This document shows, one piece after another, positions 1-64,000 of a stretch of 64,000 nucleotides of DNA; position 1 is the stretch's first letter, and the number at the start of each line of letters is the position of its first letter. The stretch is from Promethearchaeota archaeon (GTDB taxonomy: Archaea > Asgardarchaeota > Lokiarchaeia > Sigyniarchaeales > SOKP01), in the NCBI GenBank assembly GCA_048938855.1, contig JBHLLT010000001.1, forward strand, positions 32,001 through 96,000, read 5' to 3'. Below the pieces are notes generated by a model that was given only the letters and a program-made list of their open reading frames with translations, was not told the DNA's origin and made no database searches. Made by a program: the position numbers and the translations under genes.

Positions 1-20
1 TAGATTTAAAGGTGTGTATT

Positions 21-221
21 ATGAGCAATTATGATGAGGAAGATTATGTATACTGTGAAAATTGCGAGGAAGAGATACTTCAAGAGGATGCAATTTATGT
101 AGGTGGAAAACCTTATTGCAAAAAGTGTTATCGTGAAGCTGAAGAGTCTGAGCTTATTGAAGATGCTGAAGATTTTGAGGATGAAGATGAAGATGATTAT
201 GATCAAGACGACTTTGATTAA
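21..221 (+). CDS. Small acidic zinc-finger protein (single treble-clef, half-LIM-like CxxC-x16-CxxC)
   Basis: CENCEEEI...GGKPYCKKCY followed by a D/E-rich tail; ATG at 21 preceded by GGTG at 11-14 (the ORF track starts at GTG 12). Confidence 0.7.
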   Translation: MSNYDEEDYVYCENCEEEILQEDAIYVGGKPYCKKCYREAEESELIEDAEDFEDEDEDDYDQDDFD

Positions 222-265
222 ATATTATTGAAAAATTAAGAAAAAACTCCAATGATATTATAAAA

Positions 266-742
266 ATGTCAGACACTAGGCAAGAAATTGAACCATATGA
301 CTATATTGAACATTTTAAGAGAAACACAGCGTTACTAGTCTCAATGGATAAAATTGGAAAACTTAATGTTATGGCATTAGACTGGAAAACAATAGAAAAT
401 TTTGAGGGTAATCCTGTAATTAGAGCACAAGTTGCTTATAGTCGATATACATACAAACTATTAACTGAAGGAGTCAATGAGTTTACGATAAATATACCTT
501 CAGATAAAATCTCTCATGCTGTAGACATATCAGGCTCTTATTCTGGAAGAAATATAGATAAATTTAAAGAAGCAGGAATAGAAATCATTCCTGGAAATAA
601 ATCACAAGTACCTACCATAAAAGACTCTGATTTAAGCTATGAATGTAAAATTGTTCATACAAGCAAATCAAATATAAGTAGTCATCATTATTTTTATGGG
701 AAGATACTAGCTGCGTATGCTTCAAATAATATAAGGAAGTAA
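266..742 (+). CDS. Flavin reductase-like (FMN-binding split barrel) protein
   Basis: NVMALDW, SRYT, EFTINIP, GSYSGRNIDKF, YECK and HHYFYGKI motifs typical of the family. Confidence 0.85.
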   Translation: MSDTRQEIEPYDYIEHFKRNTALLVSMDKIGKLNVMALDWKTIENFEGNPVIRAQVAYSRYTYKLLTEGVNEFTINIPSDKISHAVDISGSYSGRNIDKFKEAGIEIIPGNKSQVPTIKDSDLSYECKIVHTSKSNISSHHYFYGKILAAYASNNIRK

Positions 743-855
743 TTTTTTTATCTATTTAATTCAAAACCAATCATCGGAGTTTTTCATAAATTAATTTTAT
801 AAAGTCTAAAATATTCAAAAAATTAGAGTTTAATAATTGAAGGCGGTAAAAAACT

Positions 856-1440
856 TTGAAAAATGAACAACCAACATTATCAGATAATTATAAAGGGCGT
901 CTTACACCTAGATTAATTATATCCTTATCATTAATAGGAGTATTTTCTGCGCTTATTTGCGTATTAACTATGGTAATTTCAATTCCAATTCCTGCTACTC
1001 AAGGTTTCATTAATATTGGAGATGCAGGAGTAATGATTTGTGGTTTATTATTCGGTCCTATAATAGGTAGTTTTTCTGGAGGTATCGGTTCAGCTTTAGC
1101 AGATATTTTTTTAGGCTATACAATATATGCCCCTGGAACATTAATAATTAAAGGTTTAGAAGGCTTTTTAGTGGGATTTATAGCAAATCCCAAAAAATAT
1201 TATGAAAAAATAAATTATCGAGACATCTTAGCTGTTATAGCTGGTGGTGTTTTAATGGCCATCGGATATTTTCTTTATGAAATTATCATTTACGGGATAG
1301 CTGCAGCATCATATGAATTAATTCTGAATGGTATAATTCAATTTGGTTTAGGGGGATTGATAGCGCTTACATTTATTGCAGCAGCACGCAAACCTATAGT
1401 AAATAACTTACCACAAGTTTTTGATAAAGTTTTCAAATAA
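856..1440 (+). CDS. ECF transporter S component
   Basis: Multi-TM protein with IPIPATQGFINIGD, GGIGSALADIFLGY and APGTLIIKGLEG motifs. Confidence 0.9.
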   Translation: MKNEQPTLSDNYKGRLTPRLIISLSLIGVFSALICVLTMVISIPIPATQGFINIGDAGVMICGLLFGPIIGSFSGGIGSALADIFLGYTIYAPGTLIIKGLEGFLVGFIANPKKYYEKINYRDILAVIAGGVLMAIGYFLYEIIIYGIAAASYELILNGIIQFGLGGLIALTFIAAARKPIVNNLPQVFDKVFK

Positions 1441-1483
1441 GAATAGAATTAAACTGATACAATATTCTTTTTAAGAAATATTT

Positions 1484-1639
1484 TCAATCAGATTTACAAT
1501 ATTCGCATATCAATTCTTCATAATCTTCCCAATCGTCTCGGTAAATCTTAATTTTACCTGTATCATTACAAAATTTACAATTGTAGTCTGCACTTAGGAA
1601 AATTTCTTTTTTGACTATATTAATCATATTTCTATCCAT
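1484..1639 (-). CDS. Small zinc-binding protein (51 aa, CxxCxxxG...CxxC), not in ORF track
   Basis: Manual translation MDRNMINIVKKEIFLSADYNCKFCNDTGKIKIYRDDWEDYEELICEYCKSD*; fills an otherwise empty gap; same strand as the adjacent upstream CxxCxGxG-repeat gene. Confidence 0.6.
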   Translation of the reverse strand: MDRNMINIVKKEIFLSADYNCKFCNDTGKIKIYRDDWEDYEELICEYCKSD

Positions 1640-1800
1640 ACTCTAACTCAATTAAATAAAAATTTCCAATAAAGAAGTAAAATCCAGTTATTTATAACTT
1701 TATGTTTGGAAAAGAAATCTGTTAAAATATTGTGAGAGATTTAAAAGGAAAATAATAATACACTGTGTAATAATTTATCAGAAAATAAAGAAAAAGAGAC

Positions 1801-2760
1801 TTAGAAATTAGAATATACCATAAATTTATCTCCAGACCCCAAACTGTAAAGTTCGAATTTGCTACCGCGCTTAGTTTCACAGAACATTTGAATCATTGGG
1901 AATAAGTAGATTTGAGAAGTAATTTGTGAATCTTTATCTTTACTATAACTTCTATAATCATTACTTGCAGCTCCAATCGTCTTTTTAATATTTTTATTCC
2001 AATATCCTAATGAGGGTTCCGCTTTAGATTCTAAATCTTTAAAATCGCTAAATTTAATACCCTCAACTTCTTCAATCATCTTATGGAGATCTTCTCCAAT
2101 TTCTTTCTCATACTTTGTTTGAGCACTTGAATGAAGAATAGGTACACCTGTAACAACTGTTTGAAAAGGTACAGGAAGGTCTTCATACTTGTACAGATTT
2201 TTATACCCTCCACATTCTTTACATGGTTCAATTCTGTTTCCAGTACCATAACAAGCACCGCATGGATAAGAAAATACTTTTTTTTCTTTATTCTGCTCTT
2301 GATCAACTAATATAATGAGATTTTCTTCAATTTTACCAGTACCTTTGCACGTTTTGCACTTATTTTCCATATATCCTTTACCTCTACAATTTTTGCAAGG
2401 GACTGCTTGTAATGACTCATATTGAGGGACAATCTCATCTCCCTTCCATTCATCTTTATTTATCTTTCCTACTCCTTTAAATGAATAGAATTGAACTCTT
2501 CCTACTTTAGGGGCAGTTATAGTAGATTCTTCTTTTCCTTTTGGAGCAGGACCGAGGGATTTTTTAACAGCAAAATAAATTGCTGCTTCTTTATTAGTAT
2601 CTTTTACATATTCAGCTGCACTAATAGCATCTAATGTAAAAACCGCTCCTTTTGTGCCAAATTGTTTTTCCATCTTTTTACGATCTGTTCTAGCCGCTTT
2701 TTGTTTCCATTTCTCAAAAATATCGTCTAAATTTGGTGTTTTTATTCTGACATCAGGCAA
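1801..2760 (-). CDS. DnaJ-type CxxCxGxG zinc-finger repeat protein, SSUH2-like, no J-domain
   Basis: CKNCRGKG, CKTCKGTG, CGACYGTG, CKECGG; no HPD motif; C-terminal QIYLFP...FELYSLG...VY segment. Confidence 0.7.
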   Translation of the reverse strand: MPDVRIKTPNLDDIFEKWKQKAARTDRKKMEKQFGTKGAVFTLDAISAAEYVKDTNKEAAIYFAVKKSLGPAPKGKEESTITAPKVGRVQFYSFKGVGKINKDEWKGDEIVPQYESLQAVPCKNCRGKGYMENKCKTCKGTGKIEENLIILVDQEQNKEKKVFSYPCGACYGTGNRIEPCKECGGYKNLYKYEDLPVPFQTVVTGVPILHSSAQTKYEKEIGEDLHKMIEEVEGIKFSDFKDLESKAEPSLGYWNKNIKKTIGAASNDYRSYSKDKDSQITSQIYLFPMIQMFCETKRGSKFELYSLGSGDKFMVYSNF

Positions 2761-2906
2761 AATTATTCACTTTATTTTTTTAAAAATTTCATTAAGTTTA
2801 TTTAATAGATTTAGAATTATAAAAATATAAAATAGAATAATTTATAATCTTTATATACAAGAAAATTAAAAATAAATACAAAAATAACAAAAAAGTAGAA
2901 TATAAT

Positions 2907-3068
2907 ATGTCTGCTGAAGAACGTCAGTCTGTTGAATATTTCTTACAATGGATACAACAAGGGGGATTGTCAGATTGGATTACCCATTTTATAAATCAAG
3001 GCGATGAAACAAAACTTAGACAAATTAAGGAAGTTTATGATAAAATAAAGCGCGTTTTTGGTTTTTAA
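2907..3068 (+). CDS. Small hypothetical helical protein (53 aa), not in ORF track
   Basis: Manual translation MSAEERQSVEYFLQWIQQGGLSDWITHFINQGDETKLRQIKEVYDKIKRVFGF*; locally higher GC than flanks; T-rich tract downstream. Confidence 0.6.
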   Translation: MSAEERQSVEYFLQWIQQGGLSDWITHFINQGDETKLRQIKEVYDKIKRVFGF

Positions 3069-3191
3069 TTTCAAATTTATTTTTATTATCTAATCTTACA
3101 TCCAATTTTACTTATTTCCATTTCAAATTAGAAAATTTGATTTGGAATTTTTCATTTACATTATTTAGTTAAAACTTGAATGGTATCCTAA

Positions 3192-5858
3192 TTGAGTCTC
3201 CCTTTAAGAAATTTCTTTATTATTTTTGATAGAAATCGTGATCATAAGAAAGATTTGATATTTAACGTTAACTTCTTTTATCTAAAATCATTTAAGAAGA
3301 AGAAATTTACATTTACATATGTAAAAGAACCATTTTTTAAGGGGAGCGTAATTTTAGGATCAGATTTCAAAAATAAAATTCGTCCTCTAAGTTTTAATAA
3401 AACTGAAAAAGATGGACATCAACAGCCAATTAATCCAAGATTGTTAAAAAAGTTTATATTATCTGATAAAAACAAATTTATTGCTTTTTCAAGTCAAACT
3501 CCTTCTCAAGATGTTTCATCAATTATGGAGATGCTAAGTAATTTTCAATATGACACATCTAAGATTATAAATTTAACCTTATGCAATTCTTGTATGGAAA
3601 AACATACATTTACATTAATAAATGAAAATTTTCAAATTAAATCTTATAAAGACCAAATTATTTGTTCAGAATGCGCATATGAGATTATATTGAATAGAAT
3701 TAAGCTTACAGGGCTTATTTCTCAGGAAAAGATTAGTCCTAAATTAAAGAATTTTTTAATGCATTTAATCCTCAAATTTAGAGATGTCAGAAAAGTTCTA
3801 GAAGCGTTTAAAGCAGATTTTGATCCTACAAAATCAAAGGATATCACTCTATATGACATTGAGAAAACTCCATCAATTAGTAAAAAATTTCTTAATCAAA
3901 AGATAAGTAGCTTAAGTATTCCAGTCAATTTTAAAGAGATATTAAAAAATTTAAAATTAATTAATCTATTACCCATTCAAGCAATTTCTATTGAAAAGGG
4001 TTTATTATCAGATCGTAGTAATCAATTGATTATGGCCCCTACGAGCGGAGGCAAGACTTTGGTAGGAGAATTAGCTGGAATCTCACATGTTTTAAAAGAT
4101 AAAGCTGCTAAAATGTTGTATTTAGTACCAATTGTAGCTTTAGCTAATATTAGGACAGAAGAATTTAAGGAGAAATATAAACCACTGAAGCTAAAAATCA
4201 TTAAAAAAGTTGGAGAATCATTATTTGAGAAAAAAGAAGATAAAAATAATAAAGAGTTAACGGATGCTCATATTATAATTGCCACATATGAAGCAATTGA
4301 TTTTATTTTAAGAAGTGGGAAAAGAGAACTTTTAGGAAATATTGGTACTATTATAATTGATGAAATTCAAACATTAATTGATCCTGAGAGAGGATTTATA
4401 CTAGATGGTTTAATAGCAAGATTAAAAACCCAATATAATTCTCAATTTCTATATTTAAGTGCTACATTAGGAGAACCCGAATTTTTAGCTAAAAGACTTA
4501 ACTGTAAATTGATAAAATATAATGATCGTCCTGTTCCAGTTGAACGTCATTTATTGCTTTCTTTAAGTGAAGCACAGAAACTTAAATTTATCTCATTATT
4601 AATGAAGAATGCTTATTCCACAAAATCTAAGTACGGATTTAAAGGTCAATCAATAGTTTTTACTAATACCCGAAAAAAGTGTGAATCAATTACATTTTAT
4701 TTACAACAACGTGGACTTAATGCTGCTGCTTATCATTCAGGTTTAACAAATGAAGAAAGAAAAATTATTGAAGAAGATTTTCAATCACAGAAACTAGTAG
4801 GAGTAGTAGCCACTGCAGCATTGGCAGCAGGTGTAGATCTTCCAGCTCGACAGGTAATTTTTGAATCTTTAGCAATGGGTATAAATTGGTTAACTGTTGC
4901 AGAATTTGAACAGATGCTAGGGCGTAGTGGTAGATTAAAAAAACATGAAAAAGGTTTAGCCTATCTCCTTGTTGAACCTGGAAAGATATATTCACCTAAA
5001 ATGAAGATTACTGAAGAAAATATCGCAATAAAACTTTTGAATGGAAAAATTAAAGATTATGAACTTATACCTGATATGGACAAGTCCCAAACTGAAATAT
5101 TAGCATTTATTTCAATGTTCAATCAAAGAATACCAAAGGATACCGTATATAGCTTTTATAATCTTTTAATAAATAATCATTTTGATTTGGAAGAAGTTCT
5201 AAAGAAATTAATTTCTCTTAATCTGATTCGCATAAAAGAAGATTTAACTATTAAAACAACACGAATAGGAAGAGCAATTGCAAATTCGTTTATTAGTGTT
5301 GATGGTAGTATTGAAATTATTAGGAAATTACAGAATAAGCTAGAGACACCTATGGAAATTGCCTTAAATTTAGAAACTCTCAGAAATGTATATTTATCTA
5401 AAAACATCGTTGCAGATTTATCTAAAAATGTTAATATGAAATATTTCTCAAATAATTTATTTAGCGCTAGTGTTTTATCGTTGATGAATGCAGAGTATGT
5501 AAAAAAGAGAAAATCATTTTCACGTGATTTTATTGATTTTATTATGAAGCTAACAGGCGAAGTATTCAATTGTAATTGTAAAGATAACCCGTATTGTGAA
5601 TGCGGTCGTTTAAACCTAGAAAAACTAATCCTAAATTTAAGAATAAATAGTAATATGACAATAGAAGAGATATCTAACTATTTGATGGAAGAATATAAAA
5701 TTATGATTTTTAAGGGAGATCTCATTGATTATTTAGAAAGTTTGATTTATAGTTTAGAAAGTATAAAAAATATAGCAGAAGGCATTTCCAATTTAGATGA
5801 AACATTCAACAAAGAAATAAAAGAGATACCTCACTTAATAGAGAGCATAAAATACTAA
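3192..5858 (+). CDS. Archaea-specific superfamily II DEAD/DEAH helicase (ASH-Ski2/COG1202-like)
   Basis: APTSGGKT, DEIQ, LSAT, YHSGL, TAALAAGVDLPA, QMLGRSGR; N-terminal CxxC..CxxC and C-terminal CNCKDNPYCECG. Confidence 0.9.
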   Translation: MSLPLRNFFIIFDRNRDHKKDLIFNVNFFYLKSFKKKKFTFTYVKEPFFKGSVILGSDFKNKIRPLSFNKTEKDGHQQPINPRLLKKFILSDKNKFIAFSSQTPSQDVSSIMEMLSNFQYDTSKIINLTLCNSCMEKHTFTLINENFQIKSYKDQIICSECAYEIILNRIKLTGLISQEKISPKLKNFLMHLILKFRDVRKVLEAFKADFDPTKSKDITLYDIEKTPSISKKFLNQKISSLSIPVNFKEILKNLKLINLLPIQAISIEKGLLSDRSNQLIMAPTSGGKTLVGELAGISHVLKDKAAKMLYLVPIVALANIRTEEFKEKYKPLKLKIIKKVGESLFEKKEDKNNKELTDAHIIIATYEAIDFILRSGKRELLGNIGTIIIDEIQTLIDPERGFILDGLIARLKTQYNSQFLYLSATLGEPEFLAKRLNCKLIKYNDRPVPVERHLLLSLSEAQKLKFISLLMKNAYSTKSKYGFKGQSIVFTNTRKKCESITFYLQQRGLNAAAYHSGLTNEERKIIEEDFQSQKLVGVVATAALAAGVDLPARQVIFESLAMGINWLTVAEFEQMLGRSGRLKKHEKGLAYLLVEPGKIYSPKMKITEENIAIKLLNGKIKDYELIPDMDKSQTEILAFISMFNQRIPKDTVYSFYNLLINNHFDLEEVLKKLISLNLIRIKEDLTIKTTRIGRAIANSFISVDGSIEIIRKLQNKLETPMEIALNLETLRNVYLSKNIVADLSKNVNMKYFSNNLFSASVLSLMNAEYVKKRKSFSRDFIDFIMKLTGEVFNCNCKDNPYCECGRLNLEKLILNLRINSNMTIEEISNYLMEEYKIMIFKGDLIDYLESLIYSLESIKNIAEGISNLDETFNKEIKEIPHLIESIKY

Positions 5859-7048
5859 GTTATATGTATTTCTATTACATCATAATCTTCCAAATTATAA
5901 TCTGAGCCAACTTTTTTGCGTTTCTGACGTGCTCCTTCACGTATTACTATAGCATGATCAAAATTCTCATAAAAACTTCTGTGAATTTTTTCGGCGACTT
6001 CCTTTACTGTAACACCTTCTTCCATAAGGAGAGGTTGATTAGCAACTATTCCATTACTCATGGTAAATATCCTTATCTTCTTTAAAACTTTTAAGATAAT
6101 TTCACCAAAATCTTTTGGGAAATTATCTTTATAGATACTAGTTCCTAGAATTATGGGAAATCTATCAGAATATTTCCTTTTTAAGATTTCAAAAGTCTCT
6201 TGAGTATGAGGAAGATCTCCTTTTGTACCAATTAGGATTACTTTCTTATATACAATTGAAGGGATTAAAGCATCTATAATATCATCAATAGTTATTTTAC
6301 CATATACCTTAACAATTCCATTACGAATTCCATTTTCGGTTACTATTTCTTTTATTTGTTCTGTTAAGTTGTCTAAATCCTTTATTTTCTTTGCTTTTTT
6401 AGTTAAATATAACACTTGAATCTTATTAGCACCAGTTTTTTCGATAGTTAGCGGGGGGGCGGTCTGGTTTATCCTAATTTCAGCTTTTGTTAATTCAGTT
6501 ATTAAAAGATCCATCTGTTCATTTATATTCCTTGATAAGTCAATACAAAAACATAAGAGATCTGCTGCTCTAAGTTGCGAAAGAATCTCTTTTCCATTAC
6601 CAATACCTTCCGAAGCACCTTCCATTATAGAGGGCATATCTACAATTTGAAATCTAATACTTTGATATTTATAGATTCCAATTTCTGGAATCGGGGTAAA
6701 TTTACCAATTTTTTCTTCTGCTGCACCTGTTAAATAATTTAAAAGTGTAGTTTTTCCTGCACCAGGAATATAGAAACTACTGATCAATATTATTTGGAGT
6801 CCTTCTTTTTTTATAGAGAAAGGGCTCACAATTTTTTGAGTGCTTTTCTGTTTTTGTCTGTGCTCCTCGACTTCCCGTTTCATCTTAGCTAAACGAGATT
6901 TATTGAGTGCTACAATTTTTTCTGTAGCTTTATGCTTAGGAACAAGTGATAAGAACTCTTCTAATTTCTTAATTTTTTCTTCTTTAGAACCAGCATCAAG
7001 ATATTCTTGATATTTTGCTTTTGCAGCAGGTGGTAAATTTGAGCTCAA
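5855..7048 (-). CDS. DRG/OBG-family GTPase with C-terminal TGS domain
   Basis: PKHKATEK N-terminal motif, PGAGKTT, QIVDMPSIMEGA, TKGD; TGS segment TVKEVAEKIH...DVIEIH. Confidence 0.9.
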   Translation of the reverse strand: MSSNLPPAAKAKYQEYLDAGSKEEKIKKLEEFLSLVPKHKATEKIVALNKSRLAKMKREVEEHRQKQKSTQKIVSPFSIKKEGLQIILISSFYIPGAGKTTLLNYLTGAAEEKIGKFTPIPEIGIYKYQSIRFQIVDMPSIMEGASEGIGNGKEILSQLRAADLLCFCIDLSRNINEQMDLLITELTKAEIRINQTAPPLTIEKTGANKIQVLYLTKKAKKIKDLDNLTEQIKEIVTENGIRNGIVKVYGKITIDDIIDALIPSIVYKKVILIGTKGDLPHTQETFEILKRKYSDRFPIILGTSIYKDNFPKDFGEIILKVLKKIRIFTMSNGIVANQPLLMEEGVTVKEVAEKIHRSFYENFDHAIVIREGARQKRKKVGSDYNLEDYDVIEIHIT

Positions 7049-7068
7049 AAGAAAACACTTATTAATAA

Positions 7069-7524
7069 TTAAAATAAAGATCGAAATCTATCTTCTGTTT
7101 TTAATCTTAAATCTCCTAATACTTCATTAACCCGGGATTCAAATTGCTTGAAATATTTAGGTTTTTTTGAAAATATATCATTAAGGGGATAACGGTTTAA
7201 GAAATAGGTAATTATTTGATTTAACTGGCGTTTAACTACATTTGCATCTGTTTCTTTTTCTATTATTGCATAGGTTAATAAAGGCTGTTTATCAGAATTA
7301 TCTTCGCTTGGTAGTGTAATCATCTCACAAAAACAGACCAACTTAAAGCTTGCCAGACTAATTACATTTATGTCATCACCAAAAACTTCCGACGTGAATT
7401 GCTCTAACGCTGTAAGGAAACCAGCACGTAAATTTGGATCCAAAACATCATCTGAGGATGAATAATATTTAATCTCAACTAAGTTTCGCATACCTAAATT
7501 TATTCCTACTTCAAGAACGGCCAT
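7069..7524 (-). CDS. Stand-alone longin-like domain protein
   Basis: DPNLRAGFLTALEQF helix motif in a beta-beta-alpha-beta-beta-beta-alpha-alpha pattern, shared with two other proteins in the window. Confidence 0.6.
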   Translation of the reverse strand: MAVLEVGINLGMRNLVEIKYYSSSDDVLDPNLRAGFLTALEQFTSEVFGDDINVISLASFKLVCFCEMITLPSEDNSDKQPLLTYAIIEKETDANVVKRQLNQIITYFLNRYPLNDIFSKKPKYFKQFESRVNEVLGDLRLKTEDRFRSLF

Positions 7525-7734
7525 TTTAAAAAAAGATATCTTTTTACAATCTCAATTGTCAAGTTTTATAATATAAATTATAATTTTTATTTCTATTTTT
7601 TTTTTAACTCTTTATTTAATTTAATTTTAATTGTTATTTAAAAGGATAAAGAGTTTTATTGATTTATTTTTTTGGATTATCCTATTGTAACATATAAATT
7701 TTATTCTAATTTAAAAGATTAATTTATAGAAATA

Positions 7735-8598
7735 TTAAATTTGCTTAATCTGTTTCTCATAAAGAAAAAAGGTATTTTCACAAAGCATTGCTACAGTCAT
7801 TGGTCCTATTCCTCCAGGAACAGGCGTTATTTTCCCACACTTATCATAGACTCCTTCAAAATCGATATCTCCATATATTTTCCCTTCAATTCTGTTTATA
7901 CCTACATCAATGAGAATTGCTCCATCTTTGATTTTTTCTTTAGTTATGAATTTTGGTTTTCCAACACCAACAATTACTATATCTGCTTTTCTGATATAGC
8001 TATCAATATCCTTTGTGGAAGTATGACAAATTGTAACAGTAGCATTTCTTTTCAATAGCATGAATATCAGAGGTTTACCAACTAAATTGGAACGATTAAT
8101 AATAACAACATCTTTTCCCTTCAGTGTAATATTATTGCTTTCTAGTAATTTTATTATCCCTTTCGGAGTACAAGGCCCTTGATCCTCAATATAATCAAAA
8201 AGCTTTCCTCTCGTAACAGGATGTAAGCCATCTGCATCTTTTAATGGTGAAATTTTATCAATAAATTCCGCAGTAAAATTTCTTAAGTGTTCTGGAAGAG
8301 GTATTTGTAGTAAAATTCCATGAATGCTACTATCGTTATTAACTTTTTCGATCTCTTCTAATAATTGCTCCCTCGAAATATTCTCATTTAACTCTATTTC
8401 AACAGAATCGATGCCTACACTTTGACAGGTTCTATGTTTAATATTTACATAAATTTTAGATGCAGGGTCTTTTCCTACAAGAATCGTTGCCAACTTTGGT
8501 CTAATGCCTGTCATATCTACTGCTTTTTTGATTTTAATCTTCAAATCTGCATTTAATTTTTCTGCTAACTTTTTTCCATCTAAAATTTTGGTATTCAT
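7735..8598 (-). CDS. folD: Bifunctional methylenetetrahydrofolate dehydrogenase/cyclohydrolase
   Basis: ILDGK, YVNIK, GILLQIPLP, KDADG, PCTPKG, RSNLVGKP, DVGIN, TPVPGGIGPMT. Confidence 0.97.
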   Translation of the reverse strand: MNTKILDGKKLAEKLNADLKIKIKKAVDMTGIRPKLATILVGKDPASKIYVNIKHRTCQSVGIDSVEIELNENISREQLLEEIEKVNNDSSIHGILLQIPLPEHLRNFTAEFIDKISPLKDADGLHPVTRGKLFDYIEDQGPCTPKGIIKLLESNNITLKGKDVVIINRSNLVGKPLIFMLLKRNATVTICHTSTKDIDSYIRKADIVIVGVGKPKFITKEKIKDGAILIDVGINRIEGKIYGDIDFEGVYDKCGKITPVPGGIGPMTVAMLCENTFFLYEKQIKQI

Positions 8599-8686
8599 GA
8601 TTATTCTTGGTTATACTAGAATTTGAATCTAAAAAAAGTAATTATATTAATAGCAAAATAAATTGTCCTTTTTTAAAGTAAATTCC

Positions 8687-9796
8687 TTAAATTCTTCTTC
8701 TTTTCCAAAGAAAGACAACTATTGCGATAATTAATCCGATAGAACCTAGAACGACCCCCAAAATCAAATAGTTAAACTCAACCATCCATATTTCATCATT
8801 TAGAAAAGATAATTTTTGTAATGTATTTAGAGTTTCAAATCCGTGGTAAGAAGAAGTTACTGAAGAAATTATTGATTGATCTTCTTGAAAAGTCTCTGTA
8901 AATCCACCATCCTCGAAGTTTTGATGCTTTAAAACCCATGAAACTATTTTTTGAGTGTCTAACGCCTCACTATTGATTAAAGAAATTGCTTTTACACAAT
9001 AATATGTACTACTTAATAATGCATTTGATGCTAATTCAGAAGGGAGAAATCCTCCATAATTGTCAAGATCTGCGGAAACATTGACATAAAAAGATTTGAG
9101 GTATTCCAATGTTTTATTAATATCAACAAGATCATTAATATCTCCAAATCTTTCATCGGCAAGAATAAATGCGGCAATACTTGTATCAAAAAAGGTTGAT
9201 GATAGTGTTTGATTTCCTCCATATCCACCATCTGTATTATTACATGAAAGAACCCAATTTTTATGAGTTGATACATTTGCAATCGGTTTATCTATTAATG
9301 AGTAGATTTGAATTGCATAATATGTGCAAGTAAGGCTCGATAAATGGGTAGTATTTGAAAAGGAAAAACCACCTGCAGGTTGTGCTGTTTCATTTAGAAA
9401 TTCATAAATTTTAGTTGTGAGAACTGATGTAATAGTGAACTCTAATAAGTTCAATGATTTCAATAGGTAATATATGTTATAAATATTTACTACAGTGCTA
9501 TCAAACATATCTTTAATTCTTTCTTCCAATTCAGTACCTATGGAGGTAAAATCATGTAGATTTGTTCCCATATCATTCAAAATGCTTAGTGCATAAGCTG
9601 TTGCTTCAAGAGAAACTAGTTCTTCCCCACCCTCACCACTAATAACATTAGAAAAGCCTTCTCCTTCGATTTCAGTATTTAATATGAAATCCCTTAAATA
9701 TGAATGTCGAGTTTTTCCTAATACGCTCGGAATTGCATTTATTGTTAAAATTATTGCGAAAGTAATGATGATAAATTTCCGATATTTATGTTTCAA
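8687..9796 (-). CDS. Secreted, membrane-anchored prenyltransferase/squalene-oxidase-repeat (alpha/alpha barrel) protein
   Basis: N-terminal signal-like segment; repeats QPAGGF, DGGYGG, YGGF, EDGGF each followed by TYY-type helices; C-terminal TM helix + WKRRRI. Confidence 0.75.
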   Translation of the reverse strand: MKHKYRKFIIITFAIILTINAIPSVLGKTRHSYLRDFILNTEIEGEGFSNVISGEGGEELVSLEATAYALSILNDMGTNLHDFTSIGTELEERIKDMFDSTVVNIYNIYYLLKSLNLLEFTITSVLTTKIYEFLNETAQPAGGFSFSNTTHLSSLTCTYYAIQIYSLIDKPIANVSTHKNWVLSCNNTDGGYGGNQTLSSTFFDTSIAAFILADERFGDINDLVDINKTLEYLKSFYVNVSADLDNYGGFLPSELASNALLSSTYYCVKAISLINSEALDTQKIVSWVLKHQNFEDGGFTETFQEDQSIISSVTSSYHGFETLNTLQKLSFLNDEIWMVEFNYLILGVVLGSIGLIIAIVVFLWKRRRI

Positions 9797-9951
9797 TTAA
9801 AGATACCTAAATCTGATAAATTAAAATTTAATTTGTTAAATATATCTTGAAATTAAAAATTAACTATATGATTAAGAGACTTTAAGTGATATCTTAAATT
9901 CATAAATTTTGGCAAGAATTACTAATAAAAGATTTATATCTCTCCTATTGA

Positions 9952-11472
9952 TTAAAGGATTTCACTGATATCTCGATATAACAATTCTCTATTGACTTGA
10001 AATTGATCGTATGTGATAAATAATTTTCGAAAAGATTCTAAACTACCTAGAATCGCAGCTCCATTAAAAATAGCATATTGAAGATTATCTGGTACGAAAA
10101 ATTTGAGGACTTTACTTGCTGATTTAATAGTTTCAGAGAATTCTCTGGCAGCTGATTTTTCCTCTATTACTTTTGGGATATCGGGAATTTCTATTGATTC
10201 TATAGGCTTTCCACAATATGGGCAGAAAACAGAATCAGAATCAGGAATTTGTTTTCCACAATTTGGACAATTACCTTTTAATGGTTTTTGTGTACCATCA
10301 TCTTGCTTACTAATTTTAATCTTGGGCAATACTAATACACCACCACATGAAGGACATAAATTCTTTCCATCACTGAGATCTATAAATGCACCACAGTGAG
10401 GACAATTATCTGCCTTCTTTTTAGAAATTTCTACTGCTTGTAACTTAATTAATTCACTTTTAACAGCAGACAGAGGTGTAACTGGTTTTGGAATAGCACC
10501 TAATTCAGGAAGAATTGAATCTAATTCCACTTCAAAACGTTCTTGAAATCCTGAATATGTGAGATTTCCTCCAGAAAAAACTATATGAGATAAAAGATCA
10601 TACCAATATAAACTATCAATATTTCTTAAACTTGCGAGAATTGCTTGAGGAATATTCATGACATTACTATAACCTAGCATTGCAGGATTAAATAATACTT
10701 CTGGAGCTTGATAGAGAATATAAGTTGGAACATTAATAGTTGATCCATCGGGCATGGGAACTCCAAACATATCTCCGGATTTTATAGATTTATTTGCATC
10801 TAAAACAAAGTAACAGTTTTTTTCTTTTATTTCTTGAATAATTTCATCTGCTGCACTTGAAGCAATACTCACACCTTCTCTCATTAGTAGACTTTTTAAA
10901 TTTTGATTTACATCAATTCCTGCTAAAGAGAGTTTTTGAACAGCATGTTGCACAATTTTACCGTTTATTATTGGTACAATCCAGGTTAATCCATCCCCCG
11001 ATTCGATTACTAATCCTGTCGTTAACCCTACACTAAATAACGATAATAATGGTGTTGGCATCATCATTAAACTATTAACCCGGTGTGTTTCAAAGAAAAG
11101 TCGAGCAATATATTCTTTTGTATCCTTATTTATGAAAGGCGATTCACAATAAAAAACTGGATATTTAGACAGATCTTCGATTCTAAGTAGTGAATAAAAA
11201 ATATAATTCAAGATTTCATAGTAACTTTCCCAATCCATAATTTCTCCACGACTTAAAGGATGTTTGATTTTTAATACCCCCCTCATCCGTGATACATCGT
11301 TTCCAACATAAATACTTCTAGCACTTACATCGACCATGACAGATTTGTATTTTTCAGTTCCAGTAATACAAGGGAATACAAATCTTGGTCCAGGTTCTCC
11401 CGCAAATCCTATTTTGACATATGCTGATCCGATATCAATTATAATTGGGGTTCCAGCTAAAGGTAGTGCCAT
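9952..11472 (-). CDS. Actin-family (actin-related) protein with inserted double zinc ribbon
   Basis: IIDIGSAYVKIGFAG, HPLSRGEIMDW, TTGLVIESGDG, IKEKNCY, APEVLFNP, IVFSGG, GAAILGSL; insert carries CPHC/CPSC/CPNC/CPYC. Confidence 0.93.
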   Translation of the reverse strand: MALPLAGTPIIIDIGSAYVKIGFAGEPGPRFVFPCITGTEKYKSVMVDVSARSIYVGNDVSRMRGVLKIKHPLSRGEIMDWESYYEILNYIFYSLLRIEDLSKYPVFYCESPFINKDTKEYIARLFFETHRVNSLMMMPTPLLSLFSVGLTTGLVIESGDGLTWIVPIINGKIVQHAVQKLSLAGIDVNQNLKSLLMREGVSIASSAADEIIQEIKEKNCYFVLDANKSIKSGDMFGVPMPDGSTINVPTYILYQAPEVLFNPAMLGYSNVMNIPQAILASLRNIDSLYWYDLLSHIVFSGGNLTYSGFQERFEVELDSILPELGAIPKPVTPLSAVKSELIKLQAVEISKKKADNCPHCGAFIDLSDGKNLCPSCGGVLVLPKIKISKQDDGTQKPLKGNCPNCGKQIPDSDSVFCPYCGKPIESIEIPDIPKVIEEKSAAREFSETIKSASKVLKFFVPDNLQYAIFNGAAILGSLESFRKLFITYDQFQVNRELLYRDISEIL

Positions 11473-11571
11473 TTTTTATCACAATTATATTTTTTGATGA
11501 ATGTTATTAATAATCTATATTTATGATTTTTATAATTATTTTATAGAATTTAAAAGTAAGAATTATTTTAA

Positions 11572-11997
11572 TTACTTTTTCATAAATTTAAGAAGAGTTT
11601 TGAGGATTTCTTTTTGCATGACTATACCTATAAGATCATTATTTTCATCTACAACGGGTAATCGTTGTACTTTTTTATTGAACATTATCTCTAAAACATA
11701 GACTAATGTATCATCTTCTTTTACAACAAATGGTTCTGGCGTCATTAAATCCTTAACAAGCGTATTGGGGGAGTCTAAACTCATTGCAAACCTGGCAAGA
11801 CGTATATCTCTTTGCGTAATAATGCCAATTAATCTTTTATCCTTTCTATCTTTAACAATAGGAAGACCTCCAATATTTTTCCTAATCATCAATAATTCAG
11901 TAGCACTTATTTTCTCATTTGGAAATGTATATAATGGATCTTTTATCATTATCTCAGAAACTTTTATTTTACTTAGTTTGCTTAAACAATCTTCCAT
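11572..11997 (-). CDS. CBS domain pair protein
   Basis: KVSEIM, GGLPIV, LIGIITQRDI, VKDLMT, RLPVVD, LIGIV. Confidence 0.92.
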   Translation of the reverse strand: MEDCLSKLSKIKVSEIMIKDPLYTFPNEKISATELLMIRKNIGGLPIVKDRKDKRLIGIITQRDIRLARFAMSLDSPNTLVKDLMTPEPFVVKEDDTLVYVLEIMFNKKVQRLPVVDENNDLIGIVMQKEILKTLLKFMKK

Positions 11998-12088
11998 ATT
12001 AAAACCCCAAATTTAAAAAAATTATTCAAAAATCAATCTCGAAATTTTCTAATAGAAGATAATCAATATTAAAATTAAAATGTATTTA

Positions 12089-12487
12089 TTAGCGACTACT
12101 AATAGATTCAATTAGTTTTTTCTCAATTTTTATTAATTCCTTTGAATGTGCCTTATATATCTTTAATAGATATTCACCCCACTCGTTTAACTTTACCCAA
12201 CCCCCTCCACCGCGGCCTCCTTTTCCAGTGATAACAGGACTCATTCCAGTCCTATTTTCAATTCTTTTTAAAATATTCCATGCATATTTATATGAATATC
12301 CCTCTTTTTTTTTATGAGTACATTCTTTAGCTGCTTGAGTGAGAGAACCTCCATCATTTTTTTTAATTTTATCTAACAACTCCGCCCATCCAGATCCCAA
12401 TATATTTTTATTATCAAATTTTAACCATAGTTTTACTCCAAAACCTACTTTAGATTTTAATTCTTCTATATTGGGATGATTTTCCAT
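12089..12487 (-). CDS. ModE-N-like winged-helix transcriptional regulator (no molybdate-binding TOBE domain)
   Basis: GSLTQAAKE, SYKYAWNILKRIE, GGRGGGG wing. Confidence 0.85.
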   Translation of the reverse strand: MENHPNIEELKSKVGFGVKLWLKFDNKNILGSGWAELLDKIKKNDGGSLTQAAKECTHKKKEGYSYKYAWNILKRIENRTGMSPVITGKGGRGGGGWVKLNEWGEYLLKIYKAHSKELIKIEKKLIESISSR

Positions 12488-12601
12488 TATATTATTATTT
12501 GTTTTTTGTTCATTTAATAGTTTGTTATATATTAGAAAAGAAAGACATAAAAGGTACGCTCATTTTATCTTTTTAAGAAATACAGAATTCAAGTATACAT
12601 T

Positions 12602-13366
12602 ATGTTTTTTTCACGCGGAGAAACTGAAAAAAAAGGGAAAGAAGTTTTAAAAAATCTCTACTTTTTTTCAGAAAATCAAATGTTAGATTGTAATCAATAT
12701 ATAATAGAGAATAATGAAACTAAAGAACTAACATTATTTGATGCTGGTAATGGAATTTCTCTCAAAGGCTTATTTAAAGGTATGGAAAAATATAAACTTG
12801 ATTACCATAATATTACTAAAGTATTTTTAACACATGAGCATGTAGATCATACGATAGGGCTTTACTCATTAATGAAATTACTGTCAGAAACACTACCTCA
12901 AATCTATGCTTATGGTGAAACTGCTAAAATTCTGAGAGAAGGAGATGTTTCTCAAATATTTCCTGGGAATTTGGGAATAAAACCAAGTATGTTTGGAGTT
13001 GAAATCGTTCCATTGCATGTCTCAAATTTAGAAAATCTTAGTGAAATTGAAATTTCTCCCGATTTTAAATTTCAAATCCACTATACTCCAGGACATTCAT
13101 TAGGTTCGATATGTTATTATGAGAGAACAAAAAAAATACTAATTCCCGGAGATTTAGTGTTTCAAATGGATAAAGTTTTTAATATCGGCAGTTTTGGACG
13201 TTATGATTTTCCAGGTGGATCATTAGAATCTTTGAAAAATTCAATTCGTTATACGACAGAACTTGATGTATCTATTTTACTCCCAGGTCATATGGGGGTT
13301 GTTCTAGAGAAAGCAAATAAGCATATTGAAGCAGCACATAGATCTATCATGACTATTCAGTATTAG
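12602..13366 (+). CDS. MBL-fold metallo-hydrolase (glyoxalase II-like)
   Basis: THEHVDH, TPGHS, GD, GRYDFPGG, PGH. Confidence 0.9.
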   Translation: MFFSRGETEKKGKEVLKNLYFFSENQMLDCNQYIIENNETKELTLFDAGNGISLKGLFKGMEKYKLDYHNITKVFLTHEHVDHTIGLYSLMKLLSETLPQIYAYGETAKILREGDVSQIFPGNLGIKPSMFGVEIVPLHVSNLENLSEIEISPDFKFQIHYTPGHSLGSICYYERTKKILIPGDLVFQMDKVFNIGSFGRYDFPGGSLESLKNSIRYTTELDVSILLPGHMGVVLEKANKHIEAAHRSIMTIQY

Positions 13367-13512
13367 ATTCAAGGTCTCAATATTCAAAATGCTAATTTTT
13401 ATGCTTTAATTGCACATTTAAATAAATTCTCTAAGATACTAATATTTAAATAACCCTTCAATCTATTATTTTTATAATCCTCATTAAATTAAAAAAATCG
13501 TGAAAATATATT

Positions 13513-14175
13513 ATGTCTGAGCAAAAAAAACCCAAGTTCGCTGAGGTAATATTTCTCCGTTCTTACCCTAAAGTGATCTTCTTTTATCCTTTACTGGTCA
13601 CCTCATTGATTCTTTGGTTGATCCAAGCATTACTGCCTGCTGATAACTCGGTATTAGGTTACATTTGGTTTATAGTGTTCTTTATCAATATTTTCGTTAC
13701 AGCTTTTGACTTTTCTTCAACGAAATTCTTTGTTCTAGTATTAGCAATTGTTATTGTTATTTTGTTAGTTGTTTTCCTAGTTTTGCCATATTATTCAATC
13801 CCTTTTGCATCTTTTAGTATTTACCTTGCATTACCTTATCAATTTTATATGTTAATGTCAATAATTCTTGGTTTTATTTTAGGGATTGTATTAATTAGTA
13901 CCAGGTTTGAATACTATAAAATTGAAAGAAATGAAATATTCCACAAGACAGGTATATTTACTTCAGCTGAGCGATTTCCTGTAAAAAGCTTAAGATTTAG
14001 AAAAGACATTCCTGATGTCTTTGAATTCTTTATGTTACGTGCTGGTCGATTGACTATAATGCCTGGAAAAGCTGATGAAGTCATGATCTTGCCTACAGTG
14101 CTTAACATTAATAAAAAGGAAGCACATCTTGATTGGTTACTATCTGAAGTCTCTGTCGAACCAGATGATGATTAA
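13513..14175 (+). CDS. Four-TM membrane protein with C-terminal bacterial-PH-like domain
   Basis: Four hydrophobic helices, then YYKIERNEIFHKTGIF...RAGRLTI beta-rich segment. Confidence 0.6.
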   Translation: MSEQKKPKFAEVIFLRSYPKVIFFYPLLVTSLILWLIQALLPADNSVLGYIWFIVFFINIFVTAFDFSSTKFFVLVLAIVIVILLVVFLVLPYYSIPFASFSIYLALPYQFYMLMSIILGFILGIVLISTRFEYYKIERNEIFHKTGIFTSAERFPVKSLRFRKDIPDVFEFFMLRAGRLTIMPGKADEVMILPTVLNINKKEAHLDWLLSEVSVEPDDD

Positions 14176-14269
14176 AAATAAATCAATTATCTTTTTTTTA
14201 ATTTTTTATTCTTTTACCTGATTAAATTTAGATAAATTTAAGTGATAATTAGCACTTTAAATTACACCT

Positions 14270-14995
14270 ATGTCTCATCCACCAATAATTTTATTTGATT
14301 TTGATGGAGTTATTATAACACAAAAATCTTTAGAATATACAGCATCTAAATTAATTAAGAATGAGTTTTTTAGATGGAAAAACATAGAACACATGAGATT
14401 AATAGATTTTGCAAGACTTTTTGAGGAATCTGACTCAAAAAATAGAATAGTGGCTTTAAAACAAATTAATAAAGCATATAAACCGTTTATTCCAAGTATT
14501 TGGAGGAGGAATTTATTTTTTATCAAATTTAGACGTATGTATCCAAAACTAGAGAAGAATGAAACTTTAAAACCGGATTTAGACCAAGTTTTAACCCACC
14601 TTAAAAATCATAATTTTAAGTTAGGAATTGTTTCTAATACAAGTAAAGAGCGATTAGATTTTTTTAGAAAAAAACTTAATCTGGATAGGTTTTTTTCTGT
14701 CTTTATTTCTAGAGATGATGCTCGCTATAGAAAACCTAATCCATACCCAATAATTACTGCATTAATGAAAATTAAGACACTTTTTAAATATTCAATAAAT
14801 AAAGACAATGTTTATTATATTGGTGATCTTCCCGCTGATATTGAATGTGCTAAGAATGCTAATGTAAAATGTATTGCTTTACTTTCGGGTCATGGTACAA
14901 AAGAGAGTTTAGAAAAATCTAATCCTACGTATTTACTTCAAAATATTAAATCCATTTTAGAAATTGAGCCTTTCAAAAAATTCTTATTGAATTAA
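14270..14995 (+). CDS. HAD-family hydrolase (phosphoglycolate phosphatase-like)
   Basis: FDFDG, IVSN, KPNP, YIGDLPAD. Confidence 0.9.
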   Translation: MSHPPIILFDFDGVIITQKSLEYTASKLIKNEFFRWKNIEHMRLIDFARLFEESDSKNRIVALKQINKAYKPFIPSIWRRNLFFIKFRRMYPKLEKNETLKPDLDQVLTHLKNHNFKLGIVSNTSKERLDFFRKKLNLDRFFSVFISRDDARYRKPNPYPIITALMKIKTLFKYSINKDNVYYIGDLPADIECAKNANVKCIALLSGHGTKESLEKSNPTYLLQNIKSILEIEPFKKFLLN

Positions 14996-15008
14996 ACACT
15001 CTATAACA

Positions 15009-17744
15009 ATGGATATGTTTAATCTTGAAGAATTTGATAATGAATTAATTTTAGAAAAAGTAAATAGGTTAAACAAATACTTAAATAAAAATAAAGTAGA
15101 TAGGGTTTCAAAAATCCTTGATGAATTACTTAGTTTAATGGATGATCAAGAATATGTTGTGCCCATAACTTATATATTAAGTATATTAGCAGAAAACAGA
15201 ATTACACTCATCTCTAAAGAATTAATAAAAAAAGTAGAAGCTTATCTTCACTCTGAAAATCTCAAATTAAAAATCAATTCACTTATTATTATAGGTTTTG
15301 TGATATTGAAAAATCCTCAATATCTTGAAAAATATTCTCGGGAATTTATTAAATTTTTATTAGATGAATTTGAGGATGTTAGAAATAATGTACACTATTT
15401 TTTAATAAAATTGTTCGAATTAAATCCAGAAATTATAAAAAAGAATGTTGATATCATAATAAAAAGTTTTAAAATTGAAAATAACAATCAAAATATAATT
15501 TCTTTATTAAATTTATTAGAATACTGTGAAATCTCCGAATTTGATCATTTATATCAAGTAAGGAGTTTATCAATAAAATTACTTAAACGACTTAAAGAGA
15601 AAGAAAATTCTCAAATTTTTAATAAATTATTAGGTTTTATTAAAAAGGTGTATCTTCAGCTTGAAAAGTTCGATTTGGAGTCCCTAGATTATGAGAAAAT
15701 TATAAACTTATTAAATAATCAATTTTTGATGAAAAAAACTAATTTTACTGAATTAAGTAAAAAGGAAAAATTAGGATTAAAAGAATATTTGAAAAAATTT
15801 TTAAATTCGAAATTAAAAGATGAAAAGGTCTTTTTCTATTTAAAAACAAAGGAAAATATAATTTATATTTATGAATTAGAAAAAAGCAAATTAAAACGAT
15901 TTTTTGAACAAAATCAGAAAATTTCTGATGATGAAATTACAAGTACTTTTTCTCAGGTTATAGAAAATAGTTCAGAATTAAAAAGATTTATCAAAACATT
16001 AATTAAGCTAAAAATTATAGAGGGGTATTATTCTAATCTCGGATTTTTTTATCCGTTTAACTTTATAAGATCAAAATTTATGGAAGGTTTAAATGAAAAT
16101 GGTTCAATTAGTATAAAAAGTTTCAATTTTCTTCCCCAAAATTTCATTGAAAAAATAATTATGGATATTTCTAGATTTACCAATCAAAGATTATTAAAAC
16201 ATAAGGATCAAGAAACTTATTCTTCTTTGAAGCATATTAAAAATCAAATTAATTCTGAAGCTGCAAAAAATAGTACTATCGAATTAAAACCATATCGTAC
16301 TTTATTGCTTGACAGTGATTTTTTAGAATTAATAAAAAATTTGCCTAGAGAATTTTTATCGAAATATCATAAAGGAACACAATGGTTAACAAATCTAGGG
16401 GTCCAAAAAATTAGTAATGAAGTTCAAAACTCTAGAATTGTGGGATATTTTGATATTCCTAAATTATCAGAGAAATTAAATATAGGAGAACTTCTATTAT
16501 TGGATGTATTTGAACAGTTTGTAGATTTTAGAAGTGGGATTTGGAATAGGAAAAGAAATACCTTTTATTATTCTAAATTTTTAAAAGACAAAGTTAATGA
16601 GATTAGTTTAGTTGTCGATGAAAATGAAAAAATCCATCAAATTGAAATGATCTCCAAGGAGCTTGATATTGATAAAAATCATATTTTGTCTAAAATTGAC
16701 GAGAACTTACAGTTGATTGCAGAAGAAATAAAACAACAAGATCAAATAAAATTAGATGTGTATTTACAAAAAACTGGGATGGAATTAGATGCTTTTCTGA
16801 GATTTATTGATGATTTAAATATTTTTTATTTCAAAAAGGGAGATTTTTTAATCCTTAACCCACAAAAAATTGAAGATGCTAAGAATGAAATAAGATACAT
16901 GCTAATTGATAAGTCTAAATCGGATGATTTTATATCATTAGGAACTATAAAGTTTGTCCAATCAACACTTATTGAAGAATTAATAAAAGAATTACAAAAT
17001 GACGGAAAAGTTAAGGGGATTTTTCATGAAAATGAGGGAGAACTTATTTTTTACACAGAGAGAGGAATCCGTAGTTTGATGCTAGAAAATAGCCTCCTTT
17101 TTTCATTTCATGATCTTTTCTATGATAAAGAATTAATACAAGAAGAAATTGATCTAATGATGCAAATTTTTGAAGATTTAGTAAGTAAAGGAAAGTTGAA
17201 AGGACATTTTGATGAAACATCATTAACTTTTTCGAGTGATGAAGTATTATTTGTAAAAGACTATAATACAGTTTTATTCGAATTTGAGAAAATGGTTAGT
17301 AATTATATCAGAAATTTTGAAACTGAATTTAATAAAATTAGTAAAATTCTCTCAAAAAGAGAAGAAACAATTTTTCCACAAGAGATAAAGATTATTCAAG
17401 AAACCATTGATAAGATTAACGAGAAATATGTTAATTGGAGAAGTGGTTTGGAAGCTTTTATACGTAAAACAAACAAAAAAGTATTAAAAGATCAAGGTAT
17501 TAGTGTAAAACAATATAAAACCATCCTTTCAAAAGATAAAAAAGATGAAATTAAATCTTTCGAAGAAGATCCAGAAGTGCATGATCTTTTGAACAATTTT
17601 AATAATTGGGTAAAACGTTATAATAAAATCGAATTGAAATATCCTAATGTGATATTCTACCAAAAAAGATTAATTAATAATCCAGAAGATAAAGAATCTA
17701 ATAGTAAATTAAATGATTTGCTTGATGAATTAGATCTGAGATGA
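15009..17744 (+). CDS. Large protein with N-terminal HEAT/ARM repeats and tandem winged-helix (PCI/UFL1-like) repeats
   Basis: HEAT-like LLDEFEDVRNN; repeated wHTH-like units (LKIIEGYY, FDIPKLSEKLNI, DGKVKGIF, KGKLKGHFD); C-terminal coiled coil. Confidence 0.6.
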   Translation: MDMFNLEEFDNELILEKVNRLNKYLNKNKVDRVSKILDELLSLMDDQEYVVPITYILSILAENRITLISKELIKKVEAYLHSENLKLKINSLIIIGFVILKNPQYLEKYSREFIKFLLDEFEDVRNNVHYFLIKLFELNPEIIKKNVDIIIKSFKIENNNQNIISLLNLLEYCEISEFDHLYQVRSLSIKLLKRLKEKENSQIFNKLLGFIKKVYLQLEKFDLESLDYEKIINLLNNQFLMKKTNFTELSKKEKLGLKEYLKKFLNSKLKDEKVFFYLKTKENIIYIYELEKSKLKRFFEQNQKISDDEITSTFSQVIENSSELKRFIKTLIKLKIIEGYYSNLGFFYPFNFIRSKFMEGLNENGSISIKSFNFLPQNFIEKIIMDISRFTNQRLLKHKDQETYSSLKHIKNQINSEAAKNSTIELKPYRTLLLDSDFLELIKNLPREFLSKYHKGTQWLTNLGVQKISNEVQNSRIVGYFDIPKLSEKLNIGELLLLDVFEQFVDFRSGIWNRKRNTFYYSKFLKDKVNEISLVVDENEKIHQIEMISKELDIDKNHILSKIDENLQLIAEEIKQQDQIKLDVYLQKTGMELDAFLRFIDDLNIFYFKKGDFLILNPQKIEDAKNEIRYMLIDKSKSDDFISLGTIKFVQSTLIEELIKELQNDGKVKGIFHENEGELIFYTERGIRSLMLENSLLFSFHDLFYDKELIQEEIDLMMQIFEDLVSKGKLKGHFDETSLTFSSDEVLFVKDYNTVLFEFEKMVSNYIRNFETEFNKISKILSKREETIFPQEIKIIQETIDKINEKYVNWRSGLEAFIRKTNKKVLKDQGISVKQYKTILSKDKKDEIKSFEEDPEVHDLLNNFNNWVKRYNKIELKYPNVIFYQKRLINNPEDKESNSKLNDLLDELDLR

Positions 17745-17748
17745 GTAA

Positions 17749-18033
17749 TTAATCTTCTTTTTTGTTATTTTGAGAGAGGAAATCGTCCACATCAATTTTT
17801 TCATTTGGTACAATTTTATAAGTTTTTGGATTTGTTATACCATTCAATGTTAAAATTCCATGGTCTTCAAGATATCTAAGAGCTCTCCAAATAAAATTAA
17901 TCTTAGAGCGATTTGAAGATTTGATATTATTACATCTTCTTATTCTTTTAGTATTAACAATAGTTACATTGTTATCTATTAATTTGTTTATCGCTTCTAC
18001 TGTTTCTTTTAAATTCTTCTGAAAAAAATCCAT
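17749..18033 (-). CDS. Small basic winged-helix protein
   Basis: 94 aa; IWRALRYLEDHGIL helix followed by beta-wing PKTYKI. Confidence 0.6.
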   Translation of the reverse strand: MDFFQKNLKETVEAINKLIDNNVTIVNTKRIRRCNNIKSSNRSKINFIWRALRYLEDHGILTLNGITNPKTYKIVPNEKIDVDDFLSQNNKKED

Positions 18034-18236
18034 TTTTATAAGAGCTCCGTCTTATTAAGATATGATTAGATAAACTCTCCTCGGTTAAAATATCAATTTA
18101 AAAAGTTAAATCCACTATATTGAGTATTATAAAATTATCTTTTGAACTTTATAAACCTTTGTTACAATATTTTTTTTTTTTCAAAAAGAGTAATCCATAA
18201 ATTAGTAAAACAAATTTTAAGAAATATTAAAAAAAT

Positions 18237-19838
18237 TTAATGCCTAAAGACTCTTTTTCCACAAAAGACTAATGCACAGTTCAATTCATCTGCTCGCTTA
18301 ATTACTTCTTTATCTCTAATAGATCCTCCAGGATTTATGATAGCTTTGGCACCAGATTTTACTGCTATCTCTAAACCATCTGGAAAAGGAAAAAAAGAAT
18401 CAGTACCCATAAAGGAATCCTTGAGTTCTTGCTTATGTCCAAATTCAATTGCTTTTTGGGCAGCTAATTTCACCACATGAACTCTACTATGTTGTCCAGC
18501 ACCAATACCTAAGGTGTAAATGCCTTCATCATAAATTTGAGCAAAACAGGCTGAATTCGACTTGGCCCATTTTGAAACTTTATATGCAAAGAGTAAAGCT
18601 TTTTTTTCGTCATCAGTAACATTTCTTTTGGTAACCACATTCCATTCTTTAACAATTGGTTTATAATCATATTCTTGAAACAGTACACCTCCGAGTACTC
18701 CCCTTAGTTCCAAGTTTTTATATATCTCATTTCTTTTACTAAGCAAATCTTGAAACGCTATAATTCTTAAATTTTCTTTTTGTTTTAAAATGTCTAGTGC
18801 TTCAGTTTCAAAAGAGGGTGCCATTATAACTTCTAAGAATATTTTTTCTTTATTTATAATGAAATCAGCTACTTCTTTTGTAAGTTTTCTATTGACTCCC
18901 CAGATACCTCCAAATGCGGATAAAGGATCTGTATTATATGCTTTTTTAACTGATATTAATTGATCATTTTTATCAATGGCTACACCGTTTGGATTTGTAT
19001 GCTTTAAAATTGCTGTCACATAATGTTTATTATCAAAATCTAAAAGAATTTGGATACATGCATCAATATCCAAATAATTGTTAAACGATATCTGTTTCCC
19101 ACTAAGTTGTTTTAGATTGTGAAGCCCAAAAGTTGAATTTATATCTCTATAATATGCTGCTCTTTGATCCCAATTTTCGCCATAGCGACAATCTTGAACC
19201 TTTTCAAAAATTTTGATTATATTTTGGCCCATAATTAAATTTGGGTTGTAGTAGCGCTTTAAATAGTTTGAAATTGCGGCATTATAGTCTGCCATTATAA
19301 AAAAAACATCTTGCGCTAACATAGCCCTTGTATTATCACTAATCCCCCCAGAATCTCTTAATTCCTTCAAAATTTGATCATAATATTTCGGATGAGGGAC
19401 GACAACTACATCTGGAAAGTTCTTAGCAGCAGCTCTAATCATAGTTGGGCCACCTATATCTATTAACTCTAAAGCTTCTTCCAAACTGGTATTTGGTTTT
19501 GCTATCGTTTCCTTAAATTTATATAAGTTACAAATAACCATATCTATAGGTGGAATATTATATTTTTGCGCTTCTTGAATATCTTTTTCTTTATCTCTCC
19601 GAAATAAAATCCCTCCTTCTATTTTTGGGTGAAGTGTTTTAACTCTACCGTCAAACATCTCAGGTGATTCAGTATAGTCAGAGATTTTTATATAGTTTAT
19701 ACCATTTGATTCTAATAATTTTCCAGTCCCCCCTGTCGATAAAATTTCAATTCCAAATTCTTTAACTAATACCTTAACAAATTCAATTACACCCGTCTTA
19801 TCAAAGACGCTAACAATTGCTCTTTTTATAGATTTCAT
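18237..19838 (-). CDS. purH: Bifunctional AICAR formyltransferase/IMP cyclohydrolase
   Basis: SVFDK, STGGT, GRVKTLHP, IDIGGPTMIRAAAKN, RYGEN, KHTNPNG, DSFFPFPD, PGGSIRD, RVFRH. Confidence 0.97.
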   Translation of the reverse strand: MKSIKRAIVSVFDKTGVIEFVKVLVKEFGIEILSTGGTGKLLESNGINYIKISDYTESPEMFDGRVKTLHPKIEGGILFRRDKEKDIQEAQKYNIPPIDMVICNLYKFKETIAKPNTSLEEALELIDIGGPTMIRAAAKNFPDVVVVPHPKYYDQILKELRDSGGISDNTRAMLAQDVFFIMADYNAAISNYLKRYYNPNLIMGQNIIKIFEKVQDCRYGENWDQRAAYYRDINSTFGLHNLKQLSGKQISFNNYLDIDACIQILLDFDNKHYVTAILKHTNPNGVAIDKNDQLISVKKAYNTDPLSAFGGIWGVNRKLTKEVADFIINKEKIFLEVIMAPSFETEALDILKQKENLRIIAFQDLLSKRNEIYKNLELRGVLGGVLFQEYDYKPIVKEWNVVTKRNVTDDEKKALLFAYKVSKWAKSNSACFAQIYDEGIYTLGIGAGQHSRVHVVKLAAQKAIEFGHKQELKDSFMGTDSFFPFPDGLEIAVKSGAKAIINPGGSIRDKEVIKRADELNCALVFCGKRVFRH

Positions 19839-20059
19839 GAAAATTCAGTTTATTCTAAGTTCATTATATAGTAAAAGTAAACAAACAAAGAAAAGTTTTC
19901 TATTGTTAAAACTTAATTAATAGAGCTTTAATAAGTGAAATAAAAGAAATAATCGAAAAGATATAAAAATTGCCATTTTTTTTAGGGCTGACACAAATGT
20001 ATAAAAACGATGTTGACATAAAAATAATGCGAGCTAAATCAAATGGAGGTTCATTCAAA

Positions 20060-20491
20060 ATGAGGATTGATAAAAAAATTGAGATTGAATCCAATCCAAA
20101 AAGAATATTCGATATTGTAACTGATGGTGAAAATACTCCAAGATGGAATATCGCCTTAGATGAGGTTATTGAAAAAGAGGAAGGCCAAAAGTTTCTTTTA
20201 AAATCTACTATTGGAGATATCTTAATTGTTGATACAGATAGTGTGGAAAATGAACATGTAACATGGCATATGGAGAAAAGTGATATGAATTCCATAGGTT
20301 ATATTGTGGAACCTAAAGGAGAGCTTACAGAGGTAACTTTATGGACTGAATTTGAAAACAAAAAACTCAGGAAAAGCTATGAAAAGACAGCAAAATTAGT
20401 CTTAAAAAGTTTAAAGAATTATGTAGATTTTATTGAAGAAGGTGGAGATCCAGAGGAATTTGATAAAAAGCACCTTATGGTTAGTCCATAA
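20060..20491 (+). CDS. SRPBCC/START (polyketide cyclase-like) domain protein
   Basis: IEIESNPKRIFDIVTD...PRWN and C-terminal LKSLKNYV helix; ATG 20060 has GGAGG upstream (track start 19970 is probably too long). Confidence 0.75.
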   Translation: MRIDKKIEIESNPKRIFDIVTDGENTPRWNIALDEVIEKEEGQKFLLKSTIGDILIVDTDSVENEHVTWHMEKSDMNSIGYIVEPKGELTEVTLWTEFENKKLRKSYEKTAKLVLKSLKNYVDFIEEGGDPEEFDKKHLMVSP

Positions 20492-20504
20492 GTAATTTAA
20501 AATC

Positions 20505-20516
20505 TTTTTTTTTTTT
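20505..20516 (+). terminator. Oligo-T archaeal-type terminator between convergent genes
   Basis: T12 run 14 nt downstream of the SRPBCC stop. Confidence 0.45.
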
Positions 20517-20525
20517 CATTTCTAT

Positions 20526-22001
20526 TTAGAATTTTCCTATAAGATCATGTGGTTGTGTTTCTCGTTGACCTACTACAGATACTATTCCTAATGATACATC
20601 TTTCATTTCTTTAATAGATCTTGCCCCTGCATAAATCATCCCATTCGCTAAACCTTCCTTTAAAGTCGCTAAAACTCCAGCTACATCCCCTACATAGGGT
20701 ACATAATTGGATACTCCTTCAGTCAGCATTTTTGAACCTTCAATATAACGGTCAGAGATATAACCAAAAGTTCTTGCCTCTTTACTTCCCATACCTCGGT
20801 AAACTTTTACTTTTCTCCCCGCAATTGTATCAATAAAACCTGGAGATTCTTCAGTACCAGCGAAGAAATGTCCAGACATCATTAAATCGGCTCCCACTGC
20901 AAAAGCCTTTGGTAGATCTCCTGGATTAGTAAATCCACCATCTGCAATAAGTGATATTTTTGGACTGTAATCCTGAATAGCATCTGCTACTTGTGCTGTT
21001 GCAAAAAGTGTTGGAGCCCCTACTCCAGTTTGTATAGAAGTTGTACAGATTGAGCCTGATCCCATTCCAACTTTTAAACCAATGAATCGATCCTCAATAA
21101 AATCACATTTTGTAATTAAGTATTCTGCTGCTTGATAAGTCCCAATATTTCCCAATACAAAATCCGATTCTAAAAGCCTCATTAATTTAGATGTACCAAT
21201 AATATCAGCTTTCTTATAAAAATCAGCAACATCAATAAAGAAAATATCGACATATTTATCGATCTCTTTTAATTTATTTTGAGCTTCTGATGACTCTGGA
21301 AATTTTGGAGATAATGCTAAGGCACATAGTAAATGGCCGTCGTCATCTTTAGATGCAAATGGAAATTCTGGTGCTAAATCTTTCTTTGTGATTAATCCTT
21401 TTAAAAGACCATCTTTATCTATAATAGGGAGTTTTTCTTTGCGTGATTCATATAAAATTTTCATTGCATCTTCTCTCGAGGCTCCTGGCTTAATAGAAAT
21501 AACATCTTTAGTCATATAGTCTTTTACAATTCCGTTTTGAATATCTTTCTCAATAAAAGGGATATCACGCTTTGTAAATATGCCACATACTTTCTTAGCT
21601 TCATTAATAACGACGATTCCGCTAATATTATAATTTTCCATCATATATTTGGCTTTAGCGACCCCTTCATTTGGTGTTATCGTCGCTACGTGTTCATCGT
21701 CAATTACAAAAGATCTGGCTCTCTTTACAATTCTAGACATTTCCAGTTGTCTTTCATAAGAGCAATTACGATGTAATACTCCAAGACCACCATGTAACGC
21801 CATATTAATTGCCATTAATTCCTCTGTTACTGTATCCATAGCAGAAGATAGTATCGGTAAATTAAGATGATATCTCCCTAAATTAGAGGAAATATCTACC
21901 TCTTGAGGATTGAAGTTAGTGAATCCTGGAAGAATTAAAATATCTTGAAATGTGGCAATCAATTCTTCCGTATGAATTTTTTTGCGATATTTATCAGACA
22001 T
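20526..22001 (-). CDS. guaB: IMP dehydrogenase with CBS pair
   Basis: SSAMDTVTE, GGLGVLHRN, catalytic GMGSGSICTT, IADGG, YRGMGS, EGV. Confidence 0.95.
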   Translation of the reverse strand: MSDKYRKKIHTEELIATFQDILILPGFTNFNPQEVDISSNLGRYHLNLPILSSAMDTVTEELMAINMALHGGLGVLHRNCSYERQLEMSRIVKRARSFVIDDEHVATITPNEGVAKAKYMMENYNISGIVVINEAKKVCGIFTKRDIPFIEKDIQNGIVKDYMTKDVISIKPGASREDAMKILYESRKEKLPIIDKDGLLKGLITKKDLAPEFPFASKDDDGHLLCALALSPKFPESSEAQNKLKEIDKYVDIFFIDVADFYKKADIIGTSKLMRLLESDFVLGNIGTYQAAEYLITKCDFIEDRFIGLKVGMGSGSICTTSIQTGVGAPTLFATAQVADAIQDYSPKISLIADGGFTNPGDLPKAFAVGADLMMSGHFFAGTEESPGFIDTIAGRKVKVYRGMGSKEARTFGYISDRYIEGSKMLTEGVSNYVPYVGDVAGVLATLKEGLANGMIYAGARSIKEMKDVSLGIVSVVGQRETQPHDLIGKF

Positions 22002-22138
22002 TTTTAAGCACCACGTTGAAAATTTAATAAAAATTTGAATTGATTATACTCCTATATTAAAACATATATAAATTATATCAGACTTAAAAATTTTGGTATT
22101 GAATAGCGATTAAAAAAAAATAAAGAGAGATTTAGTCA

Positions 22139-22954
22139 TTAAACCGGAATATCTCGTTTATTAAATATAACAATTGATGTTACTGTTAGAACCCCAGAAT
22201 AAATTAAAAGAAATAAAACTTTATATCCTACAGTATCCCAAACATGGTTCACAAGTAAATTGGACATATCTGAATAGAAAAATATACTAATAAGTTTTAC
22301 ATTTTGAGTTCCTTCTGGAAATGATTGCCAAAATTGACCAACTGCGTAGAAAAATATCACCACACCTAATGCATAAGCCAATGCCCTCTTGGAAGATGAA
22401 AATGAAGAGAAAAAATAACCAGTACTAATTAGAGAAACCATAAAGATAAAATTCCAAAGAAATGCAAACATAATTTCATTCAAATAAATATCATATATGG
22501 TTACCGAAGGAAATATTAGAATACCTAAAAGAACGCTCATCATAACAAAATAGTAGATTAATAAAATTTCAATTATGAGAGAAAAATACTTACCTAAAGT
22601 CAGTTCAGATCGTTTGAGAGGTTTTGAAAGTAGTAAATCAATTGTTTTATCTTCTATCTCTTTTGGGATGTTCTGTGCAGATTTTAAGATAAAATAGATA
22701 CCAAAGTAAAAGAAAGATACTGCAAATAAATATACATTAAGAAAACCTCCGAACTCAGCAAGATTATAGAATTCTCCAACAATCTGTCGGATTGCTTCAG
22801 GATAATTTTCAAATAATTCCTCCATACCAGCAAAAAGATCGGGATCATAAAAGGTTACAAACCAAACAAAGAAAAGTGACATAATAGCTGAGTAAATCAG
22901 GAGACTTTTGTAATGATTTTTTAGTTCGTTCCATATAATTTGTATTACTTTCAT
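22139..22954 (-). CDS. ABC-2 type exporter permease
   Basis: Multi-TM; EIEDKTIDLLLSKPLKR, LGK, FNKRDI. Confidence 0.9.
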   Translation of the reverse strand: MKVIQIIWNELKNHYKSLLIYSAIMSLFFVWFVTFYDPDLFAGMEELFENYPEAIRQIVGEFYNLAEFGGFLNVYLFAVSFFYFGIYFILKSAQNIPKEIEDKTIDLLLSKPLKRSELTLGKYFSLIIEILLIYYFVMMSVLLGILIFPSVTIYDIYLNEIMFAFLWNFIFMVSLISTGYFFSSFSSSKRALAYALGVVIFFYAVGQFWQSFPEGTQNVKLISIFFYSDMSNLLVNHVWDTVGYKVLFLLIYSGVLTVTSIVIFNKRDIPV

Positions 22955-23907
22955 ACGATCTCTCCTCCTTTTGATTTGTCTTTTTCATAATATTGTAAGA
23001 AAATATTTTCTAATGTAGAATGAGTTATTGAAAAATCTTTTACAAGTTCTCCAGCCCATTCTATTTCGCTAATTTCACATAAAATCTTTCTAGCTTCATT
23101 AGGGGGAAGCAAAAATTCGAGCTGGGTTTGGAAATCATATTTTATTATCGATTCAGGATAATCTGCTTCCAAATATGATTTAAATGCTTTCATACTTTTC
23201 GAAGTTTCAAAGATTAATTCTATATGTTTTAGATTTTTTGCCTTTAGATCATTCACCTCAGATATTTCAACTATTTTTCCTTCCCGTATAATAGCTACTC
23301 GATCGCAAAATTTTTCTACTTCAGCGAGCACATGACTACAAAGAAATATTGTACATTTCGATTCTTTTTGCCTTTCAGATATAATTCTATAAAACTCTGA
23401 TTGCATCAAAGGATCGAGTCCAGAAGTTGGCTCATCCATGATTAATAGATCAAATTCTCCCATTAGAGCTGATAATACTCCAACTTTTTGTTTATTACCT
23501 TTACTTAGAACTCCTACTTTTCTATCCATATCTAATTTAAGACGTTCTGTTACATTTTTAACATACTCCCAATTTATTTCAATGTCGTAGAGTTTCGCAA
23601 AATAATTAATCAATTCATTTGCAGTCATATTTTTATATAAACCTAATTCACCCGGTAAATATCCAATTCGATTCCGAATCTCCACATCTTTTTTTGGACT
23701 TATTTTTTCTCCTAATAATATAATTTCACCTGCATCTATGTTAAGAAATCCAAGTATACATCTGATAGTTGTAGTTTTTCCTGCTCCATTAGGTCCAAGA
23801 AAGCCAAAACGAGAGCCTTTAGGTACATCGAAGGAAATGTCATCTACTGCTTTTACTTTGCGCTTATTATAATACTTTTTCAAGTTTCTAACTTCAATAG
23901 CATTCAT
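22951..23907 (-). CDS. ABC exporter ATP-binding subunit
   Basis: GPNGAGKTT, LSKGNKQK, MDEPTSGLDP, SH; 4-nt overlap with the permease. Confidence 0.95.
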   Translation of the reverse strand: MNAIEVRNLKKYYNKRKVKAVDDISFDVPKGSRFGFLGPNGAGKTTTIRCILGFLNIDAGEIILLGEKISPKKDVEIRNRIGYLPGELGLYKNMTANELINYFAKLYDIEINWEYVKNVTERLKLDMDRKVGVLSKGNKQKVGVLSALMGEFDLLIMDEPTSGLDPLMQSEFYRIISERQKESKCTIFLCSHVLAEVEKFCDRVAIIREGKIVEISEVNDLKAKNLKHIELIFETSKSMKAFKSYLEADYPESIIKYDFQTQLEFLLPPNEARKILCEISEIEWAGELVKDFSITHSTLENIFLQYYEKDKSKGGEIV

Positions 23908-23914
23908 TTTTTAT

Positions 23915-24005
23915 AATATTTTTCATATATTTTAAAATCTATAAAGATACAATATTTAATAACAAGTCAACCTATATAAATATTTTTCATATAATTTGAA
24001 ATCTA
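23915..24005. promoter_or_regulatory. Two 27-bp direct repeats, candidate operators of the adjacent GbsR/MarR pair
   Basis: 23915-23941 aatatttttcatatattttaaaatcta and 23979-24005 aatatttttcatataatttgaaatcta (25/27 identical); the second contains the inverted repeat TTTCA-N7-TGAAA; located in the divergent promoter region. Confidence 0.7.
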
Positions 24006-24046
24006 CAAAAAATTTATTAAATTGAAAAGATAATTAATTTATAGTA

Positions 24047-24556
24047 ATGAATAAAATTGATGAAAATTTTCAATTTGAAGCAATAATTCGAGAAATTGAA
24101 AAAGAACTAATAAAAATAATTGTTGATTTGGGAAGTAATAGTCCTTTATCTCCAAAATTAACTGAAATTTTAGGTTATCTATTACTTCACGATGAGTTAA
24201 CTCAAGCACAATTAAAGGAATTAACAGGATTCTCCATTGGTACGATATCATCTAATTTAAACCAAATGGTTAGTTTAAATATTGTCCGTAAGGAATTAAT
24301 CCCTAAAACAAGGACATACAAATATATTTTCCTTGGAAGAAAAGGGAGTATTGAAATGCAAGCGAGTTTTATGAAAGTAGAAACTGTTTCTTCATCGATA
24401 AATTTCTTTGAACAAAAACATGATGAACTATTGAAATTGGAAAATGAGAAGGGGTATGACTTATTAAACGAAAGAGTAGAATCAATGTTAAAATTTTTCC
24501 AATGGCATAAAAAAGTTATAATAGAGAAATATAAAAAATTAGGAGTTATGAAATAA
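24047..24556 (+). CDS. GbsR/MarR-family transcriptional regulator
   Basis: ILGYLLL, LTQAQLKELTGFSIGTISSNL wHTH, C-terminal dimerisation helix. Confidence 0.85.
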   Translation: MNKIDENFQFEAIIREIEKELIKIIVDLGSNSPLSPKLTEILGYLLLHDELTQAQLKELTGFSIGTISSNLNQMVSLNIVRKELIPKTRTYKYIFLGRKGSIEMQASFMKVETVSSSINFFEQKHDELLKLENEKGYDLLNERVESMLKFFQWHKKVIIEKYKKLGVMK

Positions 24557-24557
24557 T

Positions 24558-25058
24558 TTGGAAGAAAGTGAGATATTTAGTCCAACTTTATTAAAAATTG
24601 AGGAGGATATTATTCGATTTTTATCAAATTCTCCATTATTTTTCACCAAAGACCAATTTATCAACCAAATTAGGGCATATTTCATAACACGTAAGAATTT
24701 AACGCAAAAAAAGTTACAAAAAATCACCAAATTATCACTTGGTAAAATTTCTCAAGTCTTGAAAACTTTAATAAGGTGGAGATTAATTGAAAAAACAGAT
24801 GTTTCAAGCACAGGAGAATATACTTACAGCATGGAATCGATAGATAAGGCTCTTGTTAATTATTTTACTGTCCTTACAAAACAAATGGAGAAATTTATAA
24901 AACCTTTGGAAGAATTAAAAAATAAATTAGATAATGGTGGTGAGAAGATTAAAAACCTTAGAGGATATGATAAGATTAATAAATTATTACCACTGTTCTT
25001 GGATGCAATTAAGGTTAATATTGAAATTATGAAAGAATTTAGTATAGAATTTTTTTAA
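24558..25058 (+). CDS. GbsR/MarR-family transcriptional regulator (tandem paralog)
   Basis: LTQKKLQKITKLSLGKISQVL wHTH; starts 1 nt after the preceding paralog. Confidence 0.85.
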   Translation: MEESEIFSPTLLKIEEDIIRFLSNSPLFFTKDQFINQIRAYFITRKNLTQKKLQKITKLSLGKISQVLKTLIRWRLIEKTDVSSTGEYTYSMESIDKALVNYFTVLTKQMEKFIKPLEELKNKLDNGGEKIKNLRGYDKINKLLPLFLDAIKVNIEIMKEFSIEFF

Positions 25059-25064
25059 AAATTG

Positions 25065-25085
25065 ATGGGTATTTTGACCCATTTT
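25065..25085 (+). terminator. Short hairpin plus T-tract after the regulator pair
   Basis: ATGGGT-attttg-ACCCAT followed by TTT. Confidence 0.35.
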
Positions 25086-25215
25086 ATTATATATACGGAT
25101 ATCACGTAAAGATAAAATTCTCACATATATTAATTAGTAAAAATTAGTATACGACTAGTTATCAGTAAAATAAGTTTTTTTTGTAGAGTTTTTTTGATAT
25201 TTTTGGTGGAAAAAG

Positions 25216-26517
25216 ATTACTGAAACTGAAATTACTGAGGAAAAAATAGTTCAATATCTTATAGATAAGAGTAAGAGTAAATTTGGGTTATTTTCTATTA
25301 ATTACATTTTAATAAACTGCAAAATTAAAGAGTTATTAGAATTTATTGCTGATTATGGTATATCTCCTCCTGAAAAACCATTTGTGAGTAGACTCGAATA
25401 TATAAAACTTATTTTAGCGCATCTAACTAACATTTATAACTCAACTGATTGGCAAAAAAGATTTGATAATCCTTTGGAATACTGTGGATATGCTGTAATC
25501 AATTCAAAAAGATTCAAAAAATATTTATACAACTTAGATTTTATTGCAAAGCAAGATTTAATTGAGACTTTTGCAGATCATTGTGCAGATCTAGAGATAA
25601 CAGTCCATAATACAACTTATGATTCAATAACACCTGAGATGGACATGTATTTAACTATCAAAAAGTCAAAAGTTAAGACCGCAGCTGTTTTTGTAATGAA
25701 TGGTGTCAATGTTAATGATGAATCTTATGCAGAAACAAAAAAATCTATAAAACAAGCAACTAAAGTTGCAAGTTGGAATATTTTTGTAACAACTCCTATT
25801 GGTGTTCTTAAATTAGGCTTAAAAAATTTAATTCTTGACATGAATAATTTAAACTGTTGGCTATATGTAGTTGATCCCTCACGGAAAATTGTTTTTGGTA
25901 TAAATAAGGGAAGAAAGAATGATAAATTTGATGTTGAAACACGTAATAATTTCATTAAAAAACTTCCTAAAGAACCAATGAGAGCACCTTCACAAGTTAT
26001 AAAATTATCTGACTATTCGTTTGATGAACAGAACTCGTTTGAATCATATAATTTTAGATTATTTGATATCTATAACGACATAGAACATAATAAATTAATG
26101 TTAAAGGAAGCAGATCAACCAAAATATTCAGAGATATTCAGAGATTTGATCATTATGGAAAAATCCAGTGGAACCCCACTAGTTAACTATTCAAGTGAGA
26201 ACTTCAAGGAACAAGCACTAGTATCAGGGTTTCTTACTGCTATGGACTCTTTCGTAACTCAAATTGGGGGCTCAAAAATGGAAGAAATTAATTATAAAGG
26301 TTTGTATGTACAAGCATCTTATGGTGAATCTATTGAAATCGTATGTTTTTTATTCAAGCCGTCAGATTCAAGCTTTAAAGAGCGGCTTAATTACCTTACT
26401 ACTCTTTTTGAAACACTTTATGAAGAACAAATTGAAGAGTTCAAAAGAACGGGTAATATAAATCTATTTGACGAAGATGAGATTCTTTCTATTATGAAAG
26501 ATATCCTTGATATTTGA
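25216..26517 (+). CDS. Hypothetical protein with C-terminal longin-like domain; probable ATT start
   Basis: C-terminal ALVSGFLTAMDSF motif; frame stays open 56 codons upstream of the track GTG (25384) to an ATT with GGTGG 6 nt upstream. Confidence 0.7.
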   Translation: MTETEITEEKIVQYLIDKSKSKFGLFSINYILINCKIKELLEFIADYGISPPEKPFVSRLEYIKLILAHLTNIYNSTDWQKRFDNPLEYCGYAVINSKRFKKYLYNLDFIAKQDLIETFADHCADLEITVHNTTYDSITPEMDMYLTIKKSKVKTAAVFVMNGVNVNDESYAETKKSIKQATKVASWNIFVTTPIGVLKLGLKNLILDMNNLNCWLYVVDPSRKIVFGINKGRKNDKFDVETRNNFIKKLPKEPMRAPSQVIKLSDYSFDEQNSFESYNFRLFDIYNDIEHNKLMLKEADQPKYSEIFRDLIIMEKSSGTPLVNYSSENFKEQALVSGFLTAMDSFVTQIGGSKMEEINYKGLYVQASYGESIEIVCFLFKPSDSSFKERLNYLTTLFETLYEEQIEEFKRTGNINLFDEDEILSIMKDILDI

Positions 26518-26596
26518 TAGAAGATTTATTAAAGCAGCAATATCAAAATACCAAAAATTCATTGAAATACTTTAATAAAATCCCTCAATAAAATGT

Positions 26597-27511
26597 TTAC
26601 ATACGAGTTAAGTTTCTTCTAGGTAAATTCTGTATTTTGGGGTTATTTATTAACAAATCTAACACTTTAATTATATTCTCTTTATCAGTTTTTATGTTTT
26701 CTGTTTCTATATCAATATAGTTACTCATGTGATCATTAAACATTTGAGATGTAACATTTTCAGTTAAATTTGCTATAATTTCTCTCTCTTCTATTAAATT
26801 TTCAACAGGAGTTAATAACTCAAAATCTCCACTTTTCCATTCGTCCCATAATTCCGAAAAAGGAACGATATTCAATGTTCTAAATCTAAATATCGTAGGA
26901 TTAATCTCAGACAATACTCTTGCTGTTTCTTTTACATGTTCTTCTGAATGTTTTTTTCCTCCTAGACCTAAAATTACATACAAGCTCAATTTAATTCCAG
27001 CATTTAATACTTTTTTTCCTGCCCTAATCATCGATTCAGCATTAGTTCCTTTCCTCATTAATCTTAAAATCTTGCTACTCCCACTTTCTAATCCCATATA
27101 GACAATGTCTAGTCCTACATTTGCCAATTTTTTTAATTCTTCGTCTGATTTTCTTAAGATATCTAATGCTTTCGCATAACAACTTACTCTTGGAACAGCT
27201 TTTAATTTAAATCGAACATATTTTATTATATCTACTAAATAATCTGTTGGAGCTGATGTAGGATTACCCCCTGCTAAGAACACAGGAAATCCATGATAAT
27301 TATTCTCTGCATAATAATCAACATCTCTTTTAACATCTTCTAAAGGTCTAATTTCATAATCTTGCTCAATACCATACATACCTTTGTAGGTTCCACAGAA
27401 CCTACATCGATTCCATGAGCAACCTCCTGTAACTGGAATTAAGACAGACATAGAAGCCCCTTCTACAGGAGGTCTTATTACTATTTGACTAGGGGGCACT
27501 TTTGGTAACAT
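26597..27511 (-). CDS. Radical SAM protein (IRPPxE family)
   Basis: IRPPVEG, GCSWNRCRFC, YMGLESG, NDHMSNY. Confidence 0.9.
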   Translation of the reverse strand: MLPKVPPSQIVIRPPVEGASMSVLIPVTGGCSWNRCRFCGTYKGMYGIEQDYEIRPLEDVKRDVDYYAENNYHGFPVFLAGGNPTSAPTDYLVDIIKYVRFKLKAVPRVSCYAKALDILRKSDEELKKLANVGLDIVYMGLESGSSKILRLMRKGTNAESMIRAGKKVLNAGIKLSLYVILGLGGKKHSEEHVKETARVLSEINPTIFRFRTLNIVPFSELWDEWKSGDFELLTPVENLIEEREIIANLTENVTSQMFNDHMSNYIDIETENIKTDKENIIKVLDLLINNPKIQNLPRRNLTRM

Positions 27512-27741
27512 CAGAGTAAATAGGAAAATTATATTTGTTTAATATTATTAATCTTTATACACTTTATTTGAATCAACATAGTTTTTTAGATATTACTATT
27601 ATAAATATTAATAACGCTTCACGGAAACTATTTAAGGTGCTAATTATTCAATTTATTAACATTAGAGAATATAAAATTCCAATTAAAAAACCTTAAAATT
27701 CTTTAAGATATTTCTATTATCATTCGAAGATCCATTAAAAA

Positions 27742-28338
27742 ATGAGTTATAATCAAAAAGATATATTATTTAGCTTTAAGATTGTGATATGCGGAGCCAG
27801 TTCAGTTGGTAAGACATCTCTTTTTAATCGGTATTGCTTTAACTCATTTAGTTTTGATAGTTCTCCAACAATTGGGATAAATTTTCATTCTGTTTATTTG
27901 AAAATCAATTTTACAAAAGAAATAAATCCACAGAATGAAAATTATGTAGTAAATTCTATTTTTGATTTTGGAGGGCAAGAAAGGTTTGCTCCATTAATCC
28001 CCAAATTTATAGAAGGCGCAAACGGAGCTTTATTAGTATTTGATTCTACAAGTTATCCTTCTTTTGAACAATTAGATTTTTGGTTTGAAAATATTATTAA
28101 AAATGCGATAGACTCAAAAATTCCAATAGTGTTAGTCGCTAATAAAAGTGACTTAATAGAGAAAACCCCAGAATCAGAAATAATTAAAGATAAACTGATT
28201 TTTGATTATTTAGAAAAAAGAAATTTAGATGGATTTGCACGAACTTCAGCATTAGAAAATTACAATGTTTTAGAAGTATTTAAAGAATTAAATAATAAAA
28301 TGTTGAAAAAAGAACATATCCCATTTGTTGTAGCTTAA
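27742..28338 (+). CDS. Ras-superfamily (Rab-like) small GTPase
   Basis: G1 GASSVGKT, G2 PTIG, G3 DFGGQERF, G4 NKSD, G5 TSAL; no C-terminal prenylation cysteines. Confidence 0.93.
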   Translation: MSYNQKDILFSFKIVICGASSVGKTSLFNRYCFNSFSFDSSPTIGINFHSVYLKINFTKEINPQNENYVVNSIFDFGGQERFAPLIPKFIEGANGALLVFDSTSYPSFEQLDFWFENIIKNAIDSKIPIVLVANKSDLIEKTPESEIIKDKLIFDYLEKRNLDGFARTSALENYNVLEVFKELNNKMLKKEHIPFVVA

Positions 28339-29408
28339 AATTCTCTCATATAGACAAAATCTGAGAAAATGTTAAAAAAAACTTTCTGTGCCTTATTTAA
28401 ATCAGGATAAATGTCTCTTAAATAGTTTCGAGCTTGTTCTGTTAAGTTTTTGGCTAAATGTTCAGCAATTCGTAAAGTATTCGTATCAGTAAATATCTTT
28501 ACTACTGTATCGACGTCATTATTAGATAGTTTTGGTTTGTTATAAATCTCTGAAATTATTCTTGATTCATCAGGACCAGCATTTTGGATACATAAAATAT
28601 ATGGTAATTTCTTTTGTTTATTTTTAATATCGTTTTTTAAGTCAATAATATCATCCCGAATTGCGTGAGCTTGTCCAATCCGTAACATGGCTTCACTTAA
28701 GGGATTGATTTGATAATGAAGATTTCCTTTAGCCAAAATAGCTCCAATCTTAGTAGATTTTTCAAATATTCTTGCTTTTTGAGATTCTGCTATATTCAAA
28801 TACTGCTCTAATGTCATAGTAATATTATTATAATTCATGTATTCTTCTACTAGTTGCCCTTTCATTAAGTAATCCATTGCTTCTGTGTATTCATTAATTG
28901 CAAATAATTTCAAATTATCTGGGAATTTTGATGATTTTAATATGTTTAATCCTAAAAGATACCCTTGTGTACCACCTAATATTGACATATCTCTACCATA
29001 TAGTCTTATTAATTCATCTTTATTCGGGAGTTCTAAATCCTTATATACTTGATTCATTTCATTTTTTAATTGGACGTGAAATGTAGGTTTCCCTCTTCTT
29101 GTTGTATCGTTATCTAGAAGATCATCATGTATTAAGTGCCCGCTATGTAATAATTCAACGGATATGGAAACTTCATATATTTGTTCTTTTTGATCTTCTA
29201 AATACATAGGATTTACAATTCCCGTAAAAGCGGCAATTAATAATATAGGATGGATTCTTTTTGCTTTTTCATTGAGAATAAATTCTTCTAACTGGTTGAT
29301 AAAATCATTTAGAAGAATATCTTTTTCTTTCTTGTGTAGATTAGCAAAATAGGTTTCCAGTTGCTCATCTACCATCATTTTTTCGGTTTTAAAGAATTCA
29401 TCAATCAT
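28335..29408 (-). CDS. Polyprenyl synthetase family protein (divergent)
   Basis: AKRIHP, FARM HDDLLDNDTTRRG, GQ, SARM RDDIID. Confidence 0.85.
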   Translation of the reverse strand: MIDEFFKTEKMMVDEQLETYFANLHKKEKDILLNDFINQLEEFILNEKAKRIHPILLIAAFTGIVNPMYLEDQKEQIYEVSISVELLHSGHLIHDDLLDNDTTRRGKPTFHVQLKNEMNQVYKDLELPNKDELIRLYGRDMSILGGTQGYLLGLNILKSSKFPDNLKLFAINEYTEAMDYLMKGQLVEEYMNYNNITMTLEQYLNIAESQKARIFEKSTKIGAILAKGNLHYQINPLSEAMLRIGQAHAIRDDIIDLKNDIKNKQKKLPYILCIQNAGPDESRIISEIYNKPKLSNNDVDTVVKIFTDTNTLRIAEHLAKNLTEQARNYLRDIYPDLNKAQKVFFNIFSDFVYMREF

Positions 29409-29528
29409 GATAAAAATGCAAATTGCTATACTTTGGCTAATGCAATAATATTAATATAAAACATTTAATAATTTAATTTTATTATATATTAAATTTATAC
29501 ATATAATTTAATAAGGAGAGTCTTAAAA

Positions 29529-30041
29529 ATGAAAATAGCGGTAATTTCTGATTCCCATGACCATAAAAATAATATTTTGAAAGCTGTTTCTATTATTAAT
29601 GAAAGAAAAGTTGATGCACTTATCCACTGTGGAGATTATATTGCGCCATTTGTAAGAAAATGGTTTAATAATTTAAATGATTCTATAAAAAATAACTTTT
29701 ATGGGGTGTTTGGGAACAATGATGGTGAAGTATTATTTCTTAAAAAAAATTTAGGTCAAATTTGTGAATTCCCTCAAAATGCTAAAGAACTAATTTTAGA
29801 GTTAGGTGGTAAGAGAATTTTTGTATCACACATGCCCTCAGAAAAAACTATAGAAGCTTTAGGGAAATCTGGTGATTTCGACATAATTTTAACAGGGCAC
29901 ACGCATTTTCTTTCAAATAAAAAGCTAGATAATGATACTTTAGTAATTAACCCAGGTGAACTTTGTGGATATTTAACAGATAAAGCTACATTTGCTATTA
30001 TTGATACAGAAAAAATGGAATCTGAGATAATTGAATTATAG
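29529..30041 (+). CDS. Metallophosphoesterase, YfcE/MJ0936 family
   Basis: SDSH, HCGD, GNND, GHTH, INPG. Confidence 0.92.
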   Translation: MKIAVISDSHDHKNNILKAVSIINERKVDALIHCGDYIAPFVRKWFNNLNDSIKNNFYGVFGNNDGEVLFLKKNLGQICEFPQNAKELILELGGKRIFVSHMPSEKTIEALGKSGDFDIILTGHTHFLSNKKLDNDTLVINPGELCGYLTDKATFAIIDTEKMESEIIEL

Positions 30042-30119
30042 AATACCATTTTTTTTTCTTTTTGAATAATTAAGTATAAATAGAACCTTTATGATTTCAG
30101 GCTTATTACTTATACTTTT

Positions 30120-31358
30120 ATGTTATCTTTTTTTTTAAATATTATGTCATTACCTTTAGAAGGGAAAATTATATTAGATCTTACGAGAATGTTACCTGGC
30201 CCTTTTTGTTCCATGATTCTCTCTGATCTTGGTGCTGATGTTATAAAAGTAGAAGATCCTCGTTATTTTTACGGTCAACCTCCACCATTCTTTCAAAAGG
30301 GAAGATACCGTGAGAGTGCTTTCAATTCAATCCTTAATAGAAATAAAAGGTCAATTACACTTAATCTAAAAAAAGAAAAAGCTCTTTCAATTTTTTATGA
30401 ATTGGTAAAAAAAGCAGATGTGGTTCTTGAGTCGTTTCGACCAAAAATTACAAAAAAATTAAAAATTGACTATAATACCTTAGCGACAATAAATCCATCA
30501 ATCATCTGTTGTTCCTTAACAGGTTATGGGCAAACCGGTCCATATGAACAAATTGCGGGTCATGATCTTAATTACATTGGAATATGTGGTATTTTAGATT
30601 TAAACAGAGAGAGAAAGCTATATAATAAAGAATTTCAAGAAAGAAAGCCAATTAATCCGGGAGCCCAATTTGCGGATATTGGAGGAGGATTAGTATCTGC
30701 TATCGGAATTTTGGGAGCTATAATTGAGAGGGATAAAAATCTTGAAAAAAAGGGACAATTCATAGATATCTCAATGACAGATTCTGTTTTTTCATTTATG
30801 CCACTTGTAGCAGCATATCATTTTTCTAGAGGATTAAATGATGGAGTAGAAACAGAAAATCCTTTGCATGGAGATTTTCCTTTTTATAATGTCTATAAAA
30901 CTAAAGATAATAAATTTTTATCTGTTGGAATTGTTGAAATTAAGTTTTGGCGACTTTTATGTGAAACATTAGGACGGGATGATTTAATTTCAAAACAATT
31001 TGCCCAAGGAGAAGAAAGAGAAAATGTCTTCGTTGAGCTACAAAAGGAATTTTCGAAAAAATCACAAAAAGAGTGGATGGATATCTTTAAACCTCTAGAT
31101 GTATGTATCATGCCAGTAAAATCTTTTGCTGAAGCAAGTGAAGACCCGCAGATTAAAGCACGAAATATGGTTATTGAAATGAATCATCCAAAATTTGGAA
31201 AGATTAAAAATATTGCTTCACCTATAAAATACTCACGTACACCATTAAAGATAAGATCGCTTGCTCCTAAACTTGGTCAAAATACAAAGATGATTCTAAA
31301 AAATTTAGGTTATTCAGATGAAGCTATTCGAGATTTTAGAAAAAAAGGGGTAATTTAA
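30120..31358 (+). CDS. Family III CoA-transferase (CaiB/BaiF)
   Basis: PGPFCSMILSDLGADVIKVE, NRNKRS, GYGQTGPY, GHD catalytic Asp; start may be ATG 30144. Confidence 0.93.
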   Translation: MLSFFLNIMSLPLEGKIILDLTRMLPGPFCSMILSDLGADVIKVEDPRYFYGQPPPFFQKGRYRESAFNSILNRNKRSITLNLKKEKALSIFYELVKKADVVLESFRPKITKKLKIDYNTLATINPSIICCSLTGYGQTGPYEQIAGHDLNYIGICGILDLNRERKLYNKEFQERKPINPGAQFADIGGGLVSAIGILGAIIERDKNLEKKGQFIDISMTDSVFSFMPLVAAYHFSRGLNDGVETENPLHGDFPFYNVYKTKDNKFLSVGIVEIKFWRLLCETLGRDDLISKQFAQGEERENVFVELQKEFSKKSQKEWMDIFKPLDVCIMPVKSFAEASEDPQIKARNMVIEMNHPKFGKIKNIASPIKYSRTPLKIRSLAPKLGQNTKMILKNLGYSDEAIRDFRKKGVI

Positions 31359-31365
31359 GGATATT

Positions 31366-31734
31366 TTATAGTATCTCTAAAATTAGGATAAGTAGTGCAA
31401 ATATAAGAGATATAAATGTAAAAACTAATAGTATAATAAACATCGGCCAATCTTTTAACTGTCCGTAGAAGCCTGCTGCGTTTATTGTGGAGTAAATAGC
31501 CATCCCAATAGCAATAAAAAATACAGCTATCCCCCAGAATTGATTGAATAATAATCCTACCCCTCCAATTATAAGCATTATGGATGTGAGAAATTCAGCA
31601 ATTAAATGAAAAAATATCTGTGTCGGCTTTGTATTTAATTCAGGTACTTCCTTCTTTAATAATAACATTAACCACATGCATAACATTGCAATTCCTATTA
31701 TTATAATATAAATGGAAGCGATTAATTCGATAAT
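31366..31734 (-). CDS. Small four-TM membrane protein; probable ATT start
   Basis: Hydrophobic helices with HLIAE and GFYGQ; 16-codon extension IIELIASIYIIIIGIA completes TM1; GGTGG 6 nt upstream of ATT. Confidence 0.7.
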   Translation of the reverse strand: MIELIASIYIIIIGIAMLCMWLMLLLKKEVPELNTKPTQIFFHLIAEFLTSIMLIIGGVGLLFNQFWGIAVFFIAIGMAIYSTINAAGFYGQLKDWPMFIILLVFTFISLIFALLILILEIL

Positions 31735-31847
31735 CTTTTTCCACCTGCTTATTTTTATTTAAACCAGATTGATTAATCAATTTATTTACTTAAATTATCT
31801 TTAAACTGTATTGATTAAATAATTATCCAATAATAATCGGTTATTTT

Positions 31848-33080
31848 TTATTTATTGTCATTAAATGTAAATAGAACTTTGATAGCATGAGATTTAGATT
31901 TATCCGCTAATACATCAAATGCTGTTTTGTATTCTTTAAGTGGAAATTTATGTGAAATTAATGCAGATGGATTAATTCGATTTGATTTTAAAAATTCCAT
32001 AAAATGTTCAAAAGCGTGTGTTCTCCTGCCCTCAAAATACTCTAATGAAAACGCATTTGAACCTATAATCTCAAGTTCCTTAAAATAATGTAATGTGTTT
32101 TCAAATCTTTTTGGATTGCTAACACCAAGAAATACTAACTTAGCTTGAGTTGTTAAAATTCTAATTCCAATTTCTAGTGTATCTGCGGATGCTATTGTAT
32201 CTAAAATGCCATCTACTCCATCCATTGTCCATTTTGAACCCCTTTCAGGTTTATACGATTCTACATTTAAGAATTCTATCAGCTCATCTAATAATTTTTC
32301 TCCGCTACTCATAAAAACATGTTTAGCTCCCAAATTTAATGCCATTTCTTTTTGAAATTGATATCTACCGACCGCGATTATCTTCTTAACTTTAAAAATC
32401 TTATTGAGAAGCATTATTACTAGTAATCCTATTACGCCTATTCCATATACCAATATTGTAGAATCTTCACGCGGATCTAAAATTAAGAGTGAATGAAAAG
32501 CGACAGCAAAGGGATCAGCTAAAACGGCTTTTTCAAATGAGACATTATCAGGAATCAAAAAGCATTGTGATTCATGTACAGAAATATAGGGAGCAAATCC
32601 ACCAAAACCTTTAGTTGTGCCTAGATGCATTCCTATAGGTAAAGCTCCCTTTTGAAAATTATGACAATGAACATAATCTCCAATTTGACATCTTGAACAC
32701 TCTATATTGATTCCACGAGGTTTGCATGGAAACCATGGGCTTAAAGCAACTCGATCCCCAATCTTAATTTTGTTAACGTTTCGACCCTTTTTTACTACTG
32801 TACCTACAGGTTCATGACCTAAGATTTGTGGAAATGATATTAATGAACGCAATGGATTATCGCGAGCTCCCTTGAGGGTTAATTCTTTCATATCACTACC
32901 ACAAATACCACAATATTCAGTTTTAACTAGTATCCAATTTTCAGTAATAATGGGGGGGATAGGGACTTGTTTTATAACAACAGGACCTCCTTTTTTCCAG
33001 TAGCCGGAGATATTTCTTTTTCCACTGATATATGCTTTTGCTAGCTTGCCCCATTTCATCTCAAAAAGTAGTGCTTCCAT
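31848..33080 (-). CDS. Zinc-dependent medium-chain dehydrogenase
   Basis: CGICGSD, GHE, four-Cys structural Zn site, GIGVIG. Confidence 0.9.
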   Translation of the reverse strand: MEALLFEMKWGKLAKAYISGKRNISGYWKKGGPVVIKQVPIPPIITENWILVKTEYCGICGSDMKELTLKGARDNPLRSLISFPQILGHEPVGTVVKKGRNVNKIKIGDRVALSPWFPCKPRGINIECSRCQIGDYVHCHNFQKGALPIGMHLGTTKGFGGFAPYISVHESQCFLIPDNVSFEKAVLADPFAVAFHSLLILDPREDSTILVYGIGVIGLLVIMLLNKIFKVKKIIAVGRYQFQKEMALNLGAKHVFMSSGEKLLDELIEFLNVESYKPERGSKWTMDGVDGILDTIASADTLEIGIRILTTQAKLVFLGVSNPKRFENTLHYFKELEIIGSNAFSLEYFEGRRTHAFEHFMEFLKSNRINPSALISHKFPLKEYKTAFDVLADKSKSHAIKVLFTFNDNK

Positions 33081-33119
33081 CGATTCTTGCTTTTTCTTTT
33101 TGACTATAATTGTTCACCT

Positions 33120-34385
33120 TTAATATTCATTGAATGAAAACGCAACTTTTATTGATTTGAATTTTTTCTGTTTTCGAGCAGTAATCATGGCTTTTTTATA
33201 GGCTTTTAAAGGGAATTTATGCGTGATCATAGGTGTTGGATCAATATATCCTTCTTGAAGAAATCGGAAATAATGAAAGTAGGCATGTTCACGCATTCCT
33301 TGGAATTCCTCAATTGAAAAAGCATTACTTCCAATAATACATATCTCTTTAAAATACCATGGAGTCCATTCAAATCTCTTTGGAGAAGACACACCAGTAA
33401 AAATAATAGCTCCAGACGTTAAATGTTTAGTCTGGATATTTTTTTTTCTGGCTTTTACAATACGAAGTCCTGTTTCTAGAGTCTCTGAAGATGCTACTGT
33501 ATCAAATAAAAAATCAACGCCTTCAATTAGCCAAGGTTTTTTCTTTTTAATGTAATAGATATCACAATGAACATAATCAGCAACTTTTTCTATTATTTTA
33601 CTTGGTGGATTAGATTCGATAACTAAGTCTGCTCCAAATTTTTTTGCCATAATTGTCTGATGCGGGTAAAGAGAAATTGCTATTACAATAATATCTTTAA
33701 AAATTTTTTTTAAAATTAAAATTGTTAAAAGCCCTAAATTACCACATCCGTAAACAGCACAAATTGAGCCAGGATTGATTGGAACTTTTAGAATTGAATG
33801 GAATGCTACTGAAAAAGGATCTGAAAGCATTGCTTGATCCCATGAAATACTATCGGGAATTGCGATTAACATTGAACGTTCAGCGGGAAATATTTCTGCA
33901 AATCCTCCTGTAACATCTCTACTATTTCCAGTATGAATACCTGGAGCAAGAAATCCTTTAGTAAAATTACGACAAAGAGTATTTTTTCCCTCTTTACAAG
34001 ATTTACAAGGAGGTATTATATTTCTTGGCAAACAACTTATCCATGGATTTAAAACTACACGATCTCCTTCTTTCAGATTAGTTTTAGAACCAGTATTTTC
34101 AACAACACCAACAGCTTCATGGCCCAATATCTGCGGCCAAGAAATTACTGCTGTCATAGGATTATCCCTATTGCCATCAAGAAAAATTTGTTTATGGTCT
34201 GATCCGCATATACCACATAAAACAGTTTTGACAATACTCCATTTTTCTGTTTTTAAATCAGGATTAGGTAAATCTATTAATCTTAAAAATCCATATTTGG
34301 TAAGATATCCCCTCAAATTAATTAATCCTGCAAATCGTGCCAATGCTAACTTTGAAAGTTTGTATTGGTAAAGTAGAGCTTTAAT
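33120..34385 (-). CDS. Zinc-dependent medium-chain dehydrogenase (tandem paralog); probable ATT start
   Basis: CGICGSD, GHE, GCGNLG; extension IKALLYQYKLSKLA aligns with the paralog start MEALLFEMKWGKLA. Confidence 0.88.
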   Translation of the reverse strand: MKALLYQYKLSKLALARFAGLINLRGYLTKYGFLRLIDLPNPDLKTEKWSIVKTVLCGICGSDHKQIFLDGNRDNPMTAVISWPQILGHEAVGVVENTGSKTNLKEGDRVVLNPWISCLPRNIIPPCKSCKEGKNTLCRNFTKGFLAPGIHTGNSRDVTGGFAEIFPAERSMLIAIPDSISWDQAMLSDPFSVAFHSILKVPINPGSICAVYGCGNLGLLTILILKKIFKDIIVIAISLYPHQTIMAKKFGADLVIESNPPSKIIEKVADYVHCDIYYIKKKKPWLIEGVDFLFDTVASSETLETGLRIVKARKKNIQTKHLTSGAIIFTGVSSPKRFEWTPWYFKEICIIGSNAFSIEEFQGMREHAYFHYFRFLQEGYIDPTPMITHKFPLKAYKKAMITARKQKKFKSIKVAFSFNEY

Positions 34386-34485
34386 ACGAGATCCCCAATA
34401 TAAAATCTTACAATATTATAAATTTATCCTTAAGTTTTAAAGATATTTGAAAATTAATGATTATATAGCAAATTGCGATATTATC

Positions 34486-34983
34486 ATGATGACCACAGAT
34501 ATTATCCTTTATGATACAATTAAAAAATCTGGAATTGACTTAATATTGTCATTACCATGTATCATGTTGAAAGGTCTTTTACAACTTATTGATGAAAGAA
34601 ACGAGATTCAGCATATCCCTATAACGCGTGAAGAAGAAGGAGTTGGGATTGCAGCAGGTGCCTACTTAGGGGGGAGAACGCCAGCAATATTGATGCAAAA
34701 TTCCGGATTAGGGAATTCAATTAATGCAATAAAATCATTATTACAATTATATAGAATTCCTGGTATATTTATAATGAGTCATAGAGGTGCTGAAGGAGAA
34801 AAAATTTTAGCTCAAATTCCCATGGGTAAACTTACTCCAGATCTCTTAGATCTTTTAGAGATTGAAAAATATATTATTGATTCTTTAGACAATATTAATG
34901 ACATTTCTAAAGCGGTAGACAAAAGTAAAAGAACAAATCAATTAGTCGCTATTCTTTTAAAAAGAAGTTTATGGAGGTCTTAG
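34486..34983 (+). CDS. comD: Sulfopyruvate decarboxylase alpha subunit (TPP enzyme, N-terminal half)
   Basis: SLPC, TREEEGVGIAAGAYLGG, MQNSGLGN, SHRG, QIPMG; track start is 34447. Confidence 0.85.
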   Translation: MMTTDIILYDTIKKSGIDLILSLPCIMLKGLLQLIDERNEIQHIPITREEEGVGIAAGAYLGGRTPAILMQNSGLGNSINAIKSLLQLYRIPGIFIMSHRGAEGEKILAQIPMGKLTPDLLDLLEIEKYIIDSLDNINDISKAVDKSKRTNQLVAILLKRSLWRS

Positions 34984-34984
34984 A

Positions 34985-35536
34985 TTGCTTAGATATGATG
35001 CCATAAAAAAAATTGTAGAATCATTAACTGATGAATTAATTGTCTGTAATCTTGGTGCTCCTTCAAGAGAATTATACAATATATTCGATCGAGACAAAAA
35101 CTTTTATATGTTAGGCTCGATGGGTTTAGTTAGTTCGATTGCATTTGGTATTGCTATATCAAGACCTGAGAAGAATGTAATTTGTATTGATGGCGATGGT
35201 TCAATTTTAATGAATCTTGGTAGCTTAAGTACTATAGCTAATAATAACCCAAATAATCTAATGCTAATAGTTATCGATAATTCTTCATATGGCTCTACTG
35301 GAGATCAAAGAACATACACAAAATATAAAACAAGATTAGAAATTATCGCTAAAGGTGCAGGATTTAAATCTATTACGGTTTTAGATAAAGAAGAACAAAT
35401 CAGCTCCTTTTTAAATAAAATAAAACCAGGATGTCATTTTTTACTAATTAAAACTCAACCAGGAAATGCAGAAGTGGAAAATATACCTTTACTTGCTGAG
35501 GAAATAAAAGTGAGGTTTAGAAAAGCAATTTCTTAA
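34985..35536 (+). CDS. comE: Sulfopyruvate decarboxylase beta subunit
   Basis: NLGAPSREL, NFYMLGSMG, TPP motif DGDGS...DN, YGSTGDQ; 1 nt after comD. Confidence 0.85.
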   Translation: MLRYDAIKKIVESLTDELIVCNLGAPSRELYNIFDRDKNFYMLGSMGLVSSIAFGIAISRPEKNVICIDGDGSILMNLGSLSTIANNNPNNLMLIVIDNSSYGSTGDQRTYTKYKTRLEIIAKGAGFKSITVLDKEEQISSFLNKIKPGCHFLLIKTQPGNAEVENIPLLAEEIKVRFRKAIS

Positions 35537-35660
35537 AGATCATAAAATTTGGTACTTCTCTATATGTTAAAATTTGGTAAATAAATTTTAAAGCATAATT
35601 TTAATTAAGAGCACACTTATTATTTTTTTAGAAATAATTATTTAATTAGGAAATGTTGAA

Positions 35661-37247
35661 ATGTCTGAGGAATTCAAACAAAAGGACAATGACGAAGATT
35701 CTATAAAAGAAAATTTAGAAGCTGATTCTCAAAAAGAAGAGATTGAAGGAGAACAGCAAACCGAAAAAATTAATAAACCTGTTATTATTAGAGCAGATGC
35801 TTATAAAACAATAATTTTATACGCAAGTAGATATGCAAATAAATCAATTCCTTCTAAAGATTGGAAAGAGATCTATGGAATTTTGATTGGTAAAGCCGAT
35901 GATGATTTCGTTTATGTAGAAAGTGCAGAAGCTTTAACATTTGGGCATGCTACAGATGTTCAGTTAGATGAGAGACATTATGGCTTTATTGAAGAAATAG
36001 AATCTAGACTTGAAAAAGAAGGTAAAAATTTTTATATGGTTGGATGGTTCCATAGTCATCCAGGATTAAACTTATTTTTTTCATATATAGATTTAATTAA
36101 CCAATTAGGTTTTCAGCAATATAATGATGATTTTTGTGGATTAGTGTTTGATCACACATTATTAGGACAAAAGAAGGAGGAAATTATTAAAAGTGAAGAT
36201 GGTTCAGAGCATTCTATGACAAAATACGATACAGGCTTTGAAGTATACAGAATAACAAATATAAGTATGGATATTAACGATCCAGGATTTGATAATAATT
36301 ACAATAAAGTTGATTATGTTATTGATGGATTGAATAAATATTTCTTTGCAAATGTCTTATCTGAGTTATCTGCATTAGTGACTGAAGGAAAACCTTTACA
36401 ATCGGCTTATAAGGAAGAATTTGCACAAGAAACACATACCCCAATTTCTTCAGATCAGCAATCACCTGAAAAAGAATTTTCGAACAAAGAATTTTTGACT
36501 GAAATCCCTATGATTGAAAATATATCCTTTGGGGGGGATGATTTCTTTTATGGTGAAACTAACACGAAAAAAAAGACTAAAGAGATGAAAGTAAAAGAAC
36601 AAGCAGAAGAATTAATCTATGAAGGAAATAAAGCATTTGAAAACAGAGATTCTTTTACAGGAGTAGAAAAATTTAGGCAAGGAATAGAGAAATACAAAGA
36701 AATCAAGGATTTTGATAGAGTTTTAGAATTATTAAGAATAGTTTCTCAAAAATGTATCTCAAACGAACATTTAATTTTTGCTGATGAATTTACTGATGAA
36801 TTATATAAACTTGCTAAAAAACAAAATCAAAATTTCTATTTAGGCGTTGTTTATTATGCTAAAGGATATTTACTATTAAAAAAGGGAGATAATGAAGTCT
36901 TAGAAGAAGCCTTAAATAAAATTCAAGATGCAGCTGTAAATTTCGAAAGGGAGGGTGATTTTGCTGGTGCAGGAATGTGTTTTAATAAGATCGGTTCAAT
37001 TTACCAGACACGTCTAAATAAATTAGAAAATGCCTGCCTTTTCTATCGAGCAGCGATAGAAAATTTTAACAACGCAATTATAAAAATGCATCCTTTAAGA
37101 ACTGATTTTTGGAATAAACCAGAATTACTTATTCAGAAGATTGTAGAACTAAGAGATATTGTTGAAGAGGTATTACCAAAATTGGAAAATAATAATTTAA
37201 AGAAAAAAATTACCCATGATCTTAAGAATATAAATTATAACTTTTAA
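35661..37247 (+). CDS. JAMM/MPN+ metalloprotease fused to C-terminal TPR/SNAP-like helical repeats
   Basis: EIYGILIG ... VGWFHSHPGLNLFFSYID (E, HxH-x7-S-x2-D); C-terminal AAVNFEREGDFAGAGMCFNKIGSIY-type repeats. Confidence 0.85.
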   Translation: MSEEFKQKDNDEDSIKENLEADSQKEEIEGEQQTEKINKPVIIRADAYKTIILYASRYANKSIPSKDWKEIYGILIGKADDDFVYVESAEALTFGHATDVQLDERHYGFIEEIESRLEKEGKNFYMVGWFHSHPGLNLFFSYIDLINQLGFQQYNDDFCGLVFDHTLLGQKKEEIIKSEDGSEHSMTKYDTGFEVYRITNISMDINDPGFDNNYNKVDYVIDGLNKYFFANVLSELSALVTEGKPLQSAYKEEFAQETHTPISSDQQSPEKEFSNKEFLTEIPMIENISFGGDDFFYGETNTKKKTKEMKVKEQAEELIYEGNKAFENRDSFTGVEKFRQGIEKYKEIKDFDRVLELLRIVSQKCISNEHLIFADEFTDELYKLAKKQNQNFYLGVVYYAKGYLLLKKGDNEVLEEALNKIQDAAVNFEREGDFAGAGMCFNKIGSIYQTRLNKLENACLFYRAAIENFNNAIIKMHPLRTDFWNKPELLIQKIVELRDIVEEVLPKLENNNLKKKITHDLKNINYNF

Positions 37248-37344
37248 ACAAATTTCTAAAAATACCCATTTTCTTAAACTGCAATTCAAAAAAATTAAAT
37301 TTTAATAATCATTATTTTACATACTTCTTTTAGTGATTTAGATT

Positions 37345-38031
37345 ATGCCAAGACGTAAGCAGAAAATTAAATATTCAAGAAAAATTGTTTGTAAAAATCT
37401 TGAACCTAAAGGTAATATAGGTAATAGTCTTCAATCCCTTTGTTATTGCAATGCCAGAGATTTAATATTAGGTTCTCGAGCATATGTCTGTCAAGTATGT
37501 GCATTGTATGATCCGGGTAAAAATAGCAAACGCTTTTCTGAAGTTTATGAAGAAAGCAAAAAAATAGCTGAGAAGAAAATAAAAGAAAAAGAAATTAAGC
37601 TGGAGGATTTCGAAATTGCTGAGATAACTTCCGATGAGGAAATTGACTTGTCAATTGATGAATTCGAGGAAGAAGACGAAGAAGCACCATTAAAATTCGA
37701 AAAAAGAAAAGCAGGAAAAGCAGACTTAGAGGATTCGGAATTTGAGGGAACAAATGAATGTCCTTTTTGCGGAGAATTTTTTGAGAATTTAGCTTCTCAC
37801 ATTCAAAGTTGTGAGTTTGCACCTGATGATGCAAGTATAGAAGATATTATACCTTCTAAACCAAAGAAAAAAAAGAAAAAATCCAGTACTGATTTAGAAG
37901 GAAAACCTAGTGAATCTACTGAAAAAAAGAAATGCCCATATTGCGGAAAAGAGTTTGTACGACTTGGACGTCACCTAAACTCTTGTTCTAAAAGGCCAGC
38001 TGATGCCAAAAATGAAGAAGAAGAAAATTAA
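37345..38031 (+). CDS. Multi zinc-finger protein with two C2HC fingers and charged linkers
   Basis: N-terminal Cys cluster; CPFCGEFFENLASHIQSC and CPYCGKEFVRLGRHLNSC; acidic and poly-Lys tracts. Confidence 0.8.
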   Translation: MPRRKQKIKYSRKIVCKNLEPKGNIGNSLQSLCYCNARDLILGSRAYVCQVCALYDPGKNSKRFSEVYEESKKIAEKKIKEKEIKLEDFEIAEITSDEEIDLSIDEFEEEDEEAPLKFEKRKAGKADLEDSEFEGTNECPFCGEFFENLASHIQSCEFAPDDASIEDIIPSKPKKKKKKSSTDLEGKPSESTEKKKCPYCGKEFVRLGRHLNSCSKRPADAKNEEEEN

Positions 38032-38060
38032 TCATAATTATTCTTATTTTTAAGTAAGCT

Positions 38061-38984
38061 ATGCCTAGTAATGAAGAGATTTACTACAGAGCTCCAATCT
38101 TTAGACCTCCAAGTGAAGCTCATTCTCTATTGATTCAATTGACTGAGGGTTGTACATTTAAATGCGATTTCTGTATATCAAATCTTCGTAAACAATTTTT
38201 GGTTAGAGATGTAAATCTTGTAAAAAAAGATTTAGATATTGCCAAAAAAAAATATGGTTCAAAAGTGAGAAAAATCTTTTTTTTAGATGGAAATGCAATG
38301 GTAACCCCATTTGAAAAACTCTTAGAGGTAACTAAGTATGCATTCAAGCTTTTTCCAACTTTAGAAAGGTGTGGTGTATATGCTCACTCAAAGGATATAA
38401 TTAAAAAATCTGATGAACAACTAAAAATGTTATATGAAGCAGGTCTTAAAATAGCATATGTTGGTTTTGAATCAGGGTTAGATAAATTACTTCAAATGGT
38501 ACATAAACAAGTAACTAAATCGGATCATATTAATGCTTCTAAGAAATTGATGAAGGCAGGGATAACTTTATCAGCTACCTTTATAAATGGTCTTAGTGGA
38601 GGTAACAATCCTGATCTTTCCAATGAACATGCGTTAGAATCTGTTGATTTAGTTAATCAAATATGCCCTGATGATGATCGAATTTGGTATATTGCTTTCC
38701 TTACCCTTATGATTCCTACAGAAACAGAAATCTTTAAAAAAAAGTTAAAAGGAGGATTTCAGGAAATGGATTCAATAGAGATCCTTCAAGAATTAAAAAC
38801 TTTTATAAGTCACGTCGATTTTAAAAACAAAAATGCGAATTGCATTTTCCGAAGTAATCATGCCTCTAATTATTTACCTATAAAAGGAATTTTGGATAGA
38901 GATAAAGAGAATATTTTAAGTACTCTTAATTATGGAATAGAACATAAAGATATTTTAAGACCAGAATTTTATAGAGGTCTTTAA
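38061..38984 (+). CDS. Radical SAM protein (RPPSE family; paralog of 26597-27511)
   Basis: IFRPPSEA, GCTFKCDFC, YVGFESG, SNHASNY. Confidence 0.9.
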   Translation: MPSNEEIYYRAPIFRPPSEAHSLLIQLTEGCTFKCDFCISNLRKQFLVRDVNLVKKDLDIAKKKYGSKVRKIFFLDGNAMVTPFEKLLEVTKYAFKLFPTLERCGVYAHSKDIIKKSDEQLKMLYEAGLKIAYVGFESGLDKLLQMVHKQVTKSDHINASKKLMKAGITLSATFINGLSGGNNPDLSNEHALESVDLVNQICPDDDRIWYIAFLTLMIPTETEIFKKKLKGGFQEMDSIEILQELKTFISHVDFKNKNANCIFRSNHASNYLPIKGILDRDKENILSTLNYGIEHKDILRPEFYRGL

Positions 38985-39190
38985 CCTTGATTTATTTTTA
39001 AAATCTCGATTTTTTGAATATAACTTCTTGAGTTATAGATTCATAAACTTGTATTGGACTTCTTGTACCCATGTACCTTCTTAGTACAATTTAATGCTGT
39101 ATATTCTTATAATTATACCTAAATAGATACAAAATTTAAATTTAATATTATTCATTTAATAAAACACTTAATTTATTAAAAGAGATAATT

Positions 39191-39823
39191 TTGAATATGA
39201 CAAAAATAACTCTAATTGTTGGCTCACCAAGAAAAAATAAGAGCAGTAATTTTTTGATCGATAAGGCAATTGAAGGTATAAGAACTGTGACTGAGGAATT
39301 TGATATTAAAAAAATTTATATTACAGATTATAAAATAACACCGTGTAATGGTTGCGATAAATGTATAAGACCACCAAATGATTGTCCCTTAGCAGAAAAT
39401 GATGATACAAGGAAATTAGAAGATAATATAATAGGGTCCTCGGCTTTAATTATTGCAGCGCCTAATTATTTTGGGTCTGTAAGTTCTCAAATAAAAGTTC
39501 TTATCGATCGCTCTAGACCATGGAAGATGAAAAATTATTTATTAAAAGATGTAATCTTTGCCCCGATGGCTTCAACTGGTTTGAGAAATAGCGGAGGCGG
39601 TGTAATTCTAGATTTAGTTAACTTTGCTCTCATTCAAGGTATGGTTATTATTGGTAACGCATTAGGAAGTCCAGTACTGGAAGGAAATATACCAATAACA
39701 AGTTTACAGAAATATAATTTAAAAGAATTTTTAGGGAAAGATGAGATTGATGAATTAGGAGGCCTTTTAGCTAAAGATCTAGGAAAAAGAGTAGCAGAAT
39801 TTTTACTCAAAATCAAGAAATAA
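39191..39823 (+). CDS. Iron-sulfur flavoprotein (NADPH-dependent FMN reductase/Isf family)
   Basis: GSPRK, CNGCDKC-x6-C, APNYFG, KVLIDR. Confidence 0.88.
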   Translation: MNMTKITLIVGSPRKNKSSNFLIDKAIEGIRTVTEEFDIKKIYITDYKITPCNGCDKCIRPPNDCPLAENDDTRKLEDNIIGSSALIIAAPNYFGSVSSQIKVLIDRSRPWKMKNYLLKDVIFAPMASTGLRNSGGGVILDLVNFALIQGMVIIGNALGSPVLEGNIPITSLQKYNLKEFLGKDEIDELGGLLAKDLGKRVAEFLLKIKK

Positions 39824-39848
39824 TATAAAGATAATAAAAATTTTATTG

Positions 39849-40229
39849 TTAATTACGCGCTCCACATAAAGAACACGTCTCAGCATCACCTATAGGATTA
39901 CCACAATCTTTACATCGTCTAACCATATCGATAATATTCTTTCCTTCACGTAATTCAATTTTATCTTCATAGTCTTCTACTTTTTCTTTTGAGAAGATAC
40001 TTCCTGGACGATCACCTGGCCAAATGATATTAATTATCATACCACCTATTATTAGAACTACACAAATAACAATAAATATTGTTAAGTCACCTCCTAGGTT
40101 CTGTTGTAAAAATCCAATAACAACAGTTATCCAATCAGTCATCCATTGCCCAATTGGAGCAACCAATGGCATTAAGAATGTTAATATAGCGCCTATTAAC
40201 TCAGCAAGAACTTGAAAAAAATCTGTCAA
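39849..40229 (-). CDS. Small membrane protein with C-terminal zinc ribbon
   Basis: Hydrophobic helices; CKDCG...CSLCG. Confidence 0.7.
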   Translation of the reverse strand: MTDFFQVLAELIGAILTFLMPLVAPIGQWMTDWITVVIGFLQQNLGGDLTIFIVICVVLIIGGMIINIIWPGDRPGSIFSKEKVEDYEDKIELREGKNIIDMVRRCKDCGNPIGDAETCSLCGARN

Positions 40230-40243
40230 AATTTTTCACCCCT

Positions 40244-40726
40244 TTATGATGCTTTCATTCGATCTTCTCGAATTTTCTTTCGATTTACGGTAAAATCTAT
40301 TATATCATACATTTTTATAACAATTGTGAGAAAGTATATCCCCATATAAAGTAAAATCATCTGTTGAATATTTAAAGAAAAATATCCAAAACTCGCTATT
40401 GTAAACTGTATATCCGTTGCACCCGAAAATTTATAACTCCAAATGTATAAGCAATTAACAATCACTTGAATAAGTGCGAAAATAGCTTTCCGGATTGACT
40501 TTTTTGGGGATGAATGTGAAAAAAACGCACAACCACATATTACTAAACCTAAAGCGGTTACCCAAAATAAAACCTTTTGATATTCTTGTTGTTCAAAACT
40601 TATTGGAAAACCTTGAACTGTCAACTCATAGAGCCATGAGAACGTAAGTAATGGAATAATAATGGTTGTAGCAGCATAAATAGCTAAGAACAGAAATCCC
40701 TTTAGCATATTTTTAAAAGAACCCAC
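40244..40726 (-). CDS. Four-TM hypothetical membrane protein
   Basis: Four hydrophobic segments; GAGGTG upstream of GTG start. Confidence 0.7.
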   Translation of the reverse strand: MGSFKNMLKGFLFLAIYAATTIIIPLLTFSWLYELTVQGFPISFEQQEYQKVLFWVTALGLVICGCAFFSHSSPKKSIRKAIFALIQVIVNCLYIWSYKFSGATDIQFTIASFGYFSLNIQQMILLYMGIYFLTIVIKMYDIIDFTVNRKKIREDRMKAS

Positions 40727-40738
40727 TTCTTACACCTC

Positions 40739-41290
40739 TTATGGAAATCCTCCTATAGGTATATTAAGAAATCCAATTGTCAATGAATGTAATCCTAATG
40801 TATAATCTAAACTGATTGTAAAATTAGCAAGAAAAATTATAGCAGGTGGTCCTACACTCCAATCCACATCTGTTGTGAAATTAAACGAAGGTGGAAAATA
40901 GAAATCACTAAACAGTCCAGTAATATTAAAGTTCCCTGTTTCGCCTTTAAGTATAGTTCCAAAATTGTTTGTTTTATTAAATATTTTCATTACACGTGAT
41001 TGATTAACATCTGTATCAGTGTAATTCATAGCAAGATCTAACCTTAGTTTAAGATTTTCTAGATCAAAATATCCTGCATTTGTAAGATTAAATGGTAATG
41101 TAAAATTTATATTTAATGGAGAAGTATTAAAATTCATATCCATCTCACTAGGATCTATTCCTATATTATTAGGATTTCCAAGGATCAGAAATGCAGACCA
41201 TCCTCCAAGTAAAGAAACAAAAGTCACTGAAAATGTCAGTAAATAGATAAATATTTTAAAGATTAATCTAAAAACACGAGAGGTTCTCAT
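40739..41290 (-). CDS. Membrane-anchored LEA_2/WHy-like beta-sandwich protein
   Basis: N-terminal TM; FTLPFNLTNAGYFDLENL strand pattern; many N-x-S/T sequons. Confidence 0.6.
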   Translation of the reverse strand: MRTSRVFRLIFKIFIYLLTFSVTFVSLLGGWSAFLILGNPNNIGIDPSEMDMNFNTSPLNINFTLPFNLTNAGYFDLENLKLRLDLAMNYTDTDVNQSRVMKIFNKTNNFGTILKGETGNFNITGLFSDFYFPPSFNFTTDVDWSVGPPAIIFLANFTISLDYTLGLHSLTIGFLNIPIGGFP

Positions 41291-41618
41291 GATAATTGAA
41301 CGTAATTGTTTTTTTTTTTGAAGACTTAATTTAACTAATTATTAGAATTATGATACATATAAATTTTATATTTATAATTATTAGTGATTTGAACTCTATT
41401 AAATCGATTACTTCAACCATTATACGGATATTTTGACAATAATATAAAATCTTAACTCTTCGTTGGGATGGTATTCATTCAAATTTTAAAACGAATAGGT
41501 TTTTGTATCATAAAGTCTTTATTAATCAGTATAATTGAATTTAAATTTAGTAATTAAATAAATAGAATATAAGAAAAATTTTTTTTTCAAAATCAATATA
41601 AAAAAAGTTGATATAATT

Positions 41619-44474
41619 ATGATGGATTTAGATAATCTCCAAGCACACTCAACGGATTACAAAGAAGTAGCTAAAAAGTTAAATACATTAGTGGAGACTG
41701 GTATAACTGAAAACGAGGCTCAGATCCGACTTGAAAAATATGGTAGAAATGAATTAATTAAGGAAAAGGGTAAAACAGCGTGGGAAATTTTCATAGGACA
41801 ATTTAAAGATTTCTTGATTTATCTTTTATTTTTTGCAATAGCTGTCTCAATAGGTATTGGAGTATTTGAAAATATTGTAAATGGAGTTCCTTGGCCTTCA
41901 GAATATACTGATGCCATAGTAATTGCTGCAATTTTAATAGTTAATGCAGTTTTAGGATTTTATCAAGAGTACCAAGCAGAAAAATCACTCGAAAGTCTTA
42001 AAAAACTTGCGCCACATTTTGCTAAAGTTCGAAGGGATGGAAAGGTTATTGAAATTGGTGTAGAGGAGGTTGTTCCTGGGGATATTGCCCTTTTTGAAGA
42101 GGGAGATAAATTCCCTGCTGATATTAGAATTTATAAAGAATTTTCATTATATGTTGATGAGGCGATTTTGACAGGAGAATCAAAACCAGTCAAAAAACAG
42201 TTAAATCCTGTTGAACAAAAAATGATTTTAGCCGATAGGACTAATCTCGGTTATATGAACACAATTATCACCAGAGGTAATGGAGAAGGAATTGTTATCG
42301 GTACAGGAATGCGAACTGAAATTGGGAAAATAGCAGAAAGTTTACAAGAAGAAGAAATTGAGCTTAGTCCATTTCAAATAGAAGTAAATAGATTTGGAAA
42401 ACTTCTGGGGATAATAATAATAGTTATTTGCTTAGCGGTTTTTGCTATAGAATCAATAATTTTATTTACAACAACATTCAATTTTAATGATCTTATTGAA
42501 GCATTTGAAATATCAATAAGTTTAGCGGTTTCTGCCGTTCCCGAAGGATTAATAGTTGTTATTACAGTAGTAATGTCTTTGGGAATGCGTAAAATGGCTG
42601 ATCGTAATGCTCTTGTTCGTAAACTTACTGCAGTCGAAACGTTAGGAAGAGTTAATGTAATTTGCTCAGATAAGACAGGTACATTAACAAAAAACGAAAT
42701 GACTGTTGTAAAAGTCTTTCTGGGAGGGAAGGAGTATACTGTAGAAGGTGTTGGTTATGCACTTGAAGGTAAGATAGTTGATGAGAAAGGAAAGCAAGTT
42801 ATTGCTACATATGATAATGGTCTTAAACGATTTCTTGATGTATGTATGTATTGCAATAACTCTAATGTATCTCCTAAAAATAATGGAACAAATGATACAG
42901 ATGTAGTCGGAGATCCAACAGAAATTTCACTTAAAGTATTGGCAATGAAAATGGAATTAGACACTGAATCAGAGAAAATATACGAAATCCCTTTTAGTTC
43001 AGATAGGAAGATGATGTCTGTTGTATCTAAAATTGGTAATCAGAACTATGCTTTAATTAAAGGAGCTCCAGATATTCTGATGAATAAAGCGAGTAAAGCT
43101 ATTTTTGATGGACAAGAGAAGCCAATAAATGAAGTAAAAGAAATTATATTGGAAAAAAATGAGGATTTTGCCAAAAACGCTTTAAGAGTCCTTGGAATTG
43201 CTTATAAACCTTTAAATGGCAATTTTACAGAAGAAGAAATAGAACAAAATTACATTTATCTTGGATTAGTTGGTATTATTGATCCCGCTCGAGACGAAGT
43301 TAAGGATGCAATTGAAGAAGCTAGGATGGCAGGAATCAGAACAATTATGATAACAGGAGATCATAAGATAACCGCCATTGCCATTGCTCATGAAATTGGA
43401 TTGACTGAATCAAGTGAAGCTATTACAGGGATAGAATTAGAGGAAATTAGTGATGATGAACTTCGAGAGAAAGTTAAAACTGTTAATATATTTGCTCGTG
43501 TAACCTCAAAACATAAATTACGAATTTTAAGAAGGTTAAAAGAATTAGATTTAGTAGTTTCTATGACTGGTGATGGTGTAAATGACGCTCCAGCTGTAAA
43601 AGGAGCGCACGTAGGTGTAGCGATGGGCTTGAAAGGAACGGAAGTAACACAAGAAGCGTCAGAAATGATATTAATAGATGATAATTATGCAACAATTGTA
43701 AATGCTATAGAAGAAGGACGTGGAATATTCGAAACAACTAAAGGATTTTTCCGTTACATGTTAAGTACAAATTTTGATGAGATATTTCTAATTCTTATTG
43801 CTTATATTTTAATGAGAATACCACTTACGATGGCTACATTTTATGCTATTCCTGTTGCGCCAATCCAGATTTTATGGCTCAATATCGCCACTGATGGGAT
43901 TCCCGCCATGGTGCTGGGTTTAACACCAACAGATCCAGATGTGATGAAAGAAAAACCTAGAAAAGGATTTACTTTATTACCTGAAATTAAAGGCCCAGTT
44001 CTACTGCTTGGAATTTATACTTCAATTACAGATGTATCTCTTTATATTATATTATGGAGTGTACTAATTCCAATTTGGAGAACAACTGGATTGGACCAAG
44101 GATTAGTTTTAGGGGCAACAATATTTGGTGTAACATATACAGCAGAGGAGTATGCAATTGCATTAGCACAAACTATAATATTTTCAAATCTAGTTATTTG
44201 CGAATTAATGTTTGTTTACACATGTACATCCAATATCAAACCATTTTATTTGTTTCCAAATAAACATTTATTTTGGGCAACTGGACTTTCTCTAGCTTTA
44301 CAATTACTTATACTTTGGAGCCCGTTGGGAATAGCATTTCATGTTATACCTATATATCACCCATATTATTGGATAGCCGTTCTCCTTGGTGCTTTCAGTG
44401 TTTCGGTTATGGATGAGGTAAGAAAATGGAGACTTCGCAGAAAAAGAGGGATGACAATATTTAGTAAATCTTAA
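41619..44474 (+). CDS. P-type IIA cation (Ca2+-type) transporting ATPase
   Basis: TGES, VPEGL, DKTGTLT, KGAP, DPAR, TGD, TGDGVNDAPA; M5 STN, M6 WLNIATDG. Confidence 0.95.
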   Translation: MMDLDNLQAHSTDYKEVAKKLNTLVETGITENEAQIRLEKYGRNELIKEKGKTAWEIFIGQFKDFLIYLLFFAIAVSIGIGVFENIVNGVPWPSEYTDAIVIAAILIVNAVLGFYQEYQAEKSLESLKKLAPHFAKVRRDGKVIEIGVEEVVPGDIALFEEGDKFPADIRIYKEFSLYVDEAILTGESKPVKKQLNPVEQKMILADRTNLGYMNTIITRGNGEGIVIGTGMRTEIGKIAESLQEEEIELSPFQIEVNRFGKLLGIIIIVICLAVFAIESIILFTTTFNFNDLIEAFEISISLAVSAVPEGLIVVITVVMSLGMRKMADRNALVRKLTAVETLGRVNVICSDKTGTLTKNEMTVVKVFLGGKEYTVEGVGYALEGKIVDEKGKQVIATYDNGLKRFLDVCMYCNNSNVSPKNNGTNDTDVVGDPTEISLKVLAMKMELDTESEKIYEIPFSSDRKMMSVVSKIGNQNYALIKGAPDILMNKASKAIFDGQEKPINEVKEIILEKNEDFAKNALRVLGIAYKPLNGNFTEEEIEQNYIYLGLVGIIDPARDEVKDAIEEARMAGIRTIMITGDHKITAIAIAHEIGLTESSEAITGIELEEISDDELREKVKTVNIFARVTSKHKLRILRRLKELDLVVSMTGDGVNDAPAVKGAHVGVAMGLKGTEVTQEASEMILIDDNYATIVNAIEEGRGIFETTKGFFRYMLSTNFDEIFLILIAYILMRIPLTMATFYAIPVAPIQILWLNIATDGIPAMVLGLTPTDPDVMKEKPRKGFTLLPEIKGPVLLLGIYTSITDVSLYIILWSVLIPIWRTTGLDQGLVLGATIFGVTYTAEEYAIALAQTIIFSNLVICELMFVYTCTSNIKPFYLFPNKHLFWATGLSLALQLLILWSPLGIAFHVIPIYHPYYWIAVLLGAFSVSVMDEVRKWRLRRKRGMTIFSKS

Positions 44475-44640
44475 TTCTTAATCCTTTTTATTATTAAAAT
44501 CTTATATATTTTATTTTTTAGTCAACTGTAATTATATTTAAGTAATTCCTTATTTCTTTTCAATTAATTTTATATTTTTTTTACAATTTAATTTAATAAT
44601 TAGAAATGAATAATTCAAGATTCTAAAACGGGATTTTTTA

Positions 44641-45327
44641 ATGAACATAACGGAAGTTTTGAAAAATAAGATTGAAACAAATCAAACGGTTTTAACTGAA
44701 TTTGAATCTAAGGAACTTCTAAGAGAAATTGGAATTCATGTTCCCGCTCAAAAATTAACCACATCTAAAGAAGAAACAATCTCAGCTGCAGAAGATATAG
44801 GGTTTCCAGTAGTAATGAAACTTATGGCCGAAGATATTGTACATAAATCTGATACAGGAGCCGTAAAGTTAAATTTGAAATCAATTGAAGATGTAGATAG
44901 AGCATATACTGAACTAATGCAAATTCCCTCCCAGACAGAGAAAAAGATTTCTGTGCAAAAAATGGCAGATGAACCCATTACAGAACTTATTATCGGTATG
45001 ACTACAGATCCTCAATTTGGCCCAGCATTAATGTTTGGAATTGGTGGTATCCTTGTTGAACTCTTAGAGGATGTTAGCTTTAGAATTGCTCCAATAACCG
45101 AATATGATGCTAAGGAGATGATTCATGAAATTAAAGGTTTTCCAATTTTGGATGGATATCGTGGAAAGCCTAAAGCAGATATTAATGCTATTATTGAAAC
45201 CCTCTTGAAAATATCTAATCTTGTTATTGAACATGAAGAAATCAACGAAATGGACCTAAATCCTGTATTCATTTATGAAAAGGGATTGATCTGTGTTGAT
45301 GCAAGGATTATTCTTCAAAAAAAATAG
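44641..45327 (+). CDS. ADP-forming acetate/acyl-CoA ligase beta subunit (ATP-grasp)
   Basis: GFPVVMK, HKSDTGAV, DPQFGP, FGIGG, EMDLNP, VDARI. Confidence 0.9.
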   Translation: MNITEVLKNKIETNQTVLTEFESKELLREIGIHVPAQKLTTSKEETISAAEDIGFPVVMKLMAEDIVHKSDTGAVKLNLKSIEDVDRAYTELMQIPSQTEKKISVQKMADEPITELIIGMTTDPQFGPALMFGIGGILVELLEDVSFRIAPITEYDAKEMIHEIKGFPILDGYRGKPKADINAIIETLLKISNLVIEHEEINEMDLNPVFIYEKGLICVDARIILQKK

Positions 45328-45563
45328 AATCCAATCTGATTTCTTGCTAATTTTTTATATTCTATATATAGTTCAAATTTGAAATATATTATGTTAGTAC
45401 AACAAGATAAATTCCAGATTTCGAATAAATATATATTAAATTATTTCTATGGATTTCTTAATTAAATAGTATAAATTTTAAAAAAAAATATATAAGGTTG
45501 ATCATACAACCCTATAATTAATATTAACAATTTCTAATAAATATTTAAAACAAGTGTGAATAT

Positions 45564-48500
45564 TTGATTGCTATGTTTAACTCTACAACAAAAAAAAGAA
45601 TACAAGCCTTAGGCTTTCTTCTCTTAATAATAGGGTCATTTACAACTATTTTCAACTTTTCGCAGATAATTTTTCCTTCAAATAAGAACTTAACAAATGA
45701 AGAGAATAATAAAACTGATTTTTTCAATGAAAAAATTACTAAACTTGAAACCGCAGATTATTCCTCAAGTTATTCTAACATTGGTGGCAATTTAGACATT
45801 AATCTACATCAGTCTTATTTAAATAATTCATTTGATACTGCATTGAATAATTCAGATTCAAATAAAAATAAGTTTGCAATACCGTGTCCAACAGATACTA
45901 ATTTTAATTCTAGTTATACAAAGTTTGACATTGAGAATATTAATGCTCCAAATAAATCAATGATTGTTGAAGATGATTCATTAGGTGTAGGATTTGAAAG
46001 TTTTATTATTAGTAATTATTATGTTTCTTTTACTCCAAAAGGGGTTGGTTATCTTGAAAATATATCCTTATTAATCAAATTAATAAATATTTTAGATCCA
46101 GCTAATTTAACTATCAGATTATATAATTCTGAATACATTGGAGGGAATATAAGACCATTAAACAATCTAGGGACCATTGTACCATTAAGTAATGTTACTT
46201 CAGATGTATATTACTGGCACAAAATAACAAACATTCATGCATTTTTTAACTGTTCAGAAACCTATAGTAATACGTTTTTTTTAAGGGTTGGAACAATAGG
46301 AGGATCTGTATATTGGGATTGGTCTAATGATGTAGGGAATGATGGTGTCGATGAAATGATTGCTTTGGATGCAACTGAAGCTCCTCTAACATTTGGTGTT
46401 AATACAATTGATTTTCCACTTAAATTAGATTTTATCCCATTAAATAATACGCCAAAACCTTCTCAAATCGGACTAAAAATAAATGCTTCAAAAGTAACTG
46501 ATAATTTAGGTAATTCTGGATATTGGTTAAAACAAAATCAAGAATATTCAGATTCAGATGGAAATTTAGATTTTGTATTAACAGCAGATTGGTGGGATGT
46601 TACTTGTAGTGTTTCTCATGTCCAGATAAATTATACTAAGACAGATTTAATAGCTAACTCATTTTTTAATATTCTCGGAAATGGTCAATCACTCGATTGG
46701 AATTGTACGCTTGGAGTAATAGATAATTTTGATAATCGATTTAATAATTACGAAATTAACTTTACAATACCTTCAAAATGGGAGAATTTTACTGCTTTCA
46801 ATGGTGCCATAGATAAAACCTCTGACATCAATTTAGGATCGATTATTAATAACTATAGGGATCTTCAGATATTAAATGCAGATAATGGTACCAATTGGTA
46901 TATAACAGCAGAATCGGAAAATTTACTTAAAACAGTCCACACATTCGTAAACACTGCAGATTTATCAACAATGAACTATACTGATACAATTAATTTTATC
47001 GCTAATTTTTCCGAAGTTATTTCGGATGGAACAATAAATTTAAGCGTTTATAGTCCTGCTCCTGGTTTATATTTGAACCATTCTTATGTAGATAGTTCGA
47101 TAACCCCTGGTTCAGAGATCTCATTAGGATCTTGGAAGATTTCTGATGATGCTACTGAATATGGAGTATTTAAAGTTCAAGTGTGGTGGTATAATGATAC
47201 CGCAGGAGGATTTTTAGAAAAAGATATAACGATTATGGCAGTAACAGATTTAGTTTTAAAGTCTCCTCCTATTGACCAAGATTATTTTATCAATGATATT
47301 TTTAATATAACAGTTTTTTACAATAACACAGGTTTGAACTTAGGAGATCAAGGTATAAATGGAGCTACAATTAATACAAATACAACAACCCAGTGGTATG
47401 ATGTAGGTAGTGGTTACTATAATGTTGAAGTAAATTGCAGTGAGAATGATTATAGTTATGGATGGAATTATGTTGGGATTGATGCTACAAAGTCTTATTA
47501 TAATAGTGACTCAATTACTTTTTCCTTCCATTTAAGAATGAACACTACAATATCTCCATCAAATACAAAAGACTATGGAAATGTTATACGGGGAACTATA
47601 ATACAATATGAATTTAATTATTCAGATATATCGGGGACTCCTATAACAAGTGCAATTCAGGACATTATTCAATTAGATGCTGGTTTTGGAGCTCCTGGAC
47701 TAAGTGAGGTTGTAAATGGTAATTATACAATTCAATTAGATACAAGTAATGTTCAAGCCTCTGCTGTACCATATGAATGTATATTTAATATTACTAAAAC
47801 AGGGATGGAAACACAGAATATTACTATTTTTTTAACTGTCATACTTTCCCAAACTGACCTCATCATTATAGATTCGGATTCCTATCTTATCAAAAAAGAT
47901 GGCTTAAACCAAACTATCCTTTTTTATTTCAATGACACAGATAACAATGTTCCCATTACAGGACTTACTGTAGATGATGTTTCTGTTTCTCATAATCAAA
48001 CAGGACAACCTTTGAGTACATGGTTAACTCCTAATGGAACTAATGGATATTATATATTGAATATATCAGTCACAGCTTTGAATTCAGGTTGGATTGAACT
48101 CCAAATTAATGCAACTTTTGAACCAAATTATGCTACAAGTTTAGAAACTGTAGTTTTCTATTATCAAGGGAATTTGACTCAGACGCATCTCATTTCTGTG
48201 ACAGACCCGGGAGGAGAAGGAACTTTAACTGGTACAAGCAACACTTATACTTGTTTTGTAGGGAGAAATCTATACATTGACTTAAACATTACGGATAATG
48301 ATAATAGTGATTCTTTAGTTAGTGGACTAGCTAACTCTTATCTAGTTGAATATGTTGAAGTAGGAAATCCTACAAATCAAGGCTCTATTAGCAATTCTTT
48401 AAATAACGATACAAATTCATATCTGGGTTTGATATATACTTCCGCTCTTACGACAATAGGGACTTATGAGATTACGGTAAAAGTATCAAAAACAGATTTT

Positions 48501-50243
48501 GAGACATCAATACTAAGATTTAATGTAACATTGAGAGCATTATACATAATCAATATATCAATAGTGGATAAACCAACTCAGATTACGGCAGGAGACTCAT
48601 TTCATATAATAGTTCAAGTAGAATATTACAATACAACTAATTGGTTAGTATTAGCCGGTTCGGATATAAGATTAATTCCTATTTTCGATGGAACCCCTGG
48701 TACACCAACATCTTGGACTCCTACTAATGCCACAGGTGAAATTGATTTTGAAATTTTAACCAGTAATACTATTACAAATATAACATTGACAATTGAAGTA
48801 CAAAGTGAATATTTCCATGTAGGGGACACTAAATATGTATATGATATTGTAGTTAAGCCTGTTGATACCATTACTCTTGAAGATTTGATTCCTTATCTTA
48901 TTATGATCGGAGTTGCTGCTGTTGCTATAGCTATTTCTGTTGGAGTTTATAAAGGTGTTGTAGTACCTAAGAAACAAGAAAAAATACGTGTTCTTACTGA
49001 AGTAAAGACAATTTTTGATGATGCTATTAATTTGGAACATATACTTGTTCTTTATAAAGCAACGGGAACTTGTATTTATTTCAAATCTTTTGGTTCTGAA
49101 CAAATTGATCCTGAATTAATTTCAGGTTTTATTTCAGCTATTAGTAGTTTCGGTAAAGATTTAGTGAGTCAAGAAGAATTAAATGAAATATCATATGGAG
49201 ATAAAATGTTACTTTTATCAGATGGAAAACATATAAGAGTTGCGTTAGTGTTAGGTAAAAAAGCTTCATTGATACTGCGTAGAAATTTAATGGAATTTAT
49301 ACACAGATTTGAGAAGGATTATAGTGATAACCTTCCCAATTGGAGAGGTCAGCTAAATATATTTAGAGAAGCGGGAATTATTGTAGATGATGTACTAAGT
49401 ACATCAATAATTTTACCTCATGAGATCACATTTGAGTATTCACCTGCTAAAGCTTTAAAGAAACCACAATCACAGGGTGTGCTAAAGATCGCCAAAAATT
49501 TAATGAAAGATTCAGAAAGGAATTTCTTCTTTATTGCCACATTATTAAAACAAGCTACTGATAAGACTGGTAAAGATACAGCAGAAATATTCATGGGGAT
49601 CAAAGAACTAAGAGATAGGAGAATATTAATGCCTATTGAGATATCAGCCATTGAAGCTAAGCCTATTTCCCAACAAGAATTGAACTTAATTAATCAAAAG
49701 GTTTCTCAGTTAGTGAAATTAACTCCTGAAGAAAAGCAAAAATTAGTTAATGATCTAGCTCAAATGGGACCAGCTGAGAGAGAAGCATATTTTGTAAGCC
49801 TAACTGAACGTCATGAAATTATCTCTGCACCTATTGAGGCAAAACCGGGAACTGCGGTAGTTGAAAATATAAAGGGAGCCAAAAAGGAGATCAAGAATTT
49901 AAAAAAGAACGGTTTGATAGCAAGAAAAGAGAAAGATTATGATACTTCTATTAAAATCTTCCAAAATGCTTTAAAAATTGCTTCGAATTGGGAATTATTA
50001 AAAGAATCTCAAGAATTTGATGATTTAATACGGCTGACAAAAATCGAGGATCTAAAAACTAAGATGAAAACACTAGAGCAAGAGGCTAGACTAGCAGCTA
50101 AAGAAGAAAATTTTAATGAAGCAGCTCAAAAATATAAAATGTCTTCAAAGATCGCTTCTGAAATCTTCAAACTAGGTGAAGATTTAACAAAGGAAGTAAA
50201 ACGTTTATCAAACAAAGCCAAAGAATATGAAAAACTAGTGTGA
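45564..50243 (+). CDS. Single-pass receptor-like surface protein with cytoplasmic longin-like, wHTH and TPR/MIT-like domains
   Basis: N-terminal hydrophobic anchor; ~1070-aa Asn/Thr-rich beta ectodomain; TM LIPYLIMIGVAAVAIAISVGVY; then DPELISGFISAISSF and helical repeats. Confidence 0.8.
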   Translation: MIAMFNSTTKKRIQALGFLLLIIGSFTTIFNFSQIIFPSNKNLTNEENNKTDFFNEKITKLETADYSSSYSNIGGNLDINLHQSYLNNSFDTALNNSDSNKNKFAIPCPTDTNFNSSYTKFDIENINAPNKSMIVEDDSLGVGFESFIISNYYVSFTPKGVGYLENISLLIKLINILDPANLTIRLYNSEYIGGNIRPLNNLGTIVPLSNVTSDVYYWHKITNIHAFFNCSETYSNTFFLRVGTIGGSVYWDWSNDVGNDGVDEMIALDATEAPLTFGVNTIDFPLKLDFIPLNNTPKPSQIGLKINASKVTDNLGNSGYWLKQNQEYSDSDGNLDFVLTADWWDVTCSVSHVQINYTKTDLIANSFFNILGNGQSLDWNCTLGVIDNFDNRFNNYEINFTIPSKWENFTAFNGAIDKTSDINLGSIINNYRDLQILNADNGTNWYITAESENLLKTVHTFVNTADLSTMNYTDTINFIANFSEVISDGTINLSVYSPAPGLYLNHSYVDSSITPGSEISLGSWKISDDATEYGVFKVQVWWYNDTAGGFLEKDITIMAVTDLVLKSPPIDQDYFINDIFNITVFYNNTGLNLGDQGINGATINTNTTTQWYDVGSGYYNVEVNCSENDYSYGWNYVGIDATKSYYNSDSITFSFHLRMNTTISPSNTKDYGNVIRGTIIQYEFNYSDISGTPITSAIQDIIQLDAGFGAPGLSEVVNGNYTIQLDTSNVQASAVPYECIFNITKTGMETQNITIFLTVILSQTDLIIIDSDSYLIKKDGLNQTILFYFNDTDNNVPITGLTVDDVSVSHNQTGQPLSTWLTPNGTNGYYILNISVTALNSGWIELQINATFEPNYATSLETVVFYYQGNLTQTHLISVTDPGGEGTLTGTSNTYTCFVGRNLYIDLNITDNDNSDSLVSGLANSYLVEYVEVGNPTNQGSISNSLNNDTNSYLGLIYTSALTTIGTYEITVKVSKTDFETSILRFNVTLRALYIINISIVDKPTQITAGDSFHIIVQVEYYNTTNWLVLAGSDIRLIPIFDGTPGTPTSWTPTNATGEIDFEILTSNTITNITLTIEVQSEYFHVGDTKYVYDIVVKPVDTITLEDLIPYLIMIGVAAVAIAISVGVYKGVVVPKKQEKIRVLTEVKTIFDDAINLEHILVLYKATGTCIYFKSFGSEQIDPELISGFISAISSFGKDLVSQEELNEISYGDKMLLLSDGKHIRVALVLGKKASLILRRNLMEFIHRFEKDYSDNLPNWRGQLNIFREAGIIVDDVLSTSIILPHEITFEYSPAKALKKPQSQGVLKIAKNLMKDSERNFFFIATLLKQATDKTGKDTAEIFMGIKELRDRRILMPIEISAIEAKPISQQELNLINQKVSQLVKLTPEEKQKLVNDLAQMGPAEREAYFVSLTERHEIISAPIEAKPGTAVVENIKGAKKEIKNLKKNGLIARKEKDYDTSIKIFQNALKIASNWELLKESQEFDDLIRLTKIEDLKTKMKTLEQEARLAAKEENFNEAAQKYKMSSKIASEIFKLGEDLTKEVKRLSNKAKEYEKLV

Positions 50244-50433
50244 AATTTTTTTATTTTTTTTATTCTATTTTTCTCTATTTTATTATAATAGACTTTTTTT
50301 AAATGAGTTTGAATGAAAGTGGGCTAGATATTTAAAGATATAACTATCTTTTTATCTATAAGAAGCAAATTTGAGGGAAAAACATTGAATGTAAACCAAC
50401 AATGAAGAACCATGCCAATGAGTTGATCTTATA

Positions 50434-50682
50434 ATGTCTAATTTTGAATCTGATAAAATATTTACAATTCCCTTAGAAAAAATTGAAAAAATTGTCTTGA
50501 AAAATTTATATGATGAAAAATCAGTAAAATCTTTGAAATTGTTAACAGATAAAATATTAGAAAAAGCAATCAAAGAAAGAATTACAATTTCTGAAAAACC
50601 TATAAACCAGATAATTTATCAAATGAATAAAGCAGAGAAAATAATTTTTACACAAAAAAATGGTTGGAGAATAAGAATCTAG
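50434..50682 (+). CDS. Small winged-helix-like hypothetical protein
   Basis: 82 aa helical protein ending in the beta-hairpin IIFTQKNGWRI. Confidence 0.55.
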   Translation: MSNFESDKIFTIPLEKIEKIVLKNLYDEKSVKSLKLLTDKILEKAIKERITISEKPINQIIYQMNKAEKIIFTQKNGWRIRI

Positions 50683-50699
50683 GTCGAAAAAGTTTATTA

Positions 50700-51965
50700 T
50701 CAATCAGAAATACCATTTTCAGTTATAGAAAAAATAGCTTCTCCTTCTGGTAAATGTGGTGCATCAACAATTTTAGCAATTCTCTGCTCTCCTTTACCTT
50801 TTCTTAAAAATATCCTAATAGTGGACCCATGTGCTACAACATTTCCACCCGCTGCCTGTAATGGATTCCCATAGAAAACATCTGGTTTTGCTTGAACTTG
50901 GTTTGTCACGACTATTGCTAAATCAGTATAAATATCACATAATCTTAATAAATCATGTAGATGAGAATTAATAAGTTGTTGACGATTTGCTAATGTACCA
51001 CGCCCTATATATTCACTGCGAAAATGCCCTATTAACGAATCCACTACAATTAATTTAATATTTTGTTCTTTAATTAAATTTGCGGCTTCTTTGATTAATA
51101 TAACTTGATGATCAGAATTATACGCTCGTCCAAAAATGATATTTTTTAATATTTTGTTATGATCTAAATCTAACCCTTCCGCCATTTGAATTATTCTTTC
51201 AGGCCTGAATGTACCTTCAGTGTCAATATATAATGCTTTACCTTCAATTCCTCCTTTTTCTAGGGGCAATTGTACATTTACACATAATTGATGCATAATT
51301 TGAGTTTTTCCTGTCCTAAACTCGCCAAAAAACTCAATTAAGCTACCAGTTTCAACTCCACCTCCTAATAAATCATCTAATTCTTGACTTCCAGTAGTAA
51401 TTCGAGCAATATTTTTCCTATGCTCCCATACATCTTCAGCGCTTTTAAATCCAATATTTAACTTTTCCATACATGCCTTTATTAATTTAGCAGTTGTTTT
51501 GTCTCCTAAACCGCTTTCATCTTGGATAATACTAGGCGGTGTAAATGCGATAGATTCTAAACTAGAGAAACCTGCTTTTATTAATTTATTTAGCGTAGCT
51601 TCTCCTACACCAGGAAGTTTTTTTACTTCGTTAATTGATTCTTGGAGACTACCTTTGTTATTTGGAAGAGTTTCATTTTCAATATCTTTGTTATCATCGA
51701 TTTCATTTTCAATTTCAATATCATTTTCATCAATCTTAAATTCTTCAAAAGATTCAGTTAATTCAACATCGTCGTCAAATTCATCATCGTTTGACTCGAT
51801 GTCTTCATCTGGTATATCTTGTTTATTTGGGGTTTCAGATTGAGCAAAACTAATATGCTCTCTATAAATCTTCCCCTTTGTATGATTTCGTTTACATTCA
51901 ATGCAATAATAAGGTTTTCCCATTTCAAAACCATCAATACTTTCAATTTCTGTTGCTTTAGCCAT
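50700..51965 (-). CDS. radA: DNA repair and recombination protein RadA with N-terminal extension
   Basis: HhH LPGVG, GEFRTGKTQ, YIDTEGTFRPERI, VVDS, TNQV, GGNVVAH, DAPHLPE. Confidence 0.95.
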   Translation of the reverse strand: MAKATEIESIDGFEMGKPYYCIECKRNHTKGKIYREHISFAQSETPNKQDIPDEDIESNDDEFDDDVELTESFEEFKIDENDIEIENEIDDNKDIENETLPNNKGSLQESINEVKKLPGVGEATLNKLIKAGFSSLESIAFTPPSIIQDESGLGDKTTAKLIKACMEKLNIGFKSAEDVWEHRKNIARITTGSQELDDLLGGGVETGSLIEFFGEFRTGKTQIMHQLCVNVQLPLEKGGIEGKALYIDTEGTFRPERIIQMAEGLDLDHNKILKNIIFGRAYNSDHQVILIKEAANLIKEQNIKLIVVDSLIGHFRSEYIGRGTLANRQQLINSHLHDLLRLCDIYTDLAIVVTNQVQAKPDVFYGNPLQAAGGNVVAHGSTIRIFLRKGKGEQRIAKIVDAPHLPEGEAIFSITENGISD

Positions 51966-52226
51966 AAAAGATCATTAAAATAAGTGTAATTTTTATAGAT
52001 ACTGTTTATTATGCATAGTTAGATAGGTCTTTATTTTAAGTAAAATAGAGTTCTAATTTTCAAATTTGTTTTTATTGGGAAAAGAACCTAAACCGACAAA
52101 AATACTAACAATTACCATTTAGTTATGAATTATTACACCTAATTGTTAATTGATAAAATAATATAAACATAAATAGATTATATAAAGTTATTATTAAAAC
52201 TACTAAGCTATATTAGATGAAATCTT

Positions 52227-53462
52227 ATGAATCTTAAAGTAAAATTTGAAGGCTATCCAGAAATAACAGAGAATCTCCTTAATGATTCTATTAATATTAT
52301 AAAAAAAAATAACCAGAATTGGGATCCTCCATTTTTCTTTGATACTAAGACATATATTGATATTCTAAAGATTCGAGAAACTGTTGATCAATATATCACT
52401 AATGATCTTAAGAATATTATAGTTTTAGGGACTGGGGGTTCAATTCAAACTCTAATTGCCTTAAAACATTTAGCAAGGAGGAAAATTTTCCCTGTTACTA
52501 GCTCCAGAGCAGTGGAATTAAAAGGATGTCTAGATAAAACATCTCCAGAAAATTCAATTGTAATTCCTATATCAAGGGGAGGAGAAACTCTTGATATTAA
52601 TTCAACTATTGGAACTTTTTTAGAAAAAGGATATAAATTTATAGGTTTATCCTCCATGGGAACCATGTATGAAATCTTAAAAGAAATTGATTGCCCTATT
52701 TTAGATGTCCCTAATCTTTCTGGACGTTATGCAGGATCTGTTACTAATGTAGGAATTGTTCCTGCTTATATGGCAGGTATAAATGTTGAGGAGTTTCTAA
52801 AAGGATTGGAAAATGCCTACAGTGTATTTTCAAAATATGAAAATCAACCAGCTATAAAATTTGCCTCTTTTCTTTACAATCTATATGAAAAAAACTATAA
52901 AATGGTTTTTTCAATGCCTTACTCAAAAAACTTAGAGGGGAGTATTGGATTATGGGTCCAAGGAATTTCAGAAAGCACTGGAAAAGATGAAAAAGGTTTG
53001 ATAGGTACATATCAACCCGCTCCTATTTGTCAACATTCAGTTTTAGAATACTTATTAGGGGGTACTAAAGGTGTCACTATCCCAATTTTGTGGTCAATAT
53101 TAAATGAAAATCCGGATTTCAGTTTAAATTCCTCTATCTCATATGTAGATAGTTTTAGTGCTCAGACGATTGTTAAATATCAAGCAAATGCTACATTTCA
53201 AGCTTTAATTCAAGAAAAAGTACCATCAGCAAAAATTTCAATTGAAGAACCAACAGAAATGAATATTGGACATCTTATTGCATTCATATTATCTTCGATC
53301 TATTATCTTTGTTTATTATTAAATGTAAATTGGGCAAATAACCCAAAAGTAATTATTGGAAAGAAAATCTGTAATGAAGCTCTTAAAGAAAAAAGAACTC
53401 AAGAACAAGGGGAGAATTTAAGAAAAGAAATAGCTAAAGAGAAATTTCGAGGATTTTTTTGA
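52227..53462 (+). CDS. pgi: Glucose-6-phosphate isomerase (PGI/SIS superfamily), divergent
   Basis: LGTGGS, ISRGGET, SGRY, QGISESTGK, QHS, GKK retain the catalytic Glu/His/Lys positions. Confidence 0.7.
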   Translation: MNLKVKFEGYPEITENLLNDSINIIKKNNQNWDPPFFFDTKTYIDILKIRETVDQYITNDLKNIIVLGTGGSIQTLIALKHLARRKIFPVTSSRAVELKGCLDKTSPENSIVIPISRGGETLDINSTIGTFLEKGYKFIGLSSMGTMYEILKEIDCPILDVPNLSGRYAGSVTNVGIVPAYMAGINVEEFLKGLENAYSVFSKYENQPAIKFASFLYNLYEKNYKMVFSMPYSKNLEGSIGLWVQGISESTGKDEKGLIGTYQPAPICQHSVLEYLLGGTKGVTIPILWSILNENPDFSLNSSISYVDSFSAQTIVKYQANATFQALIQEKVPSAKISIEEPTEMNIGHLIAFILSSIYYLCLLLNVNWANNPKVIIGKKICNEALKEKRTQEQGENLRKEIAKEKFRGFF

Positions 53463-53531
53463 TATAATTCCTTAAACTCTGATTAAATTTTAAGTAAAAG
53501 AAAAATAGGAAGATTCACATATTTTCTTAAG

Positions 53532-54794
53532 ATGAAAAAAGTAGAATTATTAGCTCCAGCAAAAAATATTAAAGCAATTAAGGCTGCAATGAAATATGCA
53601 GATTCTGTCTACTTTGGGATTAAAAAGTTTAATATGAGGATGCGATCGGAGAATTTTTCCTTAAATGAATTAAACAATGTCGTAGAATTTTGTCATAAAA
53701 ACGATTTAAAAGTATATTTGACAACAAATATTCTGGTTTACGATAATGAATTGAACTTCCTTCGTGAAATAATAAAAAGAAGTAACGAAGCCGAAGTTGA
53801 TGCTGTAATAGTTCATGATATGGCCGCAATACAAATAGCTAAAGAAATTGATATACCATTTCATATTTCAACTCAATGTAATGTTTCTAATTCTCTATCT
53901 GCAAAATTTTATGAAAACCTTGGTGCTGAACGAATAATTTTAGCAAGGGAATTATCACTGGAAAAAATAAAAGAAATTAAAAGAAATTTAATCAAAACAA
54001 AAGTAGAAACTTTTATTCATGGAGCTATGTGTACTTCTGTTAGTGGCAGATGTTATTTTTCCCAAGATATATGTGGAACAGAGAAAAAGTCTGCCAATCG
54101 AGGTAAATGTGAACAACCTTGTAGGAGGAGGTGGTGGCTTCGTGAAGAAAGTGGAGGAGAATATATATACGATGGAGTAAGGTTCTTGAACTCAAGAGAT
54201 TTATGTACAATTGCATATATTCCAGACTTAATTGAAGCTAATATTGATGCTTTCAAAATTGAAGGACGTATACGTCATCCTCATTATGTCGAAGTTGTTT
54301 CAAAAATATATAGAGAAGCTATTGATGCATATTATGAGGGAACATTTTCGAAAGAAAAAGCAGGAAAATGGGTAACTGAACTGAAAAAAGTTTATAATAG
54401 AGGATTCACATCTGGCTTTTACTTTAAAAGAATGACGGAAGAAGATCATCAACACAAATCACCATCTAATTTATCTCATTATAGATATATTAAAGTAGGG
54501 GCGATAATAGATTATGATCAAGAAACTAATATTAGTACTGTTTCATTAGACAATGGATATCTTTCAAAACATGATGACATTATTATTATGGGGAAAAAAA
54601 CTGATACTTATCTTCATCAATGTGTTGAAAAGATTTGGAACCAAGGTAACCTAGTTAATAAAACTCAACGAGGGACAAGTAACAAGAAAGTAAATATAAA
54701 TTTAGAAGTGAAAGACAATGTTATGGGAAATGGACTTGATAAGGTTTATGTTTTTACTGACAAAACATACCATAAAAAGAAATATTCATTATGA
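53532..54794 (+). CDS. U32 peptidase family protein (Fe-S, TrhP/RlhA-like RNA hydroxylation)
   Basis: ELLAPA, HISTQ, LAREL, HGAMCTSVSGRC, NRGKCEQPCR, KIEGR. Confidence 0.9.
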   Translation: MKKVELLAPAKNIKAIKAAMKYADSVYFGIKKFNMRMRSENFSLNELNNVVEFCHKNDLKVYLTTNILVYDNELNFLREIIKRSNEAEVDAVIVHDMAAIQIAKEIDIPFHISTQCNVSNSLSAKFYENLGAERIILARELSLEKIKEIKRNLIKTKVETFIHGAMCTSVSGRCYFSQDICGTEKKSANRGKCEQPCRRRWWLREESGGEYIYDGVRFLNSRDLCTIAYIPDLIEANIDAFKIEGRIRHPHYVEVVSKIYREAIDAYYEGTFSKEKAGKWVTELKKVYNRGFTSGFYFKRMTEEDHQHKSPSNLSHYRYIKVGAIIDYDQETNISTVSLDNGYLSKHDDIIIMGKKTDTYLHQCVEKIWNQGNLVNKTQRGTSNKKVNINLEVKDNVMGNGLDKVYVFTDKTYHKKKYSL

Positions 54795-54842
54795 TTATTT
54801 TATATTATTTCAACTAATTAATAAAAAAATAAGGTATTTAAT

Positions 54843-55760
54843 ATGGAAACAAATAAAAAGAAAATAATAGAGTCTGTTCCTAATTTTAGTGAAGGAAGTG
54901 ATAGTGAAAAAATTGAACAGATTGTATCTAAAATTAGGAATACCCCTAATACGCGTATTGTAGATGTACAGTATGATGCCGATTATAATAGAGCTGTTAT
55001 CACTTTTGTAGGTACTCCTGAGGCCGTTTTAAGAGCAAATATTGATGCTGCTAAGAAAGCCATAGAATTAATTGATATGAATACACATAAAGGTCAGCAT
55101 CCTCGAATTGGAGCTGTTGACGTAGTGCCTTTCGTCCCTGCACAAAATGTAACAATGGATGAATGTATCGATTTATCTAAAAGGTTTGCAGAAGAAATAT
55201 CAAAAGAAGGTATTCCCGTTTATCTTTATGAAGAGTCTGCTCAGAAATTGGAAAGAAAAAATATTGATAATATTCGGAAAGGAGAATACGAGAAACTAAA
55301 AGAATTAATTAAAACTGATCTAGAAAAAAAACCTGATTATGGTCCTTCTGAATTTCATCCAACTGCGGGAGCAATCATAACAGGAGCAAGAAATCCATTA
55401 ATTAGCTTTAATATCAACTTAGGAACAAAAGATGTGAGAATTGCTAGGAAAGTTGCAAAAACTATACACCTTCGTTCTGGTGGATTAGTTAATATTAAAG
55501 CAATGGGTACAGAATTAGCTAATAAAGATTATGTTCAGGTTGGAATCTCTAATATTAATTATAGAAAAACTCCTTTATATAGGCAAATGGAACTTGTAAG
55601 AATGGAAGCAGCTCGCTATGGTGTGTCAATAATTGGTTCAGAGTTAGTTGGTGTCTTACCTTTAGGCGCAGTTCTTAATTCACTGGAATATTATCTACAG
55701 CTAGAAACACCTGATAAACTAGGAGAAGAACATTTATTAGAACATTATTTCGATTTTTAA
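54843..55760 (+). CDS. ftcD: Glutamate formimidoyltransferase (FTCD N-terminal domain only)
   Basis: ESVPNFSEG, YNRAV, HKGQHPRIGAVDVVPFVP, IRKGEYE, PDYGP, SELVG. Confidence 0.93.
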   Translation: METNKKKIIESVPNFSEGSDSEKIEQIVSKIRNTPNTRIVDVQYDADYNRAVITFVGTPEAVLRANIDAAKKAIELIDMNTHKGQHPRIGAVDVVPFVPAQNVTMDECIDLSKRFAEEISKEGIPVYLYEESAQKLERKNIDNIRKGEYEKLKELIKTDLEKKPDYGPSEFHPTAGAIITGARNPLISFNINLGTKDVRIARKVAKTIHLRSGGLVNIKAMGTELANKDYVQVGISNINYRKTPLYRQMELVRMEAARYGVSIIGSELVGVLPLGAVLNSLEYYLQLETPDKLGEEHLLEHYFDF

Positions 55761-55763
55761 GAT

Positions 55764-57080
55764 TTAGGCCGATAATTCATTATCAACAACAATCTTGCCA
55801 TTTTTTATAACTTTTGATAATAGATTTACCCCAAAATGGTAAGGTATGAAATGATGATTTGGTATATTAAAAACTAATAAATCTGCTTTTTTTCCAATTT
55901 CAATGCTTCCAATTTCATCTTGTTTTTGAAGAGCACACGCAGCATTAATTGTTGATGCTGTGAGCGCTTCAGCCGGTGAAAGTTTCATATAATAACATGC
56001 TAAGGCAATAATCATTTGCATTGATTCCGTCCAACAATTTGGATTTAGATCTGTAGCTAAAGCAATAGGTATACCTAATTCTATCATTTTTCTTGCAGGA
56101 GCATATTGGTCTAACATTAAACAAAACGGTGTTGCTGGTAAGAGAGTTGCAATTACTCCTTCTTCAGCCATCGCCTTTAAACCCTCATCATTTGACTTCA
56201 ATAAATGCCCCGTTTGAATTGCTCTCAATTCAGAAGCTAATAAAGCCCCATTTGTATCAACAATCTCATCAATGTGAATCTGGGGTTTTAAACCATATCT
56301 GATTGCTGTTTTTAATATTTTACGAGTTTGTTTTATTGAAAAGATTCCTTTCTCACAAAAAACATCACAAAATACTGCAAGTCCTTCTTTAACAATTCTA
56401 GGAATCATCTCTGAAATGATTAAATCTACATATTTATCAGTTTTGTTTTCATATTCAGGTGGGATTGCATGAGCACCTAAAAATGTAGGAACAATATCAA
56501 TTGGGTGGTCGTCATTTAATATTTGTATTGCTTCTAATTGTTTAATTTCACTTTCAGTTGTTAAACCATATCCAGATTTTGTTTCAATAGTGGTTGTTCC
56601 ATATGACATCATAGTGTTGAGTATTTTCTTTCCATTTTGGACTAATTTTTCAATTGGAGCTTTTCTCGTTTCACGAACGGTCTTTAATATACCTCCTCCT
56701 AATTCTAAAATTTCCATATATGACTTTCCTTCTAGTTTCATATTTAATTCATTTTCTCGTGAACCCTCAAAAATTATATGAGTATGAGGATCAACAAACC
56801 CTGGTGTAACTAATTTATTTGATGCATCTATTTTCGTGAGGATTTTACCAAATTCATATTTTGATTGCAGCTCCTCTGTAGAACCAATAAAAATAATTCT
56901 ATCATCTTTTACTGCTACAGCCCCATCATATATTATAGCTAACTCAGACATTTCTTCCCCTATCCTTGGAGCTCCGTATTTAGTATTCATAGTTACTAAT
57001 TCATTACAGTGAAAAATTACTAAATCTGGCTCAACATTTGAAAATAATTCTTTTTTTGAATAGGTCGATGCTACAAACAT
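55764..57080 (-). CDS. hutI: Imidazolonepropionase
   Basis: PGFVDPHTH, GGGILKTV, ETKSGYGL, FLGAH, DVFCE, ATDLNP. Confidence 0.95.
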   Translation of the reverse strand: MFVASTYSKKELFSNVEPDLVIFHCNELVTMNTKYGAPRIGEEMSELAIIYDGAVAVKDDRIIFIGSTEELQSKYEFGKILTKIDASNKLVTPGFVDPHTHIIFEGSRENELNMKLEGKSYMEILELGGGILKTVRETRKAPIEKLVQNGKKILNTMMSYGTTTIETKSGYGLTTESEIKQLEAIQILNDDHPIDIVPTFLGAHAIPPEYENKTDKYVDLIISEMIPRIVKEGLAVFCDVFCEKGIFSIKQTRKILKTAIRYGLKPQIHIDEIVDTNGALLASELRAIQTGHLLKSNDEGLKAMAEEGVIATLLPATPFCLMLDQYAPARKMIELGIPIALATDLNPNCWTESMQMIIALACYYMKLSPAEALTASTINAACALQKQDEIGSIEIGKKADLLVFNIPNHHFIPYHFGVNLLSKVIKNGKIVVDNELSA

Positions 57081-57096
57081 TTTAATCCAACTTGAT

Positions 57097-58617
57097 CTAT
57101 TTATTGAAAATTTCTAATAATTTTTTGCTTCTAATAATACTTAAGGCGGAATTAATAAAATCAGACAAAATCGTATCATTAATTATATACGGAATTTTTT
57201 CTCTCACATATTTATGCACTTTTTCTAATATAATGCTAGATTTTAAGGGTCTCCGAAAATCAAGAGCTTGAGAAGCACATAAAAGTTCAATAGCAAGAAT
57301 TTTTTCAAGATTAGATACGATTCTTAGAGCTTTCCTTGCACTAATTGGAGCCATGCTAACATGATCTTCTTGTCCAGCTCCCGTAGGAATGCTATCAGCA
57401 CTTGAAGGGAAGCAGAGTGATTTATTTTCACTAGTTAAAGCTGCTGATGTATATTGTGCTAGCATAAATCCTGAATTTAAACCGGCTTTCGTTATTAAAT
57501 TTGGTGGCAATCCCCATTTTCCTTCAAGTAGTAGGAAAATACGACGATCTGAAATATTACCTATCTCTGATGCTGCAATACTTATATAATCTAAAGGTAA
57601 GGCAAGAGGTTGTCCATGAAAATTCCCACCACTATAAGTTTCATGTTCATCAAAAACAATAGGGTTATCTGTTACAGAATTAAGTTCACACTCCAATTTT
57701 TCGTTTAAATGTGCTAAAGCATCTCTAGATGCGCCATGAACTTGGGGAATACATCGAATTGAATAAGGATCTTGTACTCGTTTACAATTTTTATGAGATT
57801 CTACTAATTCTGAATTTTCAAGTAATGTTCTCATCCTTTTCGCCACTATTAATGCACCATTATGGGGTCTTAATTTTATAAGTTTCTCAGTGAATGGTTG
57901 AGGTGAAGCTAAATAGCCCTCAATAGTAAGAGCTCCAATAAGGTCAGCGTGATCCAAGCAACTTGAAAATTTATCTACTATTTTAATTGCATGGGCAGAA
58001 ATAAATTGAGTACCATTAATTAATGCTAAACCTTCTTTCGCTTCAAGAGTTATTGGTGTTAATTTTACCTTTTTTAATACTTCATCTGTGGGTAAATAGT
58101 TTTCATTATCATTAGTTACATATCCTAGTCCTATTAAGGGTAAAAAAAGATGGGCTAATGGTGCAAGATCTCCAGAAGCTCCAACTGAACCTTGTTTAGG
58201 AACCAATGGGATATAATTATTGTCTATATGCCAACAAATTCTTTCAACTGTTTTAACAGAAATTCCAGAATATCCCAAACATAATGTGTGAGCTTTTAAA
58301 ATTAACATTAATTTTGAAATTTCAGGTTCTACTGGAGATCCTATTCCGGCACTATGACTTTTAAGAAGATTTTCCTGTAACAATCCAGTCTCTTCCTTTG
58401 AAATTCTAGTAGTGCATAGAGAGCCAAATCCTGTATTTATACTATAAACTAACTTATTTCCCTTAACTATTGACTTTACGGCATCATGATTTTTAGCAAT
58501 CCGTTCTTTAACTTCATTAATGACAATGCCTTTTATGGTTTCCCTAGATATTGCTAATGCCTTTTCAACGGAAAGCTTATCAATACCGTACTTAAATTCC
58601 TTATTCATATAAGTCAA
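57097..58617 (-). CDS. hutH: Histidine ammonia-lyase
   Basis: NTGFG, MIO triad in GSVGASGDLAPL, KEGLALING, QDPYSIRC, DNP, GGNFHG, QEDHVSM. Confidence 0.96.
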   Translation of the reverse strand: MTYMNKEFKYGIDKLSVEKALAISRETIKGIVINEVKERIAKNHDAVKSIVKGNKLVYSINTGFGSLCTTRISKEETGLLQENLLKSHSAGIGSPVEPEISKLMLILKAHTLCLGYSGISVKTVERICWHIDNNYIPLVPKQGSVGASGDLAPLAHLFLPLIGLGYVTNDNENYLPTDEVLKKVKLTPITLEAKEGLALINGTQFISAHAIKIVDKFSSCLDHADLIGALTIEGYLASPQPFTEKLIKLRPHNGALIVAKRMRTLLENSELVESHKNCKRVQDPYSIRCIPQVHGASRDALAHLNEKLECELNSVTDNPIVFDEHETYSGGNFHGQPLALPLDYISIAASEIGNISDRRIFLLLEGKWGLPPNLITKAGLNSGFMLAQYTSAALTSENKSLCFPSSADSIPTGAGQEDHVSMAPISARKALRIVSNLEKILAIELLCASQALDFRRPLKSSIILEKVHKYVREKIPYIINDTILSDFINSALSIIRSKKLLEIFNK

Positions 58618-58699
58618 CTTTTAATTATTTTGATCAGAGACCAAAACAGAAATATTCTTCCAATATGAATTTTTTAAATAATTTAAATCGAATTATTAT

Positions 58700-60721
58700 T
58701 TATTTAATTTTATTTAAATAACTATCAATTATATTGTCTAAAAGCTTATCTTCTGTTAAAAAAGGTAAGGTTATATGCCCTCTTACCTTATTTTCTACAT
58801 TCCAATTATAAGCAGTTTCAAGAGCATTGGTATTTCTAGCCCAACTTCTTCTTGCAATACCTCCCATCACATCCCATTCAATAGCATTCTCAATAATTTT
58901 ATCGACTCTCTCAGATCCATCTAAAACTAAACCAAATCCTCCATTAAAACATTTTCCAATTCCCACACCTCCTCCATTTGAAAGAACCACGTAAGTCATT
59001 CCTCTTACAGCATTTCCAGCAAAACAATGAACTGCCATCTCTGCCATAACATTGCTTCCATCTCGAATATTAGATGTTTCTCTGAAAGGTGAATCTGTTC
59101 CCGAAACATCGTGATGATCTCTTCCTAGCATAATTGGTCCAATTTTCCCTTTTTTTACTAAATCATTAAATTTCAAAGCTATATTAATACGTTCCTTAGC
59201 ATCGGCATATAATATCCGTGCTTTAGTCCCAACTACTAATTTATTTTTTTTAGCATCTCGAATCCAGTGATAATTATCGCGATCTTGAGCTCTCCTTTCG
59301 GGATTAATATAACTCATTGCTGCTTGATCTGTTTTATCTAAGTCTTCTTCCTTCCCCGAAAGACAAACCCATCTAAATGGTCCATAACCATAATCAAAAC
59401 AAATTGGACCCATAATATCTTCAACATAGGATGGAAAAATAAAACCCTCTGAGACATTAACTCCATTTTGTAGTATATCCAAAGATCCTGCATCAAAAAC
59501 TGCTTTCATGAAAGAATTTCCATAATCCCAGAAAAAAGTACCTCTCTTAGTCATTGTATTAATGAGTTTAAACTGCTCTATTAATGATTCATCCACTAAT
59601 TGCTTAAATCTTTCAATGTTAGATTTGATTAATTCTCTACCTTCCTTAAAATTTATTTGATAAGGAGTATAACCACCTTCATAAACCGCATGACAAGATG
59701 TTTGATCTGATGCAAGTTCTACTTTAATATTTTTATCAACGACGTATTTCCATAAATCTACCACGTTTCCACTATATGCTATTGATAATGGTTGCTTTGA
59801 TTTTCTAGCATCATCAACCCATTTAAAAATTTCATCTAAATCTTCCGAAATTCTGGAAACCCATCCTTGTTCATGTCTAGTTTTGATTCTTGACTCATCA
59901 ACCTCAGCTATTACTCCTATTCCACCTGCAATTTCTATAGCTTTAGCTTGTGCACCACTCATGCCGCCCAAACCAGATGAAATATATAAAATGCCTTTTA
60001 AATCTGAATCCTGAGGTAAATTTAAATATAATCTACCAGCATTTAATAGAGTAATATAGGTCCCGTGCACAATACCTTGAGGTCCAATATACATCCAACC
60101 TCCCGCAGTCATTTGACCATAATTGGCTACCCCTAGAGCGGCTGCAATTGAAAAATCATCTGGATTATCGAACATGCCTACCATTAATCCATTGGTTGAA
60201 ATAACTCTAGGAGAATTCTGTAATGTTGGAAAAAGACCAATAGGATGGCCTGATGCTATAATTAAGGTTTGAGTGTCATTCATTACTTCCAAATATTTTT
60301 TAACTAATTGGTACTGCATCCAATTTTGAAAAACTTGTCCACTTTCACCATAAGTTACTAATTCATAAGGATAAAGGGCTACATCGAAATCAAGATTATT
60401 ATCAATCATTACTTGTAATGCTTTTGCCTCTATAATATTTCCAATATATTCATTTATAGATTTAGCTTTAATAGGTCCTTCAGGTCTGTATCTATAACCA
60501 TAGATTCTTCCTCTTGATACTAATTCGTCCATAAATTCAACAGCTAAATTTTCATGTAAAGAAGGAGGAATGTATCTTAAAGCATTTTTTAAAGCTAATT
60601 TTGTTTGATGAGAAGTTAGTATGAATCCTCTCGAAGGAGCTCTTCTTATACCGTCAATGAATTTGGGGTAAGAAGGTAATTTATCTGGTAATTTAATTTT
60701 CATAGCTTTTGAAATTTCCAT
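58700..60721 (-). CDS. hutU: Urocanate hydratase, long (UROC1-like) form
   Basis: YPYELVTYG, GQMTAGGWMYIGPQGIVHGT, GLGGMSGAQ, SDQTSCH, GRDHHDVSG; 673 aa. Confidence 0.96.
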   Translation of the reverse strand: MEISKAMKIKLPDKLPSYPKFIDGIRRAPSRGFILTSHQTKLALKNALRYIPPSLHENLAVEFMDELVSRGRIYGYRYRPEGPIKAKSINEYIGNIIEAKALQVMIDNNLDFDVALYPYELVTYGESGQVFQNWMQYQLVKKYLEVMNDTQTLIIASGHPIGLFPTLQNSPRVISTNGLMVGMFDNPDDFSIAAALGVANYGQMTAGGWMYIGPQGIVHGTYITLLNAGRLYLNLPQDSDLKGILYISSGLGGMSGAQAKAIEIAGGIGVIAEVDESRIKTRHEQGWVSRISEDLDEIFKWVDDARKSKQPLSIAYSGNVVDLWKYVVDKNIKVELASDQTSCHAVYEGGYTPYQINFKEGRELIKSNIERFKQLVDESLIEQFKLINTMTKRGTFFWDYGNSFMKAVFDAGSLDILQNGVNVSEGFIFPSYVEDIMGPICFDYGYGPFRWVCLSGKEEDLDKTDQAAMSYINPERRAQDRDNYHWIRDAKKNKLVVGTKARILYADAKERINIALKFNDLVKKGKIGPIMLGRDHHDVSGTDSPFRETSNIRDGSNVMAEMAVHCFAGNAVRGMTYVVLSNGGGVGIGKCFNGGFGLVLDGSERVDKIIENAIEWDVMGGIARRSWARNTNALETAYNWNVENKVRGHITLPFLTEDKLLDNIIDSYLNKIK

Positions 60722-60805
60722 AGTTCTATCTAACTTCGTCTAATATATAAATAATATGATTTTAAAGATGTTTCTGGTCAAAATTAAATTTCTTAGAAAT
60801 AATAA

Positions 60806-62539
60806 TTATTTTAAAATTTTTATTCCTCTAAGTTCTAATTTATGTAAGAAATCCAAGTAACCCTTAAGATTATTTTTCTCTATATTTAGATATTGAAGTG
60901 AAGGTAAGGTTTCTAGAGATTCCGGAAGATCAGTTAGATAATTTGATCTCAAAAACAAATATTTCAACTTCTTAAGTCTTCCAATTGAAATGGGAAGACT
61001 TGATAACTTATTATTCCCCAGATATAAATATTTCAAAGATTGTAAGGAACCTATTGTTTCTGGTATCTCTTCTAATTCATTATAATATAAATATAAATGT
61101 TTAAGTGAGGTTAGAGATCCTAATGTCTCTGGAACAGCGATTAAATGATTTTTACCTAAATCTAATACCTCTAAAGTTGTAAGAAAGCCGAGGGATTTAG
61201 GAATTGAAATTAATTTATTAAATCCAAGGATGAGGGTTTTTATTTGGGGAAGAGCTCCAATTGATGGAGGAATATTTTCTAATTTATTAGTAGAAATATC
61301 TAATTCAATCAAGGATTCTAGTGTCCCTATTGACTCTGGTACTTTTGTTATTTCATTTTTACTCAGATCTAATATTTCTAACGATAATAGATTGCCAATA
61401 GATTGAGGTAAATATTCAATTTTATTATCATATAAATTTAATTCACGAAGAGATTTTAGGTGTCCAATTGATTCAGGTAATTCTATGATATTATTGGTAT
61501 CAAGTTCTAAAGTCTGAAGATTCTTCAACTTACCTATAGTTTCTGGAATAAGCATTAAATCATTCCGAGCACCTCTTAATATCATAAGTAATGATAATTC
61601 TCCTATCGAATCTGGCAGGTTTTCTATATTATTATCTGTAATTTCAAAACGTAATAAAGAATTAAGAGATCCTATTGAATTTGGTATCTCTTTTAATTTA
61701 TTAGATGAGGCACTTATATTTTCCAATAGGGAAAGCGATCCAATACTTTCAGGAAGAGAAGTTAATTCATTTGAAGATAAACCTAAATATTTTAGATTTT
61801 TTAATTGACCAATTGAGTCTGGTAATTGAGAAAGATTATTTCCTTTTAAAAATAAAGATGTTAAAGAAGTCAAATCACCAATTAGCTCAGGAAGTATTGT
61901 TATTTTATTATTCCTTAGATTTAACTTCTTCAATGAGTTTAATTCACATATAGCATCGGGAAGACTATTTAATTTGTTATTTCCAAGGAAAAATATTTCT
62001 AATGACTTTAATCCACCAATAGAATCAGGTAATAGCTCAATTTTATTACGACTGAGATCTAATGTTTTGAGTCTTTGCATTTCTCCAATCGATTTTGGAA
62101 TGCTCTTTAATTTATTTTCACTTAAATCAAGAATTTCCAAAGATTTTAATGATCCAATAGTTTCGGGTAAAATATTTAATTTATTTGATTCTAAATGGAG
62201 TTCCTTAAGAGAAGAAAGTAAATTTATAGATGTGGGTAGATGTGTTAAATGATTTTCGCTTAAATCTAAGATTTCTAGTCTTGGAAGAGAAAATAGTTGT
62301 TCAGTAATGGTAGCTAAATTATTCCCTCGGGCGAAAATCTTCCTCAGTGAAGTAAATAACGCTATTTCTCTAGGAATTTCCGATAATCCACAAGAAAAAA
62401 GATTTAATCCTGAAATATGATCATCTTCTACATAATATCCAAGTGAGTATCTCTCGAGCTGAGGAATTTCAGATATTGGTTCTCCTATTTGGTTTTTTAA
62501 TATCTCTAATGCTTCTAATTCTTTTTCTGTAATTGTCAT
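60806..62539 (-). CDS. Leucine-rich repeat protein (about 23 tandem 23-aa repeats)
   Basis: LxxLxLxxNxLxxLPxxIGxL repeats; no signal peptide or catalytic domain. Confidence 0.95.
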   Translation of the reverse strand: MTITEKELEALEILKNQIGEPISEIPQLERYSLGYYVEDDHISGLNLFSCGLSEIPREIALFTSLRKIFARGNNLATITEQLFSLPRLEILDLSENHLTHLPTSINLLSSLKELHLESNKLNILPETIGSLKSLEILDLSENKLKSIPKSIGEMQRLKTLDLSRNKIELLPDSIGGLKSLEIFFLGNNKLNSLPDAICELNSLKKLNLRNNKITILPELIGDLTSLTSLFLKGNNLSQLPDSIGQLKNLKYLGLSSNELTSLPESIGSLSLLENISASSNKLKEIPNSIGSLNSLLRFEITDNNIENLPDSIGELSLLMILRGARNDLMLIPETIGKLKNLQTLELDTNNIIELPESIGHLKSLRELNLYDNKIEYLPQSIGNLLSLEILDLSKNEITKVPESIGTLESLIELDISTNKLENIPPSIGALPQIKTLILGFNKLISIPKSLGFLTTLEVLDLGKNHLIAVPETLGSLTSLKHLYLYYNELEEIPETIGSLQSLKYLYLGNNKLSSLPISIGRLKKLKYLFLRSNYLTDLPESLETLPSLQYLNIEKNNLKGYLDFLHKLELRGIKILK

Positions 62540-62694
62540 TTTTGAAGTATTAGTTCTAATATCCTTCTAGAAATATTATATATTATTCTTTAAAAAATAA
62601 TATAATCTGGTGATATTAATGCTTATTGCATTAGAATTTAGATCAAATAAAAAATAAATATAGAAATTGAAATCAAATTGGCTTAAAATGCAAT

Positions 62695-63897
62695 TTAAAA
62701 ATCAATTTCTTTTCCATCATATGCATATGTATAAAGTCTTGAGAAATCATCTTTACTAGGGCTTCTTGGAGCCATCACACCACTAGGATCTTGATAACAT
62801 AAAGAAATTAAAGCACCCAAATGTTTTTCGAATTCTTCTCTTTCTATGCCTAAATCTTTAAGAGATGTAGGAAATTCTACTAATTTTTGAAGCTCTTTTA
62901 TTTTTTCTAAAACTATGTTAGCTGCTTTCTTATCTTCATCTTCCCATTTTGCCCATCCTAATTTTTTTGCTAATTCTGAATATAACTGAATAGCTTCATT
63001 TGTATCACCTGGAGCATTTATACAATACTGCAAAACATATGGTAGAAAAAGACCTACTAAACTGCCGTGAGGAAATGGAAAAATCGCCGCAAAACTATGT
63101 CCAAGTGCATGAACTATATGAACTTGAGAATTACTAAATGCTATTCCCGCCATTGTTGCCGCTTGGTGTAAAAAATCCCTAGCTTCCATGTTATTTCCCT
63201 CTTTAAAAGCAACAGGGAGATATTTAAAGATTAATTCAATAGCTTTTGGTACTAATGCATTACTGAATTCATTTCTCCAAGCAGAAATATAAGCTTCAAA
63301 CGAGTGTGAGAGAGCATCAAATGCAGTACTAATTGTTAACTTCTGAGGCATTCCACTAGGAAAGATCGGGTCAACTATTGCATATGTTGGAACTAATGAT
63401 TCATGAGCAAAAGACCCTTTTCTCCAAACACCATTTTTGTATTGTGAAACAATAGCTGCCCAAGTTGCTTCAGATCCAGTTCCTGAAGTAGTAGGAATTG
63501 CTATAAATTTTGCTTTTTTAGCAAAATTAAATAATTCAGGGTTGTTAAAATTTATATCATCAATTGTAAAACTAGGATACTCATACATTGCCCAAACGAC
63601 TTTAGCTGTATCCATTACTGAGCCCCCACCTAAAGCTATTATTAAATCTGGAGCAAATTTATTGCAATCCTCCTTTCCCTTCATTACATCATCTTCATGT
63701 GGATCTGGAATAACATCTTTAAATACGCGGAATTCCTTCCCAAACTTATCTAGTACATCTGTAAGGATTTTTAAATACCCTAATTCTTCAAGAGTATTAT
63801 CAGTTACTATAAAACATTTTTTTCCAGGTATATTTTCAAAAGCAGCTAAAGAACCTTCACCATAAAATACTTTTGGACTAAAAAAATGCCACATCAT
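62695..63897 (-). CDS. Iron-containing alcohol dehydrogenase
   Basis: ALGGGSVMD, IPTTSGTGSE, DALSHSFE, HALGH, HG. Confidence 0.93.
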   Translation of the reverse strand: MMWHFFSPKVFYGEGSLAAFENIPGKKCFIVTDNTLEELGYLKILTDVLDKFGKEFRVFKDVIPDPHEDDVMKGKEDCNKFAPDLIIALGGGSVMDTAKVVWAMYEYPSFTIDDINFNNPELFNFAKKAKFIAIPTTSGTGSEATWAAIVSQYKNGVWRKGSFAHESLVPTYAIVDPIFPSGMPQKLTISTAFDALSHSFEAYISAWRNEFSNALVPKAIELIFKYLPVAFKEGNNMEARDFLHQAATMAGIAFSNSQVHIVHALGHSFAAIFPFPHGSLVGLFLPYVLQYCINAPGDTNEAIQLYSELAKKLGWAKWEDEDKKAANIVLEKIKELQKLVEFPTSLKDLGIEREEFEKHLGALISLCYQDPSGVMAPRSPSKDDFSRLYTYAYDGKEIDF

Positions 63898-64000
63898 AAG
63901 CTTTAACCTTCGATTTTGCTTTACTAATTTGAGATTTATTAAATTGATTTAATTTGTAAATAATATTTTTGGTTTTATTAAATTTTATATTTACATTAAA

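What the first reader, a model, noticed from the sequence alone, without database searches (positions are those of the whole stretch)
9952..11472. Actin homolog carrying two zinc ribbons inside the actin fold
Seen: a complete actin fold with a ~130-aa insertion (about nt 10108-10509) between the ERFEVEL helix and the LKFFVP strand. The insert contains CPHC-CPSC and CPNC-CPYC (double zinc ribbon). Knowledge: this position matches the actin ~320-327 loop, where Arp3 carries a short insert; conventional actins and Lokiactin have no zinc-ribbon insert. Inference: a specialised actin-related protein with a built-in interaction module, possibly a nucleator, capper or adaptor of an Asgard cytoskeleton.
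Basis: partly seen in the sequence, partly recalled or inferred. Interest (0 to 1): 0.75.

Follow-up and report, generated by a model that had tools for sequence, protein, structure and literature searches.

The report
Asgard actin relative with zinc ribbons
This is a real, conserved actin-like protein of one order of Loki-type Asgard archaea that carries tethered zinc-binding modules and keeps only one of actin's two filament-stacking faces, so it probably caps actin filament ends and ties them to the membrane; this is untested and I found no paper describing the insert.

Summary
Confirmed. The 506-aa ORF (9952-11472, minus strand) is a full actin fold interrupted at actin residue ~325 by a 129-aa insert with two four-cysteine zinc ribbons. 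It is no chimera: 120 homologues keep all eight cysteines. Orthologues occur in 145 of 153 other genomes of the order and none of 246 outside it; some carry one ribbon. The Ca. Lokiarchaeum ossiferum orthologue is UYP44711.1, a published but undescribed, transcribed 'ARP'. All 32 sampled members lack catalytic Q137. They keep Lokiactin's pointed-end face (M44, R62, P243, D244) and lose the barbed-end face (F169, V287, D288, R290), like engineered DVD-actin, which joins a barbed end and blocks it. A second ARP in the genome shows the mirror pattern. Ribbons of this type sit mostly on membrane proteins here (29 of 48, background 22%). Best reading (0.45): a non-hydrolysing barbed-end cap and membrane adaptor for Lokiactin filaments, not an Arp2/3-like nucleator. 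Binding is not shown. The scan found this family before on other DNA.

The parts
9952..11472 (-). Gene for the zinc-ribbon actin-related protein, 506 aa (P0001)
10501..11472 (-). Actin core, N-terminal part (residues 1-324)
   Evidence: Pfam Actin 9-322; PDB alignments; coordinates
10114..10500 (-). 129-aa insert (residues 325-453) at actin ~325; 99-172 aa across the family
10345..10404 (-). Zinc ribbon 1 (C357, C360, C373, C376), present in all 32 sampled members
10213..10269 (-). Zinc ribbon 2 (C402, C405, C417, C420), absent in 6 of 32 members (the Sigynarchaeum family, L. ossiferum and one relative)
10132..10149 (-). Short acidic-aromatic motif (A-x-E-F-x-E, residues 442-447) conserved within an otherwise low-confidence linker; candidate binding motif
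   Evidence: E444 in 27 of 32, F445 in 20 of 32 diverse members; F445 in 120 of 121 close homologues; pLDDT low
9955..10113 (-). Actin core, C-terminal part (residues 454-506, actin ~325-375)
11317..11355 (-). D-loop (residues 40-52), Lokiactin-like; part of the retained pointed-end face
11053..11055 (-). T140, in place of catalytic Q137 (S/T/A in 32 of 32)
10981..10983 (-). W164, in place of H161 (H kept in only 4 of 32)
10603..10617 (-). Subdomain-3 patch 286-290 (D-S-L-Y-W instead of Lokiactin D-V-D-L-R): degenerate barbed-end contact
8687..9796 (-). Conserved downstream neighbour: signal peptide, prenyltransferase-type alpha/alpha toroid, C-terminal TM helix, short basic tail; linkage ancient but not obligatory
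   Evidence: Pfam Prenyltrans; next gene in 48 of 50 loci; exceptions and wider distribution
11572..11997 (-). Upstream CBS-pair gene, mostly adjacent in this family only; probably bystander
12089..12487 (-). Upstream ModE-like winged-helix gene, adjacent in two families of the order

Best explanation
A nucleotide-binding but non-hydrolysing actin-related protein that acts as a barbed-end cap and membrane adaptor for Lokiactin filaments. Step 1 (shown by sequence and model): it folds as an actin with the insert looped out of subdomain 3 on flexible linkers. Step 2 (inferred from residues): it binds an adenine nucleotide (D11, G13, K18, G156, G158, E214, G301, G302 kept) but splits ATP poorly or not at all (Q137 and mostly H161 lost), so it does not cycle like a filament subunit. 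Step 3 (inferred): its Lokiactin-like pointed face docks onto the barbed end of a Lokiactin filament. Step 4 (inferred): its own barbed face is degenerate and carries the insert, so no further subunit adds. Step 5 (weakly inferred): the tethered ribbons, of a type used mainly on membrane-protein tails in this genome, and the acidic-aromatic motif bind a cortical partner and fix the capped end at the membrane.
For: Face asymmetry against Lokiactin: identity 0.55 on the pointed face, 0.30 on the barbed face, 0.37 overall; permutation p 0.007-0.016, seen separately in each of three family groups. Score difference 1.27-2.28 in all 32 members against a mean near 0 in 34 other divergent actins, only 3 of which reach 1.27. 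R62, P243 and D244 kept in 32 of 32, M44 in 31, A204 in 23; hydrophobic 287, D288 and aromatic 169 lost in 32 of 32, R290 in 31. R62-D288 and D244-R290 are intersubunit salt bridges (PMC10019781). DVD-actin (286-288 mutated) joins barbed ends and blocks further addition (PMC12215623). The second ARP of these genomes shows the mirror image (R62 and M44 lost in 26 of 26; Y143, 169, D288, R290 kept). Q137 activates the attacking water (PMC5173319). Ribbon type: 29 of 48 other carriers in this genome have a predicted TM helix against 22% background and 14 of 110 other CxxC pairs, stable over thresholds. A zinc-ribbon protein anchors FtsZ1 to the membrane in Haloferax (bioRxiv 10.64898/2026.07.16.738847). 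The L. ossiferum orthologue is transcribed below Lokiactin, as a regulator would be.
Against: No binding, nucleotide or localisation data exist. The interface residue sets came from my memory of F-actin and were chosen after seeing the alignment; positions and sequences are not independent, so the p-values are indicative only. Lateral contacts are not well kept (score about 1.1-1.2 against 1.9 overall), and members of the family that holds the cultured strains have a 4-residue deletion at 199-204 on the pointed face. S14 is E or Q in 16 of 32 members, which may impair ATP binding. A retained pointed face could also serve another partner. TM calls were crude hydropathy in one genome. The neighbouring membrane protein has only a 5-7 residue cytoplasmic tail, and is unlinked or missing in two genomes.
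Confidence: 0.45

Rival explanations
1. It is a structural subunit of a discrete complex and not a free capper: for example the barbed-end piece of a dynactin-like minifilament whose pointed end is the second ARP, or a heterodimer with that ARP, with the ribbons recruiting cargo or another cytoskeletal polymer such as FtsZ or tubulin.
For: The two ARPs have complementary faces, so the pointed face of this one could dock on the barbed face of the other. Both lack Q137. Both occur in most genomes of the order. W290 is conserved in 24 of 32, suggesting that the old stacking face is repurposed. Zinc ribbons can bind FtsZ.
Against: No orthologue of the second ARP was found in the four Sigynarchaeum-family genomes (63-88% complete), all of which have this protein. 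The genes are never adjacent. This reading overlaps with the best one if the minifilament is made of Lokiactin.
Confidence: 0.25
2. It works away from the cytoskeleton, as a monomeric nucleotide-binding scaffold like the nuclear ARPs (Arp4, 5, 6, 8), with the ribbons binding nucleic acid, ubiquitin-like proteins or a protease machinery.
For: Large inserts and lost catalytic residues are typical of nuclear ARPs (own knowledge). A winged-helix gene is often adjacent. Small zinc ribbons can bind nucleic acids or ubiquitin (own knowledge).
Against: Does not explain why the D-loop, 61-64 and 241-245 stay Lokiactin-like over the whole order. Like ribbons in this genome are mostly on membrane proteins.
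Confidence: 0.12
3. It forms its own filament (or copolymer) decorated with zinc ribbons, using a co-evolved barbed face.
For: Complete actin fold with a full D-loop; part of the hydrophobic groove is kept (F143, T148, L346, F352); the insert is on flexible linkers and may swing clear.
Against: Its pointed face matches Lokiactin while its barbed face does not, so self-stacking has no matching pair; positions 287 and 288 vary freely within the family. Crenactin V339K at the tip of the equivalent subdomain abolishes polymerisation (PMC4158420). No Q137.
Confidence: 0.1
4. It is an Arp2/3-like nucleator that templates new barbed ends.
For: Arp2 and Arp3 have elongated subdomain-3 loops.
Against: Arp2/3 offer their barbed faces to the daughter filament; here that face is the one lost. 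The second ARP, which keeps the barbed face and lies beside a proline-rich gene, fits this role better.
Confidence: 0.07
5. Assembly chimera or chance fusion.
For: None.
Against: 120 homologues with the same layout; present in 145 of 153 other genomes of the order; tree follows the host families; contigs span the junctions.
Confidence: 0.01

Closest known systems
Ca. Lokiarchaeum ossiferum actin homologue UYP44711.1 (one of three 'ARPs' in Rodrigues-Oliveira et al., PMC9834061)
   Same: Orthologue: 38% identical, same gene neighbours, same clade, insert at the same site; both published RT-qPCR primers match it exactly. Transcribed below Lokiactin.
   Different: It has one ribbon and a more acidic linker. 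The paper names no insert ('zinc' occurs 0 times in the main text) and gives no function.
Lokiactin / conventional actin (Pfam PF00022; PDB 9wc4 'HC1 actin' is the best solved match)
   Same: Same fold (TM 0.87-0.91 by target), 38% identity over the core, retained phosphate-loop glycines and pointed-end face.
   Different: Insert of 99-172 aa at ~325; Q137, H161, H73 replaced; barbed-end contacts lost; confined to one order, whereas Lokiactin is phylum-wide.
Engineered DVD-actin (D286A V287A D288A)
   Same: Same face disabled, A204/P243 face intact; joins barbed ends and blocks them (PMC12215623). This is the 'works like' model.
   Different: A laboratory mutant of true actin; has catalytic residues and no insert.
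Arp2 and Arp3
   Same: Actin-related, with elongated subdomain-3 loops (PMC2651865).
   Different: Their loops are short and metal-free, they keep the barbed face and Q137 (own knowledge) and need ARPC subunits; polarity here is opposite.
Arp11/Arp10 of dynactin
   Same: A divergent ARP that ends an actin-like filament because one stacking face is lost (own knowledge).
   Different: Arp11 caps the pointed end and has a truncated subdomain 2; this protein has an intact subdomain 2 and a degenerate subdomain 3.
CdpC (HVO_0399) of Haloferax volcanii
   Same: Two zinc ribbons on a flexible linker that tie a cytoskeletal polymer to the membrane (bioRxiv 10.64898/2026.07.16.738847).
   Different: Stand-alone protein acting on FtsZ1; homology of its ribbons to these was not tested.
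Lokiarchaeota-only 'asgardactin 02/03' clades (Da Cunha et al., bioRxiv 10.1101/2020.06.16.150565)
   Same: Loki-restricted ARP clades in a published tree; this family is probably one of them.
   Different: Identity not verified; the preprint says all structural domains are conserved and mentions no insert.

Membership tests
Actin superfamily, eukaryote-like actin/ARP group (PF00022) | Actin profile match above the curated cutoff and four-subdomain actin fold | tested here: met
   209.9 bits against cutoff 27; model pLDDT 86.9 and TM about 0.9 to actin
Lokiactin / bona fide actin | Falls in the conserved phylum-wide Lokiactin clade | tested here: not met
   Separate clade with support 99; the genome has its own Lokiactin
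Lokiactin / bona fide actin | Catalytic Q137 and H161 | tested here: not met
   Q137 in 0 of 32, H161 in 4 of 32; both in 31 of 31 Lokiactins
Lokiactin / bona fide actin | Both longitudinal stacking faces intact | tested here: not met
   Pointed face kept, barbed face lost
Lokiactin / bona fide actin | Forms double-helical filaments | not testable with these tools
   Needs purified protein
Arp2/3-type nucleator | Usable barbed face for daughter-filament growth | tested here: not met
   169, 287, 288, 290 replaced
Arp2/3-type nucleator | Phylogenetic grouping with eukaryotic Arp2 or Arp3 | not tested
   My tree held only three Asgard families; labelled Arp1-10 sequences were not at hand
Arp2/3-type nucleator | ARPC partner subunits | not tested
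   None recognisable among conserved neighbours; the genome was not searched for them
Filament-end capping ARP (Arp11-like in function) | One stacking face kept and the other lost | tested here: met
   polarity opposite to Arp11
Filament-end capping ARP (Arp11-like in function) | Binds a filament end and blocks elongation | not testable with these tools
   Biochemistry needed
Zinc ribbon (PF13248 / DZR PF12773) | Paired CxxC motifs scoring above the Pfam cutoff, with invariant cysteines | tested here: met
   49.2 bits against 27, and 31.2 against 27.3; 8 Cys in 121 of 121
Zinc ribbon (PF13248 / DZR PF12773) | Binds zinc | not testable with these tools
   Inferred from motif and confident local model only

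The most novel reading that the evidence does not exclude
Loki-type archaea evolved, independently of eukaryotes, a matched pair of end-specific actin paralogues: this protein as a barbed-end cap with a built-in zinc-ribbon membrane adaptor (a function for which eukaryotes use the unrelated capping protein), and the second ARP as a pointed-end cap or nucleator. Together they would set length, polarity and membrane attachment of the Lokiactin filaments that drive protrusions and crawling.
Probability: 0.3. Interest if true: 0.85.

Novelty: new variant of a known kind. Interest (0 to 1): 0.63.

Why it matters
Asgard archaea have actin filaments and move by dynamic protrusions, but how filament ends are controlled and held at the membrane is open, and their ARPs have no assigned role. 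This family is present in cultured strains (Ca. L. ossiferum by primer match; Ca. Harpocratesius repetitus by record name), and its sequence gives a sharp prediction: barbed-end capping without ATP hydrolysis, with a detachable adaptor. An actin paralogue that caps barbed ends is not known to me from eukaryotes, so a positive result would show a parallel route to actin regulation. Because the family is confined to one order far from the eukaryote-sister lineages, it tells about Asgard cell biology more than about the eukaryotic ancestor.

Tried and rejected
Chimera: rejected. First AlphaFold run with 33 close sequences gave a poor model (pLDDT 54) and was discarded. Sequencing-run search: no RNA holder listed. 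Promoter and terminator scan gave chance-level counts and is built for bacteria. ESM Atlas feature search of the insert gave no usable hit; the structure search found only this family's own cluster and plain actins. Search with the ribbon region found only family members, full-length or partial. Sixteen other divergent Asgard actin homologues have no ribbons. An obligatory operon with the downstream membrane protein was considered and weakened: gap 41-337 bp, unlinked in G279, no orthologue in G276 (92% complete), and orthologues exist in classes without this ARP. Ten literature searches found no description of the insert; the library lacks most subscription papers and two reviews I recall (Stairs and Ettema 2020; Akil and colleagues 2021) were not read. 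One paper id was not held. The careful tree did not finish; the quick tree was used, unrooted and without eukaryotic ARPs.

Full report
Observation. The minus-strand ORF 9952-11472 encodes 506 aa. Pfam gives Actin at 9-322 and zinc-ribbon models at 357-424. Against solved actins the alignment covers 5-323 and resumes at 455-493, so residues 325-453 (nt 10114-10500) are inserted at actin residue ~325. A structure model from a 132-sequence alignment has a confident actin core (mostly pLDDT above 90), two confident ribbons (83-92) and low-confidence linkers, and matches actin structures at TM 0.87-0.91 by target. The alignment contained plain actins, so the model supports but does not independently prove the fold; sequence similarity alone already does.

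Reality and spread. The 120 best homologues share the layout and all eight cysteines. One contig of run X1, possibly the source sample, spans both junctions; contigs from another study bridge each. In 400 genomes of the phylum, orthologues were found in 127 of 134 other genomes of this family, 1 of 1, 13 of 14 and 4 of 4 in the other three families of the order (three are contig-end fragments found), and none in 246 genomes outside the order. Most absences are in incomplete genomes; G147 (100% complete) lacks both this gene and its neighbour. Named carriers include Ca. Harpocratesius repetitus and Ca. Sigynarchaeum springense. In a quick unrooted tree the family is one group with support 99, and its branching follows the host families. 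The insert is 99-172 aa; ribbon 1 is universal, ribbon 2 is missing in 6 of 32.

Link to the literature. The orthologue in the 6.04-Mb closed genome G138 carries both RT-qPCR primers published for UYP44711.1 of Ca. Lokiarchaeum ossiferum. So the family is one of the three unnamed ARPs in Rodrigues-Oliveira et al. (PMC9834061) and is transcribed, below Lokiactin. The paper does not mention zinc or an insert. Da Cunha et al. list two Loki-only asgardactin clades, without an insert. Ten searches found no description; the library is incomplete. This scan has noted the same family in many other genomes; those notes agree and are not independent evidence.

Nucleotide site. With Lokiactin as the numbering reference, D11, G13, K18, G156, G158, G182, E214, G301 and G302 are kept in all 32 diverse members. 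Q137 is S, T or A in all 32, H161 survives in 4, D154 is mostly E, H73 is always R, and S14 is E or Q in half. Q137 activates the attacking water (PMC5173319). Inference: nucleotide binding is likely in this member, efficient hydrolysis is not.

Stacking faces. I scored similarity to the Lokiactin consensus on residue sets for the pointed-end face (D-loop, 61-64, 200-208, 241-245) and the barbed-end face (139-148, W-loop, 283-294, 322-325, groove, C-terminus). The sets are from memory and were chosen after I had seen the alignment. Identity was 0.55 pointed, 0.30 barbed, 0.37 overall (permutation p 0.007-0.016), with the same sign in each family group. The sets are not biased as such: 34 other divergent actins average about zero difference and only 3 reach the family's minimum. 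Key positions: R62, P243, D244 in 32 of 32, M44 in 31, A204 in 23; against no hydrophobic 287, no D288, no aromatic 169 in any, and R290 in one. R62-D288 and D244-R290 are intersubunit salt bridges (PMC10019781): this family keeps the pointed-side partner of each and drops the barbed-side one. Engineered DVD-actin, mutated at 286-288, joins barbed ends and blocks further growth (PMC12215623). The insert also leaves from subdomain 3 at 322-326, on the same face. Against this, lateral contacts are poorly kept and nine members lack four residues at 199-204.

A mirror-image paralogue. The genome holds three actins: Lokiactin, this protein, and a 373-aa ARP beside a proline-rich gene. That ARP family loses R62 and M44 in all 26 members and A204 in 25, and keeps Y143, an aromatic 169, H173, a hydrophobic 287, D288 and R290; the paired contrast between the two families gives p 0.027. 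It was not found in four Sigynarchaeum-family genomes that have the ribbon ARP, which argues against an obligatory pair, although those genomes are 63-88% complete.

The ribbons. Profiles built from the family's ribbons hit 48 other ORFs in this genome; 46 carry the ribbon within 40 residues of an end and 29 have a predicted membrane helix, against 22% of all ORFs and 14 of 110 other CxxC pairs; the excess holds at all thresholds. So this ribbon is a common Loki module, mostly on tails of membrane proteins; what is unusual is its splicing into an actin loop on long linkers. In Haloferax a two-ribbon protein anchors FtsZ1 to the membrane, a functional precedent and not a tested homologue. A short A-x-E-F motif near the end of the insert is conserved in a disordered stretch.

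Neighbourhood. The next gene downstream encodes a signal peptide, a prenyltransferase-type toroid with many N-glycosylation sequons, a C-terminal membrane helix and a 5-7 residue basic tail; it follows the ARP in 48 of 50 loci (18 of 20 diverse ones) and three more fragments. But the gap is 41-337 bp, the pair is broken in two genomes, and the gene exists in other Asgard classes without the ARP. FolD, a ModE-like gene and a CBS gene are also conserved neighbours, so slow rearrangement may explain part of the linkage. I count it as a lead only.

Verdict. Real feature; a new variant of Asgard actin-related proteins, already in trees and databases but, as far as I could find, not described. Most likely (0.45) a non-hydrolysing barbed-end cap and membrane adaptor of Lokiactin filaments; next a subunit of a defined ARP complex (0.25), a non-cytoskeletal scaffold (0.12), an own filament (0.10) or a nucleator (0.07). 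Fold, insert, distribution and residue patterns are shown; nucleotide state, Lokiactin binding, capping and the membrane link are inferred. Interest 0.63.

Noticed in passing
L002:5794-6915 (-) and L002:7045-7737 (-); orthologues L053-L077: Second Loki ARP family (373 aa) keeps the barbed face and loses the pointed face, the mirror image of the finding; in this family of genomes it often follows a proline-rich gene with a conserved WH2-like C-terminal helix. Candidate nucleator or pointed-end cap.
   Followed up: partly
L199:1503-3593 (+) and L200:1885-4149 (+), genome G398: Two apparently circularly permuted actin homologues: Lokiactin residues ~75-379 come first, then 10-84, then about 300-350 extra residues.
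   Followed up: no
L201:4983-9485 (-) and L201:1963-2889 (-), genome G128: An actin homologue in two pieces: residues 13-70 lie inside a 1500-aa ORF, residues 71-378 form a separate 308-aa ORF about 2 kb beyond it.
   Followed up: no
L193:1116-3548, L194:2044-3495, L195:1756-3468, L196:952-3513 (all -): Genomes of the same class but other orders encode divergent actins with C-terminal extensions (483-853 aa in all), without zinc ribbons.
   Followed up: no
window 8687-9796 (-); relatives L208-L219: Asgard-wide cell-surface protein with a prenyltransferase-beta-type toroid, signal peptide and C-terminal TM anchor; related domains occur in 800-1400-aa proteins in clusters in other classes. Function unknown.
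   Followed up: partly
genome G000, 48 ORFs listed: A small four-cysteine zinc ribbon is expanded in this genome, nearly always at a protein end and mostly on membrane proteins.
   Followed up: partly
L207:2137-3339 (-), genome G189: A fourth, very divergent ARP family in many genomes of the order (not found in G000 by tblastn); this member also has W at 290 and scores higher on the pointed than the barbed face.
   Followed up: no
G195:C12:3294-4412: The orthologue in this 58%-complete genome has five stops inside the match: a frameshift, broken gene or assembly error.
   Followed up: no
window 5855-7048 (-) and 7069-7524 (-): DRG-like GTPase with a TGS-type end next to a longin-like gene, in the same conserved block in this family.
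   Followed up: no
window 1801-2760 (-): Protein with DnaJ-type CxxCxGxG repeats but no J-domain match.
   Followed up: no
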